The notes beneath the pieces are model-generated. The model searched no databases. It was not told the origin of the DNA and saw only the letters and a list, made by a program, of their open reading frames with translations. This document shows, one piece after another, positions 1 to 64,000 of a stretch of DNA of 64,000 nt; position 1 is the first letter of the stretch, and the number at the start of each line of letters is the position of its first letter. The DNA is from Podarcis liolepis. Its lineage: Eukaryota. The stretch is from the NCBI GenBank assembly GCA_965112155.1, contig OZ218100.1, one strand, 5' to 3'. The position numbers and the translations under genes were made by a program.

Positions 1-1344
1 GTCCAACTCTTTTCACAGACCAGGAAGCTCACCACAAGTGGTTGGTTTCTTGGAACTCACACTAAGAGATCATATCGTCCTTTTCCCTACACTGTGTACT
101 CTGCTACATTTAATCCTCACGCCAGCTGCAGAGAAACCCTCACACCCCAGATGTAATGTCACTATCTAATGTCATATCAGATGTAATGTTCCTAGATCAG
201 CTGGCTATGGTGTGTGGTAACCACGTCCACACAGCCAACCCGCAAAGGCAAAGCAGTTACTTAGTAAGAAATACTAAGCACATGGTCTTGCAAACATACA
301 TTGGAAGCGAATTACAACAGCAGTATTAAGCAGTTTTTCTGATGCAATTTGCAGTAGTAATTGAACCTTCTTCATAATGCTTAAATCTAAACTAAGATAA
401 GAAACTATATATGAGGGGTATACTACACAATTACATAATGTGCATATTCAGAAATTACTGCTTTCAGTTGTGAAAACTGTATCAATTGTTGAGGATAATT
501 AAAGATATAGATTTTGAACTCCTGCAGTTGATAATTTGTACTTCTTTTCAACCTGTTCCCTTATTTTCATCATGAGATGGTTAGAAACAATTTATTCCAA
601 TTTCTGTTGGAGTTCAATTTTTCTAGTAATCTTCATTGTGTGGGTAAAAATTGGCAAAGTGTTGAAAACTAGTTTTTGTCATCACAATCATACTTTCCTG
701 ACTTTGGAGAAAATTGAGCAGAAATGCCAGTGAAATATATGAAACATTTTCAAGTGTCAGTAAAAATCATGACAATATCTGGCAGGAATGACTGTTTATT
801 TTTTTAAGTATTTTGATTAAATATGGAGTTGCCATATTTTAGTTTTAATATATGGAATATATGGAGTTTTATTTTAGGAATTTTTAAATAAAAATGGTTT
901 TTTAAAAAGTTACCCAAAATTGCAATGAGAAAAAGGAAACTAATCACTTGTACCATGATCCAAAGCATTTGCATCAAGGTATTTGCTTACCATAGCAATA
1001 TAGCATCACAGTTTGAGTCACCGCAATGGCTGAGCAGATGGCACATTGAAACTCCATTCTAAGCAGTTGTGTGCTGCCACAGCTAGCTTGAGATTACAGC
1101 TATTAACCAGATCACCGTGCTGTGTACTGTGTACTGAGATCAAAGCCTCTTATTCCTCAGTGTAGCTGGCAAGTGGAGCGATTGAGAGAATGGACACCAT
1201 CCATTCAAAACGTAGCACTTTCAAAACCCATTGGCTTTAATTGCATGCATTTCTTGACACACTTAAGATAAAGTCCTGTTAAGTACAATCAATCTGTTAC
1301 ACACCTTGTTACACACACAACACTGCACTTGATGGGTCCACTGG

Positions 1345-1467
1345 CATGGGTGTGGCTAGGGGGGACAGGGAGGGGCAGCTGCCTCCCTAAATCAATATAA
1401 ATAAATAAAAATACATAGCAAACTGAGATTCTGCCCCCCAAAAACAAAAATCCTGGCTATGCCCATG
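1345..1467. mobile_element. 123-bp hAT-type MITE
   Basis: Imperfect TIRs CATGGGTGTGGCTAGG / CCTGGCTATGCCCATG. Perfect 8-bp TSD TCCACTGG at 1337-1344 and 1468-1475. Confidence 0.85.
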
Positions 1468-1884
1468 TCCACTGGCATGCTTTTAATTTACTAAGCAAGA
1501 CTCCCTTAACAGGATCTCTCCACAAAGGTCAGTCATGCCTTAACTGTTAAGTGATATGAGTGTGCATTTCTGATTAAGAATGTAAGTAGCAGGATTATAT
1601 TTAATTCCATTTACAAATCACTTACGGTAAACTATTTCAAAGCAATTAGATCAAAATCCACTTAGGCCAGCATTCCTTACAACCAGAAAAAGCAGGCAAT
1701 CTACCATAAATCAACTAGTGCCTCTTCTCACCCCTGTTGTAGGGCATTTAACCCCACGAGGTATTTTCCCAAAGCAGCTTTCTGATTTTGGCTGTCTATG
1801 TCATATAACACTATTAGCTAAGATCAAAACTGTTAAGCTCACCATTTTGGGGATCCTCCTAAAAAAAAAGCTCAATATGGCTAA

Positions 1885-2149
1885 TAAAGGTAAAGGGACC
1901 CCTGACCGTTAGGTCCAGTCGCGGATGACTCTGAGGTTGCAAGCTCATCTAGCTCTATAGGCCGTGGGAGCCGGTGTTTGTCCGCAGACAGCTTCCGGGT
2001 CATGTGGCCAGAATGACTAAGCCACTTCTGGTGAACCAGAGCAGTGCACGGAAACGCCATTTACCTTCCCGCCGGAGTGGTACCTATTTATCTACTTGCA
2101 CTGTGTGCTTTCGAACTGCTAGGTGGACAGGAGTGCTAGGTGGACAGGC
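1885..2149 (-). mobile_element. Sauria SINE, 5'-truncated
   Basis: Reverse-complement (ACCTTT)n-type tail taaaggtaaagggacccctga. Body recognisable from recall (cagcttccgggtcatgtggcca, tttaccttcccgccggag, tgctttcgaactgctagg). A 15-bp local duplication tgctaggtggacagg marks the truncation point. Confidence 0.85.
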
Positions 2150-2709
2150 AACCCTAGGATAGATTAACTCTGATTCAGTGTGTGGTCCTCGTGCTCACAG
2201 TATGTCTGCCATTGTGCTCACCACCAGTATGGATGCCCAAGATCCTCTGTGATGAAGATCCCCTCATCTTAGTGAAGTATCACAGACACATGTGCAGATC
2301 TGCTGCTACTACTGAAGTCAACTTAGGAAGTTTTACTGCATGAGAAGTCTAGGTGTTTTCTCGAAGTGCATTTTGGCATACTGGACTGGAGAAATGTGTA
2401 ATAAAAGTGGATTCATGTAGGTAAAGCACTGAAGAACCAAATGTGAATGATAAATCTAATTTCTATCTATGTCTTGTCACTAATGTGGCTTAGTCCATAA
2501 GTGAAAATATCTGGATCTAATAGGGTAGGGTTACTAATATGGTAGGGCTGAGGCATAGCTATTTTTTTCTTTTTTCAAGAAAAAAAGGTGCCAGTACTCA
2601 CCATTGTTACATACAACTTTTAAGATTTTGGAGGGGGAGGGGAGGAAGGTGCTGGTACTGCATACCCTTGAATACCCGGGGGGGGGGAGCACTAGGCTTG
2701 GGGGCTATA

Positions 2710-2935
2710 CAGTGGTACCTCTGGTTACGTACTTAATTCGTTCCGGAGGCCCATTCTTAACCTGAAACTGTTCTTAACCCGAAGCACCACTTTAGCTAAT
2801 GGGGCCTCCCACTCCTGCCGCGACACCGCTGCACAATTTCTGTTCTCATCCTGAAGCAAAGTTCTTAACCTGGGGTACTATTTCTGGGTTAGTGGAGTGT
2901 GTAACCTGAAGCGTCTGTAACCCGAGGTACCACTG
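2710..2935. mobile_element. Tigger/pogo-type (Tc1-mariner) MITE, same family as 59761-60002
   Basis: TIRs CAGTGGTACCTC...GAGGTACCACTG. TA on the left, CA (decayed TA) on the right. Highly similar to the copy at 59761. Confidence 0.88.
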
Positions 2936-3989
2936 CATTGTATGGGAGCCCTCTGGGAAACCTCTCTTTCTAACTACATCCAACTTTCCCCTCACTGCAC
3001 TTGTGCTACAGGCCCAGCTTGCCTTGCAATACAGGAAACACAATAAAAACCTATAACAAAGATGTAAAAAAATACAGCAACAATTATGCTCTTCCTGCCA
3101 GTTGGTAATATTTCTCCTGAACTTGGCTAGAGCACCAATCCTCTTGAAAGAAAGAAAAAGAATCTACTGCAGGAATGTTGGCCAAGTGTCATCCTTCATA
3201 TTAACTTTGAGAGAGTGATTCATGGCAACTAGAAGTTTACCTTTCACTGTACTTCAGAAACAAGATCTCATAAGTGCACTGCCTGATAATTGGTAACCCG
3301 ACTCGCTACCCACAGATTTGCAGCCATGTGCAAACAAAGTTCAGCTGACTAAAGTGACTATCCAAAATACAATACTCAAGTTAGCTGCTGCCAGATTCAG
3401 CTCCAACATAGTTCAAAAGTCCAACCTGATCTAGATCACTGAAAGGAAGAGAGGAAACATTAATTGTTTTCGTTCTATCTCATGCCTTATTGCACTTCAG
3501 GAAAAACGAGTAACAACACAATGGTTGATTTCACCAAGGATTCGTTTTTAGCAGTTAGCCCCTATATTTTATCGCTCAGTAGTATGGTCATCCCATTTAT
3601 TAAGAGAAAGAAGCTTTGTATCAGTTTTAAACATAAGCCACAAAAAACCCTGCATGAAGAACTTCTTAGGTTCAGTTCATGGCTTGGAATTTTGCTGTGC
3701 CCAAGACCCTGGGAAAACTACTACTGGGTGGAGCAGATAGCAAGCACAGAACTAGAGAGACCAATGGTATGAGGACCAAGTTACACATTATGCTACTTGC
3801 ATGGTCGTGTTTAACATGCAGGGTTGGGGGAAGAAGCAGGATTGAAACTGTGGTGTCCAGGCAGTGGCAGCACCATAAATAAAATACTGCATTTCTATGG
3901 GTGCCAATATCTGAAAAGCTCAATTCAGTCTAATATTATGGCTAACAAATCAAAACTAAAACATAACAGACATCTCCACCCTGGTACTG

Positions 3990-4090
3990 GCTGATGTTTT
4001 GGACTACAACTCATCATAATCATCTCTGGCCTTTGGTCATGCGAGCTGGGGCTGATGGGAGTTGTAGGAGGGCACCACGTTGTGGAAGGC
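3990..4090. mobile_element. Old ~130-bp palindromic hAT(Charlie)-like MITE fragment
   Basis: gatgttttggactacaactc...gctgatgggagttgtagg, internally inverted. Related copies at about 6924-7040, 10568-10705, 12669-12817, 15625-15725, 38398-38470 and 38670-38770. Confidence 0.6.
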
Positions 4091-6923
4091 TACATGATGA
4101 ATGTGGTTACAATTGCCACATTAAAGAAAAAAATACAGATATAAACCAAAATGATGTGACATGAAAAATGGCTTCCCTTCAAGTAACTACAGGGGTCCGG
4201 CAACAAAGAGGTGAAAATTACCCATGCAACCCTGCTGCCAGCAGCATGTGCCTATTACACTATTCAGTTCAAACACTTTCAGAGGAGTGTGCTGGACAGG
4301 ACAAGACAAAGTGGTTTGCAATGAGGACAAACTTCCAGAGTTTGAAATATCTTGATTAGTAGAACAAATGACTTCAAAACAAGAAAAATGGTGGTTCAAA
4401 GGAGCACTTTGGACCAGAATTCAAATCTGAAAGAAATAAAAGGTTGACTAATGAGTTATTGAGAGTTAATGTGTTAGAAGGCCTATGTGGATTGCCAAGT
4501 ACATTTCCAGTATCTTATCATGATTTATCGTAATCAGCAATGAGCTGAAACTACCAGACTCCAATTAATTTGCTTCCTATGTCAAATTGCATGGGAGGAG
4601 GGGGACAGAAGGGTGGTCCCACTACAGGATTTGAATACAAAGTATGAGGTAAAGAAAATGATCTATTGGCTCCAACATTCAGATTACATTCATATGTGTT
4701 TAGTGCAAATCAATTACTTCTCTCTTTTACTGGCACCATTAGCTTAAATTTCAACTTAAAATCACAAATACAGAGCTACAAGTATGATTTAGGAATGTTG
4801 GATGCAACACAGTAGGCAATAAATTATTTGGGGTTTTCTTTCTAAAGTATATCTACTTAGAATTAAGACCCAATAATCTTATTGCCTCCTTTAGACTAAT
4901 TGGAACAACTCCCTCTCACGGGGGAGGTGTCAACAACTGCCCTTAGACTCTTGGCAAGTCCACCTCTGGCTGCCTTAACCAAACAAGGAGGAGAAGAGGT
5001 ATGTGCACAGGTGATTATGGTTTTACATCTCCAAGTATCCCATCTACAGTACTTGGACTGTACAAATAGAAAAATGTCCACAGCATTAGGATAAACAGGC
5101 AAGAACAAATTTGCTTTGCCCCAGCTATGGGAGTCTTCCCCAGATATTGGGTGCCCAGATATCGTTGGACTAGAACTCCTGTTACCACTGGCCCTGCTGG
5201 GTACGAAAGATGAGGACTGCACCCTATCAGGGGACCCAAGATTTAGGAAAGCTGCTCAGTGGTGTCTAATTCAGAATGAATATGGACAACCTCAGCCACA
5301 AAGTCCTTTACAAACCAGACACAATGGGTGACTGTAGTGGACTTCTTCAACAATTTGTGGGCTAAGATCTAACAGTCTAATGAACTACGTTTCCATGTTT
5401 TTTCAGGTCTGTGTACCATACTCTGAAAAGTCTCATGTTTTTCTGTTTGATTCTGAAATCTCTTCAGTCATCAAGTAACCCAGTAGCATTACTGAGATAG
5501 GAAAGTAAAGAAACAACAGTTAACTCTACTTTTTCCACCAGTATTTAGGTCACCATGATGTATATATCAGGGCTGGTAGTTTCTTTTGCATTTAGAGAAA
5601 ATAAGCAACCACCTCGTCTTTCAAATGTTTCGTATCCTTTACAGGAAATTACCAACAATAAGCTGGCTATGTCACATGTACAGAAATCCAAACTATTGTC
5701 TCTCTCTATCAACCCGGATCATTATTTTCCTTAAGCAGCCAAGGTCTGATACTACTTGATCACTTGACCAGTACCCCCTAACTCTCTGCCTTTTTCTCTT
5801 TTCTTCCTATCTGCTCAAACCAACCTTTACCTGCAGAAAGGTGAGACAGAAGAAACAGCATCAAAGAAAAGCTCGAGGGAAAGCATACAAATTATATATT
5901 ATTCAGTGCCAGCTGAAAAGTAAACATTCAGTGTGTGTCACAGAATTAGGTTAAAGGTGGGAAGAAGGGGAGAGGAAATTTGCTTTCCAGACCAAATTTT
6001 AAACCCATATGATTTGAAAAGGTCTGGCATTAAGGAAAAATAATCTAAAAAGAAACCCAAAACAAAGCAAAAAGCATAGCAGAGGTGAAAAGGGGAAGCT
6101 CAGTGGAAACTGTGCAGAAAAAGCTTTGTTTCCAAATACATACACACTACAGCAAATGAAGTTGTGTTTCTAAATAATTTCCAGCTCATTTACACTGTAG
6201 TGACAATCAGGAGCATTTCATCAACCAGCTAGCAATAGTAGATATGCAAAAGAGAGCAGGCTGGAGATCCAACTGTTACAAGTGTGCAGACTTTTTAAAA
6301 TAAAAAAAACACCAACCAACCAGAAAATCTAATGTTCAGATTTAGTACCTATATTAGCAAATATGAAAATACATTTCCCCTGTTTTGCAAACAGAACTTA
6401 AGTATGATGTAGCTAAATGCAGCAACAACAAAAAAGTTTTGCCGCCTTATTATTTCTCAGAAAACGCTGAGAGTTAACATTATCTAATTATGCAAAACTA
6501 TAATACAAAAATTGATTTCTTGTTTGCTGTATTAGGTCTATTTTTATTATAGGACAGTTCTGAATTGCTTCCCCCCCTTAAATTAGATTTTAAATGAATC
6601 TTTCCCAAAGAAAAACAATTAAATTAATTATAAAGAATGCAAAAAATTTCAATCTGCATAGGTATTTTTCAGGCATAACACAAAACCTAATTAAATAGAA
6701 TGCAAACCTCATTCAGTGGTGATATTTCATTAAGCAATGCATGGAAAACTTCAAATTGAACTTAAGGCAAGTATATAATACCAATAATTCAAATCGAAGT
6801 GGCCAGATAAATCCAAGTAGCTATGAATAAAGGGATGAAATATTAAGAAAGTTCTACTAAAAGTCAATCTGCTGTTTCCCTGGTTTTTCTCTCATATCTA
6901 CCTGGAATAAATTATCCCAGACA

Positions 6924-7040
6924 CTAGGGGTAGCCAATTTTAGACTACAGATGCCAGCATATTTGACCATTGGCCTTGTTGGCTAGAGGTGTTGCAACCG
7001 GAGTCCAGGAACATCTGAAGGGCACCACCTTGTCTACTGC
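6924..7040. mobile_element. Old hAT(Charlie)-like MITE
   Basis: ggggtagccaa...gactaca...gaccattggcc...acatctgaagggcacca; same family as 3990-4090. Confidence 0.55.
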
Positions 7041-9405
7041 AGCAAGAGACATTGACATTAGGCACTGCTGCATTACAGTTTTTTTAAATCAGTATAGCAT
7101 AAGCCAGCAGAAGATTATCTAAATCATGTGTAGCCTTTTTGTGTTTGTGTAGTGATTGCAGGAATCATGGGGTTTGAATGACCTATTATATACAGTAGTA
7201 CATTATATACAGCAGTAGCTGTCGCAGAATGACTTCAACATATGCGAGCAGTACTCATGAATGAGGAAGGACAGTTGAATATGATAAAGATCACCACAGG
7301 GGCATAGGTAAACTTTATCAGCACAGAGGCACAGGTAAGTCTGAACCTATTGAATATTTTACGTTTTCCAAAGGTATCTTCAATTTCACCAGCTCTAACC
7401 ACTATTGGGGCTTCAGTCTTTGCTTAGTGAGTTACTTGTCCATACATGTTTCCCTCTGTCCATCCTGCAGACAAACAAAACAAACAGGGACCTGAAGACT
7501 TTCTTTACAGAATCTCAATCACTAATTTCACCCAGAAAATATTCTAATTACGCAGAGATTGTGCTTTAATGCCCCGCAAACTACTGGCTGATCATTATAC
7601 TGCAGGACAGAATTGCTTTCATTTTGTTGTGCTATATATGCCATGTGATTCTGCATCTAGGGATGCGGAAACTGTATGTCAAAAGTGGGACCATATGGAA
7701 AGAACCAGACCAATAGCCACATCTAATCTAACACATTTCTTCTCTATCCATATATAGTGGTTCTCTATCCATCACTGGAGCCTCTTTTAAATCCACACCC
7801 CTCACTCGCTTTGATTCAAACCCTCTGCAAATGCTTTTGCCTGGCTGAAATGTATTCCTGAACATCAATATTATCTTTTGCTTGCCTGAATGGAGGATGA
7901 AGAAACGTGCATGTAGAAATCTCTAAAAGTTTTGCACAGCTGGAATTTAGCCTGCTCTGCAATGTTAAGAATTGCACATGTTGCTATGCTTACTTTTTAC
8001 CTCCACTGCCCTCCATCATTGGCATGTGGCCCCTAAAAAGTTCCCCATGAGAGAATGTGGCTCTCATGCTTTAAAAGCGTCCTCAACCCCATAATAGGAT
8101 CACCAATTACTGTAGCATCCTCTGGTCCTGAATATAGTAGAACGTGATTGTGTTTATTTCTGTGCCATGGAAGGTTTCTACATCTGAATTTCTGCAGGAA
8201 TCATGACTCCCATTTTTCACAAAACTACAAATTGGCCCTAAAATGGGACATGTTTACTGAGGTGGGAAATTTTGTCATGTGTAGCCTCATCTCTTGCTAT
8301 CTAGATGTTATAGAAAAGTAGCACTGCTGTTTGGATTGGCAGAGATAGCATCCTATGGACTAAAGCTGCAATTTACTGCTCATTTGCTCCACAGGAGGCC
8401 CTCAAAGCTCAAGAACACCATCTCCAGTCAGAGGCCTATGGCCAAAGGATAATTATACCCCCAAAGAGGAGGGAGTGGGTAAGAATGTCTTAGTCTCCCA
8501 AGCCAATTAGGTTTAGCTTTGAACTCAGTGGTGATTATGAGCCTAAATTGTATCTAGATAACATTTCTGCTATTGACAGAAAGATAAAGTAAGTGGTGAA
8601 TGAACCCACGCTGAATTATTAACGTCACATTAGAGAAAACAGGAGAGGGTAGAATCTCAGCATTTTCTCCTTGATGTGTTGCTGGCAGTCTAAAAGAAGG
8701 AAAGAGTAATAACTAGTTAGTCTAAGTGATGGCTTTCCACCAGACAGTAATAATATTGTCTGGCTTTTGTAGACTACTGGCACACTGTTCACATCTTGCG
8801 CCTGGAGAAGTTTATTTGTTCAGTTGCAACTGAAATAACTAGCAGAGGGGAAAACAACAGCCACTCTCAACATCCTCAACATAAAGAAGATATGCACTTT
8901 ATTGGAATGAGGAAGTTCCCTGCCAGCAAGCAAGAAGACTTCTGACTTCTCTCACAGGAAGGCAGATTTTGAATGGCGCTTCAATGTGCCTTCTCTTCTT
9001 AACACAGGCTACTGAAGAAATATCCTCCCACTGAGGCAAATAAAAGCACATGAAAACTTTAAGTGCACACTGTTGGAGGGAGGGAGAATGAAAATATATA
9101 CATCTCTCCACATAAATTGAAGGGTGCTATAGAAATAGTGGTTACTCAGTTTATGGGGCCCAGTAAAAAAATAGACTCTCCAAAAAATGTAGTTCCCTTA
9201 ATGGATTAATATAAAGATTTATATATTAACACAGTACTTAATTAAGGAATTAGGATTCCTTTGATACAGGCTTAGCTAAATATTACCACAACCTGCTTTA
9301 CAAGCAAAGACAATTATTTCCCATTTCAGTCACTACATTGGTGACTGCATATATTAGCAAATTTCACACACAGACACAAAGGTAATACACCACCATATAT
9401 ATATG

Positions 9406-9407
<2 letters not shown>

Positions 9408-9452
<45 letters not shown>
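9408..9452. repeat. (GA)n microsatellite
   Basis: Pure GA run, visible directly. Confidence 0.95.
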
Positions 9453-9455
<3 letters not shown>

Positions 9456-9510
9456 CTGAAGCAGTATGTGTCAAAGGGACTGACTCTCGCCTTCATGTTA
9501 GGAAAGAAAA

Positions 9511-9770
9511 TAAGGACGCCCCATAGGACGCACCTAGGTTTTTTTTGGGGGGTGGGAATAAAGGGAAAAAAATTATTTCCCCCCCACCAGGTGCGCTGCA
9601 CTAAGCCCGAAGCTTGGGGTGTGCGGAGTTCAGCGCGCCCCAAGCTTCTGGGTGCTGGCGAGATCTCTGCTAGCTTCAGCGAAAGCCTGCATTCGCCCCA
9701 TAGGACGCACACACATTTCCCCTTCATTTTTGGAGGGGAAAAAGTGCGTCTTATAGGGCGGAAAATACGG
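9511..9770. mobile_element. Tc2/Kanga-like MITE, left TIR lost
   Basis: Right end gtgcgtcttatagggcggaaaatacgg followed by TA. Homologous to 24853-25111 (same orientation) and 11441-11894 (inverted). Confidence 0.8.
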
Positions 9771-10567
9771 TAGTCCTGCATGATGACTACTTAGAGGGTG
9801 TAGTTGGTTAGGGCGTAATGTTAGCGCCTAAATGCTGGACTGGAAAATTTCTGTCTTGTTTGTTCTTCCTGAGACAGCCACTAATGAAACATCACTCACT
9901 GTCAGGCCAATTTTCTTTTCTTTAAATATAACCTGTCTAAGGAATGTTGGTTTTTTATATTTAAAAAAATACAAGATTTCTAAACCATATAGATAAATGA
10001 CCACAAATGTTGCAAAATTCGAGAGGTAGAAAGTTCTGTCAACCAAACTGACAAGTTATTATGTCCAGGCCTTGATTCAAATCCACCCCAGCCACTTCCA
10101 CTTAGAAGCCTGATCCAAAATTCACCCTCCTTTTCTCTCCTGCAGAATTTAAACACCACACAAAATATAAGCCCAATAACTTATTGTAAAGTGATCAAGA
10201 GCTACAATTTTGAACCTCAATGTTAAATGGCTCTCAAGTCAAAACGCCTCTAATTTAAGTTTCTTTCCCACTTCTCATCAGTTTCATTTGCAAAAAGGGT
10301 AGCAGATAGCCACTGATAAGCTCTGTAAAACGGCCCTTGCAAGTGGCAATTTTGCTGAGAGGTAGGCAGCAGTAACAACTCAGGCAAACATCCGAGGCTT
10401 TGTTTGGGCTGCCTTGAGAGTGGGGGCTGTGGAGCCCCACAGTTAGCCCTCAAAGCCTACAACTAGCAGAGTTAGAGGAAGAATAGGTAATCTTCCCAAA
10501 ATTGTTTAGCTTCCTTCAGGTCACTTGAATTGTTTTGCATGGCAGCACCCTCCCAATTTACTTTAAA

Positions 10568-10705
10568 TCAGCGTTGAGGAACCCGTGGCCCTCCAGGTGT
10601 TGCTGAACTCCAGCTCTTGTCATCCTCAACTATAAGTCATTCAGGCTGCAGCTGGTGGGAGCTACAGTCTAACAACATCTGTACAACTGCACATTCCCTA
10701 CTCTG
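10568..10705. mobile_element. Old hAT(Charlie)-like MITE
   Basis: ggaacccgtggccctccaggtgttgctgaactcca...gggagctacagtctaacaacatctg; palindromic, same family as 3990-4090. Confidence 0.6.
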
Positions 10706-11440
10706 TTTCAAATTCTGCTTTAGGAAAATTTGTTAGAAACTCTTGATTAGAAAAACAACAACACGAATAGCCTACACTTGTAGTAAAACAGGGCTATTCT
10801 TTCAGATTATGTTAAGTGCAGGGTTAGAAAGCAGGCGGTATAAAGTATAACAAATCGCATTTGTTTTCATTTTCTTCTGGGCACATACAATAAATCTTGA
10901 GTACGCACATTTTGAGTGTTTATTTATACCAATAAAAATAGCACTGAAAAATTAACAAACACTCTTTGTAATTTTTCTTTTGAATCCCCTTCTACAGTAA
11001 ATCACAGCCAAATAAAATAATTCAAATCCAGATGAACTTCTTAGTCACATATTTTACAGCTCTCTGGAGCTGCAGCGCTAACAACGTAATGAGTTATTTT
11101 GAGAAGGCCCTTTCTAAATGAACAAGCATTGTTTATTTGTCCTGTATCAGCACTTGGAAAGACTTGGAGGAGCTCAAGACCCCATCTATTTCCTCAGAAC
11201 AACAGTCCCTTAAAAAGGAATTGTGCAAATAGAATAAAACAAAATCCATCCTGAAGGTCTTTTACAGTCTAAATAAGGATGTTAGATGACGATGAATTAG
11301 CTCTCAAAAACTGCAGAACAGAAAGAATGACAACTACTTCAGTTGCCTACAGCAGAAGCCACACCATTAGCTTTGTTGGCAGACTATTTCTGTTTGCTGC
11401 CTCCTCTAAATAATTTTGTAGCATTAGGAATTGGAACCTA

Positions 11441-11894
11441 CCGTATTTTTTGCCCTATAGGACGCACTTTTTCCCCTCCAAAAATGAAGGGGAAATGTGT
11501 GTGTGTCCTATGGGGCGAATGCAGGCTTTCCCGGGCTTCCTGCAGCTCTGCGCCACCCTCCGGATCCTGGCGCGAAGCCGCACGGGGCTCCGGAGGGTGG
11601 CACGGAGCTGCCTGCGCTCCAGGGCTTCCTGCAGCTCCGCGCCACCCTCCGGATCCTGGCGTAAAGCCACGCGGGGCTCCGGAGGATGGCGCAGAGCTGT
11701 CTGCATTCCGAAGCCTGGTGCGCGCTGAAGAGCGCCCCCGGGCTTTGCGCACCTCTCCGCAAGCCTGGGGAGACCGGCGCGGCTCCCTAGGCTTGAAGAT
11801 AGCAGGCTGTTCTGGGGGCTTGGGTCGAATTTTTTTTTCTTTATTCCCCCCCCCAAAAAAAAATTAGATGCGTCCTATGGGGCGAAAAATACGG
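11441..11894. mobile_element. Tc2/Kanga-like MITE with GC-rich tandem-hairpin interior
   Basis: TA|CCGTATTTTT...AAAAATACGG|TA. CpG-rich interior contains two 89-bp units starting at 11533 and 11622. Confidence 0.9.
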
Positions 11895-12668
11895 TAAGTT
11901 TGCTACTTTCCCTCCCCCCTTTATCTCCCCCCATTCTTTTGTGTACAATGCCTAGATTGCAAGCGTGAACCCAAGGACTTTCTTGTTTTTAACGGGTCTT
12001 ATGTAAGCTGAAAAGCTGGGTAATAATGCTTTAAAGATATGAATAAACCAAGTAACTTGAAGCCACAAACCCAAAATACTTACTTTGGTGACTATATATG
12101 CAAGGCAGCATGACACCATTGCATGAATTCATGTGGCAATGCACCAGGCACTGCTCTCTAAAGGATGTCTGTATTTGCTGGGAAAGTAAGTCGTAGGGTT
12201 GAGCTGTAAATTAGTTGTCAAAAGCGCAAAGGCCTCGAGAACAGATTTATATTTCTGTCCCAGTTCGCCTTCTGATGGCTTTTCTTAAGGAAGATTTAGA
12301 CCAATATTGAGGTTAATAAATTGATTTGTGAGCCCTAGGTTACTAGCGACAAATTAAACAAGTTTATAATAGTCTTTTCTGTCACACCTAGCCATAATTA
12401 CTTAGTGGAGCATACCAGGAAGCATTTAATAATGTAGAATAAAAAAAATATTTTAAGGAAAATATTGCCTTAGGGTTGTGATGGCCAACTGCTCCCCCCC
12501 CTTCACCAGATGACTTTATTATTGGAAAAGAAGGAGTGCTGTTGTACTATTCCTTTTGCACCATTGAGACATTGGCAGTCTCTCATTAAATACACTCAGT
12601 GTGAAGATACTTTGCAAGTGGTGCTGGGGCAGCTGAGTAAAAGATTAACATTTTCAGCTGAATATACA

Positions 12669-12817
12669 GCAGGGGTAGCCAACATGGCGCGTGCGCGCGT
12701 GCACACACACACACAGATTTTGTTGGACCACAATTCCCATTATCTTTGGATATTGGCTCTGCTGGGTGTGGCACTGGGAACTGTGCTACATCTGGAGGGT
12801 ACCACATTGGGTGCCCT
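12669..12817. mobile_element. Old hAT-like MITE containing a (GC/GT/CA)n tract
   Basis: caggggtagccaacatgg...acatctggagggtaccacattgg. Confidence 0.55.
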
Positions 12818-12833
12818 TCATATTTGATTCACA

Positions 12834-12907
12834 TATAATAGAATCATAGAACTGTAGATTTGTAAGTGACCTCCAAGGGTCACCGAGTCCAACCCCTTGC
12901 AATGCAG
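12834..12907 (-). mobile_element. CR1-type 3' end (LINE or CR1-dependent SINE fragment)
   Basis: Reverse (ATTCTATG)-like tail atagaatcatagaa followed by ...gagtccaaccccttgcaatgcag. Homologous to 52537 and 56294. Confidence 0.7.
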
Positions 12908-14320
12908 TAATAACCCCCTGCAATATCCTACTTTCTCTCTCCTTATCTGCTGTATAATTAAAAGCAACTCCAACCCTCCACCCAGCAAAGGAAATTTTCA
13001 TCTTTCCACACCACTATTGCCTGGGTTTTATTTGATCTCCCCTATTACTTGGCAAATCCCTACAGGTTTCTCTCTGTGTTAAATGGCTGATTGTTAGTAG
13101 GTGCCTATAAAGTAGTAGGTGTCTATAAAGCATCCATAGAACCCAGCCTTTTGCCTTTCTAATCCTGTCAATTAACAAGACACCACTATATGTTCCAGTT
13201 TTTTACTCTGAATTGCACATTTTGTGTTATATATATGTGTGCAGTTCAATTTAAAAATTCTTTCCACCACCATCTAGATTAGAAAGCCACTTTCATTTCC
13301 AAAACAATCAAAATTTCAATAAGAACAGTTACGAAACAAAATGGCAAATTTGGAAACCTTCAGATATACTACAAAGATTATATTATCAGGATTTGAACTT
13401 TGCAGCATGAGCTTCTCTCTAAGGTCTTCTGAAGCGGTATCATATGAATGATCATCTGTGTCACCTCTTTTACTGCAGGAGTAGAGTCTTTGGATTAATG
13501 TGCTCAATACATTTTCTTGCTACAGATACTGCTCTTCTCAGAAATGTGATCTATTGACTAGATGCCCACACATCTGATAAATCACTGTGGTCTAAATGCA
13601 GCTGTGGCTCTCCTCTTGTCTGGAAGGATACAAACTGGGAGAAAAATCTGTAAATGTATAGAAGACATAATACCCATACTCTTCTCACCTGCACCGATGA
13701 ATGGCTTTTCAATGGTGTGTGTATGTAAATTAAATTAGGTCATTTTTATCTACATGCATGCAGAGGAGATACTCCCATTTTTTATCATCATTTTCGGAAT
13801 GCTTTCTTGCCATTATAGGAGTCTTAAAGAAAGGCTAAATGCAGCATTTAACCACAGTCTCAAATATTAAATATATTTGTATCCTATGTGAGTTTTACTA
13901 ATAGCTATAGAAATCTTCACATGCACCTTTAGCTGCTTTCATACTCTGCTTCCTCTCTAGAACCTCAAAATAATATAGCATAATCTTCATCTGGATCTAT
14001 TCCCTAACAGAGAGCCAGACATGACAGATGAGCGTGGTGGGGAGTCCAACTTTTTTGAAAGTTAAAATTCAGTATAACCTTCACAATGACCCTCTTAATT
14101 ATAGATGCCAATCTGTGTAGTGTACAACATTGCAACTAGCAAGACATATTTATTAATTTATTATATTTATTCATCACTTTTGAGTGCAGGTGTTAGCATA
14201 CCATAGCAAAACAGCTTCCTCCCCATCACCTATGTGTGTGAATTCGGACCTTTCAAAACATGGTGGTAAACTCCCCAAACTTAATGACAGCAGCTGTTAA
14301 GCAAGTATAAGGAATAGATA

Positions 14321-14447
14321 GTTTGCATGCACACGAAAGCTTATACCAAGAACAAACTTGGTTGGTCTCTAAGGTGCTACTGGACAATTTGTAATTTTTT
14401 TATATCTATGTTTCAACTGCGTCAGACCAACACGGCTACCTACCTGA
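14321..14447 (+). mobile_element. Penelope-like retroelement 3' fragment with the 3' half of a hammerhead motif
   Basis: gcatgcacacGAAAGCTTatacc...ggtctctaaggtgctactgga...gtcagaccaacacggctacctacctga, shared with the copies at 36160 and 54705. 14-bp TSD ATAAGGAA(T/G)AGATA at 14307-14320 and 14448-14461. Confidence 0.78.
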
Positions 14448-15029
14448 ATAAGGAAGAGATATTTATTTTAGCTAAGAATGGTACAGGCTTAGCAGCAAGA
14501 ACAAGCTCCAGAAATCAAGATTCCAAAGTGCAAAGAGGTTCATAAGCAAAGATGGCCCAACAGTTGACATACCCCTCACACCAAGCTTTGAATGATGAGG
14601 CAGGGCAAGCTCACTATGGCACTCTCCAGCCCTAAGGGTCTACTGCATGTGCACACATGTGCTCTTTCTGGGCAGGTGCATCGTATCTACGAAGGTGGTT
14701 CTTGGTTCCAAGACTGTGTCCTGCCCCTCTGCCTCCAGCTCTGCTGCCACCTCCTTCAAACTATGATCTGGAAACCAAGCCAGTATGTTTTAACTAAACC
14801 AAACTGTATAAATATTAAATTTATTCTGTGGTTATTTAACTTTACTATTAACTGAAGATTTATCCACTGATTTTATGTTTCACTGCCATATACTGAAAAA
14901 AATGCATACATTAGTACCCAAAACTATGACACCCCTGCTGAACATTGTCTCTTTCAGAATCTATTTATGGCCACAATCTAGTGCACAGTGAAAGCCTGTC
15001 CCACTGTATATCTTCTCACTCTGTGCAGT

Positions 15030-15330
15030 GTGAAGTTGCTGTTCCAAAACGCTGCAGCCTGGCTTTTGAACAGGGTGCTTTGTAATGAGCATATTATCCT
15101 GGCTGTTGCCATCGTTAAGTTACGTTGCCATCAGAGTGCCTTCAGAATTGTCTTGCCTCCCTATATACTTAGGCTGTCTGAGAAAGCTCTCTGCTTGCTG
15201 CAGCCTCATGAGATTGAATTGAAGCTACAAGTAGCCCTTTTGATACTGTAGCCCTTTAGGAATTTTGTTCCCAATGAATCATAGCAAACCGACTTGTCTT
15301 TTAGAATTTAGACAGGTGGTTAAATTACAG
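15030..15330 (+). mobile_element. Highly degenerate L2 LINE fragment
   Basis: Translation LFQNAAAWLL...EHII resembles the QNAAARLL...DHI motif of the two L2 ORFs in this window. Boundaries approximate. Confidence 0.45.
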
Positions 15331-15762
15331 ACCATGGATACTGGTATGTCTCAGACCCAAATTCCCAAAGAGATTATAACGACAGGTTGATTTTGAATTC
15401 AACTAAGAGGGGAACTCATCCATGCAGTTCTGTTATGGATTCTTGCATACAGAGAATTCCCATAGGCTCAGCAGATTTTGTGATGAAAATTTTTTGAAGG
15501 CAAATCAGTTAATTTAAAAATGCTTCCATTTGCCAGATCTAAAATTACAGTCAAATCAGTTTAGCTGGGCTACTTGATAAATTATGGTATACTGGATGCT
15601 TAATATCACACTATTTAATAGATCATTGATGGCCAACTTGTGGCCCTCCAGATGTTTCTGGGACTCCAGCTTCCATCATCCCTGACACTGGCCATGTTGA
15701 CTGAGGATGATGGGAGTTGCAGTCATCATTCCTGCTACATATATATAACCACTTTATGTTGA

Positions 15763-15764
<2 letters not shown>

Positions 15765-15804
<40 letters not shown>
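15765..15804. repeat. (GT)n microsatellite
   Basis: Pure GT run. Confidence 0.95.
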
Positions 15805-15805
<1 letters not shown>

Positions 15806-16113
15806 TGAGTGGAAAAGAAATCACAGAAAATGGTTTGAAAATGTCAAAACATTAACTGCCATATCAACATTGTGTAAAGTTCATTTTCAATTTATTTTAA
15901 AATAAAAAAATAGTGTTATCTTCAAAGTAAGAACCACAGTTTTCTAACATATCCCTCCTAACAATTTAGCTCCACATCCTTTGCACGCTAAAAATAAACC
16001 TTTGAGGCCCAATAAAAAATGTTTGGCAAAATCTAGCTTTATAATAAGGCACACCAGGCTATATATTAAACTTTCATTTGATTTCAGCCACTATATTTTT
16101 GAGATTACATAAT

Positions 16114-16290
16114 CAAGATAAGGATATAAATGGCTACTAGCCCCAATGGCTACATTTTGCTTCTAATTTCAGAGGCAGAATGCCTATAAATACTAGTTGC
16201 TGGGAATTATAGATGGGTAGAGTGTTGCTATGCTCATGGCCAGCTTACAGGCTTTCTGCAGGAAGCGAGCAGCTACACAGACTGGATCAG
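16114..16290 (+). mobile_element. Old CR1-like 3' UTR fragment
   Basis: gataagg.tat.aatggcta...aggca..atgcctat.aata, shared with 47473-47670. Inverted relatives at 26724-26950 and 58990-59245. Confidence 0.5.
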
Positions 16291-17476
16291 CTTTGTCATT
16301 TGATGCTCAAGTTAGAAGTGCCTTTTCATGGCTTTATTAAGATCTTATTTAATGGGTTTACAATGGAAAGAGAGGCTATCTGAAAAGGTATCTGGAAGAC
16401 ACAATACATTTTCCTGAACATAATTTCCAGTATTGTTGTAGGACAACGGTGGAAACTGATATACATTGTTTTAATTTAGACCCACACCATTACCCAGCCT
16501 TATGGGACTACGAGTCTGGGAGAAAACAAGTATTGATAAATGACAACAGAGCTAACTTAATACGTCTGAATCAACTTTTATTCTTAAATTGTATTTAATC
16601 CAATCTCCAGAGGACTGGCTATGGTGATGTAAGAGAAACATTCAGCTGACCTAATGGGACTTCCCTTTTCTTATTGTTTCACCTGCAGCCCCCCATGAAC
16701 ACTCAAAATCTCCTCCAGTGAATTGGGGAAACTTCCTGAGCAGAAATCCCGGGGGGGGGGGGGAGAGAGTAGGGAATAGAGAAGAAGGTTAAGTCCAGTC
16801 ATGAGACATTGGATGACACCTTTAAGCTTGATTTAATCCAATCATTACTTTATACATCTCATTCATCAATAATATACTGGTGATTTCTAAAATTACAATA
16901 ACTTCACCATACTTAATTGTGTCTGTCAAACCATAGCAGGCTCAAGATAAGAATAACCAATATTTCCAGAGCAAAGCACTTCATTCCCCTATATGCCATA
17001 ATGGAAAATGGAGGTAAAATGATTATTTTTCTGTTCTAACTCTAGTGCTCCAATCAAAAAAGTTACTTCCAGCTTCTACTTATGTTTGCGCCAATGCCTA
17101 AAATATTTAAGAGAAGTGAGAACCCTTTAACAGCGGGTGGATTTCAGCAAGTGTCATATGATCCAAGGTTGACACATGATTCCTAAGGTAGCAATAACAT
17201 TGTGTATTTCAAATTTCAGGGTAGTAGTTTGTCTAGGGCAGAGACACAGAGTAGGAAATTCTCAAGGCACTTTATCTTCAAAATAAAGTGTTACCAACAC
17301 CAGGTGTCCCCATTTACCGAGATACAGCTTATTAAATTCAGCACAGGAATGTTTGCAACAGTTGCTGCTCAACTTTTTCAAGAACTCTTATTTTTTCCAC
17401 CTTTCAAAATTAAATATAGCTCACCTACCGAGGGGAGCACCAAACTGACTACTCCACTAAAAACAATGATCCTCGG

Positions 17477-17900
17477 TAATTTAAAGATTATTTACAGAAA
17501 TATTGCAAAATTAATGAATGTTAGAATGATGTCAGAATGAAGTTAAGTGGTTTAAGCAGCAATGTTATAAAGGTGTATGTAAAAATGGATTATTAACAGG
17601 TGAGAATCCAAAGTTATAATATATTAAGTTAAAGGATTAAGATAAAAACAAAGAGGGAAAGAAATTGCTGAATTAACTAACTGAATTGGAATACAAAAAA
17701 GGGAGGTATGAGGAGGTCAGGGAAGCAAGGAAATGAATGTAAGGTGGAAAGATTGATGTATTTTTTTAAGTGTTTTTTATTTTTTGTATTTTGTAATTTT
17801 CTTTTATTCTTATTTCTGTCTTTCCCCCCCCCCTCTTCTTTTTATCTATGTATTTTTTTTCTTTGAAACCTTAATAAATATCATTTAAAAAAAATAAAAA
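17477..17900 (+). mobile_element. 5'-truncated L1-type retrotransposon 3' end
   Basis: 19-bp TSD TAAAAACAATGATC(C/T)TCGG at 17458-17476 and 17901-17919, at a T/AAAA-type target. Starts with FKDYLQKYCKINEC*, resembling an ORF2 C-terminus. T-rich 3' UTR, AATAAA near 17873 and an A-rich tail. Confidence 0.8.
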
Positions 17901-18552
17901 TAAAAACAATGATCTTCGGATAGTTCATGAGTTGCTTTAATTTTGTGACTTGCAGAATCACAAGTGCCTTGTGCTTTTGATTCCCCACAATTAGAGTGAA
18001 CGTTGGAAGTGGAACTTGCGGCGAGATCCGTGAACTCCAGGGGGAAGGAAAGGCACAGAGGCTGCTGTGAGCTACACAATTAAAGTGACCCATGAAAAGG
18101 CTCAACATCTGTAACATCACAGCTGTTGAGATTTCTCCTGCTAACAAGCAATGGAACTGTAAAGGCAGCTTGTACAAAACCACTGCTCTTCTATTTATAA
18201 GACCACCTCTGACACTGGGTTCTCATGCAACTTTAGAGATGAGCTGGAGATACAGCAACACTGTTCCTTTTTGGGCCACCTACTAATGTGAGAAAACAGA
18301 TTCCTATTCCGCAGCTCAGGCGTGGAGAACCTTTTTGGTTCAGCAAGGCCTCATTTCCCTACACTGAGGACCAACTTTGAGAAGTGGACAGGACCACCCA
18401 CCTGTCAGCTATATGACATCATGATCTCATTGAGTGATTGGTGAGTGGCTTGTCCCATCAGTGTAGGTCCAGTGGAGTGGGTGGGGAGATAGAGACTAAT
18501 CATAATTAAACGGTGCATCAGCTGGCCAGCGGGGAGTTCAACCCTGCTTCCT

Positions 18553-19641
18553 GCAGGGACTCCCTGGTCTTGAATGGGGTAACTGTGCCCCTGAAAGACC
18601 AGGTGCACAGCCTGGAAGTCATTTTGGACTCACAGCTGTCCATGGAGGTGCAGGTCAATTCTGTGTCCAGGGTGGCTGTCTACCAGCTCCATCTGGTACG
18701 CAGGCTGAGACCCTACCTGCCGGCAGACTGTCTTGCCAGAGTGGTGCATGCTCTAGTTATCTCCCGCTTGGACTACTGCAACGTGCTCTACGTGGGGCTA
18801 CCTTTGAAGGTGACCCAGAAACTACAAATAACCCAGAATGCAGCAGCCACACTGGTGACTGGGAGCGGCCGCCGAGACCATATATTGGTCTTGAAAGACC
18901 TACATTGGCTCCCCATATGTTTCCGAGCACAATTCAAAGTGTTGCTGCTGACATTTAAAGCCCTAAACGGCTTCGGTGCAGTATACCTAAACGAGCGTCT
19001 CCACCCCCATCGTTCAGCCCGGACACTGAGATCCTGCGCCGAGGGCCTTCTGGCAGTTCTCTCACTGCAAGAAGTGAGGTTACAGGGAACCAGGTAGAGG
19101 GCCTTCTTGGTAGTGGAGCCTGCCCTGTGGAACGCCCTCCCATCAGATGTCAAGGCAATAAGCAACTACAGTGGTGCCCCGCAAGATGAAAAACTCGCTA
19201 GACGAAAGGGTTTTGAGGTTTTTGAGCTGCTTCGCAAGACGAATTTCCCTATGGGCTTGCTTCGCAAGACAAAAACGTCTTGCAAGTTTGTTTCCTTTTT
19301 CTTAACACCGTTAATACAGTTGCGACTTGACTTCGAGGAGCAACTCATAGAACGCGGTGTGGTAGCCTTTTTTGAGGTTTTTGGTGATTTTTGAAGCTTT
19401 TCCAAAACTTTTCCGACACCGTGCTTCGCAAGACAAAAAATTCGCTAGATGAAAAAACTCGCGGAACGAATTAATTTCGTCTTGCGAGGCACCACTGTAT
19501 CCTACTTTTAAAAGACATCTGAAGGCAGTCCTGTTTAGGGAAGTTTTTAATGTTTAATGCTGTATTATGTTTTTAATATTTGATTGGGAGCTGCCCAGAG
19601 TGTCTGGGGAAGGCCAGCCAGATGGGCATGGTATAAATACA

Positions 19642-19689
<48 letters not shown>

Positions 19690-19690
19690 G
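18553..19690 (+). mobile_element. 5'-truncated L2 LINE (ORF2 C-terminus, 3' UTR, (TTA)n tail), interrupted by a MITE
   Basis: ORF 18513..19097 has L2 motifs VHALVISRLDYCNVLYVGLP, QNAAA and LHWLPICFRAQFKVLLLTFKAL. Premature TAG at 19095. Simple-repeat tail at 19642-19689. Confidence 0.92.
19169..19497. mobile_element. Tigger/pogo-type MITE inserted in L2
   Basis: TA|CAGTGGTGCCCCGCAAGATGAAA...TTTCGTCTTGCGAGGCACCACTG|TA. The empty site agcaacTAtcctac is visible in the duplicate at 19913-19926. Confidence 0.93.
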
Positions 19691-19693
19691 CTG

Positions 19694-20040
19694 CTGCTGC
19701 TGATGTTTAAAGCCCTAAACGGCTTCGGCCCAGTATACCTAAAGGAGCATCTCCACCCCCATCGTTCAGCCCGGACACTGAGATCCTGCGCCGAGGGCCT
19801 TCTGGTAGTTCTCTCCCTGCAAGAAGTGAGGTTACAGGGAATCAGGTAGAGGGCCTTCTTGGTAGTGGAGCCTGCCCTGTGGAACGTCCTCCCATCAGAT
19901 GTCAAGGCAATAAGCAACTATCCTACTTTTAAAAGACACCTGAAGGCAGCCCTGTTTAGGGAAGTTTTTAATGTTTAATGCTGTATTATGTTTTTAATAT
20001 TTGATTGGGAGCTGCCCAGAGTGTCTGGGGAAGGCCAGCC
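19694..20040 (+). repeat. Tandem duplicate of the L2 3' end, lacking the MITE
   Basis: About 97% identical to 18944-19168 plus 19500-19619. Ends at the N gap. Confidence 0.9.
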
Positions 20041-20203
20041 NNNNNNNNNNNNNNNNNNNNNNNNNNNNNNNNNNNNNNNNNNNNNNNNNNNNNNNNNNNN
20101 NNNNNNNNNNNNNNNNNNNNNNNNNNNNNNNNNNNNNNNNNNNNNNNNNNNNNNNNNNNNNNNNNNNNNNNNNNNNNNNNNNNNNNNNNNNNNNNNNNNN
20201 NNN
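20041..20203. other. Assembly gap (163 N)
   Basis: Run of n. Confidence 1.
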
Positions 20204-20899
20204 AATGATTTCTCCACAGGCAACTCATTTGCACACCCAAACTAAGCAGGACTGAACTCGTCACAAATTAGCTGGTGTGTGGGGCTTTAAATTCTGCTTT
20301 CTGCAGGGATTAGTGAATGGCCAGATGATCAGCCATGTACCAGCTCCATATCTGACATCACATCTGACATCAGGTGTGGGGCAGGTGGGTATCATCTGAA
20401 GGAAATGGCCTAGAAGGCTAAATGTGGGGGACTGGAACTGGCAGTCCATCCAAATTTGAACCAAGGGTTAGAGGTTCTCCACTCCAGCTGTAGCTGTTTC
20501 CCACACCAGCATTAAGGATGCTCAGAGTTGCTAGTCTTCCTGCAGGTCTAGGGCTTTTCGCATGATACCACTGTTGCAGGATGGAGTACTGCTGCTTGTG
20601 ATCTCATGTATCCCAGCCTGAATTGTATGTTTATCAGGATTTCGTCAATCTCAGGAGATGGTAAAGAAAAACCAATAGGCTAGTTGACAAAGAAACAGAC
20701 TTGGGTTGAAGAATGTTCTCTGACACATGCAATTCCTAGGTTTGATCCCATTTTTAAAGTTTATTTATTTAAATGCTTAAAGAATAAATCAAACTTTTCC
20801 TCCTTTCCCACCCATGCAACTCCCTTTTCTGACAAGGAACTCTGAAATCACATTTTAATTGTTTTGGCTATGATCTTCTTATGTAAAAGCCACTTAAGT

Positions 20900-21265
20900 A
20901 AACCAAAACGTCGTTCCCGAGCTATTCAGTAACTGCTTTTCTGGGGCTACAGACGACCACAGCAGGGTCGAGAAGGAAGTGAAACGCCATTCCACAAGAA
21001 ATCCTCTCAATTCAAGTCATTGTGAATTAGGGTGGGGGTGGAGAGGGTGACTGGTTTGCTAATGTCGCCTTGCAAGTTCATAGCACAGCTTGTATATAAA
21101 TCTCCAGCTACTTGGCCCACAGCATACACACTTAGCTACAGCCATGCACTAGTTCTCATAGGGTGGGGGAAATCCCCTGTAACAGAATAAAGGTGCCACT
21201 TCCCTTTGAGAAATTACTACTGGCTGAATTCTTAGCTGAATTCTAAAGCCAGCACAGGTGATCTA
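20900..21265. promoter_or_regulatory. Candidate intronic enhancer (RUNX, ETS-IRF composite, NF-kB, E-box motifs)
   Basis: ACCACA at 20956-20961, GGAAGTGAAA at 20975-20984, GGGGAAATCCCC at 21166-21177 and CAGGTG at 21255-21260, with local CpG retention outside any repeat I recognise. Motif evidence only. Confidence 0.3.
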
Positions 21266-21364
21266 AACATATGGGTTGCAGAAAGAAAAAAGCACATTCT
21301 AAAATTAGGTTTTAGCAGTACTGTATTACAGTAAATCCAGAATAGAGTCTAGAACAAGCAATAC

Positions 21365-21658
21365 CTGCACACTTGGTCCGGGTGATAAGCGGTGGACCTG
21401 GTTGACCAGTGCCACCTTCTCCAGGTCTGGTTAGAAGAACACGGATTTCATACTCTGTGTCTGGGTCCAAATGCCACAGCTTGTAAGTTGGTGCATTTAC
21501 AGCATGGGTCTCTGTCCAGGTTCCAGTTGTCATATGGTATTCCACTTCTTTTAGGATAATCGGCCCATCTCCAATAATGGAATTCGCATTCAACTGAATC
21601 AGCAAGTAAGTTGGTCCAACTCCAAGCAGTTGTGGGGGTGCTATTGGTCGAGGTGGTT
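21365..21658 (-). CDS. PTPRK: PTPRK coding exon (294 nt, probably exon 7), first fibronectin type III domain
   Basis: Encodes (E)[40 protein letters not shown]...[37 protein letters not shown]+G. Acceptor tcttacag, donor G|gtattg. Phase 1 to 1. Confidence 0.98.
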
Positions 21659-24600
21659 CTGTAAGACATAATTATAAGAGCTGAGTCAGAAAGATAAATA
21701 TTGGCATAAGGCCTGGATCTTAAATGAGTAAACAACAGCAATGTAAGGAAGTATGTGAATATTTAACACACACAACTAACAATATCAGCTGATAAAAAAC
21801 ATGAAACAACGGAATATATTTCAATACTTCTGTTAAATTGCCTTTAGTACTAGGGGACCAACAGAGAGAATAAACTATAACAATGGAGATTCTGCTTACA
21901 GTAGCATTGCCTAGGAGTGATTTACTTCAGGAAGCAATTAAAAGCAACACACACTTTCCTGAATAAAATGAATCCACTAATAAACACACAGGCTTCATTT
22001 TCATTCCAGATGGCTCATATTTTGGCTAATTTGTTTCAGTTAATTAGGCATCAATGCTAAATTCAAGGCACACGGGGGTTTCACAATCAGCAGTATTGCA
22101 ACGCAGCAAATCCAAAAAGCTGGATAGACAACTAGAAAAATATCTAACCTAAATAACCTATTAGGATATCCCACATGTGTTTAATCTCTTGAAAGAAACG
22201 CTAGGGAACATTAAATAACTCCTTCCTTCTGTGTCTACTGTATGAACAACTGGATGTAAGCCCCACATGAAATTCATCTACTGCATCAAAGTCCAGAAGG
22301 CTGATCTTATTGTATTTTGTATTGTAAGCTAGTTTGATATATTTTGTGAAAAGAGGAGAAAATAAATAGTATATCTATATAAAAAATCAACCAAACAACA
22401 AACCAACAACCCTATGTTACCAGGTACCTAATGTATAAAGGGTCATCTCCAGGTGAAGATGTGCACTTTCTGAAATAATATGCAAAATGAAAAGCAACCA
22501 TTCTTCAAAATCCTTTTGTGAATTTTGCAATGTAGTGTCTTGTGCCAAAGAAAATAATATACAAAAATGCATTATATTGGGGGTTATTGGATGCAAAAAT
22601 AGCACTTAGATGCTGATGCATTTTAAAGATCGGAAAAATGAGAGAAAGTGAGAAAGTGAAATTTACCAATCATTCTATTCCCTTCTCCAGGACTCTGTGA
22701 TCTCCTAATGATTGGCTTATATTGTTGGAATGGTTTTATTTGCTTATTATTTGAATAGATCTTTCAGAATCATAATTAAAAACACCTACCACTCTGCTTT
22801 CATCTACTGAATAAAAAGCAATTGTGTTGTGTCATAACTTTGGACAAACATATTTGGACAAATAAACAAGCTGAACAATAAGCACAGACTTTCTCAGGAA
22901 GCAGCATTTTTTCACGTCTAGATGGAATGGCTACCACCTGCTCTTCTTTAGTTATTTTTTCTCCCAACAGGGTTGGCAAAGAGGATACAACTGAGGGAGC
23001 CAATGCCCTCCTTTGTCCTTGCCCCTCTCCAGCTCTATGTGAGCAATGCATGGAAGCAATATTGGAATACTGTTGTAGAGGGTAGAGGACCCCCAGTCCT
23101 ATCTGTTCCAACCAAAAGTGGGTGTTACACTAGAAAAGGGAAACCGACCAACTCTGGTTGCTTCTTCCATACTCTGGGGTCCTTCAGTCCTATCTAAGGC
23201 ACAATTAAAACAGTAGTTCCATACAACACTTAATACAGTGCTCTATAGCCATTGTTTTCCTCACACCTGTGATCTTTCTATAATGTTTACTCATAAATAA
23301 ATCCTGGTAAGCGACCATCCCCTGCCACTTGATTCAATACCTTCCCCTTTGCAGGCTTTTCCTCTTTCTTGTCATTTCTTGCTCAGCAGGTGTACATCGG
23401 GGTGGGGAACCTACATCACATTGTTGTCATGGGGATTAAATGAGGAAGGGGAGAACCATGTATAGGCCACATTGAGCTCCATGAAGGAAAAAGGTGGAAT
23501 AGAAATGCAATGAATGAATGAATGCATGCTGCGGCAACCAGTCTTAGTGATCTTGGCATGCCCACCAGCCTAGGTGCTACTGTCCTGGCCTGTTGGCCAC
23601 TGCTGCTCTCTGGGAACACCCTGGGGTGCAGGACTCTGGACTTTGGCCTGACGGTCCAGCTCTAGCTACGACACTGTGTGGTATGTCCACATTCTACTAT
23701 CTCCTATCGTGCAATACTTTGCAAAAATATAATTTCAGAAATTGAATTGGGATTTGCTGAGATAATCCGCTAGAGCTTGTTAATCAACCTTGTGAGTCAT
23801 AGCAATGGGATAGCAAGCTAAAAGATGAGCCCCTTCTGTCTCCTTGAATTAAGAGTTGCTAGAGGCTATATACATATAAAGCTGTCATGGAATATACGTA
23901 TGAAAACGGTGCGATATAAACCCAGTGTCTAACAGCCTCAGACTTTGCCCACTAACTTCTGTTTAAAGATGCAAAAAGTTTCAGGTTACTTGCAATAGGA
24001 AAGTAAACTCTGTAATTTTGAAATTATAATTGGGGAACATTTGATAGCTCGGGTTGTAGAATAAGGAATGAGAACCATTAATAGGAAACTTAATTAGGTA
24101 ACATCAGAAAAGTTTATCTGGTATATTGGGACTGCATGCTTCAGTTGTCATTTAGTGTACTTTTGGGATTCTTAGTTACACCACACCTCTGGCTCTGATA
24201 GAGTATTGTGTTATGAAGAATATTAATAATGCCGCTCAACAATTACTGGTTCATTTAATAACTGATTAAAATTCATGCATAATTTACTGAAACATGCAGA
24301 GACTTTATAAACATCTCCTTGTCTTCAAGAGCCTAAAACCAAAATGTATATGCTAATATAAAAATATTCTTTGTGCCTCCAACCTAAGAAAAATGTATTA
24401 TGCAGTGATATATTAGCCTTATGAATGCATAGTTTAATCCACAACAAGCATGCTGTTAATTGAAGTATATTTTTCTAAACATAGTATCCTGTTCTTTGAA
24501 GTCAAAGGTTGAGGGCATCCCCAATTAGGAATCAGTGGGAAAAACGCCTAAAGTGAGCCTCTGTATCAGTTATAAAACTCCTCTCGAGAATCAGATGTTG

Positions 24601-24852
24601 CCTGCATTTTTAACTCTATTTCAAAATAAAATTCCACACTAGCAGAGCTGGTGGAATGGTGTTCTGCACAGTTTAGTGTTTCTTCTTAATGTGATTGACC
24701 TTCATAAGCTTGACATTTAACATCTTAATTTCACAGCAAATGAACTGTCATCATGAATGCTAGCTTCATCATTGAGATTAGATTCAGTTGGAGGTCCAAA
24801 TTAGCTTTAAATATACATTGTGCATTGGAGGGGGAAATCTTATGAAGAATTA

Positions 24853-25111
24853 CCGTATTTTTCGCTCTATAAGACGCACCAGACCACAAGACGCACCTAG
24901 TTTTTGGAGGAGGAAAACAAGAAAGAAAATATTCTGAATCTCAGAAGCCAGAACAGCAAGAGGGATCACTGCGCAGTGAAAGCAGCAATCCCTCTTGCAG
25001 TTCTGGCTTCTGGGATAGCTGCGCAGCCTGCATTCACTCCATAAGACGCACACACATTTCCCCTTACTTTTTAGCAGGGAAAAAGTGAGTCTTATAGAGC
25101 AAAAAATACGG
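24853..25111. mobile_element. Tc2/Kanga-like MITE, complete
   Basis: TA|CCGTATTTTTCGCTCTATAAGACGCAC...GTGAGTCTTATAGAGCAAAAAATACGG|TA. Internal hairpin agaagccagaac...gttctggcttct. Confidence 0.92.
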
Positions 25112-26737
25112 TAGTTTGTTTTGAATTTAGATTCGTAGAATCTGGGGATTCCTTCTACTAGGAAAACTGCATCACAATTTTTCTCCTGTGATGATTTTTT
25201 TTTTAAAAAAAGTTTGCTTCCACACTGTTTAATCTGGAACCAAAAGTGGGGCAGCTAGTGCTGGCATTGGCACTGGTATGTGAGCATCTACTGGGGCTGA
25301 TACTGGTATGTAGCAACCGTTATTCTTTTAATAAACAAATACGCTCATGGTGCAGCTAGCATGTGGACCTTTGTTCATTTTTACTGTTAAACTATTGTAT
25401 ATATTTCCACAACCAAATGGTGTTCATTCCATAGTTAATGTGGTTAGCATCAGAAGTAAATGTCACTTACAAGCTTGTGGAAACACTGGGATCATCTACT
25501 GGGGGGGATAAAACTGCACTTGCATATAAAATGACAGCAAAGAGACATATGGCACCTTAAAGGCAGCCTGGAATTGACCAGCATGTTGACTTTTGTACCC
25601 CCAAAAAGGACATTTGAGATCACAGTACCATGGAAGACATGAAGCAGCCAACACTAATTCTGTATCACATTTTGCAAGCAGTACCATCAATTTAGAAATA
25701 AAGTATACTCAGGTGTCATAGGAATCTGGAAAGAAAACATGGGGGTGGGGACTCTCTGGAGGGCAATAGGGCAGGGGCAGAGCTAGCTTGCTCACCCCAC
25801 TTTTCACATTCCCTGTCCATGGTTGGATGGGGCAGGGAACGTTGAAGGTGGGAGATCTGCTACAGTAGTCTCTGGATTATGGGATCCTATTCAAAACACA
25901 AGCATACAGTCACAATCACAAATGCTGGGTGTCTCTGTCTGTAAACGCACAGAGTGATTGAGATCGTAGTTAATCTAAGGAGGTCCAGAGAAAACTGACA
26001 GAAAGGGTACCTCAGGATGCAGCTCTGTTAAAAGAGAGGTAGGATTTAACTGGGCTTTCTCCAAACACACTGGTTTAAGCTCTTTCCTACCAGATCACAT
26101 TCCTTATTAATGTAAGGACTGTACGCTATTGACCAGGGCAGTTAATCAACAGCCAGCCTGTTCATTTTGAAGTCACTGAGCACCCTTGTGATCCCAGGAG
26201 CTCAGCACAAAGATAAAAAATTAGGGCAACGTGGATTTCTGTCCTTTGCTCCTGACACCCCACTGGGCACTCTATTGGGAAACTCCCTTCACAAAACACT
26301 CCAAAAATTAAGTTCCCAAATCAGCACCCTGTCTAAAATGGTAATATAAAAAGGGCCATGTGCTATAGTCTACTAGAGAATAACTGTTCTTGTTTTAACA
26401 TCAACCAAGTGTTTCCCTTTAAAGGTGGACAACCGCTTTACAGGATTTGTTAACTCCATTCGTCCAGATCTGCAGATTTTTCAACAATTTCTCCAGAGAA
26501 CCAACAAGACTTTGTGACTCTTTTCATTTCTGTTACAATTTGTATTATGCAGTACAGGTTCTCATTCAGACGCAAAGGAGAATGCTACCAAGCATGTACA
26601 CAGACACTCTCAATAGCTTGCTCTTTGATTTGTTGATAACATATTGTGTAAGCCACGTGGCTGCAGACGGCAAAAAGCAGAGCCTTTGCAGCACACAAAA
26701 TCATTCTGACTGGAAACAGAAAGCATAAGAAGAGCCC

Positions 26738-26830
26738 AGCTGGGGTGGGGTTTGTTTCTAAATTACCTGTTTTAGGTTTTATTCTGTCAATTTTTATGTT
26801 AAAATTCAATAAAGATCTATACGATTAAAA
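26738..26830 (+). mobile_element. Very short polyA-type retro-insertion (L1-like 3' tail) inside an old minus-strand CR1-like fragment
   Basis: TSD AAGAAGAG(C/T)CC at 26727-26737 and 26831-26841. T-rich body, AATAAA near 26808, short A tail. Confidence 0.6.
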
Positions 26831-29800
26831 AAGAAGAGTCCTCTTGGATCTGGTCAAAGGCCTATCGAGTTCAACATCTTGTTCTTATAGTGACCAATCA
26901 GATGCCAAACCCACAAACAGGACCTGCGCACAACAGCATTCTCCTCACACTACTTTTGTTCAGCCATATCGAGATTGGCAGCCCCTCAGTCCTGCCTCTT
27001 CTCAACTGCTTAGCAGTGTCTCCTCTGCATTTCCCCCCTGCCAAGTTAATTAAATATTTCACAACTAAGTGTCTGAGGTAGAAGATGCATAGATTCTGTC
27101 TCCCAACTGCAGGACACTTAGGAAACTTTTATCACCTACAGGTGGCAACAAATATGACCAGGGGAAGGAAGGTGTGTTTACAAGGGGCCTGATGGATAAG
27201 AGTGGTATAACTGTTTAACAGCTGAATCATGAAAGCAGACTTGCAGTGTCTGTGTTTACGTCAGTGCTCAGTCATAGACTGGGACCTATGAAAATCCAGC
27301 ACAGCCCCCAGAAACCCCAAGACCTTGATCACATCTTTTTGGAACTGATTCCATGTGCGAGTTAAGTACAAGGCATGATACCAAAACTGGGCAAGAAGCC
27401 AGAGATAACAATGAACAAGTATTGGCTGCCTTTACATGTAACACTAAACCAACATTTGGCACTCTGTGGATTAGATGCAAAGATCAAAGATCTGGTCTCA
27501 CCCATTCCTTCTTCCCCTTGCACAGCCAGGAAGCAAACTTCTGTGGAAATTAGTTTTACTTGTTACAAAGCCAGGAATATTGGGTTACACTAAACTGCAG
27601 TTAGTTAAACAAGCCAGCATCATAACTTATGGCTTGAAGTGGGCTTGCTTTTAAAACTGATCAGATTTGCTGTAAGCCAGGATTCCTGGTTTGCATGACA
27701 ATGACAAGCCAGAATTCTTTGCAAATTCGCCTCCCCAGCCACACAGGAAGAGGAGAGATGTGCTCATCAACTTAGTGTTAAGTCATGACTTGGAATTATT
27801 ATCATTTTTAAGTGTATTACCCACTCTTCGCCAGCAGGTCTCACACATCTCAGGTAGACGAATTTAGGACTGCAACCTCTGGGACTTCTAACAGTTCCCA
27901 GCAACAATCAAAATTCAGCACTCTGAGTCAGTTGTGGTTTTTTGTTTTCCTTAGATTTGTACATCCTATTGATATTTTGAAGTTGGATTCTCAAAAAAAT
28001 TTAAACTTTAAAAAAAATCAGAGAGGGGGGTGTGTGTGTGTGTGCGCACCATAGTTCAGTGCAGTCATAGAAGCTCCCACTTAACATGCCAACTTTATGT
28101 ATAACATACAAAAGTCATACACAACTGTATAGCTGGGAGCGTTTAATCTTAGTGACTCAATGTCTCCTGACTGCCTGGCATGCTCAACTACGAAGAATGA
28201 TTTTGCAGCGGAAACTGCTAACTCCTGCATATTGAGTTTCACAACCTGCGCATCACCGTGGCATTTTATTCACCTCAATTTGAAACACCACTGCAATCAT
28301 TTTACAATCTGTCCTTATATAATAAAAAAGGATCAGTCCTTTACAACTAGGCACTGTCAGCAGAAGTTAAAAGCAGGATTCGCTTCGTGTCCATTGCACA
28401 TGTGACCTTCTTATTTAAATAAAGCAATCATTCACTTCAGCTTAAGTGCAAAACATACACACTAAGAATTGAAGAATTCTGAGGCCAGGTGTTTGTTTTT
28501 GAGTTCACTGTCCTTCCAAGCAACCCTGTCACCACCACTTCTGGTTACCTCTCCCAGATTTTTTTCATTTCAGTAGTATAATTTGAGGATAATTTGATGA
28601 TAATTTGAGAGGGGTCCTTTTGTTGCTGCAATTATTTAACAATTGAGAGTCAGGAATCATTGCAATCTACTCTCTACCACGCAACAATCGGGTTGGTGGG
28701 TGTGTGTGCGCGCACGCACGCACGCACGCACAGGCCAGTGGTGGTGGGAGCCAGAGGTAAGGTGAGGTCAAAGACAAAGAATGGGTGGAGCAAAAGATGC
28801 AACTCTTGCCTTTGCTACAGCCAATTTAAAGCAGCAGTTTCTATACATGCACATCTTCAACCTTCGTCCAGAAAAGCAAGAGTTTAGGAACACATCCCAG
28901 CTAAGCAGAAGCACTTAAAGAGGTTGTGGAGCAGGGGCAGGGCTAGAACCAACCTGAGCCACTCCAATGGGTGCAGAAATTTCTAACGCAGTCTCAGACT
29001 AACTGTTGAAGTGTCTCCATAATAATGAAGCCTAAAGATCTGGCAATAAACCAGGGTGACAGAGCTAGAATGATTTTCATTTGTCTTGCAACCAAATTTC
29101 CAACTTCAAAGAAGCAAGCTTATTTATATTACAATATTTCACCATCAAAATTGTTTCTCCTTCTCCTTTAGCAGAATGTGATCAACCTGATTTGACACCA
29201 AACCAAAGCAAACTAAGGCAAACATCCTCTGCATTACAGGGGGTCAGTATTTTCTCTCTGATTTCACAGTTTCTAGATCTGGCCTCAAGCAATCTGTATT
29301 ATGCTCTCTGGGTGGTTCGGGAATATTTGGATATGCCCATAAAACACAAGGAAACTGGTGTTCCATGAACACTTGGTCACTTTTCTTCTAAGTTTAGTAT
29401 AATAAGATACTAACAATGCTACTGAATTACAATTGCTATACTATTCCAAAAACCAGAAGGCCACTTTTTGCTTACAAACCAGTGCTAATATTTTGCTTCA
29501 TTGTCAGCCTTTGTTCCCACAGTCAGCATAAATGGATTTCCCAGTGGTAAGTATTCTAACCCTATGGTTCTCATAATTCATTTGGTCTGAATTATTGATA
29601 AGCTTTTCGGAAAAATGGAAAAGGGTCACACAGATAAGCCAATTCTTTCTTGGATAAAACCCATAAATTATATATAAATATTGATATATCAGGACATAAC
29701 ACAAGTTTCTCCTACAGAATACATTTTGCTTTGTTTACAGAGATGGACAATATTCACAGCTGTAGTCATGGCAATCTACAACAAATCATGAGCATTCCAT

Positions 29801-29974
29801 GGGCTGGTATGCAGATGCAATATTAGCCAATCATTAACCATGGTTTTTCTTTTAGTCTTTCTTGCTGGTTAAGAATTTTAGTGTGGCATTTGAAGGCATA
29901 ATTGTTATGTTTTTAGTCCTGCTTTAAATTTAATTTATTGTAGGTTGCCTAGAGAATTATATTATGAGGGCATT

Positions 29975-29983
29975 CTATCTATC

Positions 29984-30030
<47 letters not shown>

Positions 30031-30047
30031 ATCAATCATCTATCTAT
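29975..30047. repeat. (TCTA)n microsatellite at the end of an old L2-like tail
   Basis: Imperfect TCTA array. Confidence 0.9.
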
Positions 30048-30089
30048 CCAGCCACTATTCAATAATAAGGGATAGGTAAAAGTACTAGA

Positions 30090-30201
30090 AGTCTCGAAGC
30101 TACCACCATGAGTTTGACCAAGACAGGAGTGCCTGGCATGCTCTGGTCCATGGGGTCACGGAGAGTCGGACACGACTAAACGACTAAATAATAACAACAA
30201 C
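30090..30201 (+). mobile_element. BovB (RTE) LINE 3' terminal fragment
   Basis: gcctggcatgctctggtccatggggtcacggagagtcggacacgactaaacgact with a (CAA)n tail is the recalled BovB 3' end. Perfect 11-bp TSD AAAGTACTAGA at 30079-30089 and 30202-30212. Confidence 0.88.
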
Positions 30202-31687
30202 AAAGTACTAGAGGACTATACACTGCCACCAACCCCACTTCTAGCTATGGTTTGGCATTACATCTGCACATATGTTAATACGAACTTGGGTATGCTCTTA
30301 ACCCAATATATGAAATATTGTGTGGGTTACATTGGACAATTCATTGTCATTCTCCCACCCATATACATGGCCCACTAGCAATGTATTTGCACTGACCCTA
30401 TAAATAACTGACCAACTATAGTTTAACAGAGTATCATAGATGCAGCAGCAAAGTGCTCATAAATATACTATTTTTATAAACTACGCTAGGAAAGTCATGA
30501 TTAGTGGTTTCCTGTGAATTATTAAACAGCCAAATATTTGAAACTGTTTGAAAAGGATTTAAGTGAACTATTCTGAGTGTGCCTTGTTCCATCTGTTGAA
30601 AAATTATTCTCAAACAATACAAAAGCCAAGATGATTAAAGGTCACTGATACATAGCAAAGCACCTTATTTCAAACCAGAAGAGGGGAAAAATTAATTATA
30701 ATTGCAAAAAACTATTCCAGCCACATTTTAGACATAGCATCCAATTATCCATTTCATTTTCATTTACACCTCATGGGCAAGATCATTTATCATGTTTCAC
30801 GATAATGACCAGAAGGCACACAGAGAGTGATTTCTAGAGGTAACAAATTACAGACCATATTAGCATAAGCTTACAAGATCTCATCAACAAGTACTATGCA
30901 TAAATATGGGGTAATTACATTTACAATGAGCAGGAATGGTTGATACGCTACCTTCTTCATTAGCAGCTGCCAAAAAAACAAAACAAAAAACTGGTTCCTA
31001 ATTGAACATCCTGGTTTGCTTGCTTAAGTACAGTAATTTAGATCCTTATAACAAATCAGGAATCACTGTGTTGCTGGAGCACCAGCCAGGTAGGCATTGT
31101 AGTGGCTCATGATCTGGAGATGAATCTTTCATCATCAAGTATTATTACTTCTTGCTACCAAGCCATCCATCATGCTGCTGAGACAGCTTGGAAAGATAGT
31201 GCTGGACCCTCACATTACTGCTCCTTGAACTCTGTCTCATCCATCTTTTGCATCATGCCTGATTTGCAGCTAAGTATCATCTCCCTGCTGCAAAACCAAG
31301 TGTGAACCCCATAATGCCTCTAACCTAGAGTGCCACTCTAATAGTAATTGATTTCTTTTTACTGCCGTGCTCAGGACTTGGAAAGCTCATCTGTGGTTAC
31401 TGACAAAGAAGACAACCATACAGAATTTAGATTTTTGCTGTAGGAAAAAGTAAAGTTGCTTCTTTATTCCACCATGTTATATGTGCCATGGATGCATTTT
31501 TTATATTGATGCACATACATGCACACAATATATAATATTACAAGCATACAGTGGGTGCACATCCACAAACATACAAAACACAGACATATAAGTATTGTTT
31601 AAACAAAATAATCTCAGGTGCAATACACAGTATTCAACATTTCAGGCTGCTCAAGTTGTCAGCAATTCAATTTGACACTGTAAGATG

Positions 31688-31689
<2 letters not shown>

Positions 31690-31728
<39 letters not shown>
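31690..31728. repeat. (AC)n microsatellite
   Basis: Pure AC run. Confidence 0.95.
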
Positions 31729-31730
<2 letters not shown>

Positions 31731-34079
31731 CACACACCCAGTGTACAAAAATAAGGGGAAATTATTATTAACCCCAGATTCACTCATTCAAACAATGTCT
31801 GCTTTAAAACCTCAGCAGACCATAAACCACCCAAGATTAAGTATAGTAATTCAGCTTCATCTGAATGCTGCTATAAAAGTTTAATACATCAAAATGATCA
31901 AAATGCCCCCAGTGGCAGGTTGGGATTCTGTTTCCAATTCAAATTCTCTTTAATATATGGCTTCACTGACATCTTGCATTTTCTACCATCTAGGTTGAAT
32001 TCCAAGCGGCTTCCTTCTTCATCATTACTATACATCGGCTCACCAATCCAGCACAACACTACAGAGATGTCAAACCCAGTAGATTTTTCTTTTGTACCCA
32101 ACAGTGAGTGGCAGATAGGAATCATTTAAATAAATACTGTGAAAGCCTTCCTGCTGGATTTCCCCAAGCACTCATTTTTTTAAACAAACCTAAGTATGGG
32201 AAGAGATTGAAGGGAGAAGCAAAGCTAGCAACAAAATCTAAGAACAATAAAAAACTGGAATTTAGTTCTGCTTTAGTACACCTATAAACATGCCTTAATT
32301 TCTTGTTAAATATGGACAATCTGAGCAAGTCATGAATACATTCTACACTCTTACAGGAACAGATACAAATTCAAAGAGCAATGGTGATGTCTGGATTGCA
32401 CTAATATAATCTGTTCCCAGAAATGAACAGTTTCATTGCATCAGTTCTTATAATCTGTATCTGTATGTGCATCAGTGCTGGTTGGGTCATTAACCAGTCA
32501 ATGCAAGCAAACAACACTCTGCTCACTATAAATAACCATATTTAACAGTTTCCACGTCATGCAAGGATAGTTTTATAATTTAAACATATTGGTGTTTACC
32601 AGTTCAAGAAAACCTAACCAAGCACATTTTGGATATGAATAGCCAACTGGCTATTTGCTTCATTACAAAATATTTATGGGACCTACAGCCTGTTTTCCTA
32701 CAAACTTATACATAATTTGTATCTAACGCGCTAATCAAATTTGAGATAGAAATATAAAGTTTAATTTTAGTAGTAAAAATATCTTGTTTATTCTAAGAGA
32801 TGCAGCACTCAAATGAAATGTTTTGGCTCTCAAGCCTGGAGGATTTGTGCTCTATTTTTAGTCTGCTGACTATCTGAAAAAGTAAAGCAGCACAAGCAAC
32901 AGGGCAGGGAAGTTCAGGCTGTTACACAACACCATCTGAGTAGCCTACATAGCTCGGTCAATGAGGTCCAAGTGCCCCTCTAAGACTTGAGTATCTGGAA
33001 TAAGATTCACTTAAGGGCCCTTGAGTCGTGCAATGTATTCAGCACTTGGGTCACATATATGTTACATAACCAAAGTTTTTGTGCTGCATGTAACATGTTA
33101 CTTTTAGCTAATTTCTCAGTTTTGGTAAATTAACACAGGACTTTACTATATAATAAGGGCCACCAGCCTTTTGGGGCCTGTGGGCACATTTGCAAATTGA
33201 AGAAACTGCTGTGGATAACACACACACCACAACAAACTGCACACCACAATGTAGTTCACTGGCTACAAAAGAATGCTTTCTAGGTCTAATTTCAGTGGGA
33301 AGGAAATGGGGACATGGTGTGTACCAAGGAAGGCCTCTGTGGGCACATTTGAATGAGCCTTTTCTGTGGTGACTCCCCATCTGTGAAATGTTCTCCCCAG
33401 AGAGGGTCACTTACTGCCGTCATTACATGATGACAGTGAAAACATTTCTCTTTATCCAGGCTTTCAGTCACGAAATAATATACGGCCTGTTAAATGTGTG
33501 TGGAGGAGAATATTATTATGATTGTTATTGTTATTATATTTTTATAAAATGGATTTTTACACATACAGTATTCTGTTTTCCTTTCCACAAGTAGCTAAAT
33601 GCACATGGTTTGATTTTGGATGTGATATTTGAAATTTCATGCGAATGTCAGAGTTGATGAAAATGAACCTTACCCCTGCCACACAGTCTTACAATTTCAA
33701 TGCTCCTCCAAGGCATTTACAAATGGTACAAAAAGGGATCGATTATCAGTTTTCCTGAGAGATATGTGCCTTTTTCTTTCTTAAGAAAGAGCCTTTTGTT
33801 GTTGTTGTTGTTTGGGGGGGGGGGGACTTGACTGGATCATTAGAATAACGCCAGGCACCAAATTCATTTAAAGATATTGAAGGAATATTTAGGAGATTAT
33901 TCACTCTAATTAGTTTTGTCAGCCTACGCAAAACTAGTCAGATCCCTTGGAGGAGAAATGGCATAAGACACCTATTAATACAAATACTAAAGTGTCAAAG
34001 CTGTGGCATGGAAATCAATTAAAATCTATAACTCTCAGCTCGTCACAGGTCACAAGCACTGCATTATTGACATGGCACA

Positions 34080-34400
34080 CCTTTGGCAAACATAATTCAA
34101 CTATAAACATTGTATAGAATCCACAGAAGTGACCAGATAAGGAATGGTCACTGGGAGGAATGCAGAGAGAAGAAATGCCATGGTGCACTTGTAACAGCAA
34201 AACTGTACACCTTCATCTACCCCAGCTGCAATAAAACATGTCTCTCCGGCATCTGTCTCTACAGCTACAGCAGGAGCTGTAACTCTCCAATGGTTTGACT
34301 CGATCTCCAAAGGCACAGTCTTCCACTGTCTCCTGAGACAGACAGATGCCAACAAACCCCTTTGGTAAACATAATTCAACTATAAAATTTCTATAGAATC
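34080..34400. repeat. 42-bp direct repeat pair, 279 bp apart
   Basis: cctttggcaaacataattcaactataaacattgtatagaatc (34080-34121) versus cctttggtaaacataattcaactataaaatttctatagaatc (34359-34400). Confidence 0.85.
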
Positions 34401-34522
34401 TTCCCTGTGAAATCAAAAGAATGCAATGAAAAGTCACCTAAGCTCTACTACAGTTCATGAAAGTAATGTGAAGGAGTCTCAGTGACAAGTCTAGATGTTG
34501 GCTAGCAATAACTTGTATGAAT

Positions 34523-34690
34523 GGGGAAGGGTCATAGTTCAGTGGTAGATCCCCTTGCTTTGTATCCAAACGGTTCTGGGTTCAATCCCTCTAGGTAATG
34601 CTGGGAAATGCTACTGTCTGAAACTCTGGACAGGCACCACCCATTGGTGGAGACAATATGAGTTGGCTGGACAAAGGGTCTGATTTAGTA
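34523..34690 (+). mobile_element. tRNA-derived SINE (Squam3-like), diverged
   Basis: A box tagttcagtggtag, B box ggttcaatccc, body tgaaactctgga...gtggagacaata...tggacaaagggtctga. Interrupted near its 3' end by a MITE. Confidence 0.7.
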
Positions 34691-35196
34691 CAGTGGTACC
34701 TTGGTTCTCAAACGCCTTGGTACTCAAACAACTTGGACCCAAACACTGCAAACCCAGAAGTGTGTGTTTTGGTTTGCAAACTTTTTCTGGAAGCCGAACA
34801 TGCTCCTTTTTGAGTGTTACGCTTCCGTTTTGAGTGCCACACTTCCGTTTTTGAGTGTTACGCTGAGGTCTGTCTGTTTTTGCTATTTATTTTGTGTATG
34901 TTTTTTGCAGCACTTTTTGTTTTGTTTTGTGATTGTGTGGTAACCAGTTCAGCTACTGATTGACTGATTGTGTGACTGCAGTACATTGTTTATTGCTTTC
35001 ATTTTATGGATCAGTGGTCTCATTAGATAGTAAAATTCATGTTAAATTGTTGTTTTAGGGGTTGTTTTTAAAAGTCTGAAATGGATTAATGCATTTTGCA
35101 TTACTTTCTATGGGAAAGGGTGCCTTGGTTTTGGAACGCTTTGGTTTTGGAACGGACTTCCGGAACAGATTAAGTTAGAGAACCAAGGTACCACTG
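34691..35196. mobile_element. Tigger/pogo-type MITE (506 bp)
   Basis: TA|CAGTGGTACCTTGGTTCTC...GAGAACCAAGGTACCACTG|TA; perfect 19-bp TIR. Confidence 0.93.
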
Positions 35197-36119
35197 TACA
35201 TGACATGCTCCTCTGTCATATTTCTAGACATTTATACATGAAACTTCCAATTTTCAAGTAATAAAGACAAAAATATATTAACACAAAGCTTCTCTCAACA
35301 GAGTAATATATATTTTTATTTTTAAATTCTACCATGCCTACTTTCATCCTCCACAATGGCATGCCAGTTGCAACTGTTAAACTGCACACCTTAAATATAT
35401 AGTCAATCTAACATACTCGGGCAATCAGACAAGGCTAGTTTTAACACACATTTTATCAGCAGCTGCTGTTATTCATCTTCCATTCACTAATAACCCGTGT
35501 TGTCAAAGTTTGTCTTCTACAAGCTGAAGATATTCTCATTACTCAAAATGATATGGAAGCAATACTCAGAACATGACAAAGTAAATTGCATTTCATCGTA
35601 TCTTTTTTCTTCTTCCTGCGGCTGAGGGAACACGTAGATCGATACTCTTCAGCATGGGAACTCCACACTGAAATTTTCATTTGTTTCAAACAGCAACAAA
35701 AAGACCTTAAGCATGCCCTGTCACTTTCGGTTTAGGAAGAAATGCACTAATAAACTCTTACCCCTGGGTCATCTTTGACAATGGGCAATACTATGCCAGC
35801 TCTTATTAAAGGCAATTCGTATCAGTGGCCCAAAAATTTCCTTTAAAATTACCATCTTTTGTATCCATGTAGCAGGATGTCAGCTTTAAAGTGCCATCGA
35901 GATATAGGACCTGTCACTATAGTTAATTTTCAGCAGAGTTTTAACACCAGGGTAGCTTATCCCCCAGGGTATGTTTTTGACTAACGAGGTTTATTTGGTG
36001 GTTATCCAGACAAACAAGGAAGCATTACTACTGCATATTGCTTTTCAAATATAGCGGGAAGCAAGGAAATCTATGTACTCAAGCTTTAAGCTGATGCAGC
36101 CAATAACTAAGGTCTTCGT

Positions 36120-36120
<1 letters not shown>

Positions 36121-36159
<39 letters not shown>
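36121..36159. repeat. (TAGA)n microsatellite abutting a Penelope-like element
   Basis: Pure TAGA array. Confidence 0.95.
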
Positions 36160-36412
36160 TCCAGTAGCATCTTGGAGACTAACTAAGTTTGTTCTGGGTA
36201 TGAGCTTTTATGTGCATGCACACTTCTTCAGATACACAGAAACATATGTCGCCAGACCCTTATATATTCTTCTGTTTCAGTGTATCTGAAGAAGTGTACA
36301 TGTACACAAAAGCTTACACCCAGAACAAACTTAGTTGGCCTCTAAGGTGCTAATGGACATTATATATATATATTTTCAACTGCGTCAGACCAAAACAGCT
36401 GCCTACCTGAAT
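36160..36412 (+). mobile_element. Penelope-like element with inverted duplication; two degenerate hammerhead motifs
   Basis: Arms 36160-36244 and 36273-36357 are imperfect inverted repeats, each with gtatCTGAAGAag...aaagct. Ends with the family terminus gtcagacca...cctacctgaat. Possible TSD CTAAG(G/A)TCTT at 36107-36116 and 36413-36422. Confidence 0.8.
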
Positions 36413-36664
36413 CTAAGATCTTAGGTAGAACTCAACGAGTTGTTGAAAATATATTTATGTTTCATTTCGTTTTGACAAAATTTATAGACCACTTAATCAA
36501 ATCAAACCTCTAAGCAGCGTATATAAAATAGTATAAAATATAATTTGTAAAACTTTTAAATACTTTAAGAACTTGAAATAAAAATGAAATGATGACTTTG
36601 AAAATGTCAGCATTCCTCAATGGGAGACAAAATTTATTTCCTTAACTTTGGTCTAGAACTGAGA

Positions 36665-36823
36665 TACACACCATACAGTTGAAGCCCATTTAAAGCACAC
36701 AACCCTCCCCAAAGAATCCTGGAAATTGTAGTTTGGAAATTGCAGCTTTGTCAGGAATCAACTACAGTTCTCAGAATCCTTGCGAGAAGGATGGACCTTG
36801 AATGTATTGTGCATGCGCACAGC
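36665..36823. mobile_element. Old palindromic MITE, related to 55856-56000
   Basis: cacaccataca...tttaaagcac...ggaaattgtagttt...aactacagttctc...tgaatgtattgtg; shares these motifs with 55856-56000. Confidence 0.5.
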
Positions 36824-37299
36824 TTTAGTACAAAAAGAAACTTCCTATATTCTTTGTACAATTTGTGATAAAGTACCACAGTGTCCCGTGACCTTCATTC
36901 CAGGGGAACCAAACCTAGGGTAAGTGCTGGAAACTATGATGTCTCTCACCACTCAGAGATTTCTGTACACATAACAATATTAAGTACAGTAAGGCTATAG
37001 AAAAGTAATAATGAATGGGAACATTTAAGTCAGGTTTTCATCTCTATTGGTATAAAAACAAAGCAAACTCCATGGAATAAATATTTAAACATTTTTATGT
37101 CATTAAATATCATTTAGATAATCTGTGGTTTTCTAAATAGAAACCAGCCACTTTTGTTTTATTCCATGAGGATTCCAGCAACGTCCAATTGGCTTCTCCT
37201 CTCTATATCACTTGAGTTCAAGGTATTATCAAGATAAACACATTTTTATTTTTAAAACATTTGATGTCAGCAATCAGAAAAGAATTTTATTTTTTTTAC

Positions 37300-37474
37300 C
37301 TCGAACAATAAGCTGAGCAAAGTTGGAGACTCCAGATCCTCTCTCAGACTGAGTAACACAGCGATATAAATCCTGATCTGTTTTTGTCACTTCCTGAAGT
37401 TTAAAGGTAGCAGCAAATCGTCTGTGATTTATGTTTTTAGTTAGGGCCACAGGAATGTCTTCTCCATTTCGTCT
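37300..37474 (-). CDS. PTPRK: PTPRK coding exon (175 nt, probably exon 6), second half of Ig domain
   Basis: Encodes RRNGEDIPVALTKNINHRRFAATFKLQEVTKTDQDLYRCVTQSERGSGVSNFAQLIVR+G, including the Ig DxxxYxC motif. Acceptor ttttgttccag, donor G|gtaaaa. Phase 0 to 1. Confidence 0.98.
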
Positions 37475-40400
37475 CTGGAACAAAAGGAAATCAACACAAA
37501 AAGACTGGGTGATTAAAACAGCATCTGATTGGTAGGATCACAAAACAAGCAACTTGGCAAGTAATGAAAGGGAATATGGAACCTTAGCAAGGTACCCATC
37601 TTTATGAGAGAGGTGTTATGTGAGAAAGGAAAAGGCACTATAGGCAGCTTGGCAAATATTCTCTTTGCACTCTGAACACTGCACCCCATCCACTACTCTG
37701 AATGACTTCATGTTAGTAGAGACCATGAAATGTTGTTAGAAATAGATGGCAGCTTTGTACTGGGTATCCTGATGCTTAAGATCCACAAATGAAGTATATC
37801 AAAAAAGGAAATACACAACGACAATATAAACAAATGGGGTTGTCTCCAGTGAACAACTTCTGCTTGTGGGATGAATTCTCCTCCCCTCCCACTCCATTGC
37901 TCAAAATCTGCTTTCTAGTTTCTCCCAACCCTCCAGAGCTTTAGGGTGCTGGGGGTACAGGGGACGGGGAGGAGAGGGAGAAAAAATACCACTGCATGTG
38001 CGGAAGCTGTTCTGCTCACACAATAACACTGATAGATTCAACCCATGGTAAGTTGCTCATATTTCAAGTCTTGGAAAACTGAACCTTCTTGCAATATATT
38101 TTGAAAGCAGAGAACCATGGCAGAATTCTGAAGAACTGTCAACTTCTAAAGTATGGAGAACTCCCATTTTTTTTTCAACTGCAGCCAGAAACAATAATCT
38201 CTTGTCTCTCTTCCCCATGTCTGGTATGACACAACACATGCTATCATATAGTAAGCAAGCAAGCAAATATTACCTCTCCCAATGGCCTGTACTTCATCAA
38301 TACTAATCAGATTTGGATACTGAACCAAACATTTCTGTGCAAGATTTCTGATAAAGCATTAAAGAATGCCCCCTTAAAGCCCTGCAGACAACCTCTAGGA
38401 TGGGAATGGGGAACCTGTGGCCCTTTGGACATTGTTAGCTTACCAACATTTGTAAATTACCCACTATCATAGATATACACAGTGCTGCATCTGGGACTAC
38501 TTGACTATTTGAGCATTTTTAAAGAGGTGCAAAATGAATGAACTATGCATATACAACTCTGAACAGCTCCCACACTTTACAAAACAGCCTCATCCAGTCA
38601 AGATTCCCTGGCATGTGTACCTGGGCATTTAACAATGCAAAAGTATGCTGTCCACAGGGTAAACCAGAGACAGGGCAACTGAGGCCCTTCAGATGCTGCT
38701 GGACTTTAATTCCCATCAACCCTGGATGAAGCTGGTGGGAGCTGCACTTTGGACAGCCATAGGTTTGTAGTCAAGTCGTGAAGTAGCAAAACATTAAAAT
38801 TTAATTTAAAATAATTTGTGTCATTCATGATTTAATCATATCAAAAGGAAGAAGAGAGGGGGAAAGAAGGTTCTCATGACTACTTTCTGTGAATTGTTAT
38901 GTACTGTATGGTCTACAAAAAATAAAACAATGCAGGGAAGCAATTGTCATGCATAATGCCCCACTGCAGACAATCTTCTCTCCGCTAAATAAGCCAAGAT
39001 AAACAAGCCTTTTGCACCCCACACTGAGCCCCTTTGCTTCTTCCTTTTGCAGCACAAGCAATTAAACCAGGCAACATCAAATAATGCCAGGATATTAAAC
39101 CAGACCGTGCTCTAAGATCCTGGCTGGTTCTAAACTTTGCTTAACTGAAGATTTCTACATTGCAGCATGTAAATGCCCCTAGAAGGAGCAATGAACTCAT
39201 TCATATCACACCTTATAGGCAAAGATGCAATTGTGTGAATGTGGTCAGTAGGGTTCATGGGAAATCAACAGCCACCACATTTGTAAACCAAAACCGCAGG
39301 CTGGCAGAAGGTAGAAGAAAGAAATCACAACACATTATACATGGTCAGTGATGTGTCCTGCAGCCTTGTAATCAGTGAAGAATCTGACAATAAAAGTCCC
39401 TAGGAAGTAGTGCAATAGGGCCAACAGTAGTAGCATTTAGGCATCCCCAGAGAGAATCTACTCAGATAACAGCCACTGAGGCTACAGAGTGATGCTTATG
39501 TGACTCTGAGCTATTGTCCCGTGGAGGACCTAGTTAAGTGAGGCAGAATTAAATTCAAACCAGGAGGAACTTATCATCTGCTGCTGTTATAAGGTAAAAC
39601 AAAAAAGGAACTGCAAACTAAGGAGCCAGGGGAAATGATCACATTTATCCGAGAAGGGAAGGCTCTCTTCAAACCTAAATGACAGCAGTGGCTTCAAAAG
39701 ATGGAATGTAGAGTGACAAGAGGGATTTCATATGCAAACATACACATTTTAGACTGGAGTTCCAAGAAAAATCTCAAATGAAATTGTATAAAGACTGAAG
39801 TTGCAGCACTTTAATATGTGAAAGTCCACCAAGAAAGTGTAAATCACACCTAATCATTCTTACATTTCTCTCTGCTGTATAATATTAGGCAGAAGCAGGT
39901 GACATGGATATACAAAGTTTATATTAGAGAAATATGCATCTTCAATTATATATCACTGGCAAAAAAGGAAAGCTCCATGACCCATCAGAAAAGCATTCCC
40001 TGGAGAAACCTCAAGCCTTTTATTTTATAAAACCAATATTTATATATATATTATTGAAGTTCTCAAGTTTTCAAGTACACAAAAATACTGTTCACATTAT
40101 TAATCATATCTACATCCTGCCCCTTTCCCTCAAAAGCTGAGGGCAATGCACTCAGGATGGGTGATTCATTACCAATAAATTATTCCAAATGGGACACAAG
40201 GATCTTCAGCACTATGAGCCTGCACTCCAAATTAACAGATTAGGTTTTTTTGTGTTGTTGTTGTTGCTTTAACAATAAATAAATAAAAATAAACTATATA
40301 CAACTCCTGGCTTCAGTGGAATTTAGCCAACATGAACGGAAAGTCATGCTGGTGCAGGTGGTACTATGGCCAATACACCGTCACATTCATAGATAAATGA

Positions 40401-42048
40401 GAATTTACATCCCTCAGTAGCTGTCTCAGTGCCAATGGAGAAAACATGGACTGACTGCTAATGCCTTGGTTGCAATCATATGTATGCAATTAGGCTGGCT
40501 GAATTCCACTGAAGTCAAGAAGATTTAAACAAAGATTGCACCCACTGTCAGAAGTTACATGTTCATACTGCTTACTCAAATAAACTAGATGTATACCATG
40601 CAGTATATGTATATATAACTAACAAAGGAAACAAAAGCATCTTACCACCTGTTTTTTCTTAAAATGTACTGAAGCAATCCTAAAAATATACAAGATTCTA
40701 TCCCCTTTTGGCAGTGTCATTAAAGCAGAAGACAAACATGTGGGCTTTCAACTCCATAGTCAAAGGCTGTAAACTTTAACACTCAGCAGGAAGTAAGTCC
40801 AGCAGAACACAATGAGGCTTACTTGAGAGTAAACATGGAAAATGATTCTGACTGTTGCATATGAGTGAGCTGCACAAGTTCCAAGGCTCTAGTTTTCAAC
40901 TGGTAGGTCAAGAACCAGGATGGCATCATACTTTAGTATAACTATAGTAAAAACAAACCACAGCTACTTGGGACCAGACACCACAAGGAACTATGTTTAA
41001 CTTAAAACTGAAAGTGGACGTTCTTGATCTCCTGTGGTATACAAAAGAGAAGGAATGGGATGGGGGATGTGCATGATCAAGGCTCATGGCAAGTTCTTGC
41101 TTCTCCTGAAGCAAACCAGACTGCATGTATCTGAGGTCTGGATTCCATCTAGGTTAATCATAAGGACACTTTATTAAGCTTGGACTTAACCTACTGCAGT
41201 TTCTGTTTGGAACAACTGATATAAAAAGAACTCTTATCTTTCACAGGAGCAATATGTTATGATGACAGACTCAACAAACTACTGTACTTGTAAAGTACTA
41301 GGAAATCAATGGTCAAAACATTGCAAGCACTACTATTAGAGATCAGAGTATGCACGCTGGATACAAAGGGGGAGGGATGTAAAAAGCCAGACTGCTGTGA
41401 TCAAAGAAAAGAAAGCTATTTTTATGGGAACACTATCAGGAGCACAGAAAAAGAACATTGGAAAGATACTTTCCTACAAGAGCTATAATAAAGAGAGACA
41501 TCTTCTGAAGAATGATGTAATGCTGGATGTACTGTAAGCACTAGCTAATTTGCAGAATTGAGTCTGGAGGGACTGAACCTGCAGCAATTCCCCCTGAATC
41601 ATGTGTCACCACAGTTGCAGGGCAGCAATGAGACAGAACAAGATGAGGCATAAATTGCTTACAAGACTCTGGTCGTGAAAGAAAAGGAAAAGGCAAGGAG
41701 ATCTTTATGAATTAACTTTATAGTAAAGGGGGGAAGTAAAGAGGTGTGAAGCAAGAAATCTTTAAAAGCAATGTTGTGTAACAGCAATACACCTGGGAAT
41801 CCAGTAAGGATTGATTTAAGAAGGTAGCGACTTAGGGCCTAAGCAAAGTGCTATAGAAAACAGGCTTAGTTAGCAGCGTTGCCTCCAACGCAGGCAAGAG
41901 ACAGGAAGAATTCAAAACTCCAGAGCTGCCAGCCTATTCAGCGGGAGGAAAGTAATTTCCACGAGTAATTTTTTTAAAGGGGGAAGTAAACGAGTTACAA
42001 GCACAAAAGACTACTCTCGTTGGAGATCTCTCTTATCCATTTATCTAT

Positions 42049-42290
42049 CTATCATCTAATTATTTATTCATTTATTTAAGTTCTATACCTCCCTTATCCA
42101 AAGATCTCAGGGCACTTCACAGCATAAAAATGCAAAATAAGAACACAGAGCAGCACTAATAAAAACAAGAACATGAACAAAACAAACCCATACTGCCCCT
42201 CCCACAAAAACATTTAAAAGGGCATAGAACGTTAATCAGCTGACAGCCTAGTTGAAGAGGAACATTTTCGCCTGGCACCTAAAGATATAG
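42049..42290 (-). mobile_element. Old L2-like 3' end
   Basis: Reverse (AAAT)n tail, A-rich UTR, and aggaacattttcgcctggcacctaaa, which would correspond to an FRxQAKxFLF-type ORF end. Confidence 0.5.
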
Positions 42291-42381
42291 GTACAGAGAG
42301 ACAGGAAGTGTTCTTAAGGAAGGATGGTCTCATGCTTTGCACATCTACTGAGAAACAACAGCCACTCCCTGTTTCCTAGAG

Positions 42382-42832
42382 CAGGAGTCTTCAACTTTTT
42401 CAGACCCAGGATCCACCTTTAATACAAACTTGCATTGGGAGCCCACTCCTTAATTCTCCACTGCCCTCCCCCCCATTCCCCAATAAGAAGAGGAGGAGGA
42501 GGAGGAGTTTGGATTTAATATCCCGCTTTATCACTACCCTGAGGAGTTTCAAAGCGGCTAACAACCTCCTTTCCCTTCCTCCCCCACAACCTTGAGTGAG
42601 GCTGAGTGAGGCTGAGAGACTTCAGAGAAGTGTGACTGGCCCAAGGTCACCCAGCAGCTGCATGTGGAGGAGCAGGGAATAGAACCCGGTTCACCAGATT
42701 ACGAGTCTATCGCTCTTAACCACTACACCACAGGGGCTAACATTTGTATGTTAGCAGTGCTGCTGTTGCAACTCGCCGTGGATCAGGCCATAACCCAGTG
42801 GTGAGTCACAACCCACCTGTTGAAGACCAGTG
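42382..42832. mobile_element. Old hAT-like MITE hosting a SINE
   Basis: Ends CAGGAGTCTTCAAC / GTTGAAGACCAGTG (12/14). No clear TSD. Confidence 0.45.
42486..42733 (-). mobile_element. CORE-type (MIR-like) tRNA SINE with L2-like tail
   Basis: Minus strand: A box tggtgtagtggttaagagc, B box gggttctattccc, CORE gggtgaccttgggccagtcac, 3' end gcgggatattaaat similar to the L2 end at about 49091-49101, and a (CTC/CTT)n tail. Confidence 0.82.
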
Positions 42833-45052
42833 CCCTTCACTAGTGCAAAATACATGGGTGGAAATCACCGGCCATTCATTATATTACAGATCTGTGTATA
42901 TATATTCAACATGTAATGAACAAAGTTGCCCAAAGACTAAACATGGGGTGTGAGTGTGTGGCTATTCCACTCTTCCAAAACAAAGATCAATATTTTTTAT
43001 TACTCATATTCATCTATCATGCACAAATCCTTGGCCAAAAAAAGAAGAAGTTCCTCTCAAACAAAGATGTATTTGACTTCCAAATCTTCTAGGGTTGGGC
43101 ACTGGCAAACTGCTAGCTCTCATATATCACACAGGCAGGCTGATTTATGGGCATTCAGAATCTGAGTAGGTTCTCACTTGTAAATCTTAATGCATGGGGA
43201 TGAAAGACAGTTATACAAGACTACAGTGATCTATCAATTGCCAGGAAGTAAAAGGAGCATATAGGATTGGAGAGGTACAAACATTCATGCTTAGGGTCAC
43301 ATCTGAAGCCATCTAATCTAGCAACCCTTTCCCCCCATTTTTTGTTTAAGTTTGATGTATCCCATCTAAACTAGCCTGAAAAATACTTAAGGGGATTCAC
43401 CCAACCAGCCCTGTCGGCAAAGCCCTGTGCAAGGAGTTCCGCTTGTGCCATGGAGTCTCTCCTCCCCCTGTATACCTTGAAATTGGCTCAAGGGAGGGGG
43501 TCAGGAGAACCCCCAGGACAGCAGGAGAAGTAGAGGGGGAGTTGTTCCATCTCGCTAGCTGAAATACTTGCACCAATGGAATATCCACCATAGATGTAAA
43601 ATTCCACTATCAGACTGTTTTTCAATATTACAATTGCATCAACTTCACAATGTTCTCTATTGCATTTTGTCTTTCAAAAATAGACTTTTAAAACAGGCAT
43701 TTTGGTGGATGTACCTCTTCAGCTGAAGTGTATTCTTCCTTTAAGGTGAATATGTGGCATTTCCCCCCGCACACTATCTTTTTTCATTTCCTGTTTGCAT
43801 CTGACTATTGCAGACATCCCTCACTACTTTGCTTAGTGGAATCAAACAATTTAGCAGGCTACTTCTTTTTTAAAAGCATGTTTTGTTTGCTTGTTTGACT
43901 GTTTGCCTGCCTGCTTGCTTGCTTGCTTGCTAGCACTGGGCAAGTTTTCCCAATTCTGTGTATCCTTTATGGGTTGAATATGCTAAATTGTTCTACTCTG
44001 CTTATCTTCCAAATGCTTATAAAATAATTTTATAATTACTAATATGCTCTTGCCCCAATGTAATTGCTCCTTTCGTTTGTTCTCATGATTTATTATCTCT
44101 CCCCTACCCCACCCCAGCAGCCCTGGCAATGTGTAATCCTAGGATCCCAAACATGGCACCTGCGAGCCCGCCATTCACAGACATCCCCTTGCTGTTGACT
44201 CTCTGCAACATAAAAGTATGGTAGGCCAGGGAGAAGGAGAAAGAAACAATACATTTCTTGTTCCTTTCAGCCACCCACTTTTAAAGCCAGACAAAAGATA
44301 GGGGGACACCCAGCTTCCAAAGTTGCTGAGAATCCACAATCTTTAATAAATAGGTTAAACAAATGGCAGGAACGTCTGAAAGTTAGGCCTGTTGCTATGA
44401 TCATGCAAAAAGGGTTGAAGTTGTGCCACACCAATCAGTCAAGCTCTAAATATACAACAGATGCCCAAGATGGCAGACAGCTACATTCCGAACAGCATTT
44501 GCAACCATGAATGCACCATCACCTTGAAGACACTGCTTTTTATAAAGGTACTGTGGCTTACATGGTAGGAAAAGGCAATATCCTCCACAACAGAAGCACC
44601 CTAATCCTCATGATGTCCAGAACAGAAAGCAGAAACGTCTAAATGTACACAATATTCCCTAAACACAGAGAAAAGTCATGAGTTGTAGTTGCAACAAACT
44701 GAACTCAAATTTGTCGTTTTCTTTTTCTATCCTTTAATTGCTATTTTCAGCCAGTTGCTTTAATTATCTGCAACTCCACTAGGAATGACATTTCCCTGTG
44801 GCTGGGAGAAGAAAGGCATCATGCTGCATTAATGCTGATGAGCCTCTCAAAGGGTGAAACCATGGCACCCTCTTCCAGCTTTGGCCTGCCAACTAAGGAG
44901 GCATTTAGCCAGCACCTAAAGCCATTACTGACAGATTACTGACAGGATTACCAGTCATGCTTTAAAAAACCCCACCACATTTTAACCATGGGTGATAACA
45001 CTCCTCATTTCAGATCCACCAAAGTCAAAGGTAGCACCAAGATCTGTGTGGC

Positions 45053-45053
<1 letters not shown>

Positions 45054-45098
<45 letters not shown>
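45054..45098. repeat. (AC)n microsatellite
   Basis: Pure AC run. Confidence 0.95.
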
Positions 45099-45099
<1 letters not shown>

Positions 45100-47472
45100 C
45101 TGCAAAGGCGGGTTAAACCTCTTTGCTCAAGCCAAATGATGTGTTGGTGCCAAGGCTCAACAATGATGGATAGGCTCATTAGTGGTTGCGTTATCAACTA
45201 CTGAACCTAGAGCCAGGGCATATGGTTTAGCAGATGCTCCAAGGAAAGGGCTTTATTGATGGGGGCCACATAGGTGTCGTCTTATGCTGGCCACAGACAA
45301 GAGATCTCAAACGTTGTGAGACAGCTTACCACATTTACTACCATTCCCAAACTGGAAAATAGAATGAAGCAGCTTGGTTCTGAAACCTATTCCTCAGATA
45401 TTTAAACTGAGCTAACCAAAAACACAGAATGTTTTTGGAATCTTCTGCCTGACCCCCAAAACACACATGTGCGCACGTGCATGCACACACAGAGGATTTT
45501 AGTGTTCTGAATTACCTGGTCTTGTTTTGGACATGAAATTAATGTGTTCCAAAAAGCTTTGCTGTTTAACTCAGAAGTATGTTCCAACTAAGTTCAGTAG
45601 AACATGCTAGTATGTGTGCTTAGACTTTCAATCTTCCCACACAGTAGAACACAGGATCAGGCAGCCCAAGTTTTAAACATTTGTAGGCAGGCAAGGGGTG
45701 ACATAACTGGGCTCCTGAGCCCCACAGGGATGCCACAGAAAGAATGTAGTTGGCCAAGGTAGCTGTGGACTCAAAAGGTTGAAAACCTCTGGGAGTGGAC
45801 CTTTTGGGAAAAGATCACAGCCACAGTAGGTTCACAGTCCCACTGCAATATCCAAGATAGCACTTGGATGTAGCACTACTACATCATATTATAACTGAGT
45901 GATCATCTGTTGAGAAAATACTATCACAGATGAGCTCATGAATTATTTGATCCTATTACTTGACGCAATGAAAGCTAGTTGCAAAGTAATAATTTTCATA
46001 GAACCTTGCAGCCAACTGTGAACTTGCCCTCTATAATTCTGAATAGGTTACTTTCATATATAATAGGCAGATTTGCTTTTCAACATGATTTGTAGTTAAA
46101 ATATCTCAAAGTTTCCATCTATTTATCATCCTATGTGAAGAAGCACTTTCAGGAATATTTACTTGCCGTCAGAATCCTACAATAAAGAGGTGAGACATCA
46201 ACCTGGGTTTCGAAATAAGCATTAACAACAACTTTTAAACAGATCTGCAATGGGTTGCAAGCTAGGTATTAAAATCACTCAGTACTGTGTGGATCCCTGT
46301 TGGTTTAGGAATTGGAGTATTGCTCCTTATGCCTGTGGCTCTTTTTGGATAAGCCATCTGGCTCAGGTCCCCTTCAGTGGTAGTCTCTCTACTCATATTC
46401 AACTATATAGAGGGAGCTATGTGGAGGTCACCACCCCCAACTTGGTGAGGTGAGCTGCTTAGGCCACTCCTTCTCTCATGGAGCCTCAAAACTTCGATTG
46501 GTAGATAGTTTCATTGACCAGCAAAGTCTTTTATAACCAAACCTCTCCAAAGAACTGTATTGAACACCCCCATCTTTATGGAGCCTAATTGTTCAGGGAT
46601 TTTTTGTTCGAACTTTTGCAGATTAAATTTGTCTCCCCTAGAAGCACACCCTTTACTAGGATTATGCACATGAATTCCTTCACAGCTTCCAATATGTAAG
46701 AAGTGGTACAGTATCCCACCCACTGGCCATGCCCCCATATGATGACGTGCCTTTTGGCTGTGTGCCCCAGTGACCACACAAGGTTAGTGAGCAAATCCTA
46801 TCACATTACTTCTTGGGGTTTGGGGGGGGGGGTTGGAAATTGTTGTGCTTCGTTATCTTGTAAACTATCTTGGTGGGTTGAATTTTTAATGAAATAAACA
46901 TGTTTATTGTTTTCAACAAAAAGGAGAGGAAATCTAATTATGTAATTTAGACAAAACAAAACATATGTTTGCTAAAACAGCTTTTGTCTGTTTGTTAAAC
47001 AATCTACCCTAGAGAATAAAAATGAAATAATCTGACATCAATCTGATATGGAGGACTGCACACTATGGAAACTTTCCAGTTGGCCCTTTTTAACCACATT
47101 GCATCAACATTTATCTAGGTTGCACAGAGTGGTTAACATAAGTACTTGCACACTGCCATTGTTAGCACCTTAGCTATGACAATTATACAGGTTCTTTTAA
47201 TGTGTGTTCACTTTGGCACTCCTAATACTCTGCTTCTTTATAATGATTTTTTTGTGCTTATCTAAGTGTTGTTTTATTAGTGTTCCCCATTTAATGGAAA
47301 CTCTTAGTCCCTAGTGATACAGCCTGCAATTACTGAACTGGTCATGTAAAGTCAAATAAAACTATGCTTAAGTCACTGAAATCGAATGTTTACAGTTATC
47401 ACATTGAAGCAGAAGGCATGAGCAGTACCATTATCTGTCATCTCATTTTATTTTACTCATTAGTAACAAACG

Positions 47473-47670
47473 TCATGGAGGATAAGGCTATCAATGGCTA
47501 TGTTACACCTCCACCGTTAAAGGCAATATGCCTATGAATATCAGCTGGTAGAAATCAGAAGTGAGGACAGTGGTGCTGAGCTCCAGTTCTGCGTATGTGC
47601 TTTCCACAAGCATATATGAAAAGAGGATACTGGATTAGATGGACCCTTGGCCTGATCCGGCATGACTTTT
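47473..47670 (+). mobile_element. Old CR1-like 3' UTR fragment
   Basis: catggaggataaggctatcaatggcta...ggatactggattagatggacccttggcctgatcc; homologous to 16114-16290. Confidence 0.55.
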
Positions 47671-48137
47671 GTGATTGTACTTCAACCTGTTCTAAAATCT
47701 GGAATTATTTAATTCAGTTGCATCACATGGATGAAGTTTAACATTCTGTTTAAAATCAAGGTATAATTTGCTATCAACTTCAATCAAATAGTTTTACAAG
47801 ATCACAGATACATATGCCCCGCTTATCCGCAAGTACCATACAATTTTTCCTCACCTCACTGAAAAGGAATTCCAAGTTTAGCACATTGCTCCCCAGGACT
47901 GCATTTTCCCCATTTTTTTAAGTCTAAAACATATTGCTGACATTTTTAGGGTGGTTATGGTGCCTAAATAAAATAATTGTGTAGAGAGCATTCTACTGCA
48001 GAGAATATTCACTGCAGTGTAATAGCAATTTCACATAATACCTTGATTATAAGAAAGGGCTACAATTGAGCTATCACAGAACACAGAGCCCATGAATAGA
48101 GAGATATTTGATGAAATAAAAAGTGTATCACTGCATC

Positions 48138-48846
48138 CATAGCTGTCAACCGTCCCTTATTTGGCAGGAAACTCCCTTATCCTAGCGCCATTTCCTGCTG
48201 CTGTCCCGAACTGATGATGTTTCTTAAATTTCCCAGGTTTCATGCTCACCCGGCTCGGGAGGGAAGCAGCAGCTTGGGGTCCTCTGCCTTGTGAGAGCGC
48301 GCACACGAGCTGCCTTGTCTCTGCCTCTCCCTTTTCCCCCTCAGGGGCACGTCATGAGGAGACGGGTGGCGGTGGGCAGACAGGAAGCCCCTCTCTTGCG
48401 AGACTTCTGCCGCACTGCCAGGGGAAGCCGGAGGCGGCAGCTGAGGAGGCGGCCTGAGGAGGCAGCCTGAGGGAGGAGGAAGAGGCGGGGGTGGGGAGGG
48501 ATGCAGAAGGGCAGCGCTTCAGCGGCCACCACAGCGCCGCAACCACCTCATGCCGGGCTCGCGGGCGGCATGGGCGAGAGTCTCTCTCCCTCCCTCCCTC
48601 TCTCTCGTGCAGGGAAGGGCCAATGGAACTCCTCGCGCCAGGACGACGGCAGCCCCGACGTGCTGCTTAGCATACCCTCCAACCAGTGCAGCATTTTAAT
48701 GTAGTGATTTTCCCCTCTGCATCCCTTTGCTGGGTTGCTGCGCTGTGGGAACCACCGCTTGAGGCTTCGTTTGGCTGCTGGTTGACTAAAATCCCTTATT
48801 TTGGCTGCTGGTCCCTTATTTTCAAATCTGTAAGTTGACAGCTATG
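48138..48846. mobile_element. 709-bp non-autonomous hAT transposon, CpG-rich
   Basis: Perfect 13-bp TIR CATAGCTGTCAAC / GTTGACAGCTATG. Perfect 8-bp TSD ACTGCATC at 48130-48137 and 48847-48854. Subterminal TCCCTTAT motif twice at each end. Confidence 0.95.
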
Positions 48847-49036
48847 ACTGCATCTTCTACTCATGTGAGTCAGATTTTGTTCATAAAAGTGGGGGACTCA
48901 AAAGCATTGCAGTTGTATAAGTACAACCATCTTTTAATATGAAAGAAATGAAAATTAAAAATAAAGCAAAAAAAATTATATTGGAAAGCATTTTTCAGTT
49001 ATGTGACTTATCCTGTATAAACCAGAAAAAGTAGTA

Positions 49037-49086
<50 letters not shown>

Positions 49087-50890
49087 TTATTTATATCCCG
49101 CCCTCCCCAGCTGAAGCTGGGCTCAGGGCGGCTAACAACAATAAAACAGTACAAAAGTACAGCATAAACAACACTGTAAAATCATTCATTATAAAATTAA
49201 TTAATTCAAGTCACTGGCAACCATTGGGCCAGAGCTCCGCAAAGATTGCCAAAGGAGGGAGTCAGGCTGTGCCCTGGCCAAAGGCCTGGTGGAACAGCTC
49301 TGTCTTGCAGGCCCTGCGGAAAGATGTCAAGTCCCGCAGGGCCCTGGTCTCTTGTGACAGAGTGTTCCACCAGATCGGAGCCACAGCCGAAAAAGCCCTG
49401 GCTCTAGTTGAGGCCAGCCTAACTTCTCTGTGGCCTGGGACCTTCAAGATGTTTTTATTTGAGGACCGTAAGTTTCTCTGTGGGGCATACCAGGAGAGGC
49501 GGTCCTGTAGGTACGAGGGTCCTAGGCCGTATAGGGCTTTAAAGGTTAAAACCAGCACCTTAAACCTGATCCTGTACTCCACCGGGAGCCAGTGCAGCTG
49601 GTATAGCACCGGGTGAATGTGATCTCGCAGCGAAGACCTCATAAGGAGTCTCGCTGCAGCATTCTGCACCCACTGGAGTTTCTGAGTCAGTCTCAAGGGC
49701 AGCCCCACGTAGAGCGAGTTACAATAATCCAGTCTGGAGGTGACCGTCACGTGGATCACAGTGGCTAGGTCAGGGCGAGAGAGGTAAGGAGCCAACTGCT
49801 TAGCTTGGTGGAGATGGAAAAATGCTGCCTTTGTTATAGCTGCAATCTGCGTCTCCATGGAAAGGGAGGTGTCGAAGATTACACCCAAACTCTTAACGGA
49901 CGGTGCTAGCACTAATTGCGCCCCCGCAAGAGATGGGAGTTGTCCCTCCAATCCCATATTGTCCCGTCCCAGCCACAGGATCTCTGTCTTCGAAGGATTT
50001 AGCTTCAACTGGCTCCCACGTAACCATCCAGCCACAGCTTCCAAACATCTGGCCAGTGTGTCTGGGGCCGAGTCAGGATGGCCATCCATCAACAGATAGA
50101 GTTGGGTGTCATCGGCATACTGATGGCAACCCAGCCCAAAACTCCGAACAAGCTGGGCGAGGGGGCGCATAAAGATGTTGAAAAGCATCGGGGAGAGTAT
50201 CGCACCCTGAGGTACTCCACACACCAAGGAGTGGCGCGATGACAATTCCCCCTCCAAGCACCACCCTCTGTCCCCGGCCAGAGAGAAACGAGCGCAGCCA
50301 TTGAAGGACTGTGCCCTGGATCCCCCACATCGGCAAGGCGGTGGTCCAGAAGTTCGTTATCGACCATGTCGAAAGCTGCTGACAGATCTAGAAGAATCGG
50401 CAGCCCCGACCCACCTCGATCCAGCTGTCTACGAAGATCATCTGTTAGGGCAACCAGAGCCGTCTCGGTCCCATGACCAGCGCAGAAGCTGGACTGGAAT
50501 GGATCCAGAGCCGATGTTTCATCCAGAAACCCACCAAGCTGTTCAGCAACCACTCTCTCAATCACCTTACCCAGGAACGGAAGATTCGAAACCGGGCAGT
50601 AATTGGATAGATCTAAAGGATCTAATGATGTTTTCTTTAAGAGCGGGCGCACCACTGCCTCCTTCAGTTCCCCTCGGAATGTCCCCATGCTAAGGGACAA
50701 ATTGATGATATCCCCCAGGAGGGCCTGCACCTCGTCTGGACAGGCTCTAATCAGCCAAGACGGGCACGGGTCGAGAGGACAGGTGGTGGGCTTTCCAGCT
50801 CGGAGGAGTCTGTCCACATCGGCTGGGGCTATCCGGTCGAAGTGGTCCAATACTGGACCCGAGGACAGTCGAGGGGCCTCCAGTTCCATT
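49037..50890 (-). mobile_element. Young 5'-truncated L2 LINE (~1.85 kb) with RT domain, 3' UTR and (TTA)n tail
   Basis: ORFs 50089..50919, 50109..50336 and 49262..50257 together give an RT: NYCPVSNLPFLGKVIERVV, HGTETAL, LLDLSAAFD, GVPQGAILSP, YADDTQLY, SRLDYCN. Two frameshifts, near 50324 and 50250. The 5' boundary is approximate. Confidence 0.95.
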
Positions 50891-50944
50891 TTTTGTTTTT
50901 GCAAGATGTATGCCCACAAATGGACCCCACTGAATCAGCCTTAC

Positions 50945-51060
50945 CTGGAGCCATAACTTGTTATTCACTGCATCCCTCCCTGTAGCAATGCACTGAAATG
51001 TAGCATTCTGGCCTGCATTGACCTCCACATCCCCAAGCCTCAAGAAGTGAGGAGATTTAT
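50945..51060 (-). CDS. PTPRK: PTPRK coding exon (116 nt, probably exon 5), first half of Ig domain
   Basis: Encodes (D)[38 protein letters not shown] inside ORF 50747..51145. Acceptor cag at 51061-51063, donor CAG|gtaagg. Phase 1 to 0. Confidence 0.98.
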
Positions 51061-52536
51061 CTGTGTGTAGGTGGAGAGAGAGAAAAATGTTACCAAAAAT
51101 ATGTTCAGACAAAAAAAGCCCATTTACTTCTCCCCAAAGATACACATTACTGCAGCCTTTGGTTAAAACTAATTTTTTACATGAAAGAAAATAATTGTTT
51201 CAACTCAAGGAGAGAGAACAAAACAGCCTTGATCTTTCTTCCTGCACCACGCAAACTCTGCTGAAGCTTGTCAGGCATGAATTAAAAGCGATTTGTAATA
51301 AGCCAAAGCGTAAAAGGATGTGAAACATAAAAAAAGCCTAAAAACTCTGGAGTGAACTTCCATTACATTATACATAAAACCACTGCAATGAGAAACCACT
51401 GCATTAACAATACAAACAATCAGATTTAATTAACTCCATAGAGTGTGATCTAGTGCCACGTAGACATCCCTGTCAGTAAATATCACCTGCACCACTAAAT
51501 ACAGCAACATTTGACCCACTGACAAAGCTTCTCATACTAACTGTCCTGCCTCGAGGAAAGCTCAGTGACAAAACCATCCTTGTGAAATATTAGGGTTGAA
51601 AAAGGCAGTGGTGGCAGTCGAGAGAGAGAAATATGCTACATAGTTTGCACACACATTACTCTTCTAAATTACCTGGTAACAGCCACACATCAAGAGCCTA
51701 GGCTTAGCAATTCAATAGACTGGCCCAGTCTATTACCTTTGCAATTAACCAAACAACATTCAGTAATGCTATGCCTGTGTGGGGTGTGGGGGAAGGCTCA
51801 TGTTAATTAGGATCAAGGGCCATGTTTACTGCCCTTCAAATCCTATACTGGAGAGCTGCTGCTGTTGAATTGAACCTATGGCCATCCTTGCTGATAAAAT
51901 TTACAACTGGAAGAAGCTGGTGATGGAGGCATCAACTCATGGAGCTGGCTTTGATGACACAGGAAACCAAACCATGATAGTTAGGTGCTACCAACTTTGC
52001 ATGTAACTTCAGGGGAGCAGCCATGGATAACTGTTTATCTTTTCAGAATCTGAAAAGTCTCAAGAGCACCTTCATGTTTCATTTTACTTGATGAAATGCT
52101 GCATTACAAAATTCTGTTGGGTGACAACTTTCCAAAATGTGACATGAAAAACCTCAATTTATTTCATTTTTCTCTGTTGCAGGAGCCTTGAGGGAGCCTA
52201 GCAAATTGTAGGAGACTTGTGGGAAATAGAACACACATGGAAGGTGATTCTAGCCTCTTCTTCTCTCAAGCTTGTAGTTCATCCTGGACCCAGAGGTTCA
52301 GTTGTGACAGTAGTCCCAATATGACTTTTCAGAACCCTCAATGGATATAAAGACAGCTATTTCATTGGATTCAAACCAAGTGATCATAATTTCCAGTCTT
52401 TGCACACTTAGCAATCAATTACTGCAATGAAATTTATACCATTCTGTCCTTGATAACCTTTTAGAAGCTTTGGCTGCTGCGGGATGTGGCAACAATTGTG
52501 AAGGTGGTTTGGTCCAAGAAAGCACATCCATACTAA

Positions 52537-52669
52537 TCATAGAATCATAAAACTGTAGAGCTGGAAGGGACCACAAGGGACATCTAGTCCAACTCCCTGC
52601 AGTGCAGGAAACCTTTGCCCTATGGGGGATGTGAGATTAAGAGTCTCAAGCTTTACCAACTCAGCTACT
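52537..52669 (-). mobile_element. tRNA-headed SINE with CR1-type tail
   Basis: Minus strand head tagctgagttggtaaagc...gactcttaatc (tRNA-Lys-like) and tail ...ctacagttttatgattctatga. Second copy at 56294-56423. Confidence 0.7.
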
Positions 52670-53505
52670 CCACATAGATCAATATAGTTTATTTATGTAC
52701 TGCTTTTTGGCCTAATGGGTCTCCGAATCATCTTCAAGCATGATTTTGCTGTTCGTTTTGATAGGGCTCTGCACACACTTTAAATGCCATTTGCTCAACA
52801 TTGGTTGCTACAACACTTAAAAGTGTTATTATTATATTGATAATAAGTTGAGCTAAATCTCACAGGATCATGAAGAAGCACATAGGTATTTTACAGATAG
52901 GATTTACAGAAGCTTGATTCTAATGCTGTTTCCCAGAAATAGCTCACTGGGTGGAACAGAGCCATTGTGCCAGATTCCCAGCAGGTGGTTGCTGATGCCC
53001 ACCAGAAGGGAATGTGGAGGAAGCAAGGCGTCAGGGCAGTCAGCGTTGGGCAAATGCACCAGCAGTGCTAAATCCTCCTGCTGGTGCATTTGCACTACAT
53101 CAGTCTCTCTGCCACCTCTCCCCTCCTCCTCCAGTGAAATCCACCTATTGGGAAGCTAGCCGAGTGGCATTAACCCAGGCAGCAAGCCACTTCTGTTGTT
53201 ATATTCCCTCATTAGCTGGAACCCCAACTAATAGAAATCTTATACATCTACATTTAACTATAAGCTACTCGTCTGTGAATGTTGAGAAACATTAAATTAA
53301 AGTATTTAAATTAACAAGAAAACAAGATTAATTCACTGCTTCAAAGGTGTCATTTCCCCACTTTTTAACAATTTGTAAGAGGAAAAACTAGAGGAGGAGG
53401 GTGGAGGGAGGACACCAATGGCTGGATGATGGAAAAAGCAGTCAGACTATATTGAGCCTGTCTTGAAAAAGACAGAGAAAAATGTGACTCTTAATCATTA
53501 CTTAC

Positions 53506-53587
53506 CACAAGGGTAACTCAGAACCTGGATGTCATCAATGGCAATGTAGCCATTTCTTCCATCTGAGACTTCGGCCTCAAATATTAC
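53506..53587 (-). CDS. PTPRK: PTPRK coding exon (82 nt, probably exon 4), C-terminal end of MAM domain
   Basis: Not in the ORF track; read by hand on the minus strand. Acceptor ttttctttctctttgacag|GTA ATA TTT; translation [27 protein letters not shown]+G; donor G|gtaagt. Matches the recalled PTPRK MAM C-terminus (GYIAIDDI motif). Its phase-1 end joins the next exon to give the Asp codon G|AT. Confidence 0.97.
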
Positions 53588-54403
53588 CTGTCAAAGAGAA
53601 AGAAAAAAATGTTTACAACCGTCACTGCTGCAGAATTCCCATCAGTGCAGGGTGCAGATATAAGACAACACATTTTCATTACAACTGAACTTGCTGCTAG
53701 CTTTCACTCCTGAATTTAATCATTTTCACCATTCTTGATTTACACAAAGGTCAGCTATTAATTAAGGCTACTTCAGTGCCCTTGCCCTCTCATTCTGGCC
53801 TGCAATATGCAGAATCTTTAGAACAAATGTACCATTTTAAAATGAAGCAAATATTTTCCAGTAAAAAGAGGGCAGATTTTTCACATACTGCCTAGGTGAC
53901 AAGGCCCTTGCATTTTCTACCTCAGCAATTCAGATGAATACCACATTCACAGCGAAACTGAAAGTATAAGATTAATATGCCTGTATGTATCTTCGTTCTC
54001 TGTTTCTGCCAAGCAAGAGATAAAAAATGTGATGGAAGGAATAATAAAGGCACTGGTATCATAGCTCCTCTGATGCCTAGCCGAAATCCGTGTCAATAGC
54101 AGCAGCAGAAATGGTGTAATCCTCCGCAATAAATGGATAGAGTTATCTCCATGCCCACCTGAACTCTGAGCACTGCAAGACTCCAGGGATGATGCAGAGA
54201 GAAGCATCAAGTACTAGAATTCAGGAAGTATTCAGTTTCAGCCCAAATCATGAGCTCTCAATCTCTCTCTGTGACGACCAAGCATATACACTGGTTTCTT
54301 GCTTGATTTTATTTTCTGTTGCATTAACATGATATTAACGTGCGTTTGCAGCAGGATTTGATTGTATTTTTATATTGTTTTCTAAAGCAGCCAGAAAACA
54401 CAC

Positions 54404-54436
54404 TGTGTGTGTGTGTGTGTGTGCGCGCGCGCGCGC
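54404..54436. repeat. (TG)n(CG)n alternating purine-pyrimidine tract
   Basis: tgtgtgtgtgtgtgtgtgtgcgcgcgcgcgc; potential Z-DNA. Confidence 0.85.
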
Positions 54437-54704
54437 CAAAAACAAAACAAAGTAGAACAGCATATCATCTTAACTGTGTAGTTCTGCCTTTGGGCATAGG
54501 GGTGTTGCTTTATTCTTTTCTAATTGCCAGTGAAGGCTTTTTTAAACCCTTACTCACCCACCATTTCACTGTGGTCTTGATACTCATGCAACCTTCATGC
54601 AAAAAGGGCCAGTTTAATTAAATGCAACATTTCCCCTCAGTACAAACTGCAGGAGGGTGATCCAGATTAGTGACTCCATGCTGACAATTATGAGAGGGGG
54701 AACT

Positions 54705-54901
54705 AAAAAAATTCCTTCCAGTAGCACCTTAAAGACCAACTAAGTTAGTTCTTGGTATGAGCTTTCGTGTGCATGCACACTTCTTCAGATACACATGAAA
54801 GCTCATACCAAGAACTAACTTAGTTGGTCTTTAAGGTGCTACTGGAAGGAATTTTTTTATTTTGACTATGGCAGACCAACACGGCTACCTACCTGTAACT
54901 G
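54705..54901 (+). mobile_element. Young Penelope-like insertion with perfect 62-bp inverted arms
   Basis: 54705-54766 is the exact reverse complement of 54797-54858. Perfect 14-bp TSD TGAGAGGGGGAACT at 54691-54704 and 54902-54915. Family terminus cagaccaacacggctacctacctg. Confidence 0.88.
54755..54792 (-). ncRNA. Minimal type I hammerhead ribozyme motif (Penelope-associated, dimer type)
   Basis: Minus strand reads GUAU-CUGAAGA-A-GUGUG CAUG CACAC-GAA-A GC U-C/AUAC: stem I GUAU/AUAC, CUGANGA and GAAA core boxes, stem II, and a palindromic AGCU in place of stem III. Confidence 0.72.
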
Positions 54902-55101
54902 TGAGAGGGGGAACTGACACTGAGTTCCCCCCATTCCACTCACAGAGCTAAAATTCCCAGAGTCCCCTGGACAGAGGAATTGATTGCTAAGCCACTCTGA
55001 GAGTTGTACCTCTGTGAAAGGAACAGAGGTCTCATAATATCTCTCAGGACCTTTAAAAACTATAGTTCCTAGAAATCTTTGGGGAACCCATAAGAGTTAA
55101 G

Positions 55102-55563
55102 CAGGGCTGGCCCCAGACACTTTAGTGCCTGAAGTGAAACAGAAATCCTCCCCCACAGGGCCGTCTTAAGCATATCCGGTGCCATGGTGCAAAAATCCCT
55201 CCAGCACCCCCCCCCCCCGTTTCCCAGAGTTGTCGAGATTTTCCCAAGCCTCTGCAGGGATCACTCTCCCCCTGCGGAGGCTTGGGAAGGAAGCTGCATG
55301 CCCGCCAGCCATATGGTTGACAGGGGACAGCTGGTGGGTGTGCAGGAAAAGGGGAGGCCGCAGGCAAAGCCACGAGCTCCCCCACTCACTGGGGCGCCCC
55401 CAGATGCGTAGGAAGGTCAGGTGGTACCCAGTGCTGAAATTTTTTATGGCACCCCCCCCCACTGATATTTCTTTTTTAAGGGAGGGTTACACAGAGTTTT
55501 TGAGCTTTTTTGCCATATGCCCACCAGGGATGCGAGCAGTGATTTCTCTGGCAGATCAGCCTG
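55102..55563. mobile_element. Probable nested GC-rich hAT-like MITE remnants
   Basis: Two CAGGGC-type starts (55102 and about 55157, cagggccgtcttaa) and a GC-rich interior. Right ends are degenerate; no TSD confirmed. Confidence 0.35.
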
Positions 55564-56075
55564 TTTAATGCAATTAAGCCCTGGAACAATGCTAGCCATG
55601 CCCCCTTGCTTGCTTGCAGATGCTTTGCAAGAAGGGGAGAGCCCAGCTTGTTCAAATACCCATGTCTACAGTGCAATGCAATATTGATTCAGAAACACAG
55701 ACCCCACAGCAGCCATCACTGGAGGAAACTGTTCTAAAATTAGGGGGGGGGGGAATATGCAAAAATATTTGGAAGGAAACTGGAGTGAGGGAACCACTCC
55801 CCCCCCAAAAAAAAAAAAATTGACAAAAGGCTCAAGAAAGTGGAGTCTAGATTTAGGCTGAGTGCACACCATACATTTAAAGCACCTAGAAAGAGCAGCA
55901 CCCAGGAAGCTGTAGTTTGTTAAGGGTACTGGGAGTTAAAGCTCTTTTGGGACAAGCTACAGCTTGGAGTGTGTGTGCTTTAAAATATGTATACAGACTT
56001 AGATAGTTTTAATAGGGAATATAACAGTTTTATAGAGGACAGAGATCTACCAACAGTCCAAAACATTCATAATCA

Positions 56076-56141
56076 GGTATCTGAAGAAGCATGCATGCAC
56101 ACCAAAGCTCATACCATAACAAATTTAGTTGGTCTCTAAGG
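56076..56141 (+). mobile_element. Penelope-like fragment with degenerate hammerhead motif
   Basis: GGTAT CTGAAGA A gcatgcatgcacac CAAA GCTC ATACC...ttagttggtctctaagg; the GAAA box is mutated to CAAA. Confidence 0.72.
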
Positions 56142-56293
56142 AAGGATTATTTTAAGGACGTTTTTAGGAATTTTTTAAAGGACTTGATTCTTTTCAAGAT
56201 TTTTTTTTTAAAAAAAAACACCTTTTTTTGTTAAGCACCTTTCATCAATGGGAAAAATGGGGAATTCTTTCATTCCTGGAAAGGCAGACCTCA

Positions 56294-56423
56294 CATAGAA
56301 TCATATAATTGTAGAGTTGGAAGGGACATTGAGTCTAACCCCATGCAACGCAGGGGAGATCTTTTGCCCAAACGTTGGGCTTGAACCCTAAGAGTAAGAG
56401 TCTCATGCTCTACCGACTCAGAT
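56294..56423 (-). mobile_element. tRNA-headed SINE with CR1-type tail
   Basis: Minus strand: gagtcggtagagcatgagactctta...gggttcaagcccaacgtttgggc, then a CR1-like tail ending tatgattctatg. Confidence 0.72.
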
Positions 56424-57296
56424 ATCTGTGGGTCCAGCACTTACTAAAGAAAACAGCTACAGTGAAAGTTCGCATTTCATAATGGGATTATTGTGGTGAT
56501 ATATAGTCAGAAAACAAATAAATGAAACTTAATAAGCAAGTTATTGATATTTTGTCAAGTCCAATCACAAAAATAAATAGTATCAACTACTTTTACATTG
56601 TAAAAATTAATCTTTTGCTGCTTTAAAAATAATAATCAACAAGTTTACTCTACCATGACACCATGAGCAGTGAACATTTTTAGCTTCTAATTGGTAATTG
56701 GCAGTAAAAAAATGCAAAATTAAATGACCCTAGATTCATAAATACCCAACCTTGGGCTGACTTTCATAATCATATCTGTTCAGTGGCCAATGTGGAAAAG
56801 AGATGAGAGATGGGGTATATTCTATATACACAGAGACTGTATTAGCATCTCTCAATAACAGGATATATTTACTGATTAACTTCCAATCACCAGGTTTCTC
56901 AGCCGAAACATAAACGATGGAAGAGACACCACATGCTTCCCAGAACCTTTATAAATTGTGTATTATAAAAATGCATAATCAATATATTTCTAGGAGTGTC
57001 ATTTTGCAGCTTGTTTCTTGCATCTTCATGTGTTCTATTTAGGCATTAACTTAATACACAAAGGGGGCTAGGAGAAGAGAGAAACATACTACCTTTGCCA
57101 TCCCATCACCCTTCATGAGGTAGATAATGAATTTATGAGGTGGGATTAAAAACACAGATTTTACAGGATTCTAAAATGTGCAAGAACCTTCCATGTTTAC
57201 AGGAAGCTGCTTGTTCTACAAGAATGGGGAGCAGCTTCTGTATTTGTGTGCTAATGTAGAATTAATTTAATTCTAGATCAGAATACCTGAATATGT

Positions 57297-57327
57297 CTTT
57301 GTTTGTTTGTTTGTTTGTTTGTTTGTT
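57297..57327. repeat. (GTTT)n microsatellite
   Basis: Pure array. Confidence 0.9.
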
Positions 57328-59760
57328 AAGTTTCACACAGACTCATTTAAGCAATTAAAAACATTCTAGAGCATATAAAGCTTAGACTGTCACAATCCAA
57401 CGTTTTGTGTTTATTATAATCCATCTCTATATACTACTTAATATCACCCCACCAAAGGAATCATAACAGAAGGCTTACATCCTTTCTTTTAGAATTTCTT
57501 TGTTCAACAAACAAATCAATCCCCAGTTCCAGTCAATCAAATGTAAGAAGAGAAGTCTGGTCTAACTAGAGACAAAACCACCATCATGAACACAGAATTT
57601 TACTGGAATGTGTTGACATTTTATTTAAGAATGCAAAATTCAAGAGTTTGCTTGGTGGTAACCCAAGCTAATAATTTTTACTACAAGTAGAATGGATATA
57701 ATGATTATAGTAAATTACAGCTTTACACTGAGTATATGGAAAAGCCGACATGATTGCATTGGCAGCAGTGAGATGAGAAACTCAAAACTTGAGATAAAAA
57801 GACAGGCACTTGACAAACCAGGCATCGCCAAAGTGGCAAGCAAAATGGCTAATTGAACCACTAGCATTTAGCACTTGGTTAAATGATATGACCTCCTCTC
57901 ATATCCTCCTGTACTCTACTTGATCCCAACTGCTGAAACGCAATAAATAACCCTTCCTCCATTTAATTCCCCTCCTGCACACTACTTGAATTTTTGAAAC
58001 CAATTTCAAGCATTGCTAAATTTTCTAGACACTTAAAAAAGAAAGTTAAATGGGGCCCTTAGACACAAAAGCCAAGGCAATATAAAATGGACTTCAGAAC
58101 TTTTTTTAAAAAGGGGGGCATTCACTGAAATAAAGTTCAAATCTAACAGGACATAAAACATTTTAAAATGCTAATGAGCACCTAAAAGTATAAAAATGTT
58201 GAAAAGTAATTTTAAAAACGAAAAGGGCTTGGAAATTGTTATCAAATTTATTTTGAGTTAAAAAATGTGAAAGAGCCAACAACTTCCAATGAATTGAATT
58301 GAGACAAATCAAGAGAGTGATTTGCTCTATGTTCCAGAATTGTTCTATGTCTTATATGTTCAGAAATTCTTTTTTTTCCCCTCCAAAGCAGAAATGAGGC
58401 TAAATTCAGAAGTGAGGAATGGGGATAATTCTAAGAGTCAAAAAGGCTAAGTCCAGACTTCAGAAAATGTTCTAAGCCCATTTTTGCCATGTTTCTTTGG
58501 CTCCAACAAAAGAGTCAAAAGCGGAATAGGTGAGAGAAAACCTCCCAAAGGGGAGGCTCTAGAAGAGGACACTCATTGCTTCTCTTCTTATATTTTTGTT
58601 CATTCTAGAAGTGGGAGAACCATGGAGAGATGACACCAACATTAATAACAGAGGCAAGGTCTCATTTATGTGTGGTTTGGGGAAGTCTAGCCGTATTCCT
58701 ATAGTATCTCTACCAAGTTCCTTTGAAGTTCTCAATATCTGAGGTTCTTGCTTGCCTGGCATTTCCCTTCCCTGTACATTGTCTTTTATCTTGTCACGTA
58801 TGCCACCTTCTGAGAACATGAGATCATTTGCAGCATTTCTGTATAATTGTTAAGCCTTTAAGAAGCCATCAGCATCAAGGCAGAGTGCATTTTTATCATA
58901 ATTATTTAAAATGAGAATGTAATATAATGAACAAACCATTGACACCATGCTTCATTCATTGTTGATCAGCTCTATGGTGGATTTTAAAAGTATAAGAGAG
59001 CACCCCTGCTCTTCTCATTGTGGCCAACTAGCTGCCTATGGGACACTCACAAGCAGACGATGAGTGCAGTAGTATCCTCCAGCGACTAGTATTCAGAGGC
59101 ATCCTGTGTGAAGAATTAATTTTGTCTGCCCTGTATATTCCAGAATTCAGCTTCATCGGATGTTGGTTTTAGTGATATGAAAGAGGGGAAAATATTGTTT
59201 TTTCCACATCACGCATAATCTTATTCACCTCTATCATGGCCCCCATGGACTGAAAGTGGAGGAAGAAGAATCTCTTGCTTTGCTGAGCCCCACACGACTT
59301 CAGAAAGTTGAGAGCTGGGAAAATTTTCATGCTGACAAAACTCACTCTACCCAGGTTACAAGCTTTGGGGGCTCATAGGGATCTCTCAAAGAAATGATCA
59401 TTAGAACCCCCTAAATTATCACATGTTCACTTTAAACCAAAGTAATCCCCCTGGGTCAGTAGCCGCAATGGTAGTACTACAGCTGCACAGAGATGGAAGG
59501 AAGGGCCTCTCATTACTCTTGGCCCCTGGAACACTGTGGAGCATTGTGGCAGGACCCAAAGACCTAATGCACCTTGGAAAATGTATTTTCACCAAGGGCT
59601 ACTGCAAAGGAATTCCATTAGGATCAGAAGAAAGAAATAGATTTAGAGGGCAAGTAAGCCAAAGAAGACTGTGAAGGCCTTGTGGTGACTGGATAGTTGT
59701 AAGAACATGCTCACATAATTTTAAGTTTCAAAAATAAGTATAGGACTAGTAATCAACATA

Positions 59761-60002
59761 CAGTGGTACCTCGGGTTAAGTACTTAATTCATTCCGGAGG
59801 TCTGTTCTTAACCTGAAACTGTTCTTAACCTGAAGCACCACTTTAGCTAATGGGGCCTCCTGCTGCCGCTGCACCACCGCTGCATGATTTCTGTTCTCAT
59901 CCTGAAGCAAAGTTCTTAACCCGAGGTACTATTTCTGGGTTAGCGGAGTCTGTAACCTGAAGCGTATGTAACCTGAAGCGTATGTAACCTGAGGTACCCC
60001 TG
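59761..60002. mobile_element. Tigger/pogo-type MITE
   Basis: TA|CAGTGGTACCTCGGGTTA...TAACCTGAGGTACCCCTG|TA. Subterminal 16-bp repeat tgtaacctgaagcgta. Same family and orientation as 2710-2935. Confidence 0.92.
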
Positions 60003-63000
60003 TACAAAGGAAATTACAGGTGGCCATGATGTGTGAAAGGCTTGGAAAAGGGTGGTTGACTATGGAGTGGGCTGTGGAAAAGAGCCTGTATCTCGTCAGA
60101 ACGCAATATGTCATTGCTCGTTTCCTCCATAATACTGACCCCTGGGCTTCTACCACCTTATCTTAAAATATACTTTTAATTCTACACATGTGCAAATACT
60201 TTGTTCTCATCACACGACAGGTCTTTCTTTTTGGTTGAGGATTTATTTTCTCCTGCTAGGCTCTACATCATTAAGATGAGCAGAAAGGCAGATTCCACAG
60301 CTAGCCAAGTTCTAATTGTCCTTATCATTTCAGCAGATCATTCAGCCAGCAAATCATCCATTTCTCTCCAGCTACAGGAAAAGATGGATTCTTGCTAGCT
60401 TAATTATCCGAAGCTTGATCTCAGATGCAGGTCAGTTCCAGTGCCTGGTGTCAAGGATGGTGTTAAGGGACTGGAGACAGAAGGGACTGCCATCATGACA
60501 GCACAAAAGCCAACTTACGCTTCAGCTAGGAAATAAAATGAGTTTTGTCCTTCATGCTGATTTTTCCTCACTTCATTTCCTTCAAATTTTGATCCATTCT
60601 GACCTAATTCTTGCAACTCCAGGAGTATTTCTGGACTATTGGCTGAATTACTAAATACAGAATATATATTATATTTTAAGACATCTGAAGAACACTAAGG
60701 ACAATGAGAACTAAAAATTCTTAGGATTCTCTCTTTAAATGTAGGCAGTTTAAAGACTCTATTATTACTATTACTATTACTATTATTAATTTCATTTGTA
60801 TACAGTTTACATTTTTAAGGGGGGGTGGAATCTCAAAGCTGTTTATAACACATTAAAACATCAAATAAAACAATCCAGAATGAAATGTTACTGCAAAAAA
60901 TAAAATACAAAGTATGCTGTACATTCAAAGCACCGTAATTAGCAGGAAGCAAAAAATTCAAAATGAAGCATTACAAAGGAGGTCAGCTCATTTAACACAG
61001 CAAAGTTAACAGAAAAAATTCTTAAGCCAACTCAGAAGACTGTAGTTCTACAGCCTCTCATGTTTCAATGCAATTAAAAGTCCAGCTGAGCATCTCCTTC
61101 AGAAGCAACAAAACTGCTGGAGGAGAGATGACGACTGATTTGCTCTTCCCATGGTCCTCTGCAGCTGCACTGTTGCAAATGAAGCCATGGTTTGGCCTCC
61201 CATGTTATCCAGGCTTATGGCTTGTCTCGTCCAGACAAACTACAAGTTCTAAGCTGAAAAATAAGCTAATTACAGCTCATTGTTTTTCTGGGGAGATACA
61301 AACCATTAGCCTGGGTGTAGGCAATATGCTAAGCCAAACATGGCTTCACTCACAGCGGCAGGAGGACTAGAGGAGGAGCAATGAGACCATGATTTTTCCC
61401 CTGTGAGTTTATGCTTAGCCACAGTTTGGCTTGGCCTTATGTGTGAACTGGGTCTTTGAGAGCTAAATAGATTGGAAGCAATTGCAATATACAGACTTTG
61501 GAGCAGCACAAGTTCCTTCCTGAAGCAGCGAGATTGGAAAGGATGTTTCAACATGTATTTTTACCTAACCCACAAAATTTTTGTTGACATAATAAAATGA
61601 ATCTCCCTTGTGAAACTTCCAGATAATTTTTGCTTAGCTAATTTAGAAACCATGAAAACATAATTACTTCCATTTGAGTGCTTAAGCAATGCTGTGCGGC
61701 AGGGTTTTCTGCTGACAGAGCCCCAGAGGATTTTTATTTTTTTTAACATACTAAATCAAACACTTGGGTGGAAAATTTGTAATCTAGCCTTTTATAGATT
61801 TTCCAGTGAAGAAACACATGCATCTCTTGAGATTTGAAAATGGAGTTAAGTGACCATCCTCCTCTTCTTAAAACCACTGATATTACTTAACATAGTTGGT
61901 CAGCAAGTGTTCCCCATTGTATTTTCCTAATGATATTCAACCAGGGGAGTGTACTATACGCACTGTTATTTTCTCAGCAGAGGTTTACATCTGACAACTG
62001 ATTACACAAATACATTGGTTCAGCTCAGCCCACCCTTTCTCCCACAGAATCATTCACGATGTAGATAGTCCTCTAGAGTTTGTCTGGCAAGTGATTTTGG
62101 CAGGAAATGTGTAGTAAAACTAGCAAAGTTGAACAACAATTCAAGCATATTAACAGGGGCTGGCTGAAATTATGTGCATCCCTCTTTCTGAATGAACACT
62201 GTAGCATGAATTAAGCGAATGATCTACAGCTGGGAGTACCAAATAGTAGAGGGATGCAGTGAATTCAGGGAAATCCAAAGCGTGATATGTCCAAAATGTC
62301 CTGAATATATTGAAAAACCCAGTAAGGGCTTCCCTTGAAGGAAACCCACTTCAGCTATCCTTCTGGAATTTGACAATATTCATCCCATCAAAGAAACTAC
62401 CATCTCTCCAAATTTCATCTAATTCAGCACGAAAAAAGAAAATTAGGGACCTATTTGTCCCTAATTTGGAAGACATTAACTGCTCACAAGGGACTACTAT
62501 GTCTACCAATTTCATTCAATTATGTCAACAGAAAAAAATTATAGGCTTTAAAAGAAAAAAAATCTGCATAATAGTGAATTAGGGAGGAACAAAGCTTAAT
62601 TTTCTGAATTAAAATTCAAACCTGAACTGAATTAGGCATGACACAAAACGAGTCGAAGGCAGAGGAAGGCACACAGAAAAAAGAAGGGATGGTTCAGGAA
62701 AAGAAAGGGTCAGTGGATTCCCTACTCCCTCCCCCCCATCTCTTGGAACTCGGAAGGGCTTGAAAGGGGAAGAGCAACAATGGCTTCCATGCAAGAGAAG
62801 TCTCAGGATGTGGGCACGCAACCCATCAGAGGAGTGTATATAAGCTGGAGGAGGGGAGGGACCCCCTGTTTCTGCAGCTATGCCATAGGGCCCAGACCTG
62901 TGGGTCGCTGCCTGGAGGCTAGAAGGATGTCTGTGTTTGTATCACAGCACCATGGAAACTGCTTTAAGTGTTGTGTTTGCCAATATAGAGTTAACTAGAC

Positions 63001-64000
63001 ATTTGCTTTTCTTATCTGGGATGGCACACATGGTGAATGTGTCATTATGAATGGTTTCCGAGCTCTCAAAACTAGTGTTGAACAAAGATAATTCCCCTCT
63101 AGAGCCATTGAGTCATTTAAAACCCCATCCCAAGAGACCAAGTCCAGGAGCGGGATGGAAGGATCACTCCATTTTGTGAACTTTGAAGGATGGAACTAAT
63201 TGAGAAAAGAGAAGATAGGTACTCCACTTCCAGAGCTAATTGGGGATGTATAGTGAGGGGATGGAAGGAGTCGAGGAAGTTACATCTAATCTTCCCTCCA
63301 AACTTGCTGTGCTCTGCAGTAATTCTTCTTGTGTTGGAATAAACCCTTCCCTCTTCTTCTCTAAACTCAAATTACAGTGCAGAATACTTCCCCCTTCATT
63401 TATAAATGCATCTAGTGTGAGAGTTAGGAGGTATAAAAAATCAAGAGGACATAATAAAATGAGAAGGCAATGATCTGCATGAAAATTGGCAATTTACTCA
63501 TTTTTGTTGGGTTTCGCTTGCTAGATATTGGCAGAATAGTTGCCTTCTGCCTATACATTTTGCAGATGCATGACTACCATTGTGGGCTTTCATGAGAGGT
63601 AATGCTTGCTTTTATTTGGACTTTCTCACTTTACATTCCAACTTCATGGAGGCGATGGCATGGAATCTGGGCTCTCACTTTTATTGAACGAGGAGTAAGC
63701 TTGAGAATGTGGCCCAAGTGAACACTAAATGGCAAGACAAAGGAAGCAAATAAAAATCCTCATGAAAGTCTGAGTAGAACACATATCAACAGTAGCTTTG
63801 GGAATTTCCCAGAGCTTTTGAATTACCAGATGCATGGATCAAATGAAGTCATATTAACAGTGGGCTTGGATTCCATCTAATCAACCGTTCTCAATCATCT
63901 AAATTCAGATAATGGGGTAACCTTGAGTGCATATGTGGGTGTTTGCAAGTGTCTCATTTTGTCAGGTCTGATTCATCATTTTTAAAAGCTTGAGGGAAGC

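Follow-up and report, generated by a model that had tools for sequence, protein, structure and literature searches.

Minimal type I hammerhead ribozymes have been described in the pLTRs of metazoan Penelope-like elements (PLEs), where they combine the core boxes CUGANGA and GAAA and a UH site with a short helix I, an extra base between positions 9 and 10.1, a G10.1-C11.1 pair and a palindromic 15.2-16.2 without loop 3 (Cervera and de la Pena 2014, PMC4209133). Truncated elements have left them scattered in thousands of single copies, and they were reported in turtles and snakes (PMC4209133). That paper reports no cleavage by a single minimal motif and little by dimers or trimers; dimer cleavage of minimal hammerheads is claimed in a review (PMC6765202). 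Insertions of endonuclease-positive PLEs consist of a 5'-truncated copy and an adjoining inverted copy, with a tail at one end and a target-site duplication (TSD) (Craig et al. 2021, PMC8557442). Neptune and Nematis elements carry a CX2-5CxxC linker motif, which Penelope/Poseidon elements lack according to the same source, and the groups on record from vertebrates are Neptune and Poseidon (bioRxiv 10.64898/2026.07.22.740005). The Poseidon element PAc of Anolis carolinensis has its hammerhead at the junction of pLTR and ORF; this ribozyme cleaved only with the element protein and was dispensable for insertion in vitro, and no RNA-seq reads ended at its cut site (Frangieh et al. 2024, PMC11167929). 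Type I hammerheads also lie in introns of the amniote host genes RECK, CTCL and DTNB (PMC6155905).

One minimal type I hammerhead was found in the window, by which we mean the whole 64-kb stretch of DNA analysed. Reading the minus strand gives a 38-nt motif at 54792-54755, in which the 5' strand of stem I (GUAU/AUAC, 54792-54789 paired with 54758-54755) is followed by CUGAAGA, an extra A, a 5-bp stem II with a CAUG loop, GAAA, GC and UC, and the predicted cut lies after C17, between 54759 and 54758. All parts of the minimal core, together with helices I and II, are present, as are the extra base between 9 and 10.1, the G10.1-C11.1 pair and the palindromic 15.2-16.2, and the catalytic core carries no mutation. 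A sequence-only reading of this DNA had named the core boxes, both stems, the UH site and the extra A exactly as we read them. It had also placed the cut at the same bond, and its description of stem III as the palindrome AGCU, unable to close in a monomer, was upheld. Helix II is shorter here than in the minimal hammerheads of Schistosoma, where 7-8 bp are described (PMC4209133).

The motif is beyond chance: a minimal-hammerhead descriptor matched once in the 64-kb window and not at all in 200 dinucleotide shuffles. At gathering score, Rfam returned no hammerhead in the window but only a tRNA-like match. The loose core pattern alone was at chance level in the window (5 found, 5.4 expected), and the folding energy of the 38-mer was ordinary (z -0.44). 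Stem II and its loop (54767-54780) form a perfect 14-nt palindrome, for which folding predicts -25 kcal/mol as a two-copy duplex and -4 kcal/mol as a hairpin, making it a possible dimerisation handle stronger than AGCU.

The hammerhead lies in a 197-bp insertion, 54705-54901, framed by a 14-bp TSD and placed in an intron of PTPRK. The features of the locus are as follows.

54755..54792, minus strand: minimal type I hammerhead motif with predicted cut 54759/54758 (from sequence; descriptor match)
54691..54704, no strand: left TSD, 14 bp, identical to 54902-54915, one copy only in relatives
54902..54915, no strand: right TSD, 14 bp, direct repeat, empty site in relatives
54705..54794, minus strand: inverted, tail-less pLTR copy, 95 nt at 98.9% to the full-length element
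54793..54901, plus strand: main 5'-truncated pLTR copy, 106 nt at 96.2% to the full-length element
54705..54858, no strand: fold-back hairpin, arms matching at 68 of 70 positions, the outer 62 perfect
53506..53587, minus strand: PTPRK exon on the downstream side of the host intron, coding for the end of the MAM domain and matching residues 142-168 of PDB 8A1F (E 1.2e-10)

The start of the inverted copy lies 6 nt upstream of the hammerhead core, and the copy contains the whole ribozyme in sense orientation to PTPRK. The main copy begins inside stem II, so it has no ribozyme of its own; it forms the antisense arm in PTPRK pre-mRNA and ends in a tail that encodes the first codons of the element ORF. 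The earlier description of the ribozyme as intact holds for its unmutated sequence but not for its surroundings, since the motif overlaps a 74-nt, 96% inverted repeat (54701-54774 and 54789-54862) that the earlier reading missed. Fusion to its own antisense arm also sets this copy apart from the minimal hammerheads described in PMC4209133.

We compared the locus in four public assemblies. In organisms C and F, 54690 is joined to 54902 within single contigs, and a contig of organism B bridges the insertion place with slightly different edges. The site was thus empty in all three of these relatives, with just 10-17 letters in about 990 of the flanks differing from the window. Contigs of organism A end at 54704 and resume at 54902 with no bridging contig listed, which is compatible with, though not proof of, organism A carrying the insertion. 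Because contigs of the relatives join across an empty site between near-identical flanks, 54705-54901 is a recent insertion. The empty site in three of three relatives rules out a domesticated amniote hammerhead: those of RECK, CTCL and DTNB are described as conserved across species and as carrying tertiary contacts (PMC6155905), whereas the motif in the PTPRK intron is minimal, multicopy and absent in close relatives. A non-LTR retrozyme, defined as a tandem repeat with at least two consecutive hammerhead units (bioRxiv 10.64898/2026.07.22.740005), is likewise ruled out, as we found no tandem array at the locus and one intact motif.

The layout of the insertion corresponds to the Neptune/Nematis insertion unit, which has the same truncated and inverted copies, TSD and one-end tail of 30-40 bp (PMC8557442); there is no difference in kind, and 54705-54901 keeps only the last 90-110 bp. 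PAc insertions likewise end shortly downstream of the hammerhead, with the tail between the two end points (PMC11167929), but PAc belongs to a different clade, Penelope/Poseidon without the linker Zn-finger, and was compared by description. Such an insertion would arise when the element protein nicks the target site and the short pLTR end of the element RNA is copied there; a second, inverted copy would then be added, joined via 3-nt microhomology. A (TG)n(CG)n microsatellite prone to form Z-DNA (54404-54436) lies 270 bp from the insertion.

Older pLTR copies in the window that keep the whole core have lost the catalytic G12 in three of three cases.

36235-36198, minus strand: older pLTR core without G12 (G12 to A)
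36282-36319, plus strand: older pLTR core without G12 (G12 to A)
56077-56114, plus strand: older pLTR core without G12 (G12 to C)

The intactness of 54792-54755 reflects its youth, given that all of these older copies lack G12. The first two cores belong to an older inverted pair of a related pLTR (36160-36408) beside an (ATAG)n tract, in which the plus copy shows a two-sided change in stem II from G-C to A-T that keeps the palindrome. The third belongs to an old pLTR fragment at 56073-56141 (plus strand). Another old fragment, at 14320-14445 (plus strand), starts inside stem II and keeps the tail.

PTPRK is encoded on the minus strand of the window, as the sequence-only reading had proposed: in addition to the exon listed above, a second exon (51061-50945) matches residues 169-207 of 8A1F. 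The exon before these (residues 51-142) is found about 33 kb outside the window, giving a host intron of about 43.6 kb with its acceptor AG at 53589-53588. The predicted cut precedes this AG by 1,170 nt, in agreement with the earlier figure of about 1.17 kb. For the exon at 53506-53587 we assume the label exon 4 from the human gene. A frameshifted remnant of a LINE-like reverse transcriptase (49262-50934, minus strand) lies directly behind the donor of exon 51061-50945.

We next looked at the family to which the insertion belongs. A 34-nt core has 11,672 exact copies in the 1.57-Gb genome, and its reversed control has none. Longer copies extend upstream into a GIY-YIG domain, and 4 of the 20 loci fetched around long copies have an intact frame of 926 codons. 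These frames lie between two hammerheads in a repeat unit of 3,008 bp, with the same hammerhead core in both pLTRs, which bears out the assignment to the Penelope type made from the motif. The single ORF encodes a reverse transcriptase (RT) followed by GIY-YIG (RVT_1, PF00078, E 1.4e-11; PF01541, E 2.2e-5; both over cut-off), with a pair of cysteines within the GIY-YIG motif and a CX4CxxC linker upstream of it, the arrangement of RT, linker and GIY-YIG described for Neptune and Nematis (PMC8557442). By its sequence the parent is an endonuclease-positive PLE, Neptune-type by linker motif, and the hammerhead at 54705-54901 belongs to the minimal hammerheads of Penelope-like pLTRs. The insertion is one entry in a very large, young family.

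The position of the hammerhead at the pLTR-ORF junction is shared with PAc (PMC11167929). In the parent reference locus (L105, 3913-3945) the stem II loop contains an ATG in frame with the 926-codon ORF, but a TAA follows nine codons later. In about half of the family contig depth an A is read there, which leaves the frame open from within the ribozyme, similar to what is reported for the Anolis element; a young subfamily may have moved the start to the ATG in the tail. A complex cluster on contig 1 (101118000-101127900) combines five hammerheads with several long ORF copies, which lie in either orientation and encode near-identical proteins; it shows signs of very recent activity.

We then folded the hammerhead in its different contexts. 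For the 38-mer alone, the hammerhead fold was predicted to lie no more than 0.8 kcal/mol above the optimum; in the RNA context of the parent it was itself the best fold. In the insertion the predicted hairpin has -124 kcal/mol and the hammerhead fold lies 24.8 kcal/mol higher; in the nascent RNA the difference is already 16.7 kcal/mol once the 3' half of the ribozyme emerges. The predicted probability of stem I in this context is below 0.00001 and that of an unpaired AGCU about 0.001 or less, and an AGCU duplex would yield only -2.5 kcal/mol. RNA polymerase transcribing PTPRK would make the antisense arm first, and because this arm precedes the ribozyme, the 3' half of the nascent ribozyme would pair with it while emerging, leaving none of stem I, stem II and the dimer-forming AGCU free. 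Helicases or the element protein could remodel the hairpin.

We are confident that 54705-54901 is a recent, truncated Penelope-like fragment, Neptune-type by its linker, whose hammerhead is predicted to be locked in a hairpin by the adjoining inverted copy and which is for this reason likely inert for PTPRK. The published results on single minimal motifs (PMC4209133) and on PAc (PMC11167929) agree with this view, whereas the unmutated core and the near-optimal hammerhead fold of the isolated 38-mer speak against it. The insertion is ordinary, neutral-looking and likely inert, and probably of no importance for PTPRK. The suggestion of a potentially self-cleaving RNA of note for this gene is not supported in view of the 11,672 copies, the empty site in three of three relatives, the predicted trapping and the lack of a second intact copy in the window. 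The locus also teaches a caution, as a hammerhead must be folded in context.

Two effects on PTPRK were weighed against this reading. The ribozyme might cleave PTPRK pre-mRNA, if at a low rate, either as a trans dimer with another copy or with the element protein, and so lower or reshape PTPRK output. An intact core in sense orientation 1.17 kb ahead of the acceptor, thousands of identical potential partners, the existence of intact parents and the protein-assisted cleavage in vitro of the Anolis element (PMC11167929) all speak for this. We nevertheless consider it very improbable in view of the predicted lock of about 25 kcal/mol with AGCU paired and its duplex so weak, and because the descriptor found no second intact hammerhead to pair with in the 64-kb window. 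Three RNA runs of organism F, fragmented libraries of which 6-12% each was read, showed no pile of read ends at the cut on the family pLTR and are weak evidence against cleavage; positions with many read starts were confined to L105 3880 and 3731, away from the cut (3928/3929). These RNA runs also gave a sense/antisense depth gradient across the motif, which we disregarded, since much of it comes from one expressed antisense locus. Alternatively, the 62-bp perfect double strand, part of a hairpin predicted at -124 kcal/mol, might attract ADAR editing or alter nearby splicing without any cutting. Long perfect duplexes are substrates of ADAR, and editing would be likely here but without evident consequence: the hairpin is more than 1.1 kb from the acceptor, the insertion is not conserved and it is one of thousands of like hairpins, which makes such an effect on PTPRK hardly to be expected.

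The fold-back arrangement is frequent in the family. Our sample consisted of 100 copies, the first on contig 1 that matched a downstream anchor. Of these, 54 are arranged as 27 inverted pairs within 600 bp, and in 26 of the 27 pairs only one copy has the tail, as in the layout given in PMC8557442; partial tandems, inverted 5'-truncated copies, one-end tails and TSDs were all seen in the family. The core is unmutated in 67 of the 70 sampled copies that span it, and an antisense arm lies within 400 nt of 36 of these 67. A pattern for the fold-back junction gave 2,105 matches (a symmetrical junction being counted twice) with varied joins, and the commonest form, 8 of the first 100 matches listed, differs from the junction of 54705-54901 by one C-to-T at a CpG. 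That the fold-back unit is a non-autonomous, retrozyme- or SINE-like element copied whole would accord with this recurring form and with 40 scored matches that span nearly the whole 188-nt query at 94-100%, but these were chosen for their likeness, most junctions differ, the outer ends vary, the recurrence can be explained by short microhomology between the arms and there are no tandem hammerhead units as in the definition of retrozymes (bioRxiv 10.64898/2026.07.22.740005), so we give this explanation very little credence.

Of the same 100 copies, 41 start 1-11 nt upstream of the core (14 of them at -6); 29 begin further upstream and 18 within the core, 3 start at +31 to +34, 9 further down and none exactly at the cut site. 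Starts at -101 formed a class that arose from an indel in the reference copy; this artefact was counted as further upstream. Across the genome, a foreign base stands at -7 in 2,791 copies, versus 5,058 that continue to at least -11, and loose ends of contigs pile up at the same place just upstream of the core. The parent has a TATA-like box whose first base lies 30-31 nt upstream of the pile-up, and an initiator-like TCAGT covering the pile-up itself; both labels and the spacing were assigned by eye from consensus sequences. A bacterial promoter scan was irrelevant here. Drosophila Penelope differs in having a TATA-less internal promoter in its pLTR (PMC2377424). A limited literature search found no published description of a pile-up of 5' ends upstream of the core.

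An RT stalled by the structure of the ribozyme would be expected to stop on its 3' side, not after the 5' arm. The simplest reading, at which the pile-up hints, is run-off at the true 5' end of the RNA from uncleaved templates. We see an even chance that the dead copies form a record of germ-line RNA, in which transcription would start 6-7 nt upstream of the core and about 30 nt after the TATA-like box, RT would start internally about 90-120 nt further in and run off, the template would almost never be cut, and self-inversion would then silence about half of the dispersed ribozymes, leaving thousands unlocked. If this is true, the strand bias of the thousands of unlocked intronic copies would directly test cutting in vivo: locked and unlocked, sense and antisense intronic copies amount to a natural experiment on cleavage by PLE hammerheads. 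What deserves to be kept is the family-wide pattern of 5' ends, together with the strand-bias test.

An apparent abundance of copies beginning at the cut site was rejected, as 21 of 30 inspected were point variants of the whole ribozyme. Matches without the C before the cut number 737, compared with 16,213 matches to the downstream anchor, and the 30 inspected included 9 rows (7 insertions) with true ends at the cut; there may be a mild genome-wide excess of such ends. The base before copies starting at -6 is mostly T, neither the native A nor G, among the first 100 listed, and could come from a non-templated A on the cDNA end or from a GT slip. Elsewhere in the window, Rfam gave a tRNA-like match just over the cut-off (30 bits) at 52620-52674 (minus strand), probably the head of a SINE.
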